A DNA stretch of 64,000 bases, taken from positions 11,068 to 75,067 of the forward strand of contig JBBIRR010000015.1 of NCBI GenBank assembly GCA_037441705.1, written 5' to 3'. The notes beneath the pieces were generated by a model that was given only the letters and a program-made list of their open reading frames with translations, searched no databases and was not told the origin of the DNA. Position numbers and translations under genes: made by a program. Positions 1-64,000 of the stretch are shown piece after piece. Position 1 is the first letter of the stretch. Each line of letters begins with the position of its first letter. The DNA is from Ignavibacteriales bacterium (lineage in GTDB: Bacteria; Bacteroidota; Ignavibacteria; UBA10030; UBA6906).

Positions 1-650
1 AAGGACTTACGAGGCATCTCGAGCAAAGCGGAGTGAAGCTGGTGAAGAACACAGCGATCTCCGGTTTTGAGGTTCGGGGGAATCGAGTCAGTGAAGCGGT
101 GACGACGAACGGAAGTATTGCGGCGGATGAGTTTGTATTGGCCGGCGGCTCGTGGTCTCCGGAGATTATCAAGCCGCTCGGACTTCGTTTGTTGGTGGAA
201 GCGGGCAAAGGCTACAGCGTTACGATTCCGCGAACGGAGAAGAAGCCGCGCATTCCCTTCATTTGCACTGAAGCGCGCGTTGCCGTTACCCCCATGGGCG
301 ACACGCTCCGCTTTGCCGGCACGATGGAGATTGCAGGTGTGGACACGAGCATCACACGCCGGCGTGTAGAGGCAATCCTCAATGCCGTTCCGGGCTACAT
401 GGGCGGATTCCGGCCGTCGGAGTTCGATCACGTAGAACCATGGGCAGGCTTGCGCCCCGTCAGTCCCGACGGCGTACCATACATCGGAAGGTTCCGCGCA
501 TACCCGAATCTGATTGCCGCAACCGGACACGCCATGATCGGCATGTCGCTGGCCCCGGTGACGGGGAAGGTGGTGGCGGAGATCCTTGCTGCGAAACCAA
601 TTGCCTTTGATCTCCATCTGCTTGATCCGGATCGCTTTACCACGACTTAA
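1..650 (+). CDS. FAD-dependent D-amino acid dehydrogenase/oxidase family protein (DadA-like), 5' truncated by window edge
   Basis: Frame is open upstream of 33. It has KGYS, WAGLRPVSPDGVPYIG and ATGHAMIGMSLAPVTG motifs typical of the DAO/DadA C-terminal half. Confidence 0.85.
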   Translation, partial: GLTRHLEQSGVKLVKNTAISGFEVRGNRVSEAVTTNGSIAADEFVLAGGSWSPEIIKPLGLRLLVEAGKGYSVTIPRTEKKPRIPFICTEARVAVTPMGDTLRFAGTMEIAGVDTSITRRRVEAILNAVPGYMGGFRPSEFDHVEPWAGLRPVSPDGVPYIGRFRAYPNLIAATGHAMIGMSLAPVTGKVVAEILAAKPIAFDLHLLDPDRFTTT

Positions 651-727
651 GGTTTCGTATGATAACTGCCACCCGGCTTTGACTTTCAGTTGTGTTACCG
701 CTAAATTGGCGGCAGAAGAAGGGCGAG

Positions 728-2005
728 ATGATCAGAAGAATCAAAATCGAAAACTACAAGTCGTTTGAAGAGGTTGAGGTCGGGCTTCGTCCTCTTACGG
801 TGATTTTTGGCCCGAACGCCTCGGGAAAGAGCAATCTCTTCGATGCGCTGAATCTCGTTGCTCGCATAGTCACTTCAAGAAATCTCAAAGAAGCGTTTGA
901 ACATCACCGCGGCTTGCCGTTGGAAGCCGTTCACTACAGCACAGGTTCTTTCGCAGATCTTTTGAAGAAAGACACTCATAGAATCCTCTTTGAGATAGAC
1001 GTGGATCTGAGTGATATTGTTGTGGAGGAGATCGAGCAACGAATTCGTGATCTGCGCAAAGGCATAGAGGCCGAAGGCGGGGAGTCCAACCTTCATGAAA
1101 AGAGCAGAATCACGGAACGGTCTCTTCGCTACAGAATAGAACTGGAGATTCAGTCGAAGAGTGGTGTCCTTCGGGTGATGGACGAGCGTCTCTCAGCACT
1201 CCGGAAGAAAAGCCTCGAGGAGAAAGCAAGAAATCCCTTTATCGAGAAGGTGGGCAACAAGCTGAGTTTGAGAATGGAAGGGCAAGCCCACCCTACAATG
1301 CACGAGATCGGATTGGACTACGCAATCGCATCCACGCCATTATATGTTCCTCACTACCCTCATTTGTCTGCTTTTCGTGAGGAAATGTCTCGATGTCGGT
1401 TCTACTATTTCGAGCCTCGCGTTTTGATGCGAGAGGCCAATGCTATTGCCGATGTGTCTGTGCTGGGTCCTCGGGGTGAGGAGTTGGCTGCGTTTTATCA
1501 CACGCTTTCTCTCCGGAACGAACAACAGTTTCGTGCACTGAAGCTTGCCGCAAAGCAACTCCTGACGCGTATTACTGATCTTGACGTTGAGAAGACAGAA
1601 AAGGCGGAGGTATTCCTTCGAGTATGGGAAGATGGTGCTTCATATTCGAACCGGCTGATCTCGGAAGGTACTCTTCGGGTTCTCGGACTGCTGGCTGCTC
1701 TTTCTCCGACCTCTGGATCAACGACTGTTGGTTATGAAGAGCCGGAGAATGGAGTTCACCCAAGGCGGTTGCAAACTATTGCCGAGCTTCTCAAGAACGC
1801 CGCAAATGGATCTCGGCAGGTGTTGGTCAATACACACTCGCCTATTCTTCCTACATACTTTGACAACGAGGATTTGCTCATCTGTCAGAGACACGGGCCC
1901 TCGACGAGGTTTATTCCATTCTCCTCGCACGGTGAAATATTTCGCTCGCACGAAATCGAAACGTACCTGGAGGAGCGCATCGTGCGAGGAGACTATGGCG
2001 GCTAA
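728..2005 (+). CDS. ABC-type AAA_21/AAA_15 family ATPase
   Basis: IKIENYKS start, Walker A GPNASGKS, signature ISEGT, Walker B/D-loop GYEEPENGVHP, H-loop NTHSP. ATG at 728. Confidence 0.9.
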   Translation: MIRRIKIENYKSFEEVEVGLRPLTVIFGPNASGKSNLFDALNLVARIVTSRNLKEAFEHHRGLPLEAVHYSTGSFADLLKKDTHRILFEIDVDLSDIVVEEIEQRIRDLRKGIEAEGGESNLHEKSRITERSLRYRIELEIQSKSGVLRVMDERLSALRKKSLEEKARNPFIEKVGNKLSLRMEGQAHPTMHEIGLDYAIASTPLYVPHYPHLSAFREEMSRCRFYYFEPRVLMREANAIADVSVLGPRGEELAAFYHTLSLRNEQQFRALKLAAKQLLTRITDLDVEKTEKAEVFLRVWEDGASYSNRLISEGTLRVLGLLAALSPTSGSTTVGYEEPENGVHPRRLQTIAELLKNAANGSRQVLVNTHSPILPTYFDNEDLLICQRHGPSTRFIPFSSHGEIFRSHEIETYLEERIVRGDYGG

Positions 2006-2606
2006 TCGCATCATTGCCTTTTTTCTCGAAGATAGCGCTCAAGAAGCCCTTATCCCCTCCCTTGTTCGACGGCTCATTGCAGAAGCAGGGTTGAGTACCG
2101 AGAAATTTGAGTTCCTCATCTTACACTCCCGAGGTGGCGGATCACTTCGATCATTCAAAACATTTCTCAAAGATGCCAGAAAACGCAGGTATCTCATTGA
2201 CCTGCTCATCGTAGGTTCGGATGCGAATTGCAAAGGCTTCAGCGAGCGCAGGAATACTATCCTGAAAGCGGGAAGAGGCTCTCCTTATCTGGACAGGATC
2301 ATTCCAGCAATACCCGATCCTCATATTGAGCGGTGGTTTATGCTGGATATGAAAGCGCTGAGTAAGGCGTCTCAACTTGCTTTGCAAGGAGAACTTCCAG
2401 CCTACAAGTGCGATAAGGGTCGCTACAAGGGGCTCCTCCGAGATGTTTTCCAGAGGAGCGGTGTTGCCCCGCCACTTGGTGGCGTTGAATATGGACCGGA
2501 CGTCGCGGTTGAGATGGACCTCTATCACGCCTGTAAGCTGAATAGTGGCTTGGATAGTTTTGTGCGAGAAGTCCGTGCCTGGCTAAAGCAAATCGAAGTC
2601 TCATGA
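1995..2606 (+). CDS. DUF4276/RloB-like TOPRIM-fold protein, partner of the upstream ATPase
   Basis: ATG 1995 overlaps the ATPase 3' end. Motifs FFLED, RGGG, IVGSDAN and IERW match the TOPRIM-like partners of AAA_21 ATPases. Confidence 0.7.
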   Translation: MAANRIIAFFLEDSAQEALIPSLVRRLIAEAGLSTEKFEFLILHSRGGGSLRSFKTFLKDARKRRYLIDLLIVGSDANCKGFSERRNTILKAGRGSPYLDRIIPAIPDPHIERWFMLDMKALSKASQLALQGELPAYKCDKGRYKGLLRDVFQRSGVAPPLGGVEYGPDVAVEMDLYHACKLNSGLDSFVREVRAWLKQIEVS

Positions 2607-2636
2607 TCTTCTTCTCAAAACTCAAGCACCTCCCCA

Positions 2637-3812
2637 ATGCTTATCAAACAAAAAATTCACCAGGCTCAAGCTCTCCTCAAGGAGTTCGATGTTGACTGCT
2701 GGCTTACGTTCGTGCGCGAGACGGCACTCAACGGCGATCCTGTTCTGCCTTTCCTCGTGGATGGCGATCTGACATGGCATTCAGCTTTCATTATCACCCC
2801 CCAGCATGCCTATGCCATCGTCGGTCAGTACGATAAACAAGGCGTGGTAGATGTTGGAGCGTACGACGACGTGATCGGCTACGTGAAAGGCATCAAGGAA
2901 CATTTTCTTGCACTGATGAAGAGCCTCGATCCGCGGAAGATCGCCGTCAACTACTCGGTGGGCAGCGAAATCTGTGACGGCATCACGCACGGGATGTACC
3001 TCACGCTGCGCGACTTTTTGTACGAGCTTGATATGCAGGACAGGATTGTTTCGGCGGAGAAGATCGTCTCAGCGTTGCGCGCGCGAAAGACTCCGGCAGA
3101 GGTGGACAACATCAAGAACGCCATCAGCATCACGGAACGCATCTTTGCCGAGGTTGCTTCGTTCATCGCTCCGGGCAGAACGGAGAAGGAAATCGCCGCG
3201 TTCATGAAGCACAAAGCCGACGCCGCGGGTGTCACCTACGCGTGGGATCCGCGTTCGTGTCCGGCCGTCTTTACCGGACCGGATACAGCCGAGGCGCATT
3301 ACGGTCCGACCGATCGCGTCGTGCAGCGTGGGCACATTCTCAACATGGACTTCGGGCTGAAATACAACGGCTATTGTTCCGACCTGCAGCGAACGTTCTA
3401 CATATTGGAAGAAGGCGAAACCGCCGCGCCTCCCGATGTGCAAAGAGGTTTCGATACGATCGTGACATCCATTGAACTTGCGCGGCAGCAGATGCGGCCG
3501 GGTGTGCAAGGAGTTGAAATAGACAAGACGGCACGTACGTTCATCACGCAGTCAGGCTATCCGGAATATCCTCACGGGCTTGGTCATCAGGTTGGGCGTT
3601 TTGCACACGACGGCACCGCATTGCTCGGCCCGGCGTGGGAGAAGTATGCGCAGAAGCCGTTTCAAAAACTCGAAGCCGGCATGGTGTTCACGCTTGAGCC
3701 CCGCTTGCCCGTTCCCGGTCGGGGCATCGTAACGATCGAGGAGATGGTTCTGGTGACCGAAAGCGGAGCGGATTTTCTCTCTACCCCACAGAAGCAACTT
3801 ACCCTCATCTAA
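2637..3812 (+). CDS. Xaa-Pro aminopeptidase (M24B family)
   Basis: Metal-binding motifs DFG..YCSDLQRT, HGLGHQVG..HD, FTLEP and IEEMV. Confidence 0.92.
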   Translation: MLIKQKIHQAQALLKEFDVDCWLTFVRETALNGDPVLPFLVDGDLTWHSAFIITPQHAYAIVGQYDKQGVVDVGAYDDVIGYVKGIKEHFLALMKSLDPRKIAVNYSVGSEICDGITHGMYLTLRDFLYELDMQDRIVSAEKIVSALRARKTPAEVDNIKNAISITERIFAEVASFIAPGRTEKEIAAFMKHKADAAGVTYAWDPRSCPAVFTGPDTAEAHYGPTDRVVQRGHILNMDFGLKYNGYCSDLQRTFYILEEGETAAPPDVQRGFDTIVTSIELARQQMRPGVQGVEIDKTARTFITQSGYPEYPHGLGHQVGRFAHDGTALLGPAWEKYAQKPFQKLEAGMVFTLEPRLPVPGRGIVTIEEMVLVTESGADFLSTPQKQLTLI

Positions 3813-3820
3813 CGTTCAAA

Positions 3821-3879
3821 TCCATAAATTTTAGGGAATTTATGGATCGGCGCTCCATAAATTCTTGAAAATTTATGGG
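3821..3879. promoter_or_regulatory. Two tandem palindromic operator-like sites, TCCATAAATT-N6-AATTTATGG(A/G)
   Basis: 3821-3846 is a perfect 10-bp inverted repeat with a 6-bp spacer. 3854-3879 is the same with 9/10 matches. Period is 33 bp, upstream of the DUF4143 ATPase. Confidence 0.7.
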
Positions 3880-3960
3880 AATTGGGCTACATTCTCTTAG
3901 GCCGAATCCGAGTCGCAAAATGAGAATCAAGATTTCTCTCAGCCTATCCACTATTCATCC

Positions 3961-5091
3961 ATGAATCACATTGAGCGGGCCATAACTCTCGAAAGCCAGA
4001 TCAAACGGGGAAAGGTTGTGGTGATCTATGGACCAAGACGTGTAGGCAAAACGACCCTTCTGACGGACTTTCTTTCCAAAACAAAACTCAAGTACAAGCT
4101 CGATTCCGGTGACAACATCCGTACGCAATCTGTGCTTGGCTCTCGAGACTTCTCGCTTCTGAAAGAGTATGCCGCCGGCTACGAGCTGATTGCAATTGAT
4201 GAAGCTCAACAGATTCCTAATGTGGGGATGGGGCTGAAAATCCTTGTGGATCAGCAGCCGAACCTCTTCATCATTGCGACAGGATCGTCGTCGTTCGATC
4301 TTTCGCAATCTGTCGGCGAACCGTTAACAGGTAGGAAGAGCACGATCCTGCTTTACCCCATTTCTCAACTTGAGCTGCTCAAGAGCAGCAATACTTTTGA
4401 GTTGAAGGAACGCCTGGAGGAGTTTCTGGTTTTCGGCTCGTATCCGGAAGTCATCACAGCGTCAACCAGGAATGAAAAAAAGGCCTTGTTGCGAGAGCTG
4501 GTTGACTCCTATCTCCTCAAAGATGTGTTGCAGCTTGAGAGACTCCGAGGGGCGAAACAACTTCTCGATCTCCTAAAACTTCTTGCCTTTCAAATTGGTA
4601 ATCTCGTTTCGCTCAACGAGCTGGCCGCACAAGTTCACATGGATGTGAAGACCGTTGGAAAATACCTCGACATTCTGGAGAAGGCATTTGTCATCAAGCG
4701 CGTTGGAGGTTTCAGTCGCAACCTGAGAAAAGAAATTGTTGCGAAGAACAAGTACTATTTCTACGATAACGGTGTGCGCAATGCTGTGATCTCGCAGTTC
4801 AATGGATTGGACAGCAGGAATGATGAGGGGGCGTTGTTCGAGAATTTTATCATGATGGAGCGCCTGAAGTTTCGCGAATACAAGAACGTCTTCGGCGAAA
4901 CATACTTCTGGCGCAGCTACAGCGGCGCGGAAATTGATATTGTAGAAGATCGCGACGGCAAGATCTTCCCCTATGAAATTAAATGGTCACCGAAAGGGCC
5001 GCAGCAGGCACCGAAGGAATGGACTGCATCATACCCGAACGCAGAGTACCACATCGTGACGCGAAAGGATTACCTCTCCTTCATCACATAA
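3961..5091 (+). CDS. ATP-binding protein, AAA_14 + DUF4143 (wHTH and PD-(D/E)xK-like C-terminus)
   Basis: Walker A GPRRVGKT, Walker B IAIDEAQ, TGSS, LTGR, GSYP, KYYFYDNG, GALFEN and EID...EIK. Confidence 0.9.
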   Translation: MNHIERAITLESQIKRGKVVVIYGPRRVGKTTLLTDFLSKTKLKYKLDSGDNIRTQSVLGSRDFSLLKEYAAGYELIAIDEAQQIPNVGMGLKILVDQQPNLFIIATGSSSFDLSQSVGEPLTGRKSTILLYPISQLELLKSSNTFELKERLEEFLVFGSYPEVITASTRNEKKALLRELVDSYLLKDVLQLERLRGAKQLLDLLKLLAFQIGNLVSLNELAAQVHMDVKTVGKYLDILEKAFVIKRVGGFSRNLRKEIVAKNKYYFYDNGVRNAVISQFNGLDSRNDEGALFENFIMMERLKFREYKNVFGETYFWRSYSGAEIDIVEDRDGKIFPYEIKWSPKGPQQAPKEWTASYPNAEYHIVTRKDYLSFIT

Positions 5092-5103
5092 TCGTGGCTC
5101 TTC

Positions 5104-6315
5104 TCATCGGCCCGCTTGCACCGTACCGCTTGCTTCTGCACGCGCGAACGGAAGGCGAGCCGGTCGGCTGTAGAATGTCCGCTTCAACGCGCCGGCGAGC
5201 TTGCCATTATCCTGCCGCAGCAGTTCATACGAGAAAATCACCTCGCCGTTGTAGCCGCTCACGCGGTTGTGGCGGATTGCTTCTATCAGTGCCTCCTGCG
5301 TAACAGCGCCGCTTCCCTCCTTCAACACCACCGCAGGGAATTGATACCGGTTCTTCTGTTTGATTTTGAGGGAGTCTCTGTGTTGTGCATCGAGCGTTCG
5401 CCGGTAAATCTGCATGTTGCCGGCGTGAACCTGCGGCGAGATGACATCGGCATAAAACTCTCCGTACGGATTCTCATGAATCCACGTGCGCCAGTCGTGA
5501 AGGTAACCGTTGAGCGCTTCGCGGTACGGCAGCGGCGCCCACATCATCACGAAGCGGGCTTTGAATGCCTTGACGCGCCTGTACAGTTTCTGGACCACGC
5601 TGTTGATGCGCACAGCGCGCCAGTATTTCCAATGCGTGTCGTGCACGTCCTGCGGCGGCGTGTTGCCTGCATGCGTTTCCTGAAACAGCGCGGTTGTGAT
5701 GGAATCATATCCCGCTTCGATTGGTTCGGCAAGCAGAAGGTCGCCACCCTGCACGCCGTCCACGTCGTATGATTTTGCCACTTCGGAAAGCAAGGCGAGC
5801 ACAAACTCCTGAACCTCGGGGTGAAGAGGGTTCAGCCATGCAATGCCGTTTCTTGTGACCGCATTTCCTTGCCGATCACGCGCGGCCCAGTGAGGCTTCT
5901 TCTTAAGCACGAGATTGTTCTCAGGCGGTCGTGGTGCCAGGCCAAGTCCAAACGTCGGGATGACGGCGAGGTTACGCTTGCGCGCCTCTTCGATCAGTTC
6001 CGCGAGAGGATCCCGTCTGCCCGGTTTATCTTGAGGTTGTCCAAACCACTGTTCCATCACGCTGCTCGGGTAGAGCGTGGTACCGCCGTTCCAGACGACC
6101 GGAAATACAGCGTTGAAGTTGTGGTCGGCAAGAAACTGCGTTGCCTCGGCGATGGTCTCACGGCTTGCAAAGAGGACATCATCCGTCAGCCATACGCCGC
6201 GCAGTTCGATGGGAATAGGCGGAGGCATGGTCCCCGAAGCGGAGCATCCGCTCATAAGCAGGATCAGCAGAATAACCGTCAGCGTTCGCAGAACAGACGA
6301 CACGGAAGACATCAT
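5104..6315 (-). CDS. Glycoside hydrolase-like 10 (UPF0748/YddW-like) lipoprotein
   Basis: Lipobox LMSGC, ELRGVW, FNAVFPVVW, WLNPLHPEVQEF and YDVDG. Start at 6315 is preferred because TATGTTTG lies at 6349-6342. Confidence 0.8.
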   Translation of the reverse strand: MMSSVSSVLRTLTVILLILLMSGCSASGTMPPPIPIELRGVWLTDDVLFASRETIAEATQFLADHNFNAVFPVVWNGGTTLYPSSVMEQWFGQPQDKPGRRDPLAELIEEARKRNLAVIPTFGLGLAPRPPENNLVLKKKPHWAARDRQGNAVTRNGIAWLNPLHPEVQEFVLALLSEVAKSYDVDGVQGGDLLLAEPIEAGYDSITTALFQETHAGNTPPQDVHDTHWKYWRAVRINSVVQKLYRRVKAFKARFVMMWAPLPYREALNGYLHDWRTWIHENPYGEFYADVISPQVHAGNMQIYRRTLDAQHRDSLKIKQKNRYQFPAVVLKEGSGAVTQEALIEAIRHNRVSGYNGEVIFSYELLRQDNGKLAGALKRTFYSRPARLPFARAEASGTVQAGR

Positions 6316-6445
6316 GGATGATTTCGGAAACGGATTTTTGACAAACATACGAAAACTCCCGATGGAGAAAAAGAGCACGACGTCTGTTGCAAGCGAGAGA
6401 AATTCCGTATTATGACGCACGTATCACTCTGCATGATGAGAAGTC

Positions 6446-6862
6446 ATGACGCTGGATTTTCCTACACGGCCCGTCACGGTGGACTGCGTGATCTTTCAGG
6501 GCGACGATGTTGTGTTGATCAAGCGGGCGCATGATCCGTTCAAAGGTTACTATGCACTTCCGGGCGGGTTCGTTGATGTCAACGAAACGGTGGAAGAGGC
6601 ATGCCGGCGTGAGGTGTTAGAGGAGACCGGTCTTCCGGTCGGCAACTTGCGTCTGGTGGGCGTGTACTCCGATCCGGCACGCGATACAATCCGCCATACG
6701 GTGGCGATTGCCTTTCTGGGCGAGGCGGAGGTTTCGAACCTCAGGGCGGGTGATGATGCCTCGCACGCTGAACGTGTTCGTGCGTGGCGGACACTCCCCC
6801 TCGCGTTCGATCATCGGCGCATTATCGAAGACGCCTGGCAGATGAAGAATTCGGAACGCTGA
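6446..6862 (+). CDS. NUDIX hydrolase
   Basis: Nudix box GGFVDVNETVEEACRREVLEETG, plus RD and LAFDH motifs. Confidence 0.93.
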   Translation: MTLDFPTRPVTVDCVIFQGDDVVLIKRAHDPFKGYYALPGGFVDVNETVEEACRREVLEETGLPVGNLRLVGVYSDPARDTIRHTVAIAFLGEAEVSNLRAGDDASHAERVRAWRTLPLAFDHRRIIEDAWQMKNSER

Positions 6863-6992
6863 CGGCTTACCTCAACGCTTGGCCTCTCAACAGAACTGCA
6901 CGCTTCGGTGTTGGCCCTTTCTTGCTATTCCTACGCTCAATGTCTATATTTTTTCAGGGTACTGGTACTCGGCACAAGCAAGCAAACTCCCC

Positions 6993-8009
6993 ATGACGGT
7001 GACGGAAATACAACCGCAGACAGTTCGGGCGCATGAAGTGTTCGGCGACTTCTGGTTCAATTCCGAGCCTGTTCTCATTTCGGCGTTGCGAGGACGAGTC
7101 GTTTTGGTTGAGTTCTGGGATTTCACGTGCGTCGGTTCGCTGCGTACGCTTCCGTACGTCAAGGAGTGGCACCGCAAGTATCACGACTACGGGCTTGTCG
7201 TCATCGGCGTGCACACCCCGAAATTCCCGTTTGCGAAAGATCCCGAGCTTGTGCAAAAGGCCGTCGAACGCCTCGGCATTCGTTATCCGGTGGTGATGGA
7301 CAACGAGGGGATCATCGCAGCGCGCTACGACCAGCGGACATGGCCGTCCATCGTTCTCATCGACAAGCATGGCTACATCCGCTACCAGAATACCGGCGAC
7401 GGCAATTACACGACAACCGAACGCGTTCTTCAGGCGCTTCTGTACGACACGCTCGCCGGAGAAAACCTGCCCACGCTGATGGAGCCGCTGCGCGAAGAAG
7501 ATCGCGCAGGAGCCGTGCTCTACCGCTCGACGCCGGAATTGTTTGCGGGCTACGTGCGCGGCAGCATCGGGAACATCGAAGGGTACAGTCCCGAGTCCGT
7601 CGTCACGTACGCCGATCCCGAGTTCTATCTCGATGATCGAATTTATGCGGCAGGAGCATGGTTGAACGATCGGAACTGTCTGCTGCATTGCGATCGTTCG
7701 CCGGCCAGTCTTGTTGTGAGCTATCATGCGACAGAGGTGGATGCCGTTTTGCGGATGGACGGTGAAGGAGAAGTGGTGATTACGCAGGATGACCGGTACC
7801 TGAGTGCTGAGAATAAGGGAGACGACATCCGCATTGCCCCGGACGGAAAAAGCACCGTCGCCGTTTCCGGGCCGCGCGCATACCAGCTTGTCAGGAACAG
7901 ACAATTTGGCGAACACGTCCTTCGCCTTTCGACGACGGGGGATGGGTTTGCGCTCTACTCATTCATGTTCGTCTCGAGCGTCATTCCCGAACTCGTCTCC
8001 AACACCTGA
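6993..8009 (+). CDS. DipZ-like redoxin (thioredoxin domain plus C-terminal beta domain), CxxS active site
   Basis: WFNSEP..LRGRVVLVEFWDFTCVGS, GVHTPKF, WP..LIDKHG and TPELFAG. ATG at 6993. Confidence 0.8.
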   Translation: MTVTEIQPQTVRAHEVFGDFWFNSEPVLISALRGRVVLVEFWDFTCVGSLRTLPYVKEWHRKYHDYGLVVIGVHTPKFPFAKDPELVQKAVERLGIRYPVVMDNEGIIAARYDQRTWPSIVLIDKHGYIRYQNTGDGNYTTTERVLQALLYDTLAGENLPTLMEPLREEDRAGAVLYRSTPELFAGYVRGSIGNIEGYSPESVVTYADPEFYLDDRIYAAGAWLNDRNCLLHCDRSPASLVVSYHATEVDAVLRMDGEGEVVITQDDRYLSAENKGDDIRIAPDGKSTVAVSGPRAYQLVRNRQFGEHVLRLSTTGDGFALYSFMFVSSVIPELVSNT

Positions 8010-8079
8010 GCAGCTCAAGCACGGAATGTTTGTGAGACGGCGGGCAGTACGCTCGCCGTTGTTTGTTTTCGAGTCCGTT

Positions 8080-9900
8080 ATGAAATCCTTTCTCGACATC
8101 CTCAACGAAAAAATCATTGTGTTTGATGGAGCCACCGGTACGCATCTGCAAAGTCAGCAGTTGACACCGGATGACTTCGGCGGCGAGCATCTCAACGGAT
8201 GCAACGAGTATCTCGTCGTCTCCAAACCATCGGCGGTTGAATTGGTGCACAGCGACTACCTCGAAGCGGGCGCCGATGTGATCGAGACCAACTCCTTCGG
8301 CGGAACGTCCATCGTGCTGGCCGAATACGGGCTGGCCGATCGGGCCTACGAGCTGAATCTGAAGGCCGCACGAATTGCCAAGCGCGTTGCGCAGGATTTC
8401 TCCCGACCCGATCACCCGCGCTTCGTCGCCGGTTCGATCGGCCCGACGACGAAACTTCCCTCTCTCGGACATATCAGCTTCAAGCAGATGGCGGCAGCCT
8501 ACCATGAGCAGGCAAGGGGTTTGGTGGAGGGAGGAGTTGATCTGCTGTGCGTTGAAACCTGCCAGGATATTCTGCAGGCGAAGGCCGCGCTGTACGGCAT
8601 CTTCGACTATTTCGAGCAAGCGCGCCGACGCGTTCCGGTCATCGTCTCGGTGACGGTCGAGACGACGGGTACGCTTCTTCTCGGCACGGAAATCTCCGCA
8701 GCGCTCACATCGCTCGAGCCGTACGACGTGGACGTCATCGGAATGAACTGTGCAACGGGACCCGCGGAGATGTCCGAACACGTGCGTGTGTTGTGCAGCA
8801 GCAGCCCGAAGCCGGTGTTCGTCATGCCCAACGCAGGAATTCCCGAGAACGTCGGCGGGCGCGCACACTACAAGCTCACGCCCGAAGAGCTTGCCCACTT
8901 CATGACCCATTTTGTGACCGACCTGGGCGTAAGCATTGTGGGTGGATGTTGCGGGACGACAAAGGAACACATTCGGCACCTTGCGCGGGCCGTCGGCGGA
9001 TTGGCTCCGCAACAGCGGAGGATTGAGTTCATCCCCAGCGCCTCCAGTCTGTATCAATCTGTTCCGCTGACCATCAACCCGCCGCCGGTGCTCATCGGCG
9101 AGCGCACGAACGCCAACGGCAGCAAGCAGTTCAGGGATCTTCTCGCACGAGAGGATTGGGAAGGAATTGTTGCCATGGGACGTGAAGCGGTAAAGGAAGG
9201 TGCTCACATGGTGGATGTCTGCGCGGCGTATGTGGGCCGCAACGAAGCGAAGGACATGCACGAGATCATCTTCCGCTTCAACACGCAGGTGCCGCTGCCG
9301 ATCGTCATTGATTCGACCGAAGCAAACGTGATCGAAGAGGCGCTGCAGCTTATCGGCGGCAAGGCAATCGTCAACTCCATCAATCTCGAAGATGGCGAGA
9401 AAAGGATTGACGACGTCGTGCCTCTCTGCAAGAAATACGGCGCGGCCGTCATTGCCCTCACGATTGATGAACAGGGAATGGCCAAGACAGCACAGCGGAA
9501 GCTTGCCGTCGCGCGACGCATCTACGATCTCGTGGTCAACAAATATGCGATGAAACCGCACGATCTCATCTTCGACACGCTGACGTTCACGCTCGGCTCG
9601 GGTGATGAAGAATTCCGCCGTGCCGGCATTGAAACGCTGGAGGCGATTCGTCTAATCAAGAAAGAATTTCCCGGTGTGAAGACCATCCTCGGCATCAGCA
9701 ACATTTCGTTCGGGCTGGCTCCGCATGTCCGGCATGTCCTGAACTCGGTGTTCCTGCACTACGCCATCGAAGCAGGGCTTGACATGGCCATCGTGCATGC
9801 ATCGAAGATCATGCCGCTGTATAAGATCGACGAGCGGGGACGGGAGCTGTGCCGGCAGTTGATTTTTGATGAGAGGAAGTATGAAGAGGTGGTCGCGTGA
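8080..9900 (+). CDS. metH: B12-dependent methionine synthase, N-terminal half (homocysteine-binding and pterin-binding domains)
   Basis: DGATGT, ETNSFG, GMNCATGP, PNAGIP, GGCCGT, IGERTNANGSK and NSINLEDG. Confidence 0.93.
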   Translation: MKSFLDILNEKIIVFDGATGTHLQSQQLTPDDFGGEHLNGCNEYLVVSKPSAVELVHSDYLEAGADVIETNSFGGTSIVLAEYGLADRAYELNLKAARIAKRVAQDFSRPDHPRFVAGSIGPTTKLPSLGHISFKQMAAAYHEQARGLVEGGVDLLCVETCQDILQAKAALYGIFDYFEQARRRVPVIVSVTVETTGTLLLGTEISAALTSLEPYDVDVIGMNCATGPAEMSEHVRVLCSSSPKPVFVMPNAGIPENVGGRAHYKLTPEELAHFMTHFVTDLGVSIVGGCCGTTKEHIRHLARAVGGLAPQQRRIEFIPSASSLYQSVPLTINPPPVLIGERTNANGSKQFRDLLAREDWEGIVAMGREAVKEGAHMVDVCAAYVGRNEAKDMHEIIFRFNTQVPLPIVIDSTEANVIEEALQLIGGKAIVNSINLEDGEKRIDDVVPLCKKYGAAVIALTIDEQGMAKTAQRKLAVARRIYDLVVNKYAMKPHDLIFDTLTFTLGSGDEEFRRAGIETLEAIRLIKKEFPGVKTILGISNISFGLAPHVRHVLNSVFLHYAIEAGLDMAIVHASKIMPLYKIDERGRELCRQLIFDERKYEEVVA

Positions 9901-9996
9901 GGACGCGGTTGATGTTGAGGAGTAATGGATTTGTGGAGTGCTGGATCGTTGGGCATGGGTGTGTGTTCGCAATCTGGCGAAGAGTATTTTGAAAAG

Positions 9997-11736
9997 ATGG
10001 CTGATCAATCTCAAAAGACTCTGAAAGTCACATACGATCCTCTCACGGAGCTGATGGCGTACTACGCCGACAAGAAGGGCGAGAAGAAGGAAAAAGCCGT
10101 TCGCGCCGGGACGGTTGAAGAACGCCTCAAGAACCGCATCATTGACGGCGACAAGGTACAGATGCAGGCCGACCTTGACGAGGCGCTGAAGAAGTACTCG
10201 GCGTTGGATATCATCAACACGATTCTGCTGGATGGGATGAAGGTGGTCGGCGAGTTGTTCGGCAGCGGACAAATGCAGCTGCCGTTCGTGCTGCAATCCG
10301 CCGAAACCATGAAAGCGGCCGTCGCGTATCTCGAACAGTTCATGGACAAAGCCGACTCTACGAGCAAGGGAACGTTTGTGATCGCAACCGTCAAGGGCGA
10401 CGTTCATGACATCGGCAAGAATCTCGTCGACATCATTCTTACCAACAACGGCTACAAGGTGATCAACCTCGGCATCAAGTGTCCGGTGGAGACAATGCTG
10501 CACGCCGCCGAAGAGCACCGCGCACACGCCATCGGAATGAGCGGCCTGCTCGTCAAATCCACGCTCATCATGAAAGAGAATCTTGAAGTGATGAACGAGC
10601 GCAACGTGACGATTCCTGTGGTGCTGGGTGGTGCCGCCCTCACGCGCCGCTATGTCGAGGAGGACTTACGTTCCATCTACAAGGGCAAGGTCTTCTACGC
10701 CAACGACGCGTTCGATGGACTGCATTTCATGGAGAAGGTCACCACGGGAACACTGGACTATCCGTCATCGGGGGAGGGTAACGAATCTGACGAAGAGAAA
10801 CTAACCGGCGCCGAGGCGAAGATCGCGATGGCGATGAAGCAGGAAGGTTCTGTCTCTCGCGTTCAGCAGCAGAACGCTGCCGACGTCGGAACCGCGGGCC
10901 GTGGCTCGACGCGCGTTTCCGCCGTTCGACGTGATGTTCCCATCCCCAATCCTCCTTTTTGGGGGACGAAAGTCGTTGAGGACATCTCGCTGGACGAGGT
11001 TTTTCGATACGTCAACGATGTTGCCTTGATTCGCGGACAGTGGCAGGTACGCAAAGGGAAGCTGCAGGAAGACGAATACCGAAGGTTGTTGGAGGAAAAA
11101 ATCTATCCCGACTACGAGAATCTGAAATCGAAAATCAAATCCGACAAACTGCTCCGGCCGAAAGTCGTGTACGGCTACTTTCCCTGCCAATCCGACGGCA
11201 ACGATCTCATCATCTATCATGATGATCTGAAACGGGAACGCATGCGGTTCACCTTCCCGCGGCAGCGGGATGATCGCTTCCTCTGTCTCGCCGATTACTT
11301 TGCTTCGGTCGAATCCGGTCGGATGGACGTCGTGGCCTTCCATCTCGTTACCATGGGGACGGTTGCATCCGAACACTCGGCTCGGCTCTTTGCCGCAAAC
11401 AACTACAAGGAGTACCTCTACTTCCACGGACTCAGCGTCGAGTCTGCCGAAGCGCTTGCCGAGCTATGGCACAAAAAGATTCGCGAAGAGCTGGGCATTG
11501 CCGGCAGCGACGCGCAGGACATTCGCCGTCTCTTCTCGCAAGGCTATCAAGGTGCCCGGTATAGTTTCGGGTATCCTGCGTGTCCCAATCTTGAAGATCA
11601 GGCAAAGCTGATGCAGCTTCTTGACGGCGAGCGCATCGGCGTTCGTCTCACGGATGAGTTCCAACTTGTACCTGAACAAAGCACGACGGCGATCATCGTG
11701 CATCATCCGGAAGCACGGTACTTCAACATTCGGTAA
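9997..11736 (+). CDS. metH: B12-dependent methionine synthase, C-terminal half (cap, cobalamin-binding and AdoMet reactivation domains)
   Basis: LLDGMKVVGELFGSG, ATVKGDVHDIGKN, MSGLL, GGAA and RYSFGYPACP. Start could be 9925 or 9997. Confidence 0.93.
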   Translation: MADQSQKTLKVTYDPLTELMAYYADKKGEKKEKAVRAGTVEERLKNRIIDGDKVQMQADLDEALKKYSALDIINTILLDGMKVVGELFGSGQMQLPFVLQSAETMKAAVAYLEQFMDKADSTSKGTFVIATVKGDVHDIGKNLVDIILTNNGYKVINLGIKCPVETMLHAAEEHRAHAIGMSGLLVKSTLIMKENLEVMNERNVTIPVVLGGAALTRRYVEEDLRSIYKGKVFYANDAFDGLHFMEKVTTGTLDYPSSGEGNESDEEKLTGAEAKIAMAMKQEGSVSRVQQQNAADVGTAGRGSTRVSAVRRDVPIPNPPFWGTKVVEDISLDEVFRYVNDVALIRGQWQVRKGKLQEDEYRRLLEEKIYPDYENLKSKIKSDKLLRPKVVYGYFPCQSDGNDLIIYHDDLKRERMRFTFPRQRDDRFLCLADYFASVESGRMDVVAFHLVTMGTVASEHSARLFAANNYKEYLYFHGLSVESAEALAELWHKKIREELGIAGSDAQDIRRLFSQGYQGARYSFGYPACPNLEDQAKLMQLLDGERIGVRLTDEFQLVPEQSTTAIIVHHPEARYFNIR

Positions 11737-11855
11737 CGCCGCCGAAACCGCACAACTGACTTGCCGTACCATGACCGGCACCGATTGTCGTTGCTGCGCG
11801 TCCTTGGTCATCGTCCTTTTCGCAAACCACAAGGTTCACCCATGAGGAGAACAAC

Positions 11856-14282
11856 ATGAAGCCCCTTGCCTTTGTGTTTTTTATGGTTGGATTTGGCTCG
11901 GCTGCACTCGGCCAGACCTTTTCGTCGTATCACTCCACTGCCGATCTGTCGCTCGCATCGCCCGGCGCGCTGCGAGTGGGATTGTACGGGTTTGACAATC
12001 CCGCGATGCTCACGTATCTCCACCAACCGGACGTCGAGTTTATCCTGTCGGATGCCGGCGGCACGTGGAGCGACCTTAACCGGTGGGGGCTGTTTGCGGC
12101 CGTCCCGAATTTCGGATTCGGGCTTGTCAAAACAAAAGTCGGCCCCGTTTCTGTCAACGACTACCGGCTTGCGCTCAGCTTCGGGAACAGAGACCTTGGC
12201 ATAGGCCTCGGCTATGGATTCAGCGGAGGCGATCGCTCGGCGTTGGATCGTCGGAACGTCGTCACACTCGGAGCGCTTCTTCGTCCTGATCAGTACGTCT
12301 CCGTCGGCCTCGTCGGCAACGCCACGACCTCGGGCGGCAGAACGGAGGTTGCCCTCGACCTCGGGATCAGACCGTTGGGAGATGAGATGATAACGCTGTT
12401 CGCCGATTATGCTCTGCAGAATACCCAAACGCTGAAGCAGGGAAGCTGGAGCTACGGCGCCGTCGTCGAAGCCCTGCCCGGCATCCGGCTCACGGGACGA
12501 GTCTTCAACACGCACGCGTTTGCCATCGGTCTCTCACTCAGTTTCGGGAATGCGAACATCGCGGCTCATTCTACATGGGACAGAAACTCGCGGCACGCAT
12601 TCAACACCTACAGCATCCGTCTCGGCGCGTACGACAGAACCGTTCTGACGAGACTTATGAAACGATCGAAGTATCTGGAGATGAATCTGAACGGAGCAAT
12701 GAAGTACCAACGCTTTGTTCTTTTCGATAACGCCAACACCTTGCGGAACACGCTCGACGCCATCACGGCAGCCCAGGCGGATGAGACCGTTGCAGGCATT
12801 GCCATCAACACCTCGGGCATGCAGATCAATCGCGAGATGTTGTGGGAGATGCGAGAGAAGCTTAAGGAGTTCAAAGCATCGGGCAAGAGGGTTGTGGTCT
12901 TCGTGGACCGTCCGTCGTTGGAAGACTATCGCTTTGCGACCGTGGCGGATAAGATCGTTCTTGATCCGACGGGAATCATTACGCTGCCCGGTTATATCGT
13001 GGGCAGCACGTTCCTGAAAGGGACGCTTGAAAAGCTCGGCATCGGATTCGATGAATGGAGGTTCTTCACGTACAAGTCGGCCTACGAGCCGTTCTCGCGC
13101 GATCACATGTCGGATGCGGACAGAGAACAGAAGCAGAAGTTTGTGAACGATCTCTATGCCGGAGCGAGGCAGGACATCTGTGACGGTCGAGGTTTCAGTC
13201 CCGATCGCTTCGATCGCATGGTCGATGATGAAGTGTTGTATCTTCCGCAGGAAGCACGTGCAAAGGGACTCGTCGACACGTTAGGTCGCTGGGAGGAAGT
13301 GAAGGATATGGTGAAGAAGCTCGAAGGAGAGAACAAGAGGATGATCGGAGCCGGCTCGCTCGCGCAATTCAATCTGCCGCCCGACCATCGGTGGGGTGAG
13401 CGCCCTCGCATCGCCGTCATCTACGCGCTGGGAGTGTGTGCGATGGATGAAGGCATCAAAGCCCGATCGCTGGTGAAGGATGTGGAAGCCGCAGCCGAAG
13501 ATCCGGGAATCAGAGCCATCGTGCTGCGCGTGGACTCGCCCGGCGGCGATGGGATGGCCTCCGATTACATTGCCGAAGCACTCAAGAAAGCGCGGAAGAA
13601 GAAGCCGGTCATCGTCTCACAGGGATACGTGGCAGGCTCCGGCGGTTACTGGCTTTCGATGTATGCCGATACCATCGTTGCGGCGCCGAACACGATCACA
13701 GGCTCCATCGGCGTGATCGGCGGCTGGATGTACAACAAGGAAGCAAAAGAAAAGCTGGGCATGAGCACCGATCGTGTGCAGGCCGGCAAGCACGCCGATC
13801 TCGGGTTCGGGTTCCGCCTTCCGTTCCTGGGTGTCGGCCTTCCCGACCGCAATCTCACCGCAGAGGAACGCGCCGTCATTGAACGTTCGATTCGATCCTT
13901 CTATCAATTGTTCGTAGAGAAAGTAGCAGAAGGAAGAAGAACCTCGGCGGACAACATCGAGCCTCTTGCTCAAGGACGATTTTATTCCGGAACGGAGGGC
14001 AAGCAGATCGGGCTGGTTGATGTTCTGGGCGGCATGGACGACGCACTTCGCATCGCGCGGCAGAAAGCAGGCATCAAGGATGAAGAGGAAGTGAGGATTA
14101 TCGAACTGCCGCGTCCCCGGCTCATTGATTGGTCCGGACTTCTTCCGTCGCCTTTGGCAACGACGCAGCCGAGTGCAGCAGACGGGTTTGTGCAGCATCT
14201 CAAATTCCTCTTAGATCATAATGGCCAACCCTTGCCGCTGATGCCGTTGGATGTGCTCGACTTCGACGTTCCGACGGAATGA
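11856..14282 (+). CDS. sppA: Signal peptide peptidase SppA (tandem S49 domains) with N-terminal beta-rich domain
   Basis: Signal peptide, YKSA (catalytic Lys), RVDSPGG, AGSGGY (catalytic Ser) and TGSIGV. Confidence 0.88.
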   Translation: MKPLAFVFFMVGFGSAALGQTFSSYHSTADLSLASPGALRVGLYGFDNPAMLTYLHQPDVEFILSDAGGTWSDLNRWGLFAAVPNFGFGLVKTKVGPVSVNDYRLALSFGNRDLGIGLGYGFSGGDRSALDRRNVVTLGALLRPDQYVSVGLVGNATTSGGRTEVALDLGIRPLGDEMITLFADYALQNTQTLKQGSWSYGAVVEALPGIRLTGRVFNTHAFAIGLSLSFGNANIAAHSTWDRNSRHAFNTYSIRLGAYDRTVLTRLMKRSKYLEMNLNGAMKYQRFVLFDNANTLRNTLDAITAAQADETVAGIAINTSGMQINREMLWEMREKLKEFKASGKRVVVFVDRPSLEDYRFATVADKIVLDPTGIITLPGYIVGSTFLKGTLEKLGIGFDEWRFFTYKSAYEPFSRDHMSDADREQKQKFVNDLYAGARQDICDGRGFSPDRFDRMVDDEVLYLPQEARAKGLVDTLGRWEEVKDMVKKLEGENKRMIGAGSLAQFNLPPDHRWGERPRIAVIYALGVCAMDEGIKARSLVKDVEAAAEDPGIRAIVLRVDSPGGDGMASDYIAEALKKARKKKPVIVSQGYVAGSGGYWLSMYADTIVAAPNTITGSIGVIGGWMYNKEAKEKLGMSTDRVQAGKHADLGFGFRLPFLGVGLPDRNLTAEERAVIERSIRSFYQLFVEKVAEGRRTSADNIEPLAQGRFYSGTEGKQIGLVDVLGGMDDALRIARQKAGIKDEEEVRIIELPRPRLIDWSGLLPSPLATTQPSAADGFVQHLKFLLDHNGQPLPLMPLDVLDFDVPTE

Positions 14283-14462
14283 GACAGAGTTGCTCAGGCG
14301 CGAGCAGAGAACATCTCGGCATGGTGTTTGGGCAGATGCGCGCCCGATGCTGTGGTGACATTCTTCCGTTTTTTCCGTAGCTTGTAGCAGTTTGTTGATG
14401 GGCGGCTCGGCTCGGTAACTCCAACAACCACAACAGATTGCGCTCACACGCTTCTTGAGTCT

Positions 14463-15377
14463 ATGCGCATACTCGTTTTTGGTGCCGATGGTGGAGGAAC
14501 GAAAACGCTCGGCATCCTCGCGGATCAGGAGGGCAAGATTCTTGCTCAAAGAACAGCCGGTGCTTCCAACGTCAATGTTGTGGGGATGGATCGTGCAGCG
14601 CGGACGCTGTACGAGCTGCTGCAGGATTGTTGTTCGGATGCCGGATGTACGATCGCAGAGCTTCGCGCAATTGTGCTGGGGTTGGCGGGAGCCGGACGTG
14701 AGGAGAATCGGAATCGTCTCAGCGAACGGCTCTGCGCACTCGCCGGAAGGCCGCTTCCGCTTCTGATCGAAACCGATGCACGCGTTGCACTCGAAGGCGC
14801 GTTTGATGGTGGACCCGGGGTGGTGATCATCGCCGGCACCGGCTCGATCGTGATGGGCAAGAATGCCGCAGGCGACATTGCTTCGGTCGGCGGGTGGGGC
14901 AGAGTGTTGGGCGATGAAGGAAGCGGCTACTGGTTGGGACGCGAAGCCGTGAGGTCGCTGACCCGCTACTACGACGGCCGCAACGGATCGCCGATGCTGG
15001 CCGAAATGATCGGGAAAGAATTCGGATTGGATTCGCGTGAGCGGATTGTTGCTGCAGCCTATCAAGAAGAGTTCGATTTCGCTGCGCTGGCGCCGGTAGT
15101 GTTGAGAGCAGCAGAGATGAACGACAGCGACGCGATGGAGATTCTTGCCACGGGTGCAAAGGAGCTGGCCGAACAGGTCCGCGCAGTTGTTGAACGCTTC
15201 AGCGAGCGCGTGCCGATTGCGCTGTTAGGATCGCTCCTGGAGAATGAGAACGTCTATTCGAGGATCGTGAAAGCGCGCGTAGCCGAATGCATTCCCTCGG
15301 CTGCGATCTGCATGCCGCTGCATTCGCCCGCCGTGGGGGCAGTGTTGATGGGTATACGGCGACTTCCGAGCTTGTGA
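14463..15377 (+). CDS. BadF/BadG/BcrA/BcrD-type ATPase, N-acetylglucosamine kinase-like
   Basis: DGGGTKT, GLAGAG, IAGTGS and GGWG..LGDEGSGYW. Confidence 0.88.
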   Translation: MRILVFGADGGGTKTLGILADQEGKILAQRTAGASNVNVVGMDRAARTLYELLQDCCSDAGCTIAELRAIVLGLAGAGREENRNRLSERLCALAGRPLPLLIETDARVALEGAFDGGPGVVIIAGTGSIVMGKNAAGDIASVGGWGRVLGDEGSGYWLGREAVRSLTRYYDGRNGSPMLAEMIGKEFGLDSRERIVAAAYQEEFDFAALAPVVLRAAEMNDSDAMEILATGAKELAEQVRAVVERFSERVPIALLGSLLENENVYSRIVKARVAECIPSAAICMPLHSPAVGAVLMGIRRLPSL

Positions 15378-15469
15378 CAGCAGCCCGTCGCAAAGCGAAA
15401 TCGAAGATACGATGACTTATCGACGATCTGAAATCTGAAGTTCCACACAACCACATGAGGTGAACACGT

Positions 15470-17029
15470 ATGGCCATCCCAAGATTCAAGAACGAACCAC
15501 TGACAGATTTCTCCAACGCCAGGAACCGCAAAGCGCAGGAAGCGGCAATCCAAAAAATCCGCAGCGAGATAGGCAAGGAATATCCGCTCGTCATAGGAGG
15601 TGAGCGCATCTTCGCGCAGGAGAAGTTCAATTCCTACAATCCCAGCAAACCGTCGGAAGTTGTCGGCGTGTTCCAGAAGGGAACCGCCGAGCATGCCAAC
15701 AAAGCCATGGAGGTTGCCCTCGCGACGTTCGAAGAATGGAAGAACGTTCCGCCGAAGAAACGCGCGGAGTATCTGTTCAAGGCTGCGAAGGTCATGCGCA
15801 AACGGCGTTTTGAGCTGAACGCGACGATGATTCTTGAGGTCGGCAAGACGTGGCCCGAAGCCGATGCCGACACTGCAGAGGCGATTGATTTTCTGGAGTT
15901 CTACGGACGAGAGATGCTGCGGTACGGTGTGGAGCATCCGGTCGTGAAGATTCCCGGCGAGAAAGGCAAGCTCGTGTATCTTCCGCTGGGCGTTGGCGTC
16001 GTCATTCCGCCGTGGAACTTCGCGCTCGCAATTCTTACGGGCATGACATCTGCCGCGATCGTCACGGGCAACACCGTGGTGCTCAAGCCATCGAGCGATT
16101 CGCCCCTTACGGGATGGCGCTTCGTTGAGGTGATGGAGGAAGTGGGCTTGCCTGCCGGTGTGCTTAACTTCGTGAGCGGTCCCGGCGGTGCCGTCGGCGA
16201 CACGTTAGTGCGCCATCCGAAGACGCGTTTCATCTCCTTCACCGGCTCGAAGGAGGTGGGCATTCACATCAACGAAGAGGCGGCAAAGGTTCGGCCCGGA
16301 CAAATCTGGTTGAAGCGCGTCGTCGCCGAAATGGGCGGCAAGGATTCGATTATTGTGGATGAAGGAGTTGATCTGGATGAGGCCGCGGCCGGCGTTATTG
16401 TTTCGGCGTACGGCTTCCAGGGTCAAAAGTGCTCCGCCTGCTCGCGGGTAATCGTTCATGAAAAAATCTACGATCAGTTTGTGGACCTGCTTGCGAAGAA
16501 GGTCGAATCCATCACGGTCGGCGATGCAGCCGACCCCAGCAACTACATGGGACCCGTGATCAACGCGCGGTCGCAGGAAAGCATTCTCGCGTACATCGAA
16601 AAGGGCATTGCCGAGGGCGGACGGCTCGTTGCCGGCGGAAAGAAAGCAGAAGGCGAGGGCTATTTCATTCGTCCCACCGTGATCGCCGACGTGGACCCGA
16701 AAGCCACAATCGCACAGGAGGAAATCTTCGGTCCCGTATTGGCCGTCATCAAGGCAAAGGATTTCGATGAGGCATTGACGATCGCCAACAACACCGAGTA
16801 TGGACTGACAGGAGCGGTCTACTCGAAGAACAGAAAGCATCTTGCGCAAGCCGAAAAAGAGTTCTTTGTCGGCAACCTTTACCTGAACCGCAAGTGCACA
16901 GGCGCCCTCGTCGGCGTCCATCCCTTCGGCGGATTCAACATGAGCGGCACCGACTCAAAGGCCGGAGGCCGGGACTACCTGCTTCTGTTCATGCAGGCCA
17001 AGTCCATCGCCGAGAAGGTGAAGAAATAG
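15470..17029 (+). CDS. pruA: 1-pyrroline-5-carboxylate dehydrogenase
   Basis: FKNEP start, EAIDFLEFY, PPWNF, FTGS, EMGGK, GQKCSACS and GGFNMSGTDSKAGG. Confidence 0.93.
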   Translation: MAIPRFKNEPLTDFSNARNRKAQEAAIQKIRSEIGKEYPLVIGGERIFAQEKFNSYNPSKPSEVVGVFQKGTAEHANKAMEVALATFEEWKNVPPKKRAEYLFKAAKVMRKRRFELNATMILEVGKTWPEADADTAEAIDFLEFYGREMLRYGVEHPVVKIPGEKGKLVYLPLGVGVVIPPWNFALAILTGMTSAAIVTGNTVVLKPSSDSPLTGWRFVEVMEEVGLPAGVLNFVSGPGGAVGDTLVRHPKTRFISFTGSKEVGIHINEEAAKVRPGQIWLKRVVAEMGGKDSIIVDEGVDLDEAAAGVIVSAYGFQGQKCSACSRVIVHEKIYDQFVDLLAKKVESITVGDAADPSNYMGPVINARSQESILAYIEKGIAEGGRLVAGGKKAEGEGYFIRPTVIADVDPKATIAQEEIFGPVLAVIKAKDFDEALTIANNTEYGLTGAVYSKNRKHLAQAEKEFFVGNLYLNRKCTGALVGVHPFGGFNMSGTDSKAGGRDYLLLFMQAKSIAEKVKK

Positions 17030-17105
17030 GCTCACGGTTTCAGGCTCCGACAACCACAACGTCTGAACCGTCAAACCGATAGGAACCTTAAGCTCGCAAC
17101 ACGAG

Positions 17106-17600
17106 ATGTCTGATCTGATCACATGCTCTAATTGTGGAGGGGAAGTTACTGAGGACAGCGACTTCTGTCCCCACTGCGGCTACATGCTGACGGATGCCCG
17201 GCTGTTCTGTGAGGTTCATCCAACAAACGAAGCATGCGGTGTATGCGTGATCTGCCAGCGGCTGGTGTGCGAGCAATGCAGCGAGGAAAGTGAGCGTCGC
17301 GTCTTTTGTCTGGATCATCTTGAGGTAGCGGTCGACGGCGATTGGGCGGAGGTATTTCGTTCTACCGATATCAATGAGGCTGAACTTGCCCGAGCGTTGT
17401 TGGAGGAATATCGCTTTCATGTGGAAGTGCAGAACTTCGGCTCGATCGGCTACGCATGGGATGGAGGGGGAGACAGTCCGCTTTCACGTGCAAACCTCAA
17501 CAGTCCCGCGAAAGTGTTCGTGCCGCTCACCGAGTATCTGAGCGCGAAGCAGCTGCTCGATGACTGGCGCGCGGGCACGCCGGAGGGAGATTCAATCTGA
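17106..17600 (+). CDS. Zinc-ribbon + B-box-like zinc finger + DUF2007-like protein
   Basis: CSNC..CPHC, then CEVH...[12 protein letters not shown]...CLDH, then W..VF....EAELA..LL and V.VP motifs. Confidence 0.7.
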
Positions 17601-17631
17601 CGTTTCTTACCACACATCATCAGGAGTTCCA

Positions 17632-18795
17632 ATGAAAGTTCACGAGTATCAAGGGAAAGAGATTCTTCGCAAATTTCATGTTGCTGTGCCGAAGGGAGCC
17701 GTAGCGTTCACGGCGGATCAAGCCGTGCAGGCGGCGCAGGAGATCGGCGGCAGTGTGTGGGTGGTGAAGGCGCAAATTCACGCGGGGGGACGCGGGAAAG
17801 GAGGCGGCGTGAAGGTCGCGCGATCACTCGACGAAGTTCGGGCGCTCGCTTCGCAGATGCTGGGCATGACGTTGGTGACGCATCAAACCGGACCGGAAGG
17901 GAAAGTTGTCAAGCGCCTCCTCATCGAGCAAGGCGTCAACATTGCGCGCGAGTTGTACGTCGGCGTGACGCTCGATCGCGCCACGTCCAGGAACGTTGTC
18001 ATGGCTTCCACGGAGGGCGGCGTCGAGATCGAGAAGGTGGCTGCTGAGACGCCCGAGAAGATTCTCAAGGAGTTCGTTGATCCTTCTGTCGGCTTCCAAC
18101 CTTTTCAGGCACGCAAACTTGCCTTCGGCTTGGAGCTTTCCGGCGACGCATTCAAGAACTGCGTGAAATTCCTCACCGCGCTGTACAATGCCTATGAGGC
18201 GATGGATTGCTCGCTTGCCGAAATCAACCCGCTCGTTGTAACGACCGAGGGAGACATCCTGGCACTCGATGCCAAAATCAATTTTGACGACAACGGATTG
18301 TATCGTCATCCTGAGCTCACGTCGCTGCGTGATCTGGATGAGGAGGACCCGCTGGAGGTCGAGGCGTCCCGATCCAATCTCAACTACATCAAACTCGACG
18401 GCAATGTCGGTTGCATGGTCAACGGGGCCGGACTGGCCATGGCGACGATGGACATCATCAAGCTGGCGGGCGGCGAGCCTGCCAACTTCCTTGACGTGGG
18501 CGGCACGGCAAGTGCCGAAACCGTGGAGGCCGGATTCAAAATCATTCTGGCCGACAAGCATGTGAAGGCCGTTCTCATCAACATCTTCGGCGGGATCGTT
18601 CGCTGCGACCGCGTTGCGACAGGCGTGGTAGAAGCGGCGAAGAAAGTTCATGTCAATCTTCCGGTCGTTGTGCGCCTTGCCGGCACCAACGCCGACCTCG
18701 CCGCCGATATCCTTGCCAGGTCCGGGATGAACTTTCTTGTGGCGAAAAACCTGAAGGATGCGGCAGAGAAAGTCACACAGGCCATCAGAAACTGA
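17632..18795 (+). CDS. sucC: Succinyl-CoA synthetase beta subunit
   Basis: [43 protein letters not shown] and [18 protein letters not shown]. Confidence 0.97.
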
Positions 18796-18852
18796 CGTGC
18801 TGCGTTCGGAGCCGTCCGCAGCGCGTAATGCACTTCACAGAAGGATCGAAGC

Positions 18853-19386
18853 ATGAAACCCGTTACAACTGTTGACGACATTCAGGATGCCTACGTCAAG
18901 CGGATGGTGTCGAACGTGATCGGGCAGGATCCGCTGGAGGTTCTTGCACGAACGCCGAAACGCCTGCGCAAGCTTGTGAAGGGGTTGAAGAAGAAGCAAC
19001 TGCGCGCTCAGCCGGTGCCGGGGAAGTGGTCCATCGCGCAGATCGTCACGCATCTGGCCGATACGGAGATTGTGTTAGCATTTCGCCTGCGGATGACGTT
19101 GGCTCAGTCCGGGAGCCGGCTGCAGGCGATGGATCAAGACAAGTGGGCGGCGGGCCTGAACTACGCCGACGCTGATGTTGACGAACAGGTGGAGCTGTTC
19201 TCGACGCTCCGACGAAGTCACCTCGCCCTGTGGAACTCGCTGCGTGATGAGGATTGGCACAAATACGGCATGCATGAAGAGCGCGGGAAGGAAACCGTCG
19301 AGCGCATCACGCAGCACTTCGCAGGCCACGACATCAATCACCTGAATCAGATTGAGACGATTCGAAAATCCTTCAAGAAGAAATAA
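18853..19386 (+). CDS. DinB/YfiT family protein
   Basis: GKWSIAQIVTHLADTE and HFAGHDINH metal-binding histidines. Confidence 0.88.
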   Translation: MKPVTTVDDIQDAYVKRMVSNVIGQDPLEVLARTPKRLRKLVKGLKKKQLRAQPVPGKWSIAQIVTHLADTEIVLAFRLRMTLAQSGSRLQAMDQDKWAAGLNYADADVDEQVELFSTLRRSHLALWNSLRDEDWHKYGMHEERGKETVERITQHFAGHDINHLNQIETIRKSFKKK

Positions 19387-19552
19387 TGGAAACAGTGAAG
19401 AGAGAAATCGTCGCGAGGCATTGCACGGCTGATGAGCGGACACTCTTGATGAGGAGATGCGCGATATGAGAACGATAGTACGGCAGGAACAATCCGCAAT
19501 GCATGCCTCGCAAGGAAGTGGTCATAGACGTTCGGATAGTTCAAATCCCTGA

Positions 19553-21040
19553 ATGCCGATGTCCGATCTGCGACGCGCCGAATACGAACCCATCATCGGC
19601 CTCGAAGTCCACGCCCAGCTCTTGACGAAATCGAAAGCCTTCTGCGGGTGTCCGGCGACATTCGGCGATGCGCCGAACACGAACGTCTGCCCCATCTGTC
19701 TGGGGATGCCAGGAACCCTGCCCGTCTTGAACAGGAATCTTGTGGAGTTCATCCTTCGGCTGGGCCTTGCCACCGGCTGCACGATTGCTCCGCGCTCGGT
19801 GTTTGCCCGCAAGAACTACTTCTATCCCGATCTTCCGAAAGGCTATCAGATTTCACAGTACGAAGAACCGATCTGCACCGACGGCTATGTCGAAATTGAT
19901 GTTGACGCCGGGGCCCGTAAGCGCATCCGGCTCAAGCGGATTCACATGGAGGAAGATGCAGGCAAGTTGCTGCATGATGTGGGAAGCGACACGCTGGTGG
20001 ACTTGAATCGCTGCGGCGTGCCGTTGATCGAGATCGTGACGGAGCCGGACATTCGTTCGCCGCACGAAGCGTACCTTGTGCTCGGTGCGATACGACAGTT
20101 GGTGATGTACCTCGGTATCTGCGACGGAAATATGGAAGAAGGCAGCTTGCGTTGCGATGCAAACGTGTCCGTGCGGCCGCGAGGCGCCGCGGAGTTTGGC
20201 GTGAAGACGGAAATCAAGAATCTGAACTCCTTGCGGTTCGTTGAGCGAGCGTTAGAGTATGAGGTGAACCGCCAGATACGTCTGCTCGAATCGGGCGTGG
20301 ACGTGGTGCAGGAGACGATGCTGTGGGATGCCGAGCGCGGGGTTACCTACTCGATGCGCAGCAAAGAGGAGGCGCACGACTATCGCTACTTTCCCGACCC
20401 GGACCTGGTTCCCGTGCTGGTGGGTGAGGAATGGAAAGAACGCGTGCGCGCTGCCTTGCCCGAGCTGCCCTCGATGCGGCGGGATCGGTTTGTGCACACG
20501 CTCGGCTTGCCGCGCTACGACGCCGATGTATTGACCGCAGAGAAATCCGTTGCGGACTATTTTGAGGAGACCCTTTCTGCGCTGGCTCGCCTCGGAGTCG
20601 GAGGCGGCACAGACCGGGATGCTGCCAAACATGTGAGCAACTGGGTGATGACCGATGTGCTGAGAGTGATGAGTGAGAAGAAGATCGGCCTTGAGGAGTT
20701 TCCCATTCGTCCCGAACGACTTGCCGCAATGATTCTCCTGATTCGCCGGGGAACCATCAGCGGGACGATTGCGAAGGATGTATTTGAAGAGATGCTCACC
20801 AACCCGAACGATCCGAAAACGATCGTCGCGGAGAAGGGGTGGGAGCAGATTACGGACACGGCGGCGATCGAGAAGGCCGTTGACGACGTGCTGGCTCAAT
20901 ATCAACAGCAAGTTGCAAAGTACCTGAGCGGGAATGAAAAACTGTTCGGCTTCTTCGTCGGAGAGACGATGAAGAAGATGAAGGGGAAAGCCAGCCCCGC
21001 GCTGGTCAATGCGATCCTGAAACAAAAGCTTCAGCGCTAA
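19553..21040 (+). CDS. gatB: Asp/Glu-tRNA amidotransferase subunit B
   Basis: [44 protein letters not shown] and [10 protein letters not shown]. Confidence 0.97.
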
Positions 21041-21070
21041 TTCTACCACACACCTTTCTGAGGACAAACG

Positions 21071-21835
21071 ATGCGCAAGACGATCATTGCCGGCAACTGG
21101 AAGATGTACAAGACGGTTGATGAATCCATCGAACTCATCAACGGTCTCAAACCTCTCATCTCTAACCTAAAACCCAACGTTGAAGTGATCATCTGTCCTC
21201 CTTTCACGTCCCTCGTGGTCGCGGCCGGACTGCTCAAGGATTCGTCCATCAAGCTCGGCGCGCAAAACATGAGTGAGCACGACGAAGGCGCCTTCACGGG
21301 AGAGGTTTCGTGGAAGATGTTGAAGTCCGCAGGATGTGAGTACGTCATCCTCGGGCACTCGGAACGCCGGCAGTACTTCGGCGAGACGAATGATCTCATC
21401 AACAAGAAAGCGAAGAAGGCTCTTGCTGGAGGTTTGAAGCCGATCATTTGCGTTGGCGAGAAACTGGAAGAGCGCGAGCAAGGCATCACGCAGCAGATTG
21501 TTTCCGCTCAGGTCAAGGGCGTCCTTGCCGGACTCAGTGCCGATGATCTCAAACGCGTCATCATCGCGTACGAACCGGTTTGGGCCATTGGCACGGGCAA
21601 GAACGCAACGCCCGTACAAGCGCAAGAGGTTCATCAACACATTCGAAAACTTGTGGCGCACCTCTACACCTGGAGCGTGGCCGAAGCTCTCGTCATCCAA
21701 TACGGAGGAAGCGTCAAGCCTGACAATGCTGCGGACTTGCTCGCACAGGATGACATAGACGGCGCGTTGGTCGGCGGGGCTTGCCTCAAGGCAGACTCGT
21801 TTGCTTCAATTATTGGGTCAGCACCTTCCCGTTAA
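21071..21835 (+). CDS. tpiA: Triosephosphate isomerase
   Basis: AGNWKM, GHSERR, AYEPVWAIGTG, YGGSV and LVGGA. Confidence 0.98.
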   Translation: MRKTIIAGNWKMYKTVDESIELINGLKPLISNLKPNVEVIICPPFTSLVVAAGLLKDSSIKLGAQNMSEHDEGAFTGEVSWKMLKSAGCEYVILGHSERRQYFGETNDLINKKAKKALAGGLKPIICVGEKLEEREQGITQQIVSAQVKGVLAGLSADDLKRVIIAYEPVWAIGTGKNATPVQAQEVHQHIRKLVAHLYTWSVAEALVIQYGGSVKPDNAADLLAQDDIDGALVGGACLKADSFASIIGSAPSR

Positions 21836-21919
21836 TGCCTTAATTTGCATTGCTTTCCCCTCACGTTTTGCTTATATTTTTTGCAAAACTCGCCCAATTT
21901 CATTGAGGTCGGTTTCTCA

Positions 21920-24526
21920 TTGTCAACACGCACCTGGAAATTCCATCGCAGTTTGAATGTTGGCCTCCTCTTTTTCCTCGCATCAATAGTCTATCAACAA
22001 TCCCTTGCCCAGTACCGATTCTTGGAAAACAAGTCCCCGCTGCAGGTGGGTGAGGACACGGGTTTCCTGCTGGATACGCCGACCCGCATTAAGATTGACC
22101 TTTCGGGAGAGTGGAGTTTTCGAATACGAGGGGGCCCGGAGGGGATGGTACACCTTCCTGCCGCTGCCGACTTTACCGGTGAGGTAACCTTCGAACGCGC
22201 ATTCGCGATCAGTCCCGACGACTTTGGGAAGTATCAGTTTCACGTCGTGGCGTTGGGGGTGAACTACACGTGCGGCATCTGGATCAACGGCGATTTCATT
22301 GCCAGCCACATTGGCGGGTACTCGAGCTTCGTTGTGCCCATACCCGAGAACGTTCTGCAGGTGGGAAAGGAAAACGTCATTCGCGTGGTGACAGACAACC
22401 GGCTCGACGCGATGAGAACGATCCCGCTTCGTCACGGTGTAGGGGGATGGCGGAATTATGGCGGAATCTATCGTCACATCTACATTCTCGGCACCCCGAA
22501 GATTTTCATCAGCGACGTGATTGCGACGACCGAGCTGAATGCCGATAGAACTCTCGCGAAGGTGAAAGTCCAACCATTCCTTGAAGGCGGCACGCGTTCC
22601 GACACCGCCGCACGTCGTTACCAGATGTATGTGGAGCTGTATGACAGACTCTCCGGATCGCTTGTGACCGCCGCATCGCCCGTGTGGGTACGCAGGCAAG
22701 ACGATAGCTGGTTCGTACCCAAAATCGAGTGTACCGTTTCGTCGCCGAAGCTGTGGGATCTGGCCAACCCCAATCTCTATTCTCTTCGCACATATCTTGT
22801 CGATGCTGCAGCCCGGACCAACCTTGATGAATACCGCATCAACATCGGCGTGCGAAAACTCGAGATCTCCGGCGACCGCGTAATGTTGAACGGCGTGGTC
22901 CAGCCTCTCTACGGTGTCGTCTGGTACGAAGATCACGAGCTTTATGGGAGCGCACTTCCGGATGTGCAGATGGAAAAGGATGTTATTCTGATTAAGAGTC
23001 TCGGGGCCACGGCCATTCGCGTGGCTCATCACCCCCCTCATCCTTATATGCTGAATCTCTGCAACCGGTACGGTTTGTTGGTGTTGGAGGAATTGCCTGT
23101 GCACGATGCCCCGGTGCGCATCCTGTCGCAGGACAACTTCATCGAGCTTGCGGGTACGATGATGAAGGATATGATCGTGCGTGATCGGAACCATCCATCG
23201 GTGTTTGCGTGGGGATTGGGTGATGAACTTGAAACATCCGACTCGCTTGCGCGCCGGTTCGTGGCAGCGCTTGTCGAGACTGCGCGCACACTCGATGCGC
23301 GACCCGTGTACTACGGCACCCGCCTGCTGACCGGCGATGCGTGCAGCGATCTCGTGGACGTTACCGCACTGACGCTGCTCACCACCGATCCGAAAGTGTT
23401 TCGCAAGAAGATCGGGGATTGGAGGATCGCTTATCCCCAGCGTCCGCTTCTTCTCGGCAAGATCGGCGTCGAAGTGCAGCCGGGCAACGACAACGGGTAC
23501 AGCGACCCGCTTTCGGAGCAGGCGCAAGCGCGCTTTTTTTTCCAGCATATTCAACCTGCGCGCGAAGAGAACGTGGCAGGCCTGTTCGTCTGGTCGTTCA
23601 ACGATTGGCGTGGAGACCGGCCTGCACTCATTGTCAACTCCGGCAACGCATGGCTGCACACGTATGGCCTGGTGAGTTCGACCCGTGAGAAGCGCCTTGC
23701 GTATGATGCCGTGCGCAACATGTTTACGGGCGGCAAGCCGCTCGCCGTGCCGATGGGGCGGAATCCGATCTCCTCACCAATCGAATTTGTCCTTGCAGGC
23801 CTTGTCCTTCTCGTCGGCACGGCCTACATGTACAACGCCAACCGACGCTTCCGCGAGAATCTTCACCGGGCCGTGCTCAACACCTACAACTTCTTCTCCG
23901 ACGTTCGGGACCAACGGATCGTCACGTTCATGCACAGTTCCTTCCTCGGGTTTGCCGGAGCGGCAGGCATCAGCATCGTCCTGGGCAGCGTGCTGTATCG
24001 CTTCCGCAGCAACGTCGGCCTCGACAATTTTCTTTCCTATGTGCTCGTGTCCGACGACGTGAAAGCGGAGATGGTACGTTTGATTCGGGAGCCTGCCATG
24101 TTTCTGCTCGTCGGTACCGGCGTGTTGTTCGCTGCGTTGGTGGTGGTGAGCCTGCTCGTGTGGGCCCTTTCGCTGGTTTTTCGCGCGAGAATGTATCTGT
24201 ATCATGCCTATGCTGTGACGATGTGGTCAACGCCGCCGCTGCTTATCCTCATTCCGGTAGGGATGATCATCTACCGGTTGTTGGAAAACCCCGTGTACCT
24301 TACGCCGACATTGCTTCTGATGGTCGTGCTTCTGGTGTGGACGTTCTTCCGGTTTTTGAAGGCGCTGTCCATCGTAATGGATGCTTATCCGATGAAGGTC
24401 TATGCCTTCGGTCTTCTCGCAGTGGCAGGTATGCTCGCGGGTGTCTATCTCTATTTCGATTACACCCAGTCGGCATCCGTGTACGTCTCGCTGTTGTACA
24501 ACGATCTTCTCAGCAGGTTGCGATAG
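21920..24526 (+). CDS. GH2 (beta-galactosidase/glucuronidase)-like protein with C-terminal multi-pass membrane domain; catalytic motifs degenerate
   Basis: IDLSGEW, HIGGYSSF, WRNYGGIYR and RDRNHPSVFAWGLGDE, with several hydrophobic helices in the C-terminal ~250 aa. Start is uncertain (TTG 21920). Confidence 0.8.
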   Translation: MSTRTWKFHRSLNVGLLFFLASIVYQQSLAQYRFLENKSPLQVGEDTGFLLDTPTRIKIDLSGEWSFRIRGGPEGMVHLPAAADFTGEVTFERAFAISPDDFGKYQFHVVALGVNYTCGIWINGDFIASHIGGYSSFVVPIPENVLQVGKENVIRVVTDNRLDAMRTIPLRHGVGGWRNYGGIYRHIYILGTPKIFISDVIATTELNADRTLAKVKVQPFLEGGTRSDTAARRYQMYVELYDRLSGSLVTAASPVWVRRQDDSWFVPKIECTVSSPKLWDLANPNLYSLRTYLVDAAARTNLDEYRINIGVRKLEISGDRVMLNGVVQPLYGVVWYEDHELYGSALPDVQMEKDVILIKSLGATAIRVAHHPPHPYMLNLCNRYGLLVLEELPVHDAPVRILSQDNFIELAGTMMKDMIVRDRNHPSVFAWGLGDELETSDSLARRFVAALVETARTLDARPVYYGTRLLTGDACSDLVDVTALTLLTTDPKVFRKKIGDWRIAYPQRPLLLGKIGVEVQPGNDNGYSDPLSEQAQARFFFQHIQPAREENVAGLFVWSFNDWRGDRPALIVNSGNAWLHTYGLVSSTREKRLAYDAVRNMFTGGKPLAVPMGRNPISSPIEFVLAGLVLLVGTAYMYNANRRFRENLHRAVLNTYNFFSDVRDQRIVTFMHSSFLGFAGAAGISIVLGSVLYRFRSNVGLDNFLSYVLVSDDVKAEMVRLIREPAMFLLVGTGVLFAALVVVSLLVWALSLVFRARMYLYHAYAVTMWSTPPLLILIPVGMIIYRLLENPVYLTPTLLLMVVLLVWTFFRFLKALSIVMDAYPMKVYAFGLLAVAGMLAGVYLYFDYTQSASVYVSLLYNDLLSRLR

Positions 24527-27500
24527 ATGTATCTTTCGAAACTCGAAATCATCGGCTTCAAGTCGTTTGCGCAGAAGGTGAATCTGTCGTTCGACAGCGG
24601 CATTTCGGCCATCGTCGGGCCGAATGGCTGCGGTAAGACGAACATCGTGGATGCGATCCGCTGGGTGTTAGGCGAGCAGCGCTACAGCGCGCTTCGTTCG
24701 GAGAAGATGGAAGATGTCATCTTCAACGGAACGAAGAACCGCAAGCCCCTCGGCATGGCCGAGGCGTCCCTTGTCATCGAGAACAACAAAGGCATTCTCC
24801 CCTCCGAATACACTCAGGTCACCATCGGTCGCCGCGTGTATCGCTCCGGAGAGAGTGAGTACCTGCTGAACAAAGTCCCCTGTCGGCTGAAGGACATCTT
24901 AGATCTGTTTATGGATACCGGCATGGGCGCCGATGCGTACTCGGTGATCGAGTTGAAAATGGTGGAGACGATCCTGAGCGACAAGACCGACGAGCGCCGC
25001 CGGCTGTTCGAGGAGGCGGCCGGTGTCACGAAATACAAACATCGTCGCAAGGCGGCCTATCGGAAGCTCGAGGCAGTCCAGGCCGATCTCGTGCGCGTCA
25101 ACGACATTGTTGCGGAAGTGCAGAAGGCCGTCTCCTCGCTCGAACGCCAGGCACGCAAGGCCGAGCAATACAATACCATCAAAGCACGCCTGCAGGCGCT
25201 GGAGATTGATGTGATGGAACGGGAGTATGCGCAGCTGGTGGGCAGGATTCAGCCGCTGGAAGAGAAACTCGCCGCGATGACGTCCGACCGACAGCGGATT
25301 GACGTTGACCTCGTGCACGAAGAGGCTCGCTTCGAGGAGATGCGCTCTTCGATGATGGAGGTGGAGAAGAGATTAGCTGAGGCGCAGCGCGATGTCAGCC
25401 TCCAGATGGAAAAGATCAACACGATCGTCCAGCAGGACCTTGTTGCCGAAGAACGAACGAAAGCGCTGCAGAACAACATCGTTCGTTACCAACAGGAACG
25501 TGACGAGTTTCAGTCGGAACGTCTTCGCCTCGAAGCGCTGGTGGATACCCTCGAGCGGGATATCGCGACGATGAAAGAGCGACACCTGCAGGTTGAGGGT
25601 GAACTGGAACGACGGAAGGCCGAAGTCGAGGAGGTGAATGCGCGGCTCGAAGCCAAGAAGGCTGAACTGGAGGAGTTGAATCTTCGCACGATCGAGCTGG
25701 TGCATGCGATTGCCGAAGAGCAAACAGAACAGGACAGGCTGAAGGGGAGAGTGGAGAACCTCAACGGCCGGGCGATGCACGCTGCTGAAGAGAATGCTGT
25801 CTACGAAGAGGAACTCGTGCGTCTTGCGCGCGAAATCGACGAGCATGCGGCCGAAGATAAACAGCTTCGCCGCTCGTTTACCGAAGCGGAGATGCGGTTC
25901 TACAATGCCGAACGAGAAAAGAAAGACCTGGAGGAGAAGCTCGACGCGCTTCAACGAGAGGAGATGGAGGTCGAGGCCGAAACCCGGCGTCGCGCGGCAC
26001 GCATCGACTTCTTGAAGGGTTTGATCGAGTCCCGTGAAGGTTTTTCTGAAAGCGTCCGCTTCCTTGCGGCATCCGAGCGGTGGAAGAAACCTGCACGGTA
26101 CCTCACCGTTGCCGATGCCGTTCACGCCGACGAGCGCTACGCCGCGGCGATTGAGTCGGCGCTGGGCGAATATGCAGGCGTGATTATCGTTGACACTCCG
26201 GATGAGGCCGAGGAAGCCATCGCGCTGTTGAAGGAAGAACAGAAAGGCAAAGCGGCATTCGTCTGTCTCAATCGTGTGCCGCGGGTCGAAGCGCGGTACA
26301 CCTTGCCGCGCGAACCGGGGGTCGTTGGGTGGGCAATGGATTTCGCAAAGTTCGACTCCCGGTATGCGCCGCTGTTCCGATATCTCCTGGACAGGGTGCT
26401 GGTTGTCGAGGATGCTGCGACAGCACAGAAGATTGCGGCGCGCTATAGCGGACTTCGTTGTGTTACGGTGGATGGCGAGGCGACGACCAGTGTCGGCCTC
26501 ATTCGGGGAGGCAGCAGGCGTCTCGATGAGGGAGGGATGATCGGGAAGCAGAACCAGATCGAGGCGCTGCAAGAGGAAATCAGCGCTCTCAACGAGAAGC
26601 GCTCTTCGATTCGCCGCCTGATGGAAACCCTTACCGCGCAGCTGGAAGCCCTGCAACTCAAATCCTTTGCCGATGCCGTCAAGAACATCGAAAAAGAAAT
26701 GAACGGCGTTGAGATGCGGATGGCGCAGTTGGAATTCGAGCGTAAGCGCGCAAACGACATCATCGCAAAGAACAATGAAGAAATAGAGGTGCTGAAGGAA
26801 GAGGCGGAAAAACTTCAACAGACGATTGCTGCCGCGGCGCCAAGACTCGAAGAACTCCGGGAAGAAAAATCCCGGGTCGAGCAAGCGGTCGGCAGGGCCG
26901 TGCAGGAACGAGAACGGCTGGAAGCCGAATACGAGAGTCGAGCGAGCGCCGTGAAGGAATTGGAAATCCAGGTCGTGCAGATCAAGAGCGACGTCCAGAA
27001 CGCCGAGAACGAGCTGCAGCGGAGCCGGGAGGCGATCGCCGGCATCGTTGCTTCCCTGCAGAAGCGTGATGCGGATATTGCGTCGGCAGAGCGAGATATC
27101 ATCGCCACGAGGGCTGCCGTGGAGCAGAACGCGATCCAGCTTGCCGCATTGCGGAGCGAGCTGGAAGCGCTCGAACAGCGCAAGCAGGAGGTGGAGCGAG
27201 AAAACGTTCACCTGCGCGAAGAAATGCATCGCATTCAGCTTCGCATCAAAGATGAGCGCCGCACGCACGACGATACGCTCCAGGCCGTTCACGAGCTGGA
27301 GTTGAAAATCGCCGACCTCAAGGCAAAGGCAGAGCATCTGAAGGATCGGGCCTTCACCGAGTTCGAGATGCAACTCGAGCTGAAAACCTATCCTCCGGAC
27401 GAGTTTGTGGACTTTGCGGCACTGCGCGATGAAATTCACGCCCTGCGCGAGAAGATCAAATCACTCGGCAACATCAACTTTGCGGCCTTTGAAGAGTACA

Positions 27501-28099
27501 CGCAGGAGAAGGAGCGCTTCGAGTTCCTCTCCGCGCAGCGCAACGACCTGATGGAGGCTGAAAAGACTCTGCTGGCGACCATCGAAGAAATCAACCAGAC
27601 GGCGCAGAAGAAATTCCTCGAGACGTTCGAGAAGATCCGGCAGAACTTCATCGAAACGTTCAAGAGCCTCTTCGACCCCGGTGACGAATGCGATCTGCGT
27701 CTGGAGGAGGGGGTGGATCCATTAGAAGCAAACATTGACATCATCGCCAAACCGCGCGGCAAGCGTCCGACCTCCATCAACATGCTGTCGGGCGGAGAAA
27801 AAACGCTGACGGCAACGGCATTGCTGTTCGCCATCTACCTCGTGAAGCCCAGTCCGTTTTGCATTCTCGATGAAGTGGACGCTCCGCTCGACGACGCGAA
27901 CATCGATCGCTTCACCCGCATTCTGCGGAAGTTTTCCGATAACACGCAGTTCATCGTCGTTACGCACAACAAACGAACGATGGAAGCTGCGAACGCGCTC
28001 TACGGCGTGACGATGGAAGAAGAAGGCGTGTCGAAGATCGTTACCGTGCGATTCAATCAGGCGTCGCAAGTGGAATCCGCCGCCGTCGCCACAGGATAA
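24527..28099 (+). CDS. smc: Chromosome segregation protein SMC
   Basis: GFKSF, GPNGCGKTN, coiled coils, hinge, LSGGEK, LDEVDAPLD and VTHNK. Confidence 0.97.
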   Translation: MYLSKLEIIGFKSFAQKVNLSFDSGISAIVGPNGCGKTNIVDAIRWVLGEQRYSALRSEKMEDVIFNGTKNRKPLGMAEASLVIENNKGILPSEYTQVTIGRRVYRSGESEYLLNKVPCRLKDILDLFMDTGMGADAYSVIELKMVETILSDKTDERRRLFEEAAGVTKYKHRRKAAYRKLEAVQADLVRVNDIVAEVQKAVSSLERQARKAEQYNTIKARLQALEIDVMEREYAQLVGRIQPLEEKLAAMTSDRQRIDVDLVHEEARFEEMRSSMMEVEKRLAEAQRDVSLQMEKINTIVQQDLVAEERTKALQNNIVRYQQERDEFQSERLRLEALVDTLERDIATMKERHLQVEGELERRKAEVEEVNARLEAKKAELEELNLRTIELVHAIAEEQTEQDRLKGRVENLNGRAMHAAEENAVYEEELVRLAREIDEHAAEDKQLRRSFTEAEMRFYNAEREKKDLEEKLDALQREEMEVEAETRRRAARIDFLKGLIESREGFSESVRFLAASERWKKPARYLTVADAVHADERYAAAIESALGEYAGVIIVDTPDEAEEAIALLKEEQKGKAAFVCLNRVPRVEARYTLPREPGVVGWAMDFAKFDSRYAPLFRYLLDRVLVVEDAATAQKIAARYSGLRCVTVDGEATTSVGLIRGGSRRLDEGGMIGKQNQIEALQEEISALNEKRSSIRRLMETLTAQLEALQLKSFADAVKNIEKEMNGVEMRMAQLEFERKRANDIIAKNNEEIEVLKEEAEKLQQTIAAAAPRLEELREEKSRVEQAVGRAVQERERLEAEYESRASAVKELEIQVVQIKSDVQNAENELQRSREAIAGIVASLQKRDADIASAERDIIATRAAVEQNAIQLAALRSELEALEQRKQEVERENVHLREEMHRIQLRIKDERRTHDDTLQAVHELELKIADLKAKAEHLKDRAFTEFEMQLELKTYPPDEFVDFAALRDEIHALREKIKSLGNINFAAFEEYTQEKERFEFLSAQRNDLMEAEKTLLATIEEINQTAQKKFLETFEKIRQNFIETFKSLFDPGDECDLRLEEGVDPLEANIDIIAKPRGKRPTSINMLSGGEKTLTATALLFAIYLVKPSPFCILDEVDAPLDDANIDRFTRILRKFSDNTQFIVVTHNKRTMEAANALYGVTMEEEGVSKIVTVRFNQASQVESAAVATG

Positions 28100-28107
28100 G
28101 ATCCATC

Positions 28108-28824
28108 ATGAGAATGAAAGTGTTTGTCGCCGACGGAACGTTTCTGCCGCGCAGCGTAACCGATGACTTCCTTGCTCGGTTTGCGACGGACGGGCACCGC
28201 TCGGATGCAGGAGGCAATGAGGACGAGAAGAACGTCAAGGCGCGCCTGCGTCGCGGCGTCGCTGTCCTCGGCGCGGTGGATATGCGTGAGACGGAAGAGT
28301 TCTTGCGAGAACAACCGCTCGAGGCAGGCTTTGTGCGATTTGTGGACTTCTGTCGCACTCATGGCTTTCAGATGAGCGTTGTCAGCGACGGATTAGATTT
28401 TTGTCTGGAGAAGATGTTTGCGCTCAAAGGCATACGGAGTGTACGAACATACGCCAATCGTGCAGAACTGGAGGGCGCGGGCGAATCGGCGCGATGGCAG
28501 GTCAGCTTCCCGTACGACGACGCCGAGTGTACGCGCTGTGCCTGCTGTGCCAGAAACATCATGCTGACGACCTGCGGCGATGACGAGCGTATCGTGTTCG
28601 TCGGTAAAGATGAGAGAGATGTATGTCCGGCCGAGTACGCGGATGTTGTTTTCGCACAAGCGCCGCTGCAAGCCGCGTGTCAGGCGCGGAACATTTCCTA
28701 CTTCCTCTACTTGTCGTTCGACGATATTGCGGAGCGCCTGGTGCAGCTCGGCGCGAAACGGTACCTCAGACCTCGTCGTGAAGCGGCCATGAAGCGTCGT
28801 GATGCGTTTATTGCGGAATGGTGA
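28108..28824 (+). CDS. MtnX-like HAD-IB phosphatase homologue with degenerate motif I
   Basis: GFVRF..VVSDGLD, YAN, C..CAC and D.CPAEYADVVFA. Motif I reads VFVADGT instead of DFDGT. Confidence 0.7.
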   Translation: MRMKVFVADGTFLPRSVTDDFLARFATDGHRSDAGGNEDEKNVKARLRRGVAVLGAVDMRETEEFLREQPLEAGFVRFVDFCRTHGFQMSVVSDGLDFCLEKMFALKGIRSVRTYANRAELEGAGESARWQVSFPYDDAECTRCACCARNIMLTTCGDDERIVFVGKDERDVCPAEYADVVFAQAPLQAACQARNISYFLYLSFDDIAERLVQLGAKRYLRPRREAAMKRRDAFIAEW

Positions 28825-28831
28825 AACCGCT

Positions 28832-29425
28832 ATGGCTGACGATAAAGACATCCGCCGGCTGATTTTCACGTACCGCAGCTACACGCCTATTCCGTTCTTG
28901 ATAGCGATGATCATCTTTGCACGGCCGACTCTGCTCAGCTTGGTCGTGGGCTTTGCGATTGTCCTGCTCGGCGAGGCGATCCGCTTCTGGGGAGTGTCCA
29001 TTGCCGGCAGCGAGACGCGGACAACGGGAACGGTCGGCGGAACGTATTTGATCACCAACGGCCCGTTTGCCTACGTTCGTAATCCGCTCTACGTCGGCAA
29101 CATGTTGATGTACGCGGGCATCGGCGTGATGTCACTGGCGTTATTCCCGTGGCTCGTGATTGGAGCATGCGTCTGGTTTTTCATTCAGTACTATCTCATC
29201 GTGACGAAAGAAGAGGAGTACCTGGCCGAGCGTTTCGGAAACGAATACGAACACTATCGCCGGAATGTGCGGAGATTTCTCCCGCGCCTGACGCCCTACG
29301 TCGCGCCGACTCCCGCGCCGAAACACGCACGCGCGCGTGAAGGCTTTGCTTCCGAAGCGCGGACGCTGCAGGCCATCGGGATCGTGACGCTGCTGCTTGT
29401 GGCGTTGTTTGTCGTTCGAGGCTAA
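28832..29425 (+). CDS. Isoprenylcysteine carboxylmethyltransferase/PEMT family membrane protein
   Basis: LITNGPFAYVRNPLYVG and EEEYL..RFG.EY..Y...V.RFLP. Confidence 0.88.
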   Translation: MADDKDIRRLIFTYRSYTPIPFLIAMIIFARPTLLSLVVGFAIVLLGEAIRFWGVSIAGSETRTTGTVGGTYLITNGPFAYVRNPLYVGNMLMYAGIGVMSLALFPWLVIGACVWFFIQYYLIVTKEEEYLAERFGNEYEHYRRNVRRFLPRLTPYVAPTPAPKHARAREGFASEARTLQAIGIVTLLLVALFVVRG

Positions 29426-29431
29426 GTCCGC

Positions 29432-30568
29432 ATGATGCGACGCGTTCTGATGATTGCAGGCGAAGCATCGGGTGACCTGCATGGCGCAGGGGTTGTGCGT
29501 GAGCTGAAGCGGCGTCGGCCCGACCTCGATGTGTACGGTGTGGGCGGCGACCGAATGAAGAACGAAGGCATGGAGTTGGTCTATCACATTTCCCGACTCT
29601 CGTTCATGGGATTCGTCGAGGTCGTCAGAAACCTCGCAGTCGTTCGAGAAGTGGAACGTACGCTCAGCCGGTTGTTGGAGGTGCGCCGACCCGATGTGGT
29701 CGTGTTGATTGACTACCCCGGCTTCAACCTCCGCTTTGCGCGCACGGCAAAGCGACGAGGCATCAAGGTGCTGTACTACATCAGTCCGCAGGTGTGGGCA
29801 TGGCACAGCAGCCGCGTGAAAAAGATGCGCGGGCTTGTCGATCGCATGAAGGTGGTCTTTCCCTTCGAGGTGGAGATTTACCGCCGCGAAGGAATTGATG
29901 TGGAGTTCGTCGGCCATCCGCTTGCGGAACGGATCGGCACGAGCTGCACGCGGGAAGAGTTCTTCCGCGCGCATGAGTTCGATCCGGGCAAGAAGCTTGT
30001 TGCTCTGCTGCCCGGAAGCAGGCAGCAGGAGGTGGAAATGATTTTTCCGACCATGCTTCGGGCGGCACGGAGACTCAGCGCCGAGATGGGCGTGCAGGTT
30101 GCCGTTGGCGTCGCGTCGAATCTTGGAGCCGGGGTGCTTCGTCGGTATCTTGCGAACGACGATCGCGTCCGGTTGATCGAGCATGCAACGTACGATGTGA
30201 TGGCCTACGCCGATTCGGCAATCGTCACCTCGGGAACGGCGACGCTGGAGACGGGGTGGTTCGGTACGCCGATGATGGTGGTGTACAGGACATCTCCCAT
30301 TACCTTCATGATCGGGCGCGCGCTGGTGCGTGTTCCGTACATCGGATTGGTGAACATCGTGGCCGGAAAGAAAATCGTACCGGAGTTCGTGCAGCACGAC
30401 ATGGTTGAGGACAATCTCGTCCGCGAAGCGACGCGCCAGTTGACCGACAAAGCGTACGCTGAGGAGATGCGGAAAAATCTCGCCGTCATCAAAACAGAGC
30501 TTGGCGGCGCCGGAACGTCGGCACGTGTTGCCGAAGGCATTATCGAACTTGGCTCGACAGGGTCATGA
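29432..30568 (+). CDS. lpxB: Lipid-A-disaccharide synthase
   Basis: AGEASGDLHG, IDYPGFN, SPQVWAW, VGHP, LPGSR and SGTATLE. Confidence 0.96.
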   Translation: MMRRVLMIAGEASGDLHGAGVVRELKRRRPDLDVYGVGGDRMKNEGMELVYHISRLSFMGFVEVVRNLAVVREVERTLSRLLEVRRPDVVVLIDYPGFNLRFARTAKRRGIKVLYYISPQVWAWHSSRVKKMRGLVDRMKVVFPFEVEIYRREGIDVEFVGHPLAERIGTSCTREEFFRAHEFDPGKKLVALLPGSRQQEVEMIFPTMLRAARRLSAEMGVQVAVGVASNLGAGVLRRYLANDDRVRLIEHATYDVMAYADSAIVTSGTATLETGWFGTPMMVVYRTSPITFMIGRALVRVPYIGLVNIVAGKKIVPEFVQHDMVEDNLVREATRQLTDKAYAEEMRKNLAVIKTELGGAGTSARVAEGIIELGSTGS

Positions 30569-30634
30569 TGATACAATCAAGCTACCGTCGAGGTAGAGAG
30601 ACACGATTGGAGGTGGACCAAAAAGTACTGGTGC

Positions 30635-30676
30635 GTCATTCTGACCCTCGTTTCTCAGAGGCGAAGAATCCAGAAC
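30635..30676. repeat. Solo half-copy of the GTCATTCTGA...GCGAAGAATCCAG palindromic repeat element
   Basis: 30661-30676 is the exact reverse complement of 63406-63421 (16 bp). 30635-30644 is the reverse complement of 63435-63444. Confidence 0.7.
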
Positions 30677-30820
30677 TGCCCTTTTCTGGCAGTCTCATTG
30701 CCGGATCGAAAATACTACACGGGGATTCAATCCCCACAAACAATGCTGACTAGAATCCAGACAAATCCTTTGTTCACTATTGTCCACGACGTGAAGGTCG
30801 TGTCAACGTCGAACGCGGGC

Positions 30821-31648
30821 ATGAGGGCGAAGGCGTGGCACATTCTTCTTCTTGCAATTCTGGTCGGCAGTGTCGGTTGCGGCCCTGCGCCTGAGACCGC
30901 CAGGAAGGAAACCGAGACGCCGCCGACGAAGGAGGCGCTGTTCCAGGCCGGGCACAGGCTCTACCTTCAGCAGCAATACGACAGCGCGCAGGTGCTGCTG
31001 ACGCGTGTGTTGACCCTTGATCGAACGTATGCAGCGGCGGTAGCCGACCTCGCATCACTCAACTACGAGCTTGCCATGAGAGCAGATGCAGGCAGGAGAA
31101 GGAATGAGTTGCTTCGCGCATCGCGTGCGTACTATCTCCGGCTCGATTCACTCAACTCCGCCGATGCCGATGCGTACGAGCGACTCTGTGAGATTGCTTC
31201 TGCATTGAACGACGACCGGACGTTCCTCACGTACGCAAAGAAGAGTGCCGAGGCATATCCCTACGACCGACAGTACTACAACTTGAGTGTCGCGTATTTC
31301 AACGTCAATGATTTTGCCTCGGTCATCAAAGTCTGCAAAGAAGCGATCGAGAAGTTTCCAGCTTCACCCTTCATCGGAACGTTCTATCGTCAGTTAGGCA
31401 GAGGCTACATGAAAGTAGATCGAGATCAGACAGCGGAGAGAACGTTCTACGCAGGACTGGGTGTGATCGAAAAGCGGATGGCGGATGCACGAAAAAGCAA
31501 TGCGGACTATGCGTCGTCCGCCGACTATCAGCGACTCAAGGAAGACATGAAGGGCATCCTGATCTCGCTGAAGAATCTGCACACGACGTACAAGGCGGCG
31601 GAGAAGCTTGCTGAGGTTGAGAAGAAGCTCAAAGAGCTTAGCAGATAG
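30821..31648 (+). CDS. TPR-repeat lipoprotein
   Basis: Lipoprotein-like signal (LVGSVGC) followed by helical TPR-like repeats (YYNLSVAYFN, YRQLGRGY). Confidence 0.75.
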   Translation: MRAKAWHILLLAILVGSVGCGPAPETARKETETPPTKEALFQAGHRLYLQQQYDSAQVLLTRVLTLDRTYAAAVADLASLNYELAMRADAGRRRNELLRASRAYYLRLDSLNSADADAYERLCEIASALNDDRTFLTYAKKSAEAYPYDRQYYNLSVAYFNVNDFASVIKVCKEAIEKFPASPFIGTFYRQLGRGYMKVDRDQTAERTFYAGLGVIEKRMADARKSNADYASSADYQRLKEDMKGILISLKNLHTTYKAAEKLAEVEKKLKELSR

Positions 31649-31680
31649 GACGTGAGGATGAGAGGAGAACATATTCGTGT

Positions 31681-32724
31681 ATGAGAATTCTCCTCCCGCT
31701 CGCATGGATATACTCGGTCGGCATGTCCCTGCGCAACGCGCTGTTCGATTGGGGTGTGTTGAAGCAGCATGCGATGAGTGTTCCGGTCATCTCGGTGGGC
31801 AACCTCACCGTCGGGGGGACGGGCAAGACGCCGCTTGTTGAATACATCGTCGGCTATCTTCTTGGACAAGGAAGGCGAGTCGGCGTCGTCAGCCGCGGCT
31901 ACAAGCGGCAGTCGAAGGGTGTGGTGGTTGTCTCGGATGGCCGTGAAGTCCGTGTCGATGCCCGGCACGCGGGCGACGAGCCGATGCAGATTGCGATGGC
32001 GTTTCGAGATGCGATTGTTGTTGTGGGAGAAAAGAGAGTCGAGGCTGCACAGGAGGCGATCCGGTTGGGCGCTGAGGTGATTGTGGTGGATGATGGATTC
32101 CAACATCGTTATTTGAAGCGGGACGTGGACATCGTTGTCGTTGATAGCACGGACGATGTGACGAAGGATGCGGTTCTGCCCGCAGGAAGGCTGCGCGAAT
32201 CGCTCACGGGTCTGCGCCGCGCGAGTCTGGTGGCCCTTTCTCACGCGGATGAAGGAACGCCGAATGAACTCGAAGCGAAGCTCCGTCCGTTCTTTGAAGG
32301 TCCGTTCGTGCGCTTCAGCTACCGGATTCGTGAAGTACGGAGGGCATCCGATGATGCAGTGGTGTCGCTCGAGGCCGTTCGGGCGATGCGCCTGGTGAGC
32401 TTCAGCGGCATTGGGAACCATGAGGCGTTCGTTCGCCGGCTGAACAAGGATCGCTTCACGATTGTGGGCGACCTGCGCTTCGCCGACCATCATCGGTACG
32501 GCGAGGTTGATCTTGCAACGATGGAATACGCGGCACAGGCGATGAACGCCGATGCTCTCATTACGACCGAAAAGGACATTGTCCGCCTTCGTGCGGAAAA
32601 AGACGTTGTGAAGCAACTCTTTGAACGTCACGTTGTTTTTTATGTAAGAATCGCTGTGGAGATTCTCGGGGGAGATGATCTTCTCCACGCACGCATCGCA
32701 CAAACCTTAAGGGGAGAAACATGA
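31681..32724 (+). CDS. lpxK: Tetraacyldisaccharide 4'-kinase
   Basis: SVGNLTVGGTGKTP, SRGY, GDEP, DDGFQH, LPAGRLRE, FADHH and TTEKD. Confidence 0.96.
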   Translation: MRILLPLAWIYSVGMSLRNALFDWGVLKQHAMSVPVISVGNLTVGGTGKTPLVEYIVGYLLGQGRRVGVVSRGYKRQSKGVVVVSDGREVRVDARHAGDEPMQIAMAFRDAIVVVGEKRVEAAQEAIRLGAEVIVVDDGFQHRYLKRDVDIVVVDSTDDVTKDAVLPAGRLRESLTGLRRASLVALSHADEGTPNELEAKLRPFFEGPFVRFSYRIREVRRASDDAVVSLEAVRAMRLVSFSGIGNHEAFVRRLNKDRFTIVGDLRFADHHRYGEVDLATMEYAAQAMNADALITTEKDIVRLRAEKDVVKQLFERHVVFYVRIAVEILGGDDLLHARIAQTLRGET

Positions 32725-33425
32725 ACATCGGCATCACGGATACGCTGAACAAGAAATTCGACTTCTACGTCGCGTGGCTGCGCAAGGTGGCGCGGGATGC
32801 AGAGATCATCAAACTCTCACCCGAGGAAAAGAACGCTCGCGACCTGAAGAAATGCGACGGCCTTATTCTGACCGGCGGCCACGACATCCATCCGAGATTC
32901 TACGGCCGTGAAGACTACATGAAGCTTCTCAAGAAGGAGGATGTGAACGAAAAGCGTGACGAGTTCGAGTTCAAGATCATTCAAGAGGCGCTCAAGGCAA
33001 ACATGCCTATCCTTGGCATCTGCCGCGGGATGCAGGTCTTCAACGTTGCCATGGGCGGCTCGATGATTCCCGATGTGAAGAGCGAGGGCTACGGTGAACA
33101 TGCAAAAACGAAGGACGGCAAAGACCGCCGCCATAAAATCACGATCGAGAAGGGAACGACGCTGCACTGGATCGTCGAAACCACAAAAGGGGAAGTGAAC
33201 AGTGCCCATCATCAGGCCGTGGATGCCATCGGCAGCGGGCTGAAGGTGACCGCACAATCGCCGGATGGCATCGTTGAGGGATTGGAGTGGGCAGACAGCG
33301 AGTCGAAGCCCTTCCTCCAACTCGTCCAGTGGCATCCGGAGCGGATGTCGGATTTTCAGAACCCGTGTTCCAAGAATCTGTTAGAACATTTTGTTCTTGC
33401 AGTTGTATCAACAGCGGAGCGATAA
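32721..33425 (+). CDS. Peptidase C26 / gamma-glutamyl-gamma-aminobutyrate hydrolase family glutamine amidotransferase
   Basis: LTGGHD, RDEFE, GICRGMQ, VNSAHHQA and QWHPE. Confidence 0.92.
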   Translation: MNIGITDTLNKKFDFYVAWLRKVARDAEIIKLSPEEKNARDLKKCDGLILTGGHDIHPRFYGREDYMKLLKKEDVNEKRDEFEFKIIQEALKANMPILGICRGMQVFNVAMGGSMIPDVKSEGYGEHAKTKDGKDRRHKITIEKGTTLHWIVETTKGEVNSAHHQAVDAIGSGLKVTAQSPDGIVEGLEWADSESKPFLQLVQWHPERMSDFQNPCSKNLLEHFVLAVVSTAER

Positions 33426-33473
33426 ACGGAACATCATTATTCACTATCTAAAGAAGGAAGAAGAGAAAGCATC

Positions 33474-36263
33474 ATGAAAAAGTACGTATATGTGTTTGGG
33501 AACGGCAAGGCGGAGGGAACGGCCGAAATGAAGGCGTTGCTCGGCGGCAAAGGTGCCAACCTTGCCGAGATGACCAACATCGGATTGCCCGTGCCTGCGG
33601 GCTTCACGATTTCAACGGAGGTATGTACCTACTACTACGCCAACAAGAAAACGTATCCTCGGTCGCTGAAGGGCGAAGTCGCGGCGGCGTTGAAGAAGGT
33701 CGAAAAAATGATGGGAGCGAAGTTCGGCGACGCGAACAATCCTTTGCTGGTCTCTGTGCGTTCAGGCGCCCGCGCGTCCATGCCCGGCATGATGGACACG
33801 ATTCTCAACCTCGGGCTGAACGACGAGGTTGCCGAAGGGCTGATCAGGAAAACGGGCAACGCACGCTTCGTGTACGATTCGTACCGCCGCTTCGTGCAGA
33901 TGTACGGCGACGTCGTCCTCGGCTTGAAGCCCCAGCACAAAGACGAGATGGATCCGTTCGAGGCGATCATCGAGCAGAAGAAGAACGAACGGGGCGTCCA
34001 TCACGACACGGATTTGACGGCCGAGGACATGAAGGACTTGGTTGCGCGGTTCAAGCAGGCCATCAAGGAACGCACGGGGCACGACTTTCCGCAAGATCCG
34101 GTGCAGCAGTTGTGGGGTGCCATCGGGGCGGTGTTCGGGTCATGGATGAACGAGCGAGCGATTGCCTATCGCAAGATGTACGACATCCCCGAATGGTGGG
34201 GCACGGCAGTAAACGTGCAGTCCATGGTCTTCGGCAACATGGGCGAGGATTCGGGAACGGGCGTCGCGTTCACGCGTGACGCGGCGACGGGCGAGAACGT
34301 GTTCTACGGCGAGTACCTGATGAACGCGCAGGGTGAAGACGTCGTTGCGGGCATCCGCACGCCGCTGCCCATCTCCAAACTTGCCGAAACGTACCCGAAG
34401 GTTTACAAACAACTCGATGCCATCCGCAAGAAGTTGGAAAAGCACTATCGCGACATGATGGACATCGAGTTCACGATTCAGCAAGGGAAGCTGTACATGC
34501 TTCAGTGTCGTGTCGGAAAGCGGACGGCGTTTGCCGCGATCAAGATTGCGGTGGATATGGTGAAGGAGAAACTCATCACGGACAAGGAAGCGCTCATGCG
34601 CATCGAGCCGGATCAGCTCAATCAGTTGCTGCGGCCCGTGTTCGATCTTCACGAGAAGGATGCCGCGGTGAAGAACGGTCGGCTGCTGGCAAAAGGATTG
34701 AATGCCGGTCCGGGTGCGGCGACCGGTCGTGTGGTCTTCAACGCGCCGGATGCCGAGGAATGGGCCTCGCGCGGCGAACAGGTGATTCTCACGCGCATCG
34801 AAACGTCGCCCGAAGATATCAAGGGCATGCAGGCTGCCGAAGGCATTCTCACCGCCCGCGGCGGCATGACGTCGCATGCGGCGCTCGTCGCGCGGCAGAT
34901 GGGCAAGGTCTGCGTTGCCGGCTGCCAGGCGTTGAACATTGACTACTCGACGCACACCATGTCCGTCAACGGCAAAGTGATTCGTGAAGGTGATTGGATT
35001 TCGATTGACGGCACAACGGGAGAAGTGATCGAAGGACAGCTCGCCACGCGTGCACCGGAGGTGCTACAGGTGTTGATCGACAGGACGCTTGCCCCCGAAC
35101 ACGCTCCGGTGTATCAGGAGTACGAACAGGTGATGAAGTGGGCGGATAAGTATCGCCGGCTGAAAGTTCGCACGAACGCCGATCAGCCCGACCAGGCGCT
35201 GAACGCCGTTGCCTTCGGTGCCGAGGGCATCGGTCTCTGCCGCACCGAGCACATGTTCTTCGGCGAAGGCAAGATCGGACCGATGCGCGAGATGATCCTG
35301 GCGGACAGTGTCGAGGAGCGCCGCCGCGCACTTGCAAAGCTGCTTCCGCTTCAGCGGACGGATTTCGAGGGCATCTTCGAGGCCATGAACGGCAGGCCGG
35401 TCACCATCAGAACCATTGATCCGCCGCTGCATGAGTTTGTGCCGCACGAAGAGGCGGCGCAGCGTGAGCTTGCACGCGAGATGGGCATCAGCTACGAGAA
35501 AGTTCATCAACGGGTGGCAAGTCTGCATGAGTTCAACCCGATGCTGGGCTTCCGCGGCTGCCGCCTGGGCATCATCTTTCCGGAGATTACCGAGATGCAG
35601 TCGCGTGCCATCTTTGAAGCGGCGGCGAATGTGCAGGCACGCGGCATCAAAGTCCTGCCGGAGATCATGATTCCCCTCGTGGGCAACGTGAAGGAACTGG
35701 CACATCAGGAGGCCATCGTTCGACAGGTGGCCGATGAGGTGATGAAAGAAAAGGGAGTGAAGCTGAACTACCTCGTGGGAACGATGATCGAAGTTCCACG
35801 CGGAGCGCTGACGGCCGATGAGATTGCCACCGTTGCGGAATTCTTCAGCTTCGGCACGAACGATCTGACGCAGACCACCCTCGGCGTCAGTCGTGACGAT
35901 GCCGGAAGATTTCTCGCTCCGTATGTCGAGCGGGGGATGTATGAGAAGGATCCGTTCGAGGTGCTCGATCGTGCGGGGGTTGGCCTGTTGATGAAGATGG
36001 CGGTGGAAAAGGGACGTAAGACGCGCCCCGGATTGAAAATCGGCATTTGCGGCGAGCATGGCGGCGAGCCGTCGAGCGTCGAGTTCTGCCATCAGATCGG
36101 ATTGGACTATGTGAGCTGCTCTCCATTCCGCGTTCCGATCGCGCGGCTGGCTGCTGCGCGCGCGGCACTATCGGAAGCGGAGAGCCGCCCCTCCGTGCGC
36201 AAGGTGCAGCAGAGACGGATTCCTTCGCGGAAGACTGCTGCGCTGCGCACGTCGAAACGATAA
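33474..36263 (+). CDS. ppdK: Pyruvate, phosphate dikinase
   Basis: [52 protein letters not shown] and GICGEHGG. Confidence 0.98.
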
Positions 36264-36303
36264 GTTTGTGCAACATTCATAAGGAGATACAGCCATTCAC
36301 ACG

Positions 36304-37344
36304 ATGAAATTATCGGACTTTCGATACCCGCTTCCGCGGAATCTGATCGCAAAGTATCCGGCGAACCCGCGGGATACGTCGCGACTGATGGTCCTTGATC
36401 GGAAGGACGAGTCTATCAAAATTCTCGACCACTTCTACGAGATCACCCAATACTTCAAAAAGGGTGATTGTCTGGTGATCAATGAGACGAAGGTCTTTCC
36501 GGCGCGGCTGTTTGGGCGCAAGGAGAAGACCAATGCCCGCATCGAGGTGTTTCTCTTGCGCGAGCTGAGCAAGCAGGAGAACATCTGGGACGTGATTGTT
36601 GATCCGGCGCGGAAAGTCCGCATCGGCAACAAAATTTTCTTCGATGACGGCAAGATCTATTGTGAAGTGATCGACAATACGACCTCGCGCGGCCGTACGG
36701 TCCGCTTCAACGCCGAAGGCGATCTGTTCAAGATCATTGAGCGGATCGGCCGGATGCCTTTGCCCTATTACATCAAGCGGGAACCGACGGAAAAGGATAA
36801 GGAAATGTACCAGACGATCTTCGCGCGGGTCACAGGCTCGGTTGCTGCGCCGACGGCGGGACTGCACTTCACCAAGCGCGTGCTGACCGCGCTGAAGCGA
36901 AAGGGCGTCAGCGTTGTGCCGGTTGTCCTTCATGTGGGTCTCGGTTCGTTCCGTCCCGTCGAAGTGGAAGACCTCTCGAAGCACAAGATGGACTCGGAGT
37001 ATTACGAGATTCCGGAGGAGACGGCTGAGGTTGTCAACAAGACCATTGACAGCAAGGGAAGCGTATTTATTGTCGGAACGAGTACGTGCCGTGCCGTCGA
37101 ATCCAGCGTTACCACCGACGGCCACCTCAAGGCTAACAAAGGATGGACGGATAAGTTTATCTATCCGCCGTATGAGATGAAGGTGACCGACCACCTGATC
37201 ACCAACTTCCATATGCCCGAATCAACGCTGCTGATGTTGGTGTCCGCATTTGCCGGGCGCGACTTCATCCTGCGGGCCTACAAGAAGGCGATCAAGGAAG
37301 GGATGCGCTTCTACAGTTACGGCGACGCCATGCTTATCCTGTGA
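36304..37344 (+). CDS. queA: S-adenosylmethionine:tRNA ribosyltransferase-isomerase
   Basis: LSDF.Y.LP, PLPYYI, YQT, GSVAAPTAGLHF, TNFH.PESTL and FYSYGDAM. Confidence 0.97.
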   Translation: MKLSDFRYPLPRNLIAKYPANPRDTSRLMVLDRKDESIKILDHFYEITQYFKKGDCLVINETKVFPARLFGRKEKTNARIEVFLLRELSKQENIWDVIVDPARKVRIGNKIFFDDGKIYCEVIDNTTSRGRTVRFNAEGDLFKIIERIGRMPLPYYIKREPTEKDKEMYQTIFARVTGSVAAPTAGLHFTKRVLTALKRKGVSVVPVVLHVGLGSFRPVEVEDLSKHKMDSEYYEIPEETAEVVNKTIDSKGSVFIVGTSTCRAVESSVTTDGHLKANKGWTDKFIYPPYEMKVTDHLITNFHMPESTLLMLVSAFAGRDFILRAYKKAIKEGMRFYSYGDAMLIL

Positions 37345-37369
37345 TGTACCACAGCGCGGCACACACTGC

Positions 37370-39205
37370 ATGAAGACTCTGCTGCTGGTGACCGTGAGCC
37401 TCACGGTCATCGGCATCCTGGTATACCTCTCCCGCAGGAGGAATCTGCTTTCGTACTTCAGCGGCGGGCGATGGTGGCTGACGTGGCTTTCAATAGGCGT
37501 CATCACGCTGATGGACGAGCTGACCTCGATTTTCTATGCGCCGAGCGAAGCGTATAGATTTATCGGGATGTCGGCCATTGCCTTTCTGGTGTTCACCTCC
37601 CTGCTGATGCGTTTTCTTTCCACACGCATGGTGGAGATCGCGGAGATTCTCGAACACCACAAGATCAAGGGTGGGGGAGTGTATTCATTCTCCTACCTCG
37701 TTCTGGGACCGACGCTCTCCTTCGTTGCCGTTGCTTCCATTCTCGTCGTGTACATTCTGACGGCAAGCATCTCCACCGTCAGCGCGGTCGAGAACGGCCT
37801 GACGTTCATGTCGTTGACGCATGGGCAAAAGTTGGTCTTTCAGTTTGCGATTGTGTGGGGAATCGCCGGGTTGAACATCCTGGGGATTCGGGAGAATGCG
37901 CGCTTCACCTTTCTCCTGTTTGCCGTGGTGTCGGTTGTGTTGTTGACACTGTTAGCGTCAGGTCTCTACGAGGCGCGGCCCGAATCGTGGCAAACAATCG
38001 GTCGAAGCTTTGTGGATTCGATTTCCACAATCCGGCAGGGCGGTCTTCTCGGCGGCTTTGCCTTTATCATCATCAGCGTATCGGGATGTATTCTGGCGTA
38101 CTCGGGCATCGAGTCGGTCATTCAAACGGCCGGGTTGGTGAAGACGTGGCGGGAAATTAGCAAAGCGTACGTCTTCCTCGCGCTGACGGTGGGCATCTTT
38201 ACGCCGACCATCTCTGCGCTGGCACTTTCGTCGGGTCTGGACCCCGCACGTCATGAAACGGACCTGATCACGCAGTATGCCGCGATGCTGAACGGTTTGC
38301 CGTTCGGCATTCTGGTCGGCGTGATTGCGAGCGTCGCCCTCATCATGGCGGTCAATACGGCCTACGTCGCCTCAAGCGAGCTGATCGAACGCGTTGCCCA
38401 TCGCTACAATTTCCAATGGATCATTCAGACCAACCGGCGACAGTCGTTGTATCGCGTGCATGTGGCGAATGCCATCTTTTTTTCTCTCCTCATTCTTGTG
38501 ACGGAAGGACAGCAGAAGACTCTTGCCGAAATGTATGCGCTGAGCTTGGTCGCAAGCTTCTGCATCAACATGGGAAGTCTCCTGTTCTATCGGTACTTCA
38601 AAGGAACCAACGAGATTCGCGAGTACCACACCTCGCGTGTAGGGACGTTTCTGTTGTTTGTGATTCTCGTAGGGTGTTTTGTATATCTGGCCGCGACCCG
38701 CCCGTACGGTCTCGGTTTATGGGCGGGCGCAACGGTTTTCTTTCTCGTTCTCGGACTGGTGGTTGCCAAGAAGCGCGCGCCGGAACGGAAGTTCATCGAA
38801 GAAACCGACACCCCGCTGGAAATGATTCTTGCGCTTGCGGAAGCGCCCGGCGACAAGATCGAGGTCTATTTCAAACGTCCGCATGAGGAAGGAGGTACGC
38901 CCGATCCGGCGGTGGCCTATGTGAGTTTCTATTCGCCGCGAGCGGGTATTCCCCCACGGCTGGCGCCAAACCACTACCGGTTCGTCCAAACGGGCCAGAC
39001 GCTTTTTGATAGCATTCAAGAACTCCTCTACGTGTTCAAGTACGAGCTTCCGCACAAGCACATCACGTTTCATTTCGGCTGGCCGCTGTCGTCGTGGCTG
39101 GATCGCCTGTCCACCGGCGTCATGGTCTTCAGTATTATGAAATTGCCGAAAGAGTTTCCGGAATTCAATTTCAGCATCGACTACTTTGCAAAAAAAGAGA
39201 AGTAG
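37370..39205 (+). CDS. APC-superfamily transporter with cytoplasmic C-terminal domain (KimA/YdaO-like)
   Basis: About 13 hydrophobic segments with DELTSIFYA, GGGVY, LNILGIRE and AYSGIES, then a soluble C-terminal domain. ATG at 37370. Confidence 0.8.
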   Translation: MKTLLLVTVSLTVIGILVYLSRRRNLLSYFSGGRWWLTWLSIGVITLMDELTSIFYAPSEAYRFIGMSAIAFLVFTSLLMRFLSTRMVEIAEILEHHKIKGGGVYSFSYLVLGPTLSFVAVASILVVYILTASISTVSAVENGLTFMSLTHGQKLVFQFAIVWGIAGLNILGIRENARFTFLLFAVVSVVLLTLLASGLYEARPESWQTIGRSFVDSISTIRQGGLLGGFAFIIISVSGCILAYSGIESVIQTAGLVKTWREISKAYVFLALTVGIFTPTISALALSSGLDPARHETDLITQYAAMLNGLPFGILVGVIASVALIMAVNTAYVASSELIERVAHRYNFQWIIQTNRRQSLYRVHVANAIFFSLLILVTEGQQKTLAEMYALSLVASFCINMGSLLFYRYFKGTNEIREYHTSRVGTFLLFVILVGCFVYLAATRPYGLGLWAGATVFFLVLGLVVAKKRAPERKFIEETDTPLEMILALAEAPGDKIEVYFKRPHEEGGTPDPAVAYVSFYSPRAGIPPRLAPNHYRFVQTGQTLFDSIQELLYVFKYELPHKHITFHFGWPLSSWLDRLSTGVMVFSIMKLPKEFPEFNFSIDYFAKKEK

Positions 39206-39899
39206 AGTTGGGGTGGTGATCGCCGCGGGCGGCCGCGGACGGCGCATGGGGAAGCCGAAGCAATTCCTGTCCCTCGACGGCAAATCACTTCTTCAGCGCT
39301 CCATCGAGCCGTTCGACCGTCTTTCCGATATTGACGAGATCGTCGTCGTTGTCCCACGAGATTATCGGCGACAGGCGGAAAGGATCATCAGGCGCGCGAA
39401 GCTACGGAAGGTTTCTCATGTGGTTACGGGCGGCAAAGAGCGTCAGCACTCCGTCCGCAACGGCTTGCTTGCGTTCAGGCAAGAACCGGCGATCGTTCTT
39501 GTGCACGATGCCGCGCGTCCGCTGGTGACGGAGCGAGAGATTGTTGCCGTAATCCGACAGGCTCGGCGTTCAGGCGCCGCCGTGGTGGGCGTACCGGTAA
39601 AAGACACCATCAAGGTGGGCGAAGCAGGATTCTTCACACGCACACTCGATCGTCGGACGTTGTGGGCTGTGCACACGCCGCAGGGATTTCGGTATGACGT
39701 TCTCGTGCACGCTCACCGCGCTGCTCAGCGAAGCAAGTACATCGGCACCGACGATGCCTCACTGGTCGAGCGGCTGCGCATTCCCGTGGCCATCGTTCCC
39801 GGATCCTACCGCAACATCAAAATCACGACGCACGAAGATCTTGCAATCGCCCGGATCCTGCTGAAATCGCCGCCTGCGCGCGCTCTTGCAAGTCGGTGA
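39186..39899 (+). CDS. ispD: 2-C-methyl-D-erythritol 4-phosphate cytidylyltransferase
   Basis: AAGGRGRRM..KQF, GGKERQ.SV, VHDAARP, TPQGF, TDDASL and NIKITT. Exact start is uncertain. Confidence 0.94.
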   Translation: MQKKRSRVGVVIAAGGRGRRMGKPKQFLSLDGKSLLQRSIEPFDRLSDIDEIVVVVPRDYRRQAERIIRRAKLRKVSHVVTGGKERQHSVRNGLLAFRQEPAIVLVHDAARPLVTEREIVAVIRQARRSGAAVVGVPVKDTIKVGEAGFFTRTLDRRTLWAVHTPQGFRYDVLVHAHRAAQRSKYIGTDDASLVERLRIPVAIVPGSYRNIKITTHEDLAIARILLKSPPARALASR

Positions 39900-39950
39900 C
39901 CGTTTTTCTATATTGGTACCCACACAATTAACCATAACTGCAAGGAGAGT

Positions 39951-40622
39951 ATGCTTCCCATTGCAATCATCACCGTGCTGAGCTATCTGGTCGGGTCGAT
40001 CCCGACGGCGATTATCGTTGCGCGCGTGATGCGTGGAATTGATATTCGTCAGCACGGCAGCGGTAACGCCGGCGGTACGAATGTGATTCGTGTGCTCGGA
40101 TGGAAAGCCGGGCTGTTCGTGATCGTCTGTGATATGGCCAAGGGATTGCTTGCGACGATGGTCATGTCGCGCTTGATGTTCGGCGCGTTACCGTTCGCGA
40201 ACACGACGCCCTTCGACGACTACGTTGTCGTGCAGATTATTGCCGGGTGTGCGGCGATGATCGGCCATATCTGGACGCTGTTTGCCGGCTTCAAAGGCGG
40301 CAAAGGGATTGCCACCGCAGGCGGCATGCTCATCGGCATTGCGCCGCTGGAAGTTGCCGTGTCCCTTGGCGTGTTCATGATCGTGTTTTTGATATCTCAC
40401 TATGTGTCTCTCGGCTCGCTGAGTGCCGCTTCCTCGTTCCCGCTGACGATGTTTCTGCGCGAGAATGTGTTCATGGCACACATCCCGAGTTACAACACGC
40501 TTATCTGGTTTAGCATTGCGATCTCGCTTCTGGTGATCTACACGCATCGCGCGAACATCCAGCGGCTGATCAAAGGGACCGAGAATCGCATCAGCCGCAT
40601 TCCGTTGTTGCATCGGTCGTAA
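39951..40622 (+). CDS. plsY: Glycerol-3-phosphate acyltransferase
   Basis: YLVGSIP, DIRQHGSGNAGGTN, FKGGKGIAT and HRANIQRL. Confidence 0.96.
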   Translation: MLPIAIITVLSYLVGSIPTAIIVARVMRGIDIRQHGSGNAGGTNVIRVLGWKAGLFVIVCDMAKGLLATMVMSRLMFGALPFANTTPFDDYVVVQIIAGCAAMIGHIWTLFAGFKGGKGIATAGGMLIGIAPLEVAVSLGVFMIVFLISHYVSLGSLSAASSFPLTMFLRENVFMAHIPSYNTLIWFSIAISLLVIYTHRANIQRLIKGTENRISRIPLLHRS

Positions 40623-40688
40623 TACTCGGATGGATTGCCGCCGGGGGTCACCCGGCGGTGTGTGTTTTGAACACGGTTGTCCTCCACC

Positions 40689-41690
40689 ATGCGTATCGCC
40701 GTCCTCGGAGCCGGTAGCTGGGGCACCGCCCTGTCGATCATACTGGCGAACAATCACCACAGCGTCACGCTCTGGTCGCACAAACAAGAATACACCGACC
40801 ACATCCGTACCCTGCATGAGAATCCCTCCTTCCTGCCGGGCGTGAAAATCCCCGAAGGCATTGTTGCCACGAGTGATCTTGACCGGGCCGTTGAAGGGGC
40901 GGAGATGATTGTCACGGCGGTTCCCTCACAATTTGTTCGCAGCGTCATGGTTCGTCTCCATCATCTGCCGTACGAGCGGCTCGTGGTGGTCAATGTGGCG
41001 AAGGGCATCGAAGTGGGTACTCTCATGACCATGTCCGAAGTACTGCACGATACGCTTCCCGGCGTGCCGCCCAGCAGCATTGCAACGCTGTCGGGGCCGA
41101 GCCACGCCGAAGAGGTCAGCCGTCAGGTTCCGACGACGGTTGTTGCCGCCTCCACCAATCTCGAAACAGCGAAGCTTGTCCAGAAAACCTTCATGACGCC
41201 GTACTTCCGCGTGTATGCCAGCACGGATCTGAAGGGTGTTGAGCTGGGAGGGTCGCTCAAAAACGTCATCGCCATAGCGGCGGGAATTGTTGACGGAGCC
41301 AACCTGGGCGACAACACCAAGGCCGCATTGATGACGCGCGGGATTGCCGAGATCACCCGGCTCGGGGTTGCCCTCGGCGCACAAGCGCAAACCTTCGCAG
41401 GCCTTTCGGGTATCGGCGACTTGATGGTGACGTGCATGAGCCGGCACAGCCGCAATCGACATGTCGGCGTCGAGATCGGGAAGGGGCGAAAGTTGGACGA
41501 GATTCTTTCTGAGATGGTAATGGTGGCAGAAGGGGTCGAGACAACGAAGTCGGCGAACGCCCTCGCGAAACAGGTCGGCGTCGAAGTTCCCATCTGCGCC
41601 GAAGTGTACAAGATGTTGTTTGAAGGGAAAGACCCGCGGCAATCGACCTATGATCTGATGACGCGAGATGCCAAGGGAGAGGTATACTGA
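40689..41690 (+). CDS. gpsA: NAD(P)H-dependent glycerol-3-phosphate dehydrogenase
   Basis: GAGSWGTA, AKGIE, SGPSHA, LKNVIAIAAG and GIGDLMVTC.S..SRN. Confidence 0.97.
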   Translation: MRIAVLGAGSWGTALSIILANNHHSVTLWSHKQEYTDHIRTLHENPSFLPGVKIPEGIVATSDLDRAVEGAEMIVTAVPSQFVRSVMVRLHHLPYERLVVVNVAKGIEVGTLMTMSEVLHDTLPGVPPSSIATLSGPSHAEEVSRQVPTTVVAASTNLETAKLVQKTFMTPYFRVYASTDLKGVELGGSLKNVIAIAAGIVDGANLGDNTKAALMTRGIAEITRLGVALGAQAQTFAGLSGIGDLMVTCMSRHSRNRHVGVEIGKGRKLDEILSEMVMVAEGVETTKSANALAKQVGVEVPICAEVYKMLFEGKDPRQSTYDLMTRDAKGEVY

Positions 41691-41733
41691 TTCCGTACGT
41701 CCTCGCGCATGATGTCGGATCAAGAGGAAAAGA

Positions 41734-41762
41734 AAAACCGCTCGGCGTAGCTGAGCGGTTTT
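41734..41762. terminator. Bidirectional intrinsic terminator between gpsA and hppA
   Basis: AAAACCGCTCGGC-GTA-GCTGAGCGGTTTT hairpin flanked by A and T tracts, between convergent genes. Confidence 0.85.
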
Positions 41763-41784
41763 CGTTTAGAGTGGGAGAGTCGCT

Positions 41785-43914
41785 TCAGACGAGCAGCGGC
41801 GCAATCACCAGCGACACGACCGACATCAGTTTGATGAGAATGTTCATCGCGGGTCCGGACGTATCTTTGAACGGATCGCCCACCGTGTCGCCGACGACGG
41901 CGGCTTTGTGCGCGTCGGTTCCCTTCTTCTCACCGGCCACTTCACCTTTTTCGATCGCCTTCTTGGCATTATCCCACGCGCCGCCGGCATTGGCCATCAT
42001 CAAAGCAAGCAGAACGCCGGTGACGGTTGCGCCGGCGAGCATGCCGCCGAGGGCCGCCGGCCCCAGCAGAAATCCGACGGCAACAGGAGCCACGACTGCC
42101 GTAATGCCGGGCAGGATCATTTCACGCAATGCTGCTGCCGTTGAGATGTCCACACAGCGAGCGGCATCCGGCTTCGCGCCGGGCTTGCCTTCAAGCAGGC
42201 CGGGAATCTCACGGAACTGGCGCCGAATCTCATCCACCATCTTGCTTGCAGCCCGACCCACCGAGGTCATCGTCAGCGCCGCAATGAAGAAGGGAAGAAT
42301 CCCGCCGATGAACAAACCGATGACTACCGAGGGATTGGTCACGACGATTTGCAGCGGTGTCTCGCCTTCGGCAAGCAAGGTCGCATACCGTTTCCATTCG
42401 CCGACAGGCTCGATGCCCGCTGCGGTCATCTGTGCAACTTTCGAAGCGATCGCCGAGGAAACTGCCTGCGAGTATGCTGCAAACAGAGCAAGCGCCGTGA
42501 GTGCCGCTGAGCCGATCGCAAAGCCTTTGCCGATCGCGGCGGTAGTGTTTCCGAGCGCATCGAGACTATCGGTGATCTTGCGAACGTCCGGACCCAGACC
42601 CGACATTTCCGAGATGCCGCCGGCGTTATCGGCAATCGGGCCGTAGGCGTCGACAGACATCGTGATGCCGACCGTGGCAAGCATGCCGACTGCCGCGATA
42701 CCGATGCCGTACAATCCGGCAACGTCATTCGACACAAGAATCGCAACGCAAATCGCCAGCACCGGCAAGGCGGTTGATTCCAACCCCACGGCCAGTCCGC
42801 TGATGATATTGGTGGCCGATCCGGTTTTGCTGGCAAGCGAGATGCGCTTGACGGGACCCATCGAGGTGTAGTACTCGGTGATCAGGCCGATGAGAATGCC
42901 GGCAAGCGTTCCGAAGAACACAGCCCAGAAAACGTGGTTGCTCACGTCATATGCAGTAACAAGCCAGTACGCACCGAGAAGGAACAGTCCCGCTGCAATG
43001 AACGTAGAGTAGCGCAGCGCAGCTTGCGGCGAGTACTGCTTCAACACTTTCATCGAGGCGATGCCGGCGAACGACGAAACAAGACCTAACACGGCAAGGA
43101 CAATCGGCATGGACATCAGAATGGCTTTGATCGACGTGTCGGCAACCTCCGGCGTGGCTTTCAGATGGGCGAGCGCTTCGGGCAGCAGCGTTGCCCCGAT
43201 GGCGATGGTTGCGACGATGGAGCCGACGTAGGACTCGAAAATATCGGCGCCCATGCCGGCAACGTCTCCCACATTATCACCAACATTGTCCGCAATGACG
43301 CCGGGGTTGCGCGGGTCATCTTCGGGGATGTTGGCTTCGACTTTTCCGACAAGATCGGCGCCGACATCGGCAGCCTTTGTGTAGATACCGCCGCCAACAC
43401 GCGCAAACAACGCAATCGAACTCGCCCCCATCGCAAAGCCGTTGATGATGTTCGCGGTTTCCGGCTTGCCGTACAGCATGAAGAAGATGCCCACCCCGAT
43501 CAGTCCAAGACTGGCGACGCTCACGCCCATGACTGCACCGCCGTTGAACGCCGTCAGCAGCGCGGCGCCCTGACCATGTTCCTTGGCTGCTTGTGCCGTC
43601 CGGACGTTTGCACGCGTCGCAGCCTGCATGCCGAAAAATCCCGCGAGAACCGAACACAGCGCTCCGCTGATGAACGCCAGAGCTGTTGCTGGCGCAAGGA
43701 AGAAGCCCAGTAACAATGCAACAACAATCACGAAGAAGATGAGCACCATGTACTCGCGCTTCAGGAAGGCCATCGCCCCGATGTGAATTTGTCCGGCAAG
43801 ACTCTGCATCAGCTCATTGCCGGCAGGCTGCCGCTTCAACGAGAAGTAGATGGCAAACGCCACAAGAAGACCAACCGCGCCGGCTACGGGTGAGAATGAG
43901 GTAAGCATCTCCAT
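41785..43914 (-). CDS. hppA: Membrane-bound K+-dependent (probably Na+-translocating) pyrophosphatase
   Basis: [38 protein letters not shown] (Ala at the K+-dependence determinant) and [14 protein letters not shown]. Confidence 0.95.
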
Positions 43915-44075
43915 GTGAACAAAATCTCCTACGTTGATGATGGATACGTATCCTGCTCACGGCATGCGCTGACTGCTTCGCACGACCACCTGACTAAACC
44001 ACATGGGGTAACAGAGACGAAGAAGCCTTGAACGGGGGATAGCGTTTGCGCGAGCGGGACCAAATTTTCGTGACA

Positions 44076-44083
44076 CAAATATA
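44076..44083 (-). promoter_or_regulatory. Bacteroidota-type -7 promoter element (TATATTTG) upstream of hppA
   Basis: Matches TAnnTTTG. Similar sites lie upstream of other genes at 45377-45370 (-), 6349-6342 (-) and 36261-36268 (+). Confidence 0.55.
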
Positions 44084-44169
44084 GGAAAATCCCCGCACTC
44101 TTCCTATCACTTTCTTTGCACTGATACCATGAGCCGGGGCAGTACTTGCCCCGACTCTGTCCCGAACAA

Positions 44170-44292
44170 TCAGCCTAACAAAAGCTTCAGAACCACCAGC
44201 AGGACGGTAAGCCCGATGATGAATCCGAAGATGCCGAGAGCGACTCGGGTTCCGGACTGATATTCCGTCTTGCCGGAGTGTGGTTGTGACAT
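44170..44292 (-). CDS. 40-aa single-pass membrane protein
   Basis: MSQPHSGKTEYQSGTRVALGIFGFIIGLTVLLVVLKLLLG, with a strong RBS (GAAAGGAG) 7 nt before the ATG. Confidence 0.75.
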   Translation of the reverse strand: MSQPHSGKTEYQSGTRVALGIFGFIIGLTVLLVVLKLLLG

Positions 44293-44299
44293 GGGATTG

Positions 44300-44397
44300 C
44301 TCCTTTCATCGTTATTCACAAAAAGAAATAAACCGCCCGTCGTGGACGATGGGCGCATTGTTGCTTGCGGTGGATGAAAGGAGGTTACAGAAAGGAG
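44300..44397 (-). promoter_or_regulatory. Anti-SD/SD pairing with nested terminator-like hairpin (candidate attenuator)
   Basis: Perfect 11-bp inverted repeat 44300-44310/44373-44383 covers the SD. A second anti-SD lies at 44390-44397. An inner hairpin at 44334-44355 is followed on the - strand by a U-rich tract. Confidence 0.6.
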
Positions 44398-44732
44398 CTG
44401 GTGGTTTGCGTGTAGATGAGGTAACGGGGGATGAGCAGTCGGTCATGAAGGAAACACTTCACAATGGCGTGCGGCTCGAACAGGCTCCGAGGCGTGAGCC
44501 GATGCGGGAATATGCACTCCAGCGTGAGAGAACCCGGTGCCGCCTTCGTGTCGCGCTCGATCAGAATCGGAGTGAAGGTTGTTCCGCTGCTCAACTCGGC
44601 AATCTGCGCGGGAGCGGCTTTGCTCGACGGCAAAGACGTGTCGGGCGTATTTGCGATGCTGTGCGCAAGCCATAGCCAACTCAAGGCAAGCAGGAAAGCG
44701 ACCCGCGGTTGCTTCAACTTCATCATCCTCAT
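44385..44732 (-). CDS. Small hypothetical protein with Sec-type signal peptide (candidate leader peptide)
   Basis: MRMMKLKQPRVAFLLALSWLWLAHSIA signal-like N-terminus. Starts 4 nt after the stop of the upstream VTT gene. Confidence 0.55.
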   Translation of the reverse strand: MRMMKLKQPRVAFLLALSWLWLAHSIANTPDTSLPSSKAAPAQIAELSSGTTFTPILIERDTKAAPGSLTLECIFPHRLTPRSLFEPHAIVKCFLHDRLLIPRYLIYTQTTSSFL

Positions 44733-44736
44733 GTCG

Positions 44737-45339
44737 TCAAAAGAGATACTTGATGGCAAGAATGCCCAGAACGAACAGTACACCCAGAGCGAGGGTTAAG
44801 CGTTCGAGATACTTGTCGAGATATTCCTTCATCTTGGGACCGAAGAGGAAAAGAAATCCGCCGACGAGAAAGAACCGCGAGGCTCTCCCGACCAGGGAAG
44901 CGAGAGCGAGCGTGAGCAAGTCGATCGTCTGGTTGAACCCTGCTGCGATCGTGAAGACTTTGTAGGGAATAGGCGTGAAGCCTGCAACGATGATGGCCGT
45001 CCAGGCATTTTCCTGATACTTGTCCAGCACAAACTGAAACTTGTCGTGGAAGCCGTAGAAGTCGACGATCTTCGAGCCGATGGTTTCGTAGAAGGCGTAG
45101 CCGATGTAGTAGCCGAGAAACGCGCCTGAGACGGATCCGAGCGTACACACCAGTGCGTACCAAAACGCGCGTCGGGGGCGTGCAACGCCGAGGGCAATCA
45201 ACAGCACATCGGGAGGGATAGGAAAGAACGATGATTCAACGAACGCGATCCCGTACAGTGCCCAGGTGGCAAACGGCTTTGCGGCAAAGCTTTCCACCCA
45301 GGCTTTGAGGCCGTAAAGCAATGCGGATAGTTTCTTCAA
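44737..45339 (-). CDS. YqaA/DedA (VTT-domain) membrane protein
   Basis: AFVESSFFPIPPD, GSVSGAFLGYYIG, GFTPIPYKVFTIAAG and GRASRFF. TTG start. Confidence 0.9.
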   Translation of the reverse strand: MKKLSALLYGLKAWVESFAAKPFATWALYGIAFVESSFFPIPPDVLLIALGVARPRRAFWYALVCTLGSVSGAFLGYYIGYAFYETIGSKIVDFYGFHDKFQFVLDKYQENAWTAIIVAGFTPIPYKVFTIAAGFNQTIDLLTLALASLVGRASRFFLVGGFLFLFGPKMKEYLDKYLERLTLALGVLFVLGILAIKYLF

Positions 45340-45500
45340 TCAATTCCCTTGGACAGAAAACGAGCGGCACAAAGATAACCAAAAGGGGATGACGTTTCAA
45401 GCTTGGGGGTGTACGACGGAGGCTTGCGCCTTATGCCAAAAGCCTCTATCTTGACGGCGATTTTCTGTCCACCTTCATCACTCTTCTACCAGGAGCGTGC

Positions 45501-47441
45501 GTGATCAGAGTTTCTTCTCTTCTTGTTCTCATTACTCTTTTCCGTTGTTCACTCGCCGCACAGCCTTCGTCTCCACAGGTCACGTTCGAAGTCAAGACGC
45601 CATCGGTTGTTCTCACCGGTGTGAATTTCACTCTCGAAGTGATTGCGCGAGACTCCGCGGGGAATATCCATGCCGGGTTCAACGCAGAGGCGCAGCTTCA
45701 AGGCGCCGAGCGTGTTGCTTTGCCCGGGAAGGTTGCCCCTCCGCTTGTGTTCACAAAGGGCAAACTGCATATCGAGGATCTGACCATCGGCAGCGCAGGA
45801 GGGCACACCATCTCGGTTGCAACGCCATCCGGTGCAGTGTCCGCGACCGTCAGAGTTATTCCCGGCATTCTAAGTATCCTTCCTCCTCTGTGTGCGATTG
45901 TCCTCGCCTTGATTCTCCGTCAGGTTGTTATCTCGCTGTTTGCAGGCATCTATCTTGGCGCGGTTTTTCTTTTCGGGTATGACATCGTTGGAGGCATGTT
46001 CCGGGTGCTGGATCATTTCATCGTGAAGGCACTGTCGGAAACCAGTCACGTCCAGATTATTCTTTTCAGCATGATGTTTGGGGGGATGGTGGGTGTGATT
46101 GCGAAGAACGGCGGCACGGTGGGCATTGCGAACGTTATCACACGCTACGCACGAACGCCGCGCGGTGGACAGATTGCATCGTGGTTCATGGCCTTCGTTG
46201 TTTTCTTCGATGACTATGCCAACTGCCTTGTCCGCGGCAACCTGATGCGGCCGATTACGGATAAGCTTCGCATCTCGCGGGAGAAACTCTCCTTTATTGT
46301 TGATGCGGGCGCCGCAACGGTTGCCAGCGTCATGATCATATCCACGTGGATCGGATACGAAGTAGGCCTCATCGAACAGGGACTCAGGAGTATCAATTCG
46401 TCGGAAGATGCGTACGCCGTGTTTCTGCAAACCATCCCGTACAGATTCTATCCTATCTTCACTCTTGCTCTGGTTTTCCTCATCGGCTTCATGGATCGTG
46501 ACTTCGGGCCGATGCTAACGGCGGAACGCAGGGCTCGCACAACGGGCAAAGTCCTGCGGGATGGTGCGCAGCCTGCAACCGATCTCACAGAGTCCACGGT
46601 CTATGTTTCCACCGGCGACAAACCTGCACGATGGTACAACGGCTTCCTTCCCATCCTTACAATCCTCGCCGTAGGTCTTGTTGGTCTGTACACCACCGGA
46701 ACATCTGCGCTGGCGGCAGACGGGCGAACGAATTACGGTCTCGGCGACATCATCAGCAAGTCGGATTCGTATGCGTCGCTCCTGTGGGCGTCCCTTTCCG
46801 GTTGCCTCGTCGCCATCCTGCTGACGGTGAGCCAGCGGATCATGAAAATCACGGAGGCGATCGACGCATGGTTCAACGGGCTGAAATCCATGCTGCTGGC
46901 GATGATCATTCTCGTCCTGGCATGGTCCATTGGAGCTGTCACCGAGGAGTTGCAGACGGCAGGCTACCTTGTGCAGGTGCTGCGTGGGACGATCGCTCCG
47001 CATTGGCTGCCTGTGCTGGTGTTTGTGATCGCTGCTGTTGTGAGCTTTTCCACCGGCACGAGTTGGGGGACAATGGCCATTATGATGCCGCTGGTCATTC
47101 CGTTGGGCAGCACGTTGAGTGTCGACGCAGGACTCTCTCCATCCGATCAGACGATCATTCTTCATGGCGTCATCAGCTCGGTTCTTGCAGGAGCTGTGTT
47201 CGGCGACCACTGCTCGCCCATTTCCGACACCACTATCCTCAGTTCAATGGCCTCGGCCTGCGATCACATTGATCACGTGCGCACTCAGTTGCCCTATGCT
47301 TTGCTCGCAGCCGTGGTGGGCATGCTCGTCGGCGACATCCCAACGGCTTTCGGAGTGTCACCATGGATTTCAATCGCCTCAGGCATCATCATCCTTGTAC
47401 TCTTCTTGCGATTTGTAGGGAAGAGGGTTGGTGGTGAGTGA
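45501..47441 (+). CDS. Na+/H+ antiporter NhaC family protein with N-terminal extracytoplasmic Ig-like segment
   Basis: LSILPPL.AI, FFDDYAN, SREKL, STWIG, TGTSWGT and GDHCSPISDTTILSS. Signal peptide plus beta-rich N-terminal ~120 aa. Confidence 0.9.
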   Translation: MIRVSSLLVLITLFRCSLAAQPSSPQVTFEVKTPSVVLTGVNFTLEVIARDSAGNIHAGFNAEAQLQGAERVALPGKVAPPLVFTKGKLHIEDLTIGSAGGHTISVATPSGAVSATVRVIPGILSILPPLCAIVLALILRQVVISLFAGIYLGAVFLFGYDIVGGMFRVLDHFIVKALSETSHVQIILFSMMFGGMVGVIAKNGGTVGIANVITRYARTPRGGQIASWFMAFVVFFDDYANCLVRGNLMRPITDKLRISREKLSFIVDAGAATVASVMIISTWIGYEVGLIEQGLRSINSSEDAYAVFLQTIPYRFYPIFTLALVFLIGFMDRDFGPMLTAERRARTTGKVLRDGAQPATDLTESTVYVSTGDKPARWYNGFLPILTILAVGLVGLYTTGTSALAADGRTNYGLGDIISKSDSYASLLWASLSGCLVAILLTVSQRIMKITEAIDAWFNGLKSMLLAMIILVLAWSIGAVTEELQTAGYLVQVLRGTIAPHWLPVLVFVIAAVVSFSTGTSWGTMAIMMPLVIPLGSTLSVDAGLSPSDQTIILHGVISSVLAGAVFGDHCSPISDTTILSSMASACDHIDHVRTQLPYALLAAVVGMLVGDIPTAFGVSPWISIASGIIILVLFLRFVGKRVGGE

Positions 47442-47538
47442 GAGTGAGATGAAACGTAGATAGCATTACTGAATAACAACGCAGCCGGGCGATTTTCGGA
47501 AGCGCTGATATCCGCGGCTATCGTGAGCAAGCTTTCAG

Positions 47539-48960
47539 ATGCTGATGCAGAAGCAGCAGAAACACAACGTACCAAACCGTCCCCAACTCCTGCGCGTCCT
47601 CACTCTGCGTGAAGGCATTGCCATTCATGTCGGGTGTATCATCGGCTCGGGGATTTTTCTCAAGCCTGCCGCCATTGCGGGATATCTCGAAGCGACGGGT
47701 CCCATTCTGTTAGTGTGGGTTGTGGCGGGACTCTTGACGCTCTTCGGGGCGCTGTCGATTGCCGAGCTGAGCGCCGTGCTTCCAGAAACCGGCGGTCCGT
47801 ATGTTTACCTGCGCGAGAGTTTCGGTCGTGTGTGGGGCTTTCTGTATAGCTGGAACGACTTCTTCATCAACAAGGCAGGCTCTGCGGCTGCCGTGGCAAT
47901 CGCGTTCGCCACGTTTGCCGGGCATTTCTTTCCCGTCCTCGATCCCGATGCGGCATTGTTCCGGACGAGTCTATCCGTCGTCGGTCTCTCGCTCGACGTT
48001 GCCGTCGGATGGAATCAGATTGTTGCGATGGGTGTGATTGCCGTTGTGACGCTTGTGAACGTTCGCGGTGTGCAGTTTGGCGGTTGGGTGATGAACATCT
48101 TCACCGCTGCGAAGCTCTTTGCGCTCATCGGGCTGACTCTTGCTGCGGCGTTTTCGGGCAAGGGAAGTTCATCCAACTTCTTGCCCGTGTGGCCCGAGGA
48201 GATCTCGTGGCAATATCTCTCCGCATTCGGTCTTGCACTCAATTCTGCACTCTGGGCGTATGACGGTTGGATCACCGTCACACTCAACTCCGGCGAGTTT
48301 CGCAACCCGAAGCGCGATCTTCCCATCTCACTCATTGCAGGAACCCTGATCGTCATCGGCGTGTATCTGGCGGCGAATGCAGCCTTCGCGTACGTCGTTC
48401 CTGTGCATCACATGTCCGGCTCGCCGCGCATCGCCGCGGATGTTGCGGTCATGGTATTGGGACCGGTGGGTGCCTCGCTGATTGTCCTCGGCATCATGTG
48501 CTCGACCTTCGGCACAACGAACGGACAGCTCTTGTCGGGCCCACGCACGTTGTATGCAGGAAGTGCAGACGGTGCCTTCGCGCGGAGGTTCAGCAGAGTG
48601 CATCCGCGGTTCCGCACACCTCATGTCGCCATTATCACCCTCGGAGTGTGGGCGATGATTCTCACGCTCAGCGGAACCTTCGATCAGATTACCAACTACG
48701 TCGTGTTTACGTCGTGGGGCTTCTACGCGTTGACAGCTCTTGCGGTGATCGTTCTCCGTAGAAAGATGCCGGACGCCGAACGACCCTACAAAGCGTGGGG
48801 CTATCCGTATGCAACACTTGTGTTCGTTGCGGTCACCGTCTGGTTTCTCTGGAACGTCGCAGTACACGAAACGCGTGATGCAGCAATCGGCGTCGTGCTG
48901 CTCATAGCCTCGCTGCCACTATATGTTTATTGGAGAAGAAAGAACAACACCGTCGAATGA
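47539..48960 (+). CDS. APC family amino acid permease (LAT/SteT-like)
   Basis: IIGSGIF, AEL...P..GG.YVYL, WAYDGW, EFRNPKR.LP and RPYKAWGYP. Confidence 0.92.
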   Translation: MLMQKQQKHNVPNRPQLLRVLTLREGIAIHVGCIIGSGIFLKPAAIAGYLEATGPILLVWVVAGLLTLFGALSIAELSAVLPETGGPYVYLRESFGRVWGFLYSWNDFFINKAGSAAAVAIAFATFAGHFFPVLDPDAALFRTSLSVVGLSLDVAVGWNQIVAMGVIAVVTLVNVRGVQFGGWVMNIFTAAKLFALIGLTLAAAFSGKGSSSNFLPVWPEEISWQYLSAFGLALNSALWAYDGWITVTLNSGEFRNPKRDLPISLIAGTLIVIGVYLAANAAFAYVVPVHHMSGSPRIAADVAVMVLGPVGASLIVLGIMCSTFGTTNGQLLSGPRTLYAGSADGAFARRFSRVHPRFRTPHVAIITLGVWAMILTLSGTFDQITNYVVFTSWGFYALTALAVIVLRRKMPDAERPYKAWGYPYATLVFVAVTVWFLWNVAVHETRDAAIGVVLLIASLPLYVYWRRKNNTVE

Positions 48961-49110
48961 GTGGGATGGGTTTGAATCTCGTTCGTGATAGCCGTATTTT
49001 GGTTGCAGCGAAAGGAGACTCACGCGTAGCCGGTTCTCGTTCATCGGTACACGTCGCAAGCTGACGAAGCGTAATCACGAACAAGCATGCCGATTCGGGC
49101 ACAGCAGTCT

Positions 49111-51360
49111 ATGCCCTCTTCCCCTCCACCCAATATTCTTGCTCAATCTGTTCAGTACCTCAAAGGCATCGGCGAGCGAAGATCCGAGATGTTAGCGAAG
49201 TACGGCGTAAAAACTCTTCACGATCTGTTCTTGTACGTCCCGCGTCGCTACATCGACAGGACTTCCGTTGTGAAGATTGCCGAGCTGCGTCGCATCGCCG
49301 TTGGTCCCCATCCTCTGCGTGAGGATTCGGTTGCCGACGTTCAGAAAGACTATACGGTTGTGGGCGACGTTCGCTCGTTCCGTGTGTTCGGCACCGGCGC
49401 GAAATCCCGTTTCGTGCTGATCCTCGGCGATGAGACGGGAACCATGCAGTTGGTATGGTTCGGCGGCGTCAATTACTGGAAGACACGCTTCGCGATTGGA
49501 GAGGTATTGGCGGCATCCGGCCAACCCACCACTTTCGGCGGCAACGTACAGTTTGTCCATCCCGATATTGATAAGATTGGCGAAAAGGCCCTTCTCGAAG
49601 AGAAGGAGGAGCCTGTTGACTGGACGAAGACACTCAACACGGGTGGGCTGGTGCCGCTGTATCCGTCGGGCAGAGATCTGGAGCGCGTCGGCTTGGATAG
49701 CAGCGGCCTGCGGCGGATTCTTGGCCATGCAATTCGCGAGCACGGCGAGAGAATTCCTGAAACGTTACCGGCCGCCCTGCTCGCGCGGAGGAATCTCGTT
49801 CCGCTGCGTGTGGCGGTTCACCGTGTGCACTTCCCAAAGACGCACACCGATCTCAACGAGAGTCTGCGGCGTCTGAAGTATGAGGAACTCTTCTATTTCC
49901 AGATCAAACTTGCCTTGAAGCGTCATGGCCTCAAAGCAGATACGCACGGCATCAGCTTCAACATCCACAGCACGCTGGCGCGCCGGTTAGTGGACTCGCT
50001 TCCGTTCAGGCTCACGAAAGCGCAAATCCGCGTCATCAAAGAGATCACGACCGACATGGCATCCCCAAAACCGATGAATCGCCTTCTTCAAGGAGATGTG
50101 GGAAGCGGGAAGACGGTTGTTGCGCTCCTTTCGATGCTGATTGCGGTGGAGAACGGCTATCAAGCAGTGTTCATGGCGCCTACGGAAATTCTCGCCGAGC
50201 AGCACTACAAGACGCTTGTGTCTCTTCTGAAGGGGATTGACGTCAACGTCCGCTTACTCGTCGGTGCGCAGCGGACAGCACTCCGGCGCGACATTCTGGA
50301 GGATGTTCGGCGGGGAACTGCTCAGATTGTGGTCGGCACGCACGCTTTGTTCGAAAAGGAGGTAGAATTTGCAAACCTCGGTTATGTGGTGATTGATGAG
50401 CAGCATCGTTTCGGCGTGCTGCAGCGACAGGCACTGCAGAAGAAGGGACGGAACCCCGACGTGCTGGTCATGACGGCAACGCCGATTCCGCGGACGCTTT
50501 CGCTCACGATCTACGGCGACCTCGACGTTTCCATCATTGACGAATTACCCGAGAATAGGAAACCCATCAAGACACTCTTGCGCTATGAGGAGGAAAAGGA
50601 ATCAGTGTATCGCTTCGTACGAGAAGAGATTCGCAAGGGCCGGCAGGCGTATTTTGTGTACCCGCTGGTTGAGGAATCGGAGAAGGTGGATTTGAAAGCG
50701 GCGACGATTCATCACGAACATCTGCAGCAGGACGTGTTCCCGGATTTGAGGGTCGGTCTTCTGCACGGCCGCATGTCCAGCGATGAGAAAGATGGAGTGA
50801 TGATGAGATTCAAGAATCGGGAGCTTCACATTCTCGTGGCAACAACGGTCATCGAGGTGGGGATTGATGTTCCGAACGCGTCGGTGATGGTCATTGAGAA
50901 TGCGGAGCGGTTTGGGTTGTCGCAGCTTCATCAACTGCGCGGGCGGGTGGGACGAGGCTCGGAGCAATCGTATTGCATTCTCCTATCAAAGAAATGGATC
51001 GCTGCAAAGGCGAATCGTTTGCCTGCCGATCCCGTCAAGTGGCAAGACGCGCTGGATGAGCAACGCCTCGCGGAGCGGCGCCTTGCGGCAATGGTGCAGA
51101 CGAACGACGGTTTCAAGATTGCCGAGATGGATTTGAAGCTGCGCGGCCCCGGTGATTTCTTCGGCACGCGCCAGAGCGGCATGCCCGAATTCAAAGTCGC
51201 CGACATCGTCAGCGACACGCAGCTCCTGGAAGAAGCGCGCAGCGATGCATTCGAAATCATCGAGCGCGATCCGAAGCTTACGCTGCCCGACCACGCGGTG
51301 GTTGCACACACGCTGCGCGCTCTGCATCGCGAAGCGTTCGCGTTGATGCGTGTCGCGTAA
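49111..51360 (+). CDS. recG: ATP-dependent DNA helicase RecG
   Basis: QGDVGSGKT, PTEILAEQH, DEQHRFG, MTATPIPRT, QLHQLRGRVGRG and DLKLRGPG. Confidence 0.97.
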   Translation: MPSSPPPNILAQSVQYLKGIGERRSEMLAKYGVKTLHDLFLYVPRRYIDRTSVVKIAELRRIAVGPHPLREDSVADVQKDYTVVGDVRSFRVFGTGAKSRFVLILGDETGTMQLVWFGGVNYWKTRFAIGEVLAASGQPTTFGGNVQFVHPDIDKIGEKALLEEKEEPVDWTKTLNTGGLVPLYPSGRDLERVGLDSSGLRRILGHAIREHGERIPETLPAALLARRNLVPLRVAVHRVHFPKTHTDLNESLRRLKYEELFYFQIKLALKRHGLKADTHGISFNIHSTLARRLVDSLPFRLTKAQIRVIKEITTDMASPKPMNRLLQGDVGSGKTVVALLSMLIAVENGYQAVFMAPTEILAEQHYKTLVSLLKGIDVNVRLLVGAQRTALRRDILEDVRRGTAQIVVGTHALFEKEVEFANLGYVVIDEQHRFGVLQRQALQKKGRNPDVLVMTATPIPRTLSLTIYGDLDVSIIDELPENRKPIKTLLRYEEEKESVYRFVREEIRKGRQAYFVYPLVEESEKVDLKAATIHHEHLQQDVFPDLRVGLLHGRMSSDEKDGVMMRFKNRELHILVATTVIEVGIDVPNASVMVIENAERFGLSQLHQLRGRVGRGSEQSYCILLSKKWIAAKANRLPADPVKWQDALDEQRLAERRLAAMVQTNDGFKIAEMDLKLRGPGDFFGTRQSGMPEFKVADIVSDTQLLEEARSDAFEIIERDPKLTLPDHAVVAHTLRALHREAFALMRVA

Positions 51361-51455
51361 ACCTCTCCGAATCCCCGCGCGGACATTTTCAAAATTCTGT
51401 CAAGAGGCATCTTGGCAGACACCCTCAAAAATCTTTTCAAAAATCAAATTATTTC

Positions 51456-51483
51456 TTGACAACGATGCATATTTGTTTATATT
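51456..51483 (+). promoter_or_regulatory. Putative promoter of the ATP-grasp/GNAT/KamA operon
   Basis: TTGACA (51456-51461), 16 nt, then TATATT (51478-51483), in an AT-rich intergenic region. Confidence 0.55.
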
Positions 51484-51558
51484 TACTTCAGGTTAGCTCG
51501 TGTTCAACATCAAGGAGAGTTTCTGGATCCATCAAAGGACAAGCTTCTGCAGGACCCG

Positions 51559-52698
51559 TTGACTGTTGCGCTCATCTACAATCTCAAAGCAGAAGCTCTC
51601 TCTCACCTTGCACCGGTTGCAGGCGACCACTCACCGTTAGACTCTCTCTCTCCTGCTTCTCCCGCGGACGTGTCCCGTGAACTTCGCAAACTCCATCGTC
51701 AGAAGGATATGTACGCCGAGTGGGACACGGAAGAAACCATCAACGCCGTTCGTGACGCGATTGCTGAACGCTACAATGTGGTGATGGTTGATGCGAACAA
51801 CGATGCCTATTCCACCCTCGCTGCGTGTCGCCCCGATTTTGCATTCAACATGGCAGAGGGGCTGCATGGTGTTTCGCGGGAGTCCCAAATTCCGGCTATC
51901 CTCGAAATGCTGCAGATTCCCTATCTCGGTTCCGATCCGCTGACGCTCGGGATTTGCCTGGACAAGTCGCGCACTAAAGAGATTCTTTCGTATTACAAGA
52001 TTCCCACGGCCTCCTTCAGCGTTGTGCGGTTGATGCAGGACATTGAGAACATTCGCCTGAGATTTCCTGCCATCGTGAAGCCGCTGCATGAAGGCTCCAG
52101 CAAAGGGATCTACAACTCCTGCGTGGTGAGTAACCCCGAGGAGTTGACGAGCGAAATAAACATCATTCTTGAAACCTACAACCAACCGGCGCTGGTAGAA
52201 GATTTTCTGCCGGGCCGCGAGTTTACCGTGGCGATTCTCGGCAATGGCAATGACCTTCACGTTCTTCCGATCGTCGAGATCAAGTTCGATGCACTGCCCC
52301 CCGGCGTCAAACCCATTTATTCGTATGAAGCGAAATGGATATGGGATCAGCGGGAGACGCCGTTGGATGTGTTCGAGTGTCCGGCAACGTTAGACGAGAC
52401 GCTGGCGCACGAAATCACCTCGATTTGCAAGGAAGCATACCGGGTCCTGAACTGTCGCGACTGGTCGCGCATTGACGTACGCCTTGACGCTCAGGGCAGG
52501 CCGAACATTCTCGAAGTCAACCCCCTGCCGGGTATCCTGCCCAAGCCGGAGGATAACTCCTGCTTTCCCAAGGCCGCGCGTGCAGCGGGCATCTCCTATC
52601 ATCAACTCATCAACACCGTGCTCGATATCGCTATGAGGCGGTGCGGCATACTGCCGATAACTCAAGAGACGGTTCGAACATCCGCGTTAGCTCGGTAA
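51559..52698 (+). CDS. D-Ala-D-Ala ligase-like ATP-grasp protein (1)
   Basis: FNMAEG, PYLGS, LDKS, IVKP.HEGSSKGI, VEDFLPGREF, YSYEAKW, RIDVR and EVNPLPG. It lacks the Ddl GGxSxE motif. TTG start. Confidence 0.9.
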   Translation: MTVALIYNLKAEALSHLAPVAGDHSPLDSLSPASPADVSRELRKLHRQKDMYAEWDTEETINAVRDAIAERYNVVMVDANNDAYSTLAACRPDFAFNMAEGLHGVSRESQIPAILEMLQIPYLGSDPLTLGICLDKSRTKEILSYYKIPTASFSVVRLMQDIENIRLRFPAIVKPLHEGSSKGIYNSCVVSNPEELTSEINIILETYNQPALVEDFLPGREFTVAILGNGNDLHVLPIVEIKFDALPPGVKPIYSYEAKWIWDQRETPLDVFECPATLDETLAHEITSICKEAYRVLNCRDWSRIDVRLDAQGRPNILEVNPLPGILPKPEDNSCFPKAARAAGISYHQLINTVLDIAMRRCGILPITQETVRTSALAR

Positions 52699-52735
52699 CG
52701 TGGCGTCCACCGCATTCACCATCAACGGAGACCGT

Positions 52736-53836
52736 ATGAGGAAAAAGCTTCGGATTGCGATCTTGTACAATGAGCCGGTTGTCGGAACGGAACCAAGCCG
52801 GAAGTATATCTCGGAAAATGGAAAGCTTCAGGAAGAGCCTGCCGTTGTTGCGCATGAGCGGAAGCGGCGGATGAGTGCAATACCCGCCGGAGTTGATCTG
52901 AGCGAGATCGGCGTTGTGGAGGAGATGGAGGATATTAAGGAAGCCCTCGACTCGCTCGGCTATCGGTCCATAATCTTCAACGTGGATAGCGACGTGAATC
53001 GGTTGATCCGCTTCTTGCAGGAAGAGAAGCCCGATCTCATCTTCAATCTCGTTGAGTGCATCGAGAATGAATCGATCCTTGAAATGAACGTTGCTGCACT
53101 CTACGAGTTATTCAAGATTCCGTACACGGGAGCCGGCCCTCTTGCGCTCGGCACGGCACTCAACAAGCCGCGTGTCAAGGAGATCCTTGCTGCCAACGGC
53201 ATCACCACACCGCATCATCAGGTGTTCAAGGTGCTCGACAAAATTAGCCTGAAGGACGGCATGGAGTTTCCGCTCATTGTGAAGCCGGCGCGGGAAGATG
53301 CCAGTGTCGGCATCTCCGAGAAGTCGGTGGTCTACACGCTCAACGAATTGCGGCGGCAGGTGCGCTACATCTGGGGCGAGTTCGAGCAGCCTGCTCTGGT
53401 GGAGCAGTTTATTGACGGCCGGGAGTTGAACGTTGCCATCGTCGGCAACAGGAAGCCGATCGTCCTTCCGATTTCCGAGATTGACTTCTCCGGGTTGAAC
53501 GACGGCATGCATAAGATCGTGAGTTACGCGGCGAAGTGGCTCAACGGTACGGTCGAATACGAGGGAACGAAAGGCGTGTGCCCCGCCAAGCTTCCGGGGC
53601 CGATCGAAACGGAATTGAAAGCGATCGCCTTGAAGTGTTACGAGCTGATTGGCTGCCGCGATTACGCGCGGGTGGATTTCCGTCTCTCGGCCGAAGGCGT
53701 TCCCTACGTGCTCGAAGTGAATCCCAATCCTGACATCTCGGATGATGCAGGATTTGCTCGCTCAGCACGAGCATACGGGTTTTCGTTCCCGCAAATCATC
53801 GGCAAGATTGTCGAGTCTGCACTTGAACGCGCTTAG
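52736..53836 (+). CDS. D-Ala-D-Ala ligase-like ATP-grasp protein (2)
   Basis: FNLVE, PYTGA, LNKP, IVKPAREDASVGI, VEQFIDGREL, SYAAKW, ARVDFR and EVNPNPD. Confidence 0.9.
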   Translation: MRKKLRIAILYNEPVVGTEPSRKYISENGKLQEEPAVVAHERKRRMSAIPAGVDLSEIGVVEEMEDIKEALDSLGYRSIIFNVDSDVNRLIRFLQEEKPDLIFNLVECIENESILEMNVAALYELFKIPYTGAGPLALGTALNKPRVKEILAANGITTPHHQVFKVLDKISLKDGMEFPLIVKPAREDASVGISEKSVVYTLNELRRQVRYIWGEFEQPALVEQFIDGRELNVAIVGNRKPIVLPISEIDFSGLNDGMHKIVSYAAKWLNGTVEYEGTKGVCPAKLPGPIETELKAIALKCYELIGCRDYARVDFRLSAEGVPYVLEVNPNPDISDDAGFARSARAYGFSFPQIIGKIVESALERA

Positions 53837-53864
53837 TAGCAGTCAGTCAGACAACCCCGACGTC

Positions 53865-54371
53865 ATGGTGTCGGGGCATGCGCACGATGAACTCCTTCCG
53901 TCGTCGCATATCCGTCCGCTGCATGTCTCGGACGTGCAGCCGCTTCATCGTCTCCTCACCGAGACCGCTGTCTTCACGCCCGAAGAAATCGCTATTGCGC
54001 TTGAGCTGATGCACACCGTGCTGGAAAAGCCCGAGCAGAAGGACTATGTCATCCGTGTGTATGACGATGGGGAAGTGCTCGGCTACTACTGTGTCGGTCC
54101 AACGCCGGCAACCGAGGGGACGTTCGATTTGTACTGGATTGCGACGAAGCCATCCGTTCACGGCAAGGGGATCGGTCGTGCGTTGAACACACACGCCGAA
54201 CAGTTGATTCGCTCACTCGGCGGCAGATTGATCATCGTGGAAACGTCCTCAACCCAACGGTACGATAAGACACGAGCGTTCTATGGCAAAGCCGGATACG
54301 AGGAGCTTGCCCGCATTCGCGATTACTATCGCCCGGGCGACAGTCTCGTAGTCTACGGCAAATATCTCTAA
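53865..54371 (+). CDS. GNAT family N-acetyltransferase
   Basis: DLYWIA, acetyl-CoA motif HGKGIG, ETSS...Y..TRAFY..GY and DYY.PGD. Confidence 0.9.
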   Translation: MVSGHAHDELLPSSHIRPLHVSDVQPLHRLLTETAVFTPEEIAIALELMHTVLEKPEQKDYVIRVYDDGEVLGYYCVGPTPATEGTFDLYWIATKPSVHGKGIGRALNTHAEQLIRSLGGRLIIVETSSTQRYDKTRAFYGKAGYEELARIRDYYRPGDSLVVYGKYL

Positions 54372-54395
54372 CAACGCGGAGGAACACAGGTACGC

Positions 54396-55550
54396 ATGGA
54401 ACTTTGGCAGGAGATGTTGCGACAGAGTGTGGACAGCGGGAAGGATTTGGTGGAACGATTCGGATTCGATGGTGAACTGGCGGAACGGCTGAACAAGCTC
54501 TTTCACATTCGCATCAATCCCTACTATTTGAGTTTGATCCGCTATCCGGGCGATCCGATCTGGCTGCAGTGCATTCCCGATGCTGTGGAGCTGGAGGAGG
54601 ACGGCTTGCCGGAAGACCCGCTGGCGGAAGATGCACACAGTCCCGTGCCCAGCATTGTCCACCGCTATCCGGACCGCGTGCTGTTTCTGACGACAAGTCA
54701 ATGTTCCATGTATTGCCGCTTCTGTACGCGCAAGCGTAAGGTGGGCGACTCCAGCAAGATCAACATGAAGTACATTCAAGATGGGATTGATTATATTGCC
54801 GCGCATCCTGAAGTGCGCGATGTGATTCTCTCGGGCGGCGACCCGCTGATGTTGACCGATCAGAATTTGGAGAAAGTCATCTCCGGCCTGCGGGCCATCC
54901 CCCATGTCGAGATCATCCGGATTGGCACGAAGATGCCGTGCGTGCTGCCGCAGCGCATTACGCCCAAGCTCTGCGCTATGCTGAAGAAGTACCATCCCAT
55001 CTACGTTAACACCCACTTCAATCATCCGTGGGAATGCACGCCGGAAGCCAAACGCGCATGCGAGATGCTGGCCGATGCCGGCATTCCGGTGGGCAACCAG
55101 GCCGTGTTGATGAAGGGAGTGAACGACGACCCGGACGTGATGCTGGAACTGATGAGGAAGCTCCTCTTCATGCGCGTGCGTCCCTACTATCTCTATCAAG
55201 CCGATATTACAAAGGGGGCGAACCACTTCCGCACGCCGGTAAGTGTGGGGCTGGAGATAATGGACAAGCTGCGCGGGCACACGTCGGGACTTGCCATTCC
55301 GTACTACGTGATTGATGCGCCGGGAGGAGGCGGGAAGATTCCGTTGTTGCCGCAGTACGTGTTGGGCCGCAACGGCAATCAGATCATTCTCCGCAACTAC
55401 AAGTACGAAATCTATACCTATCCCGACGTCGAAGACCCGTCGAAAACGCCGGCCTTTGCTTCGACGCAAACGATCGAGAAGCGCTTCACGCGCAAACGCC
55501 GTCCGGCGAAGAAACAGACGGCCTACGAACCGGATGCCGAGCAGGTATAG
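54396..55550 (+). CDS. KamA-family radical SAM/PLP 2,3-aminomutase (lysine 2,3-aminomutase-like)
   Basis: HRYPDR, CSMYCRFCTR (CxxxCxxC), SGGDPL, THFNHP, YYLYQAD and DAPGGGGK (PLP lysine). Confidence 0.93.
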   Translation: MELWQEMLRQSVDSGKDLVERFGFDGELAERLNKLFHIRINPYYLSLIRYPGDPIWLQCIPDAVELEEDGLPEDPLAEDAHSPVPSIVHRYPDRVLFLTTSQCSMYCRFCTRKRKVGDSSKINMKYIQDGIDYIAAHPEVRDVILSGGDPLMLTDQNLEKVISGLRAIPHVEIIRIGTKMPCVLPQRITPKLCAMLKKYHPIYVNTHFNHPWECTPEAKRACEMLADAGIPVGNQAVLMKGVNDDPDVMLELMRKLLFMRVRPYYLYQADITKGANHFRTPVSVGLEIMDKLRGHTSGLAIPYYVIDAPGGGGKIPLLPQYVLGRNGNQIILRNYKYEIYTYPDVEDPSKTPAFASTQTIEKRFTRKRRPAKKQTAYEPDAEQV

Positions 55551-55571
55551 CTTGTCGCTCGATACAACGCG

Positions 55572-55603
55572 ACACAGCCCGTTGAGTGATCAACGGGCTG
55601 TGT
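55572..55603. terminator. Perfect 14-bp hairpin after the KamA gene (terminator or stabilising stem)
   Basis: ACACAGCCCGTTGA-GTGA-TCAACGGGCTGTGT between convergent genes. No clear U-tract. Confidence 0.55.
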
Positions 55604-55680
55604 GCACTCGGATGCGGGAAATCCGATCTCCGCTCGCGGCTCTCCGATGCGCGAGCATCTCACCGCCGCTGTAGTTTGTG

Positions 55681-56040
55681 TCACTTCATCTGTCCGGAGA
55701 ACATCTCCAACAGCTTGTCCACAGGAAAGGGTTTTTGCAGCAGCAGGTCGCAATCGGCTTTGCAGGCCTCTTTCACGGAGTCGAGTTCCTTCACACCGGT
55801 AAGAAAGATGAACGGTGTGTTGGCATATTCCTTCATCGCGCGGACGTGTTTGTGGAACTCGACGCCGTCCATATTGGGCATCTTCACATCGGAGACGATG
55901 ACATCAATTTTTTCGTGTTGAAGTTTCTCCAGTGCTTCATGGCCATCTTTGGCAATGGTGATCGTGTGGCCGACAGCGTTCATCACTTCTTCCAACATCT
56001 CCAGGTACTCAGGTTCGTCTTCAACGGCAAGTATTCTCAT
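55681..56040 (-). CDS. Stand-alone response regulator receiver (CheY-like)
   Basis: ILAVEDE, SDVKMPNMDG, FIFLTG and QKPF. Confidence 0.93.
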   Translation of the reverse strand: MRILAVEDEPEYLEMLEEVMNAVGHTITIAKDGHEALEKLQHEKIDVIVSDVKMPNMDGVEFHKHVRAMKEYANTPFIFLTGVKELDSVKEACKADCDLLLQKPFPVDKLLEMFSGQMK

Positions 56041-56168
56041 AGGGCCATTTCAGAGGAATGACGAGTTGACGGTTTTTTGTTCCTGCAAAAGATAAGGCAA
56101 AGCGTGTGGCTTGTCAATAGGAAGTGTTTCGTATTGCCTCTGGACGGTGCTTTGAGTAGATTGACGCC

Positions 56169-58067
56169 ATGAGAATTCCCGAAAGCAAAATCGAGGAGGT
56201 ACGCCGCGCCTCGGACATCGTTGATGTGATTGCAGGCTACGTCCGCCTGAAAAAACGGGGCAAGAACTTCCTGGGGCTGTGCCCGTTTCACACCGAAAAG
56301 ACGCCGTCGTTCAACGTCAGTCCTGAGCGACAGATGTACCACTGCTTCGGCTGCGGCGTGGGAGGCAACGTCTTCACGTTCGTGATGGAGTATGAGAAGG
56401 TATCGTTTGTAGAAGCGGTGCGGACTCTTGCCGAGCGCGCGGGGATAGCCTTGCCGCAGGAGCAGGCGGAACAGAAAGAACAGGAGACCGAAGCCGAGGC
56501 GCTCTATACGATCTGCCGCGCTGCTGCGCGGATGTTCTATGAGAACATGACGACGACCGTGGAAGGGCAGCTTGCACGCGAGTATTTCCGCCATCGCGGC
56601 TTTACCGAGGAGACGATTCGGACGTTTGGGCTTGGGTATTCGCTCAACGGGTGGGAGAACATGCTGAAGCTTGCCGAGCGCGAGAAGTTCCCTCTCGAGC
56701 TGGTCGAGAAAGCGGGACTCATCATCAAACGTGAGGATGGATCGGGATACTACGATAGGTTTCGCGGGCGCGTCATGTTTCCGATCTTTTCCGTTACCGG
56801 ACGCGTGATCGGGTTCGGCGCGCGCAAGGTGCGTGAGGACGACCCGATCCCGGGCAAGTACATCAATTCTCCCGAAACGCCCATCTACATCAAGAGCAAA
56901 TCGCTCTACGGCATCCATCAGGCAAAGGATGCGCTGCGCGAGAAGGAGTTTGCCATCCTTGTCGAAGGCTACGCGGACCTCCTCTCGGTGTATCAGGCTG
57001 GATTCGAGAACGTCGTCGCGTCCAGCGGCACCGCCCTCACCGAGGAACAAATCAACCTTATCGGACGCTACGCGAAGCGGATCACGCTCGTGTACGATGC
57101 CGATTCGGCGGGTTCGAAAGCTGCGCTGCGCGGCGTGGATCTTATCATGGAGCAGGGACTGGACGTACGCATCGCGCAGCTACCTGAGGGCGAGGATCCC
57201 GATTCGTTTGTGAAGAAGCATGGCGCTCCGGCATTCGAGAAGCTCATTGACGGCGCCGTTTCGTTTATTGATTTCAAAGCCGGCAGGTTTCGCGCGGAAG
57301 GGAAATTCGACACGCCCGAGGGGCAGGCCGAAGCGGTGCGTTCGATCGTCGAGTCCATTGCGAAGGTGAAAGACGAACTGAAGCGTTCGTTCTATATCAA
57401 ACATGTTGCCGAACGTTACGGCGTGTACGAGTCCACGCTGTACCGCGAATTGGAAAAACTGCTTGGCAGGGAGCGCTCGCGCGAGGCCATGCAGCGACAG
57501 CGCGAGGCACCGCTTCCCGTCTCGCAGGTCGAGCCTGCATCGCCGCCAAAAGCATCCGGCAGCACAGCGGACATTCCCGCGGCGGAGCGTGACTTGCTGA
57601 AGCTGATGCTCGAGCACGGCGATGCGATGGTCCGCTACGTTTTTTCCCATCTCCGTCTCGATCATTTTTCCCATCCGCTGGTCCTTCATGCGCTTCAGAA
57701 AATCCTTGTCCTTGTCGAGAAAGCCGAGGCGTGGGATGTGAACACGCTTATCGATACGGCGGAGAGCGAGGAGGTTCGTCGCTTCATTGCCGACGTGACA
57801 TTCAGTCGCTATGAGATCAGCAAGGGGTGGAAGGAGTTGGATGCCATGCCCGAAGAGCCCGATCCGGGGGAGCTTGCCGACCGCTGCATCGTCGTTCTCA
57901 AGAAACTGGAGCTGGATCGTCTGCTCGCCGAGAACCAGCGACAGATGCGTGAAGCGCTGGCTCGCGGCGAGGAGGCGCGAGGATTCCTCGAGCATCACAA
58001 GCTGTTGTTGGAAGAGAAGAAAGACCTCGAGCTGCATGGACTGGCCGGGGCGCGAACGGAAGGATAG
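56169..58067 (+). CDS. dnaG: DNA primase
   Basis: CPFHTEKTPSF..CFGCG zinc finger, DRFRGR.MFP, KYINSPET, VEGYAD and YDADSAG. Confidence 0.97.
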   Translation: MRIPESKIEEVRRASDIVDVIAGYVRLKKRGKNFLGLCPFHTEKTPSFNVSPERQMYHCFGCGVGGNVFTFVMEYEKVSFVEAVRTLAERAGIALPQEQAEQKEQETEAEALYTICRAAARMFYENMTTTVEGQLAREYFRHRGFTEETIRTFGLGYSLNGWENMLKLAEREKFPLELVEKAGLIIKREDGSGYYDRFRGRVMFPIFSVTGRVIGFGARKVREDDPIPGKYINSPETPIYIKSKSLYGIHQAKDALREKEFAILVEGYADLLSVYQAGFENVVASSGTALTEEQINLIGRYAKRITLVYDADSAGSKAALRGVDLIMEQGLDVRIAQLPEGEDPDSFVKKHGAPAFEKLIDGAVSFIDFKAGRFRAEGKFDTPEGQAEAVRSIVESIAKVKDELKRSFYIKHVAERYGVYESTLYRELEKLLGRERSREAMQRQREAPLPVSQVEPASPPKASGSTADIPAAERDLLKLMLEHGDAMVRYVFSHLRLDHFSHPLVLHALQKILVLVEKAEAWDVNTLIDTAESEEVRRFIADVTFSRYEISKGWKELDAMPEEPDPGELADRCIVVLKKLELDRLLAENQRQMREALARGEEARGFLEHHKLLLEEKKDLELHGLAGARTEG

Positions 58068-58188
58068 CAGATGGGATGTCCGCACGGCGTGATCGCTAGC
58101 GTTGCCGGATGCAACTCGAGATGTGTTCGTTGATTGCTTTTTCTTCACGCTTCAGTTATCTTTTTCGAGAATCATTGCGGAGCATTTG

Positions 58189-59262
58189 TTGACCCGAACA
58201 GACAGGTCTCTGAAGCGTATTCTAATTGTTCGCACCGACCGACTGGGCGATGTTATTCTGACGCTGCCGATGTTTGCCCTCCTGCGCAAGTGCTTTCCGG
58301 ATGCCTATCTTGCCGTCCTCCTTCGTCGCTACACAGGAGAGATTCTCGACGGCAATCCCTACGTGGATGAAGTGATCTGGTATGATCGGGATGACGAGCT
58401 TGTTCCGTTCGCTGAGATGTGTGCGACGCTGCGCGAGCGGAGATTCGACGCCGTTATCGTCGTGTATCCCCGGCTGCGCCTTGCCTGGTTGATGTTTCGC
58501 TCGAGAATACCCATCCGTGTGGGCACAGGCTACCGGTATTATTCTTTTCTCTTCAACAGAAGAGTGTACGAGCATCGCAAGGATGCGCGCCGCCATGAGC
58601 TGGAGTACAACCTGAGTCTCTTGCAGCAGATCGGCTGCCCTGTTCCGCAGCATTTCGTCCCTGAATTCTACATTGCCATTCCCCCCGATGCAGATGCAGC
58701 GATTGAAGAGGCGCTCCGAACCCTGGGCCTCACGGGAGCGGATCTGGCGATTGTCCATCCGGGCAGCGGCGGTTCGGCACGGGAGTGGCCCGTTCGGCAT
58801 TTCGGTGCGCTTGCCGCACGGCTTACTGCCGATGGCTTTGCCGTGATCGTAACGGGGTCGAAGGAAGAGGAAGAAAAAGTTCGGGCAGTTGCCGAAGCCT
58901 CGGGCGGTGCTGCCATTCCGATGGCCGGCGCGTTCTCGATCAAACAGCTCGCCGCGCTTATTCGACGGGCAAAGGTGTTCGTTGCCAATTCGACCGGGCC
59001 ACTTCATCTTGCGGTGGCGATGGGAACGCCCGTGGTCGGACTCTATCCGCAGCACACCGCGATGAGCGCCAGGCGATGGGGGCCATACACGGATAAGAAA
59101 GCAGTGCTTGTGCCCGATCGGCCGGTGGAGTGCAATGCGTGTGTGGAGAACAAGACCGAGTGTGAATGCATGGCATCCATTGATGTGGAGATGGTGCGGC
59201 AAGCGGCGTTGAAGCTTCTCGACCGTAGCACGCTCAAGGGGATCGGGGTACATGCGCGCTAA
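58189..59262 (+). CDS. Glycosyltransferase family 9 (heptosyltransferase-like)
   Basis: ILIVRTDRLGDVILT, HPGSGG...WP and NSTGPLHLAVAMGTP. Start is uncertain (TTG after GGAG). Confidence 0.92.
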   Translation: MTRTDRSLKRILIVRTDRLGDVILTLPMFALLRKCFPDAYLAVLLRRYTGEILDGNPYVDEVIWYDRDDELVPFAEMCATLRERRFDAVIVVYPRLRLAWLMFRSRIPIRVGTGYRYYSFLFNRRVYEHRKDARRHELEYNLSLLQQIGCPVPQHFVPEFYIAIPPDADAAIEEALRTLGLTGADLAIVHPGSGGSAREWPVRHFGALAARLTADGFAVIVTGSKEEEEKVRAVAEASGGAAIPMAGAFSIKQLAALIRRAKVFVANSTGPLHLAVAMGTPVVGLYPQHTAMSARRWGPYTDKKAVLVPDRPVECNACVENKTECECMASIDVEMVRQAALKLLDRSTLKGIGVHAR

Positions 59263-60223
59263 CAGTCTTGTGGGCGTATTGCTGTTGGGTGTGTTTCTCT
59301 GCTGGGTCACCTGGAGCGGCGCGCAGACCACGAAAAAACCGCCGGCGAAGCGGCCGACTCCTGCGCAAGCGGCAAAGGCCCGGGCCGACAGCATTGCTGC
59401 TGCACGTGCCGATTCGATCAGTCGTGCCGAGCGCGCAGCCTTCGTTGCCGATTCGCTGCGCCGTGCGGATTCGCTTGCCAGGGCCGCTGCAGATTCCGCC
59501 CGCCGGTTCGTCTGGCGGAAAATCGAAAACAGGGCTTTCGGCGTTGGCGAGCGGCTGGTCTTCGATGTGAGTTACGGCCCCATCACGGCGGGCGAAGCGA
59601 TCATGGCCATCACCCGCTACGATACTATTGCCGGACGTCTCTGCTATCGCGTCGAGTTCTCCGTCAACTCGCTCAAATCCTTTGACTGGATTTACGAGGT
59701 GCGCGACCGCTATCTCACCTTTATTGATGTGGAAGCCATCGCGCCGCTCAAGTTCGAGCAGCACATCCGCGAAGGAACATACAAGCGCGATTTCATTGCC
59801 GAGTTCGATCAGGTGAACCACGTTGCGCGTACGACCGAGGGCGACTTTCCGATCCCCGAATATGTGCACGATATCATGTCGGCCTTCTACTTCGCACGCA
59901 CGCTGGACTACAGCGGGATGAAGCCCGGGGATCAGATTCTTCTCTACAATTTTTACAAAGACAAGAGTCACGAACTGGGAGTACGGTTTCTCGGGCGCCA
60001 GGAACTGGAAGTAGCGGCGGGAACGTTTCGCACCATCGTCGTTGAGCCGCTGGTGAAAGAAGGCGGCCTGTTCAAAGCCGAAGGGCGCATTGTGATCTGG
60101 TTGACGGATGATGAACGGAAGATTCCCGTGCGCGTGAATACGAAAGTCATCATTGGCTCGATTGATACCGAGCTGCGGGAGTATTCCGGGCTGATTGGAC
60201 CGTTGAAAGGAAGAATCAGGTGA
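59252..60223 (+). CDS. DUF3108-like exported protein with N-terminal ADS-repeat helix
   Basis: Signal peptide, AF.VGE.L.F.VSYG.I.AG, DIMSAFY, V.AG.F and IWLTDD..KIPV. Confidence 0.75.
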   Translation: MRANSLVGVLLLGVFLCWVTWSGAQTTKKPPAKRPTPAQAAKARADSIAAARADSISRAERAAFVADSLRRADSLARAAADSARRFVWRKIENRAFGVGERLVFDVSYGPITAGEAIMAITRYDTIAGRLCYRVEFSVNSLKSFDWIYEVRDRYLTFIDVEAIAPLKFEQHIREGTYKRDFIAEFDQVNHVARTTEGDFPIPEYVHDIMSAFYFARTLDYSGMKPGDQILLYNFYKDKSHELGVRFLGRQELEVAAGTFRTIVVEPLVKEGGLFKAEGRIVIWLTDDERKIPVRVNTKVIIGSIDTELREYSGLIGPLKGRIR

Positions 60224-60284
60224 CGGAGGCAGACCTCAGATCTCAAGCACCGAAAGAATAAGGAACTTCCCCCAAGGGGCCAGA

Positions 60285-61241
60285 ATGACAAAATTCAAAC
60301 GCGCAGATCTTTCCAAAATCAAAACCATCTCCATCAAGGATCGCTACAGCAAGGTATCGCCCAAGGATTTTGCGAAGCCGTTTGACGGAGCGCACGATAC
60401 CTTCGCGCATTTCGTCGAGAGCTTGCCGAACATCCTCATGGCAAGTGAGCTGCGCACACTGGTTGACGATATCGTCCGCTCACGAGCGGAAGGGAAGCCT
60501 GTCATTCTCATGATGGGAGCCCACGTCGTGAAAGTGGGGCTGGCGCCCGTGCTCATCGATTTGATTGAACGGAAAATCATCTCGGCAGTAGCGATGAACA
60601 GCGCGGCGGCCATTCACGACGTTGAGACCGCGATGTGGGGACAGACCAGCGAGGATGTTGCCGCGAACATGATGGACGGACGCTTCGGGATGGCGCGGGA
60701 AACGGGTGAGCTAATCAACGGCGTGCTGACGGAGGCATTCCGCACGTCGGACCTGGGGTATGGAGAAGCGTTGGGCAAGAAGTTGGTAGAGTTAAATGCC
60801 CCCAACGCCGCGGTGAGTCTGCTTGCAACATGTTATCAACGCAATGTTCCCATAACGGTGCACGCGGCCATCGGGACGGACATCATCCACCAGCAGCCGA
60901 CGATGGACGGCGCGGCAACAGGCGAACTGACGATGCGCGACTTCCTGACCCTGTGCGAGTTATGCAAGGGGCTTGTCGGCGGCGGTGTTGTGCTGAACGT
61001 CGGTTCGGCTGTCATCATGCCCGAAGTGTTTTTGAAAGCGCTGACGGTTGCGCGCAATCTCGGCGCACCGGCGCGCGGCTTTACCACCGCCGTGTTCGAC
61101 ATGAATACGCACTATCGCCCGACAATGAACGTCAAGCTTCGTCCGACCCAGGACGGCGGTCGCGGTTTGTACTTCACGGGCCACCACGAGATCATGGTGC
61201 CGCTTCTTGCCGCCATGATCAAAGCGCGCGTCGCCCCGTAA
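60285..61241 (+). CDS. Deoxyhypusine-synthase-like fold protein (GSU2086-like), function unknown
   Basis: MGAHVVKVGL, AAIHD.E, FGMARETG, TVH.AIGTDI.H, GSAVIMPEVFLKAL and GHHEIM.P. Confidence 0.65.
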   Translation: MTKFKRADLSKIKTISIKDRYSKVSPKDFAKPFDGAHDTFAHFVESLPNILMASELRTLVDDIVRSRAEGKPVILMMGAHVVKVGLAPVLIDLIERKIISAVAMNSAAAIHDVETAMWGQTSEDVAANMMDGRFGMARETGELINGVLTEAFRTSDLGYGEALGKKLVELNAPNAAVSLLATCYQRNVPITVHAAIGTDIIHQQPTMDGAATGELTMRDFLTLCELCKGLVGGGVVLNVGSAVIMPEVFLKALTVARNLGAPARGFTTAVFDMNTHYRPTMNVKLRPTQDGGRGLYFTGHHEIMVPLLAAMIKARVAP

Positions 61242-61254
61242 CCCTGCAACGGCC

Positions 61255-62274
61255 GTGAACACACCGGATACACCATTGGAGCAGCATCCGTCCCAGCACC
61301 CCACAACGGTGATCGAGGAGCTCTCGCTCTTCATTCGCCGCATGCCTTCCTGGCTCTTTGTGCTGGTGTCTCTTCTCGGCATCTTCGTGCTGTATCAGCT
61401 TGTCGGGGGCGTGCTGACGCTGCTCCTGTTCGGCATCAATTTGTCGGCGGGAGATGTGACGGGATTCCGGATTGCCACCATGGCGGCGCAGATAGTTTTT
61501 CTCCTCATTCCGACGATCGTGCTGGCACGCTTGCGCTTCCCGAATGTACGCAACGTGTTCCGCTTCGGCAGGCTCCATCCCTCCCATCTTGTGCTGACGA
61601 TTGTTGCGGTCCTGGCGCTGCAACAGCTTCTGCAAACTTATCTGCTGATGCAGGAAGCCGTGCCGGTAGAGTTTCCTCCGTTCATCCGCGATCTGATTGA
61701 CCAGATCAAGGAGATGATGGAACAACTGTACCGGACACTGACGACGGCCCACTCGTTCGGCGAGTTTCTCTTCGTTGTGTTCGTGATCGCGGTAACCCCT
61801 GCCGTGTGCGAAGAGCTGCTGTTCCGCGGACTGATCCAGCGCGCGCTCGAAGAGCCGTCGGAACGACAGATCGCCTCTGCTGCGGAACGCCAGAAGCGAG
61901 GGTGGGTTGCCGCCGTGATCGCGGGAGTGATTTTCGGGCTGTATCACCTCAATCCCTTCACGCTCGTTCCCCTTATCGCCCTTGGTGTGTATTTCGGGTT
62001 TGTGGTGTATCGGACACAAAACATTACGCCTGCTATCGCTGCGCATTTTGTGAACAACTTCCTTGCATGCCTTGCCGTGTACCTCCATCTCGACGAAAAC
62101 TTCATCGCCGTCTCGCCCACGGAATCGCCGACCGTGACCATGATTGTTCTGAATGCAGCCTGGAGCGCAGTGGTTTTTGTCGCTGCAACTTACTACCTTG
62201 TTCGCAGCACGAGCAGCCTCCATCAGCGTCAAGCAAGCACCGACGATCCACCATCAGAACCGATATCCGCTTGA
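61255..62274 (+). CDS. CPBP (CAAX/Abi) family intramembrane metalloprotease
   Basis: EELLFRG, FGLYH and AHFVNN motifs in a multi-pass membrane protein. Confidence 0.92.
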   Translation: MNTPDTPLEQHPSQHPTTVIEELSLFIRRMPSWLFVLVSLLGIFVLYQLVGGVLTLLLFGINLSAGDVTGFRIATMAAQIVFLLIPTIVLARLRFPNVRNVFRFGRLHPSHLVLTIVAVLALQQLLQTYLLMQEAVPVEFPPFIRDLIDQIKEMMEQLYRTLTTAHSFGEFLFVVFVIAVTPAVCEELLFRGLIQRALEEPSERQIASAAERQKRGWVAAVIAGVIFGLYHLNPFTLVPLIALGVYFGFVVYRTQNITPAIAAHFVNNFLACLAVYLHLDENFIAVSPTESPTVTMIVLNAAWSAVVFVAATYYLVRSTSSLHQRQASTDDPPSEPISA

Positions 62275-63194
62275 GCAACCTCACCCAACGTATTCTTGTC
62301 GCCCTCGTTGCTATTCCGCTGATCGTTCTCCTCAGCGTGGCGGGAGGGTGGTATTTCTACGGGATGATTTTGTTGATTGCCACGCTTGGTGTGCGTGAGT
62401 TTTACGGATTGATGAACGCGAAAGGCGCGCGCCCGCAAGTAACTCTCGGCGTGATGTTCGGCGCCGGCGTTGTGACGACGTTTTTCTGGCCGAAGTTCCG
62501 GGAGGTCGCGGAGTTGATAACGGCGCCCGTCGGGTTTGCAGCCGCGCTCCATCACGGGGAAAACGTCCTTCTGGTACTTCTGCTGTTGTTCGTTCCGATG
62601 GTGTTGGTGATCGAGCTTTTTCGGAACAATGCCTCTGCGATTCTCAATACGATGGCGACACTCTCCGGCGTGATGTACATTTCTATGTTTCTCGGCACGT
62701 TTGTCGGGCTGCGCGAGTTGTTCGCAGCAGACACGCAGCAGGCGTTTGCCGCGTTTGAGGGGATGGAGCCTCCTCAGGCATACAGGCTGGGCGGGTTTAC
62801 CGTCGTAACGGTGTTCGTTTCGCTCTGGGTGTGCGATACGTTTGCGTACTCCGCGGGACGCTTCTTCGGCAGACACAAGCTGTTCGAGCGCGTCAGTCCT
62901 CACAAAACATGGGAAGGCGCAATCGCCGGGTACGTTGGCGGTGTTGCCGTATTCCTCTTTTCACAAAACTTCCTCCTCAGTTACATGACGGTCGGGAGCG
63001 CGTTTGTGTGCGGAAGCATCATCGGCGTGTTCGGTCAGGTGGGGGATTTGGTGGAGTCGCTCCTGAAGCGCGACGCGGGCGTGAAGGACTCTTCCGCGCT
63101 CATTCCCGGACACGGCGGCGTGCTCGACCGATTCGATAGTCTCATGTTCGTCTCGCCTCTCATTTACCTCTATGTGAAGTTTGCGGTGTTGTAG
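62271..63194 (+). CDS. cdsA: Phosphatidate cytidylyltransferase
   Basis: DTFAY..G..FG.HK, SPHKTWEG and GDLVESLLKR..GVKDS..LIPGHGG.LDRFDS. TTG start overlaps the upstream stop. Confidence 0.95.
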   Translation: MSNLTQRILVALVAIPLIVLLSVAGGWYFYGMILLIATLGVREFYGLMNAKGARPQVTLGVMFGAGVVTTFFWPKFREVAELITAPVGFAAALHHGENVLLVLLLLFVPMVLVIELFRNNASAILNTMATLSGVMYISMFLGTFVGLRELFAADTQQAFAAFEGMEPPQAYRLGGFTVVTVFVSLWVCDTFAYSAGRFFGRHKLFERVSPHKTWEGAIAGYVGGVAVFLFSQNFLLSYMTVGSAFVCGSIIGVFGQVGDLVESLLKRDAGVKDSSALIPGHGGVLDRFDSLMFVSPLIYLYVKFAVL

Positions 63195-63271
63195 GGACCC
63201 GATGTGAGAATCGGTTTTGGGTTGGGTGCAGGATGCAAGATGCAGGATTCAGGGTGACAGTGTTTCCCACC

Positions 63272-63444
63272 GTCATGCTGAGCGCTGCTTTCCAAGCGCG
63301 AAGCATCCACAACCGAGGCGGGAGGCCCATGTTCGATCGGGAACGCGGTTCGGGGTTTGAGGTTCAGGATGCAAGATGCAGGATGCAGGATTCAGGGTGA
63401 TTCTCGTTCTGGATTCTTCGCTCGCTGCACTCGCTCAGAATGAC
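63272..63444. repeat. Inverted pair GTCATGCTGAGCG..CGAAGCATCC / GGATTCTTCG..CGCTCAGAATGAC (REP/MITE-like)
   Basis: Imperfect inverted halves at 63272-63308 and 63411-63444. A related half-copy lies at 30635-30676. Confidence 0.75.
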
Positions 63445-63463
63445 GCCGCAGAATCTGCGCCCG

Positions 63464-63649
63464 CCAAAATCGTCGAGCGTGTGCGGGAGGAAGATTCAAT
63501 CGAAGGGGTTAAGTTTCGGTGAAGCTGCACATCGCGTTCGGACCTCTGCGCCCTCTCCCACCGAAACGTACGGCACGCGGGCGGCGATTGAATCGTGCGT
63601 TACGATTTTGGATGTTCTCTTGGTTACTTCTCTTCCAAAGAGAAGTAAC
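63464..63649. other. Highly structured non-coding element (three nested perfect helices plus a 12-bp hairpin)
   Basis: Perfect pairs 63464-63473/63602-63611, 63493-63502/63585-63594 and 63513-63521/63559-63567. Hairpin at 63623-63634/63638-63649. Confidence 0.65.
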
Positions 63650-63737
63650 AACAAGTAACGTGTCGGAAGCGGGCTTCGGGGTTTGAGGTTCAGGATGCAA
63701 GATGCTGGATTCAGGACGCACGGATCGGAACATGATA

Positions 63738-63920
63738 AGGTCGCCCCGATGGGGCTTGCGCGATGTCTTTGCCGTTGAGTTCTACAAACAGTGCCGCTCC
63801 TACGGAGCGGATGGTGCACGGCAAGCCTCACGCTGTTCACACAGAGAGTCCCGTAGGGACGACCTGTTTGTAGCAATAGCATTTCCCCGAAGAACAGAAG
63901 CCCCGTAGGGGCGACCTGTT
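63738..63920. repeat. Four REP-like palindromic units, consensus AGCCCCGTAGGGGCGACCTGTTTGTAG
   Basis: Minus-orientation units at 63738-63757 and 63782-63808. Plus-orientation units at 63847-63873 and 63898-63920. Confidence 0.75.
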
Positions 63921-64000
63921 GGCAGCACGACACAATGGGCTGGTGTGATGATAGAGGTGCTTTTGCGTTAGGCGGCCGGAGGGTGCCCGCCGCTTTGAGG

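Follow-up and report, generated by a model that had tools for sequence, protein, structure and literature searches.

The window, by which we mean the whole 64,000-nucleotide stretch of Ignavibacteriales DNA analyzed here, carries on its minus strand a gene for a DedA/VTT-family membrane protein, an upstream open reading frame (uORF), a small ORF and a gene for an H+-translocating pyrophosphatase (H+-PPase), in that reading order (Table 1). We re-read the locus and confirmed on this strand all of the coordinates given by a first-pass annotation made from the sequence alone. The setting that it assigned to the two ORFs, between a DedA/VTT gene and an H+-PPase gene, was borne out by Pfam matches at both neighbors. 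The DedA/VTT stop and the uORF start are separated by 4 nt, the uORF and the small ORF by 92 nt, and the small ORF and the H+-PPase gene by 255 nt. An Rfam scan of positions 43000-46000 returned no family at E <= 1.

Table 1. Features of the uORF and small-ORF locus, listed in reading order on the minus strand.
Feature	Positions	Strand	Description
DedA/VTT-family membrane protein gene	44737..45339	-	Pfam VTT_dom E 1.2e-08
uORF	44385..44732	-	115 aa + stop TAA; signal-peptide-like N-terminus, unconserved middle, conserved C-terminal tail
N-terminal localization signal	44664..44732	-	n-region MRMMKLKQPR (+4), h-region VAFLLALSWLWLA, then HSIA followed by N, with the cleavage site between them placed by eye
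Conserved C-terminal tail	44388..44432	-	last 15 codons (...IPRYLIYTQTTSSFL); candidate arrest/pause motif, ends exactly at the stop codon
First anti-SD-like copy	44390..44397	-	CTCCTTTC, within codons S-S-F-L
uORF stop codon	44385..44387	-	TAA
Anti-SD, 5′ arm of closing helix	44373..44383	-	CTCCTTTCATC; +2..+12 after the stop, i.e. one base past it
Inner hairpin + T-run	44320..44355	-	terminator-like, from terminator scan and MFE fold; lineage-specific
SD region of small ORF, 3′ arm of closing helix	44300..44310	-	GATGAAAGGAG; GGAG 7 nt ahead of ATG
Small ORF	44170..44292	-	40 aa; polar N-terminus, then single hydrophobic helix (MSQPHSGKTEYQSGTRVALGIFGFIIGLTVLLVVLKLLLG)
Strong 11-bp hairpin	44131..44157	-	no T-run; directly 3′ of small ORF, read by eye
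H+-PPase gene	41785..43914	-	Pfam H_PPase E 1.3e-259

A two-gene cassette in one Ignavibacteria order

Searching with the uORF as a single sequence gave matches in just 3 of 41 related genomes, which wrongly suggested poor conservation, and profiles were needed to find its homologs. A pattern search with alignment A3 produced 13 pattern matches and 1 confirmed locus. With a uORF profile, homologs were recovered in 43 of 277 genomes of one Ignavibacteria order, and these make up the set of 43 loci described below. A single-sequence search with the small ORF gave homologs in 15 of the 41 related genomes (E < 0.01), and a small-ORF-type profile matches the ORF that follows the uORF at 31 of the 43 loci. 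The two frames do not overlap, and at the other loci they are separated by 55-270 nt. The uORF and the small ORF form a conserved cassette within this order. Outside it, no credible cassette was found among the sampled orders of the same class or phylum; the class- and phylum-level matches that did appear there (E 1e-3 to 5.5e-3) were judged spurious, having no motif at the stop, no signal and no small ORF after it.

The genes found next to the cassette across these loci encode H+-PPase, DedA, an amino-acid permease, SNF and DctQ. DedA is the codirectional upstream neighbor at 10 of the 43 loci, and H+-PPase the codirectional downstream neighbor at 8. The gene directly downstream of the uORF is not a sec or yidC gene but that for the 40-aa membrane protein, and the sole SecD/F gene seen near the cassettes is on the opposite strand at one locus (L058).

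The small protein has the consensus QSGxKVAxGIxGFIxGLxxLLxxLK (alignment A1). It resembles the SGM_5486 family (NF040912), whose members likewise have 37-40 aa and one helix and are encoded beside transporter genes; the language-model similarity between the two is 0.89, with 175-176 shared features. The NF040912 profile does not match the small protein of the window and gave weak matches in 3 of 16 relatives, the best of them (E 0.0069) under the 35-bit curated cut-off; the genome-wide search with this profile likewise misses the small ORF. A literature search found no paper on SGM_5486.

Signal, spacer and C-terminal tail of the uORF

The n-region of the uORF is net positive in all 43 homologs, and a hydrophobic 12-mer with KD of at least 2.0 is present in 42 of the 43, as judged from hydropathy and charge rather than from a dedicated signal-peptide predictor. 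AF2 modeled a confident helix at residues 9-27 only (pLDDT 83-92), leaving the remainder at a pLDDT of about 50 and the whole at a pTM of 0.26. By charge, hydropathy and the AF2 helix, the uORF has the N-terminal secretion signal or transmembrane segment that is looked for in a monitoring substrate. The spacing between hydrophobic segment and stop is fixed: in a search that permitted 45 to about 120 aa, it came to 84-95 aa (median 89) at all 43 loci, in every case above the 30-residue minimum for the spacer of a monitoring substrate. Outside the tail the uORF is unconserved, with a mean column identity of 28%, and neither Pfam nor NCBIfam matched a family to it. An SD-like motif precedes only 6 of the 43 uORFs, whereas the small ORFs have one. 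The Protein Atlas language-model leads for the uORF were SecM_small (0.92, weak) and KhtS.

In the window the uORF ends in ...YLIYTQTTSSFL directly before its stop. Over the 43 loci, the last 12-15 residues follow the consensus ...HL[VLI]YT[QL]TTSSxL-stop. Counting back from the stop, Leu is found at -11 in 36 loci, Tyr at -9 in 38, Thr at -8 in 35, Gln at -7 in 29 (Leu in 11), Thr at -6 in 34 and at -5 in 36, Ser at -4 in 34, and Ser at -3 in 40 (Thr in 2). Position -2 is variable, and position -1, where termination-stage arrest peptides of the NSP-stop, NAP-stop or TnaC type have a proline at the P site, is Leu in 42 loci and Phe in 1. The tail is thus the conserved C-terminus expected of a monitoring substrate. 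Its codons vary synonymously, with Ser encoded by AGY and TCN, Leu by CTN and TTR, and Thr by all four of its codons across the 43 loci; as read from these alignments, the tail is under selection at the peptide level.

The motif reaches the stop codon at 43 of 43 loci, a count that is partly by construction since the loci were gathered with the uORF profile. Of 16 loci retrieved instead via the small protein alone, 15 had an upstream ORF with the motif at its end. Homologs with a conserved YTQTTSS-like C-terminus, which the first-pass annotation had suggested looking for, are found by both routes. All three stop codons follow the motif (TAA at 20 loci, TGA at 16 and TAG at 7), and a stall at termination would consequently have to be release factor-independent. 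The same annotation had recognized no arrest motif in this C-terminus, and we agree: the tail is proline-free and unlike any known arrest motif. Literature searches found no paper on YTQTTSS, on Ignavibacteri arrest peptides or on monitoring substrates with DedA, and the string TQTTSS did not occur in those supplements of PMC10987492 that list Ignavibacteria genomes, two of them accessible only in part.

Predicted pairing between the uORF stop region and the small-ORF SD

Just past the uORF stop lies a segment predicted to pair with the SD region of the small ORF. In the window this duplex consists of 11 perfect pairs at -17.4 kcal/mol. The MFE fold of positions 44420-44280 has an energy of -30.8 kcal/mol, compared with a mean of -22.1 for shuffles (z -2.68; 3 of 200 shuffles equally good). 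In it, the 11-nt anti-SD and the SD form a helix around the inner hairpin, which is the arrangement that the first reading of the locus had proposed. In the ensemble computed for this locus, P(SD paired) is 1.00 and 96% of the partner probability adjoins the stop codon. A further anti-SD copy had been described within the last codons of the uORF. This copy is present in the window but is peculiar to this genome, because of its codon choice, and is absent from the codon lists of the relatives; the MFE fold engages the second copy, not the one inside the ORF.

To compare loci, duplexes between stop-9..stop+25 and start-22..+3 were computed for all 43 with 20000 permutations. The cognate duplexes averaged -13.17 kcal/mol versus -9.35 +/- 0.38 for permuted pairs (z -10.2; 0 of 20000 permutations), values that overstate the evidence since related loci are not independent. 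What carries the helix beyond chance is mainly the relatives, among which the stop-adjacent segment fits its own SD far better than those of other loci. At 11 loci the cognate arm ranked first of 43, at 18 it was among the top three, and the cognate duplex fell within the best 5% of own-locus windows at 16 of 43. These comparisons show that, as far as predicted pairing goes, the complementarity between stop-adjacent segment and SD is specific to the locus, and they answer positively the question, raised with the first description of the helix, of whether anti-SD and SD covary.

At strongly paired loci the 5′ arm begins +1 to +3 past the stop or within the last codons. Given the established size of the ribosome footprint, a ribosome in the course of termination would reach this position. 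Only about 16-20 of the 43 loci have a stop-adjacent helix clearly above chance, and SD sequestration of the kind seen in SecM, VemP and MifM, which the 11-bp helix would provide here, is unclear at roughly half of them. At 11 of the 43 loci the predicted partner of the SD lies elsewhere. In isolated folds, P(SD paired) was 0.83 versus 0.74 for shuffles, so that SD pairing itself is no better than the control.

A candidate arrest leader and its alternatives

SecM, VemP and MifM are regulatory arrest peptides that control secA, secDF2 and yidC2, respectively. They resemble the uORF in layout, with a signal for export or insertion at the N-terminus, a spacer whose sequence is not conserved and a C-terminal segment that is. 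As is also predicted for the uORF, the downstream cistron has its SD sequestered in a helix, with the 5′ arm placed so that a ribosome stopped at the leader's end would occupy it. Both have a patchy phylogenetic distribution. The uORF differs from them in having no sequence similarity to any of the three and no Pfam match, and its tail has no R-A-G-P or RAPP-like element, contains no proline and extends to the stop. The output differs as well, being a 40-aa membrane protein encoded near DedA, H+-PPase or permease genes, and the arrest here is putative. To our knowledge, every secretion or insertion monitor described so far exerts its feedback on Sec or YidC, and almost every one uses an arrest motif rich in Pro or Gly.

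Fujiwara et al. 2024 (PMC10987492) screened for monitoring substrates by (i) a sec or yidC gene directly downstream, along with an N-terminal localization signal, C-terminal conservation among homologs and >30 aa of spacer. The uORF has three of these four features as given there (PMC10987492); it lacks the first because the gene that it would regulate encodes no part of the translocon. The study also reports NSP-stop, NAP-stop and DGMK-stop arrest motifs whose toeprints placed the stop codon in the A site, and derives the NSP-stop and NAP-stop motifs from Bacteroidota (PMC10987492). As described there, these termination-stage motifs share with the uORF a conserved motif that abuts the stop, a leader with a localization signal and an origin in Bacteroidota in the GTDB sense; theirs have Pro (NSP, NAP) or DGMK at the end, with secA or secDF following, whereas the uORF ends in S-S-x-L before any of the three stops and has a different output.

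We propose, with moderate confidence, that the uORF is an arrest or pause leader of the SecM/VemP type that acts at its stop codon and unmasks translation of a transporter-associated microprotein. The cassette would be a two-cistron translational switch, in which the uORF encodes an exported, unstructured chain of about 117 aa with only its tail conserved. In the free mRNA, bases from 2-3 nt past the uORF stop would pair with the small-ORF SD and leave the small ORF untranslated, while a ribosome on the last uORF codons or on the stop would cover and melt the 5′ arm and so free the SD. The tail, lying in the exit tunnel, would function as an arrest or pause motif without proline and keep the ribosome at the stop for longer. 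With the N-terminal signal 84-95 aa away, Sec-dependent export would pull on the chain and end the pause, as with SecM and VemP, and output would rise when export, or the membrane energization needed for export, is poor. The analysis establishes the cassette, peptide-level selection on its tail, the fixed spacing and the locus-specific complementarity at the SD, whereas the stalling itself, its relief by export and the nature of the physiological signal are inferred.

We advance only tentatively the more specific idea that the proline-free HLxYTQTTSSxL-stop motif stalls termination under either release factor, and that the leader is an export or energization monitor whose output is small membrane proteins associated with transporters and perhaps, by way of these, the neighboring H+-PPase, DedA or permease genes. 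If it held, the uORF would be the first monitoring substrate tied to membrane energetics and transport, not to Sec or YidC, and it would have a fixed 'ruler' of about 89 residues between signal and arrest point. It would also bring a new arrest chemistry, that of a Thr/Ser-rich, proline-free tail ending at any of three stops, and regulated outputs of a new class, microproteins encoded beside DedA, H+-PPase and secondary transporters.

The main alternative is plain translational coupling without a programmed arrest, which we regard as a rather doubtful but serious reading. The uORF product would then be a genuine exported or membrane-anchored protein whose tail is active after export, and the stop-adjacent helix would merely tie synthesis of the small protein to translation of the uORF, proportionally. 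In structure-mediated coupling, too, the SD of the second gene pairs with a segment where the first frame ends. The helix at the stop is just what such coupling requires, and the uORF and small ORF always travel as a pair. The tail, too, is explicable without stalling. Class I PDZ ligands follow the rule [S/T]-x-hydrophobic-COOH, and with S/T at -3 and a hydrophobic end the uORF conforms to it as [S/T]-x-L in 41 of 43 loci; the tail is also rich in beta-branched residues. The S-x-L-COOH end could possibly dock by beta-augmentation on a partner such as a PDZ-type protease, or it could end a length-constrained tether, and the constant spacer suits a tether or ruler as well. Against this reading, about 90 residues without conserved sequence or predicted fold would be unusual for a functional exported protein, and a terminating ribosome covers the arm only briefly, so that unmasking an SD 55-270 nt away would probably be inefficient without a pause. 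Coupling alone also leaves unexplained the peptide-level conservation of the tail, the fixed signal-to-stop distance and the export signal. Even under coupling alone, the cassette would define two conserved families of small proteins in Ignavibacteria that lack annotation, and it would be a clear example of SD masking specific to each locus.

A type I toxin-like module, in which the 40-aa peptide is a membrane toxin with a sequestered SD and the uORF plays the part of mok in hok/mok/sok, is very unlikely. As in hok/mok loci, a small, hydrophobic, single-helix peptide is preceded by a masked SD and its translation would depend on an upstream frame. The uORF and small ORF are separate frames, however, with the first ending 55-270 nt upstream of the second, and the uORF bears an export signal and is predicted to be an exported 115-aa protein. 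The cassette occupies syntenic chromosomal sites near DedA, H+-PPase and permease genes across the order, and the sequence of the small protein is conserved across families, neither of which favors a toxin.

Least probable of all is a transcription attenuator, in which the GC-rich hairpin and T-run at 44355-44320 would terminate transcription before the small ORF unless a ribosome translating the leader prevents it: the hairpin begins about 30 nt past the stop, beyond the reach of a ribosome located there, and the fold shows no evident alternative anti-terminator pairing. The terminator-like hairpin noted in the first-pass annotation does exist in the window, but a conserved attenuation role for it does not hold, since a hairpin with a T-run occurs in only 3 of the 43 spacers and transcription attenuation is therefore not the conserved mechanism. 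The inner hairpin may be a lineage-specific add-on. The strong hairpin that directly follows the small ORF may be a 3′ end or a stability element.

Layout and distribution of the cassette

The locus lies on the minus strand of the window, where every coordinate of the first-pass annotation proved correct, and Pfam together with the coordinates bore out its placement between a DedA/VTT gene and hppA. It holds an upstream ORF (uORF) and a small ORF for a microprotein, which we refer to together as the cassette. Neither ORF matched any Pfam or NCBIfam family, and the locus region matched no Rfam family. When the RNA from 44420 to 44280 was folded, the 11-nt anti-SD (the arm) paired with the SD and enclosed the inner hairpin, at -30.8 kcal/mol compared with -22.1 ± 3.3 for shuffles (z -2.68; 3 of 200 shuffles were equally good). 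The hairpin that follows the small ORF may divide the cassette from hppA, either as a terminator lacking a U-tract or as a stabiliser, and TATATTTG fits what we take to be the Bacteroidetes-type -7 promoter element, TAnnTTTG, which hints at an own promoter for hppA.

Features of the cassette locus in the window
Feature	Position	Strand	Remark
DedA/VTT gene	45339..44737	-	Pfam
uORF, 115 aa, MRMMKLKQPRVAFLLALSWLWLAHSIANTP...RYLIYTQTTSSFL*	44732..44385	-	4-nt gap after DedA/VTT gene
Anti-SD CTCCTTTCATC	44383-44373	-	begins one base past uORF stop
GC-rich hairpin with T-run	44355-44320	-	between anti-SD and SD
SD region GATGAAAGGAG	44310-44300	-	seven bases before small-ORF ATG
Small ORF, 40 aa, one hydrophobic helix	44292..44170	-	
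11-bp GC-rich hairpin, loop AGTAC	44157-44131	-	strong, without T-run; directly after small ORF
TATATTTG	44076-44083	-	inside 255-nt gap before hppA
H+-pyrophosphatase gene (hppA)	43914..41785	-	255 nt past small ORF

With the 40-aa protein as query, 15 of 41 related genomes yielded relatives at E < 0.01. Just 5′ of 15 of the 16 small-protein loci ends an ORF of comparable length that closes in a shared C-terminal motif (for example ...SHLVYTQTTSSHL*, ...SYLIYTETTSSRL* and ...RYLLYTLTTTSFL*), so the YTQTTSS-like ending that the first-pass annotation had singled out is indeed conserved among homologs; the sole exception, L014, lies in a region that contains N's. The remainder of the protein is almost unrecognisable, which explains why a single-sequence search with the uORF matched only 3 of the 41 genomes.

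Profiles reached further. Among 277 genomes of the order, the full-length uORF profile (A2) found 40 and the 30-residue tail profile (A4) found 43, at 46 places, with the uORF present in 24/67 genomes of family f1 (plus the window's genome), 6/44 of f5, 7/86 of f8, 3/55 of f7, 1/11 of f2 and 1/3 of f4. Three genomes (G003, G007 and G222) carry two copies that differ in small-protein type or neighbours. The clade bearing the cassette is an order of uncultured Ignavibacteria. Credible uORF matches in a 401-genome sample of the class were confined to this order, as were all 10 matches at E <= 5e-4 in a 401-genome sample of the phylum. Eleven weaker class-sample matches outside the order (E 1e-3 to 5.5e-3) had neither a motif-at-stop ending nor a small ORF behind, and were rejected.

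Statistics were computed on 43 distinct loci, the window's L001 and L025-L066; L024 is identical to L033 and was left out, and the similar L079, L081 and L082 are later finds outside the set. As the 43 were gathered by uORF profile, motif presence among them is partly by construction, and 15/16 is the independent figure. In L079 (G193:C8) just 27 open codons of the uORF frame precede the tail, perhaps because of a frameshift or because this copy is a pseudogene or a short form; even there, a small single-helix ORF comes next. In genus members that lack the cassette (L102/G005, L103/G010 and L101/G009), DedA still adjoins an SNF transporter or a second-type H+-PPase, which marks the cassette as an optional insert. 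DedA-pump adjacency thus recurs independently of the cassette.

The uORF tail, signal and start region

Counted backwards from the stop in the 43 loci, the tail (the conserved uORF C terminus) has L at -15 (30/43), H at -12 (20/43; Y in 6, L in 7), L at -11 (36/43), V, L or I at -10 (41/43), Y at -9 (38/43), T at -8 (35/43), Q at -7 (29/43; L in 11/43), T at -6 (34/43) and -5 (36/43), S at -4 (34/43) and -3 (40/43), any residue at -2 and L at -1 (42/43). The stop itself is TAA in 20 loci, TGA in 16 and TAG in 7. Conserved residues use all their codons (all four for Thr, CTN and TTR for Leu, and AGC, AGT, TCT, TCG, TCC and TCA for Ser -4), which places the constraint on the peptide as opposed to an RNA element; judged by this codon usage, the tail is under peptide-level selection. 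A further anti-SD copy that the first-pass annotation had read in the last codons, CTCCTTTC, is present in the window but stems from its particular S-S-F-L codons and is not kept in the other loci.

At the other end of the uORF, the n-region is net positive in 43/43 loci and a strongly hydrophobic stretch follows in 42/43; by eye, many have a small-x-small motif after it that resembles a signal-peptidase site. Predicted uORF length is 101-123 aa (median 117), and in every one of the 43 loci the hydrophobic stretch ends 84-95 aa (median 89) before the C terminus, in a search that permitted 45 to about 120 aa. The sequence of this spacer is unconserved (mean column identity 28%). AlphaFold2, run with a 15-row alignment, modelled the N-terminal helix alone with confidence (residues 9-27), with pLDDT about 50 for the other 85 residues and pTM 0.26; with so shallow an alignment, this is weak evidence for predicted disorder past the helix.

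An SD-like motif precedes only 6/43 uORFs, and 16/43 have a -10-like TATCTT/TATATT hexamer no more than 30 nt before the uORF start, compared with 8% of background windows. The hexamer ends 7-16 nt before the ATG (L026, L035, L037, L039, L040, L048, L050, L064 and others). Its position and the rarity of SDs suggest very short leaders or near-leaderless uORF mRNAs. Across the window's genome, an SD core occurs at -20..-5 in 26% of 2968 crude long ORFs, versus 11% of random 16-mers, although its 16S rRNA ends in the canonical anti-SD. Only a minority of genes in this organism would therefore share a strong SD like that of the microprotein gene.

Pairing of the arm with the SD, and candidate mechanisms

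By eye, the post-stop arm and the SD vary together between loci: CTCCTTTCATC with GATGAAAGGAG in the window, TTCTTCCTT with AAGGAAGAA in L033, CTTTCCTTT with AAAGGAAAG in L029, CCCT..TTGTTC with GAACAA..AGGG in L028, and TACCCTCTC..GAGC with GCTC..GAGAGAGGTA in L050. Covariation was assayed alignment-free, taking for each locus the best duplex of stop-9..stop+25 with start-22..start+3. The mean cognate duplex was -13.17 kcal/mol, versus -9.35 ± 0.38 with arms of other loci (z -10.2), and 0/20000 permutations reached it, although the loci are related and such p-like figures overstate independence. The covariation that the first-pass annotation anticipated is thus present, with a significant stop-adjacent helix absent in about half of the 43 loci. 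The cognate arm was the best of 43 in 11 loci and among the top three in 18, against about 3 by chance; relative to other 37-nt windows of its own locus, it ranked in the best 5% in 16/43 and the best 1% in 8/43. In strongly paired loci the arm starts +1 to +3 past the stop or inside the last codons. Partition-function folds of the whole spacer gave more than half of the SD pairing probability to stop-6..stop+30 in 32/43 loci, including some with 150-220-nt spacers, whereas SD pairing per se was hardly above control (0.83 versus 0.74 for shuffles).

The two small genes of the cassette are conserved and keep a fixed order, and the uORF tail is selected as a peptide and ends at the stop; comparison of the loci adds an export-type N terminus at a fixed distance and predicted masking of the SD by an arm that is specific to each locus and begins at the stop codon. 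Since a ribosome whose A site holds the stop occupies about 10-12 nt beyond it, such a ribosome must open most of the arm. We propose that the tail makes the ribosome pause or arrest at the uORF stop and that export of the nascent chain relieves the arrest, which would give the tail, the fixed spacing, the signal and the helix position one mechanism. We rate at about even odds that the uORF is such an export-relieved arrest or pause leader, gating the microprotein SD.

The chief rival, which we hold to be less probable, is coupling without arrest, where the tail would act after export. The C-terminal [S/T]-x-L has what we take to be the form of a class I PDZ domain ligand, and an unstructured linker of fixed length would suit a tether too. 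A type I toxin-like module fits the comparative data poorly and is very unlikely. Slightly less likely still is a terminator attenuator, a similarly poor fit: the terminator-like hairpin with a U-tract described in the first-pass annotation is present in the window but is not conserved, with hairpin and T-run between the ORFs in just 3/43 loci (window, L049 and L063), and any transcription attenuation would therefore be no more than a local addition.

For the arrest leader, the closest likeness is to monitoring substrates (SecM, VemP and MifM-like arrest leaders). The layout agrees with criteria ii-iv of a published domain-wide screen for these (PMC10987492), criterion i being a position upstream of a sec or yidC gene. 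That paper describes arrest motifs abutting a stop codon, for which toeprints placed the stop in the A site and of which two come from Bacteroidota, and a screen covering regions upstream of secA, secDF and yidC only; the searched parts of its supplements include Ignavibacteria genomes and lack the tail motif. Our literature search found the tail motif in no paper, and no link of arrest peptides to Ignavibacteria or of monitoring substrates to DedA. By analogy, the cassette would work like a monitoring substrate and, since neither the literature nor these supplements contain the motif and the screen was confined to those three genes, would fall outside every described family, with a new motif and kind of output.

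The microprotein and its neighbours

The ORF after the uORF is of the QSGxKVAxGIxGFIxGLxxLLxxLK type in 31/43 loci and a different 37-49-aa single-helix protein in 11/43 (one, in L062, MetS-like); in L053 (1/43) an amino-acid-permease-like gene follows directly. Similarity of the microprotein to the transporter-associated proteins of the SGM_5486 family is weak and stays below threshold; we treat it as a functional lead and not as family membership. By Pfam, a polytopic transporter or pump is the immediate neighbour in 27/43 loci. Codirectional genes downstream are H+-PPase (8), amino-acid permease (5), DedA/VTT (4, with two to four more by eye), SNF, TRAP DctQ and periplasmic binding protein (1 each); those upstream are DedA/VTT (10), H+-PPase (2), SNF (2) and MFS (1). 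Hardly any gap separates the small ORF from the next membrane-protein gene in four loci, where that gene may therefore be co-expressed; co-expression with hppA in the window is doubtful, given the 255-nt gap and the hairpin there. Small ORFs of the form MTxSAWITM...YFFLKVL, presumably resembling MetS, the NSS transporter small subunit, flank the cassette in L034 (G021) and L062 (G136). One of them has genes for SNF and H+-PPase as neighbours; L062 has an ORF of this form in place of the usual microprotein.
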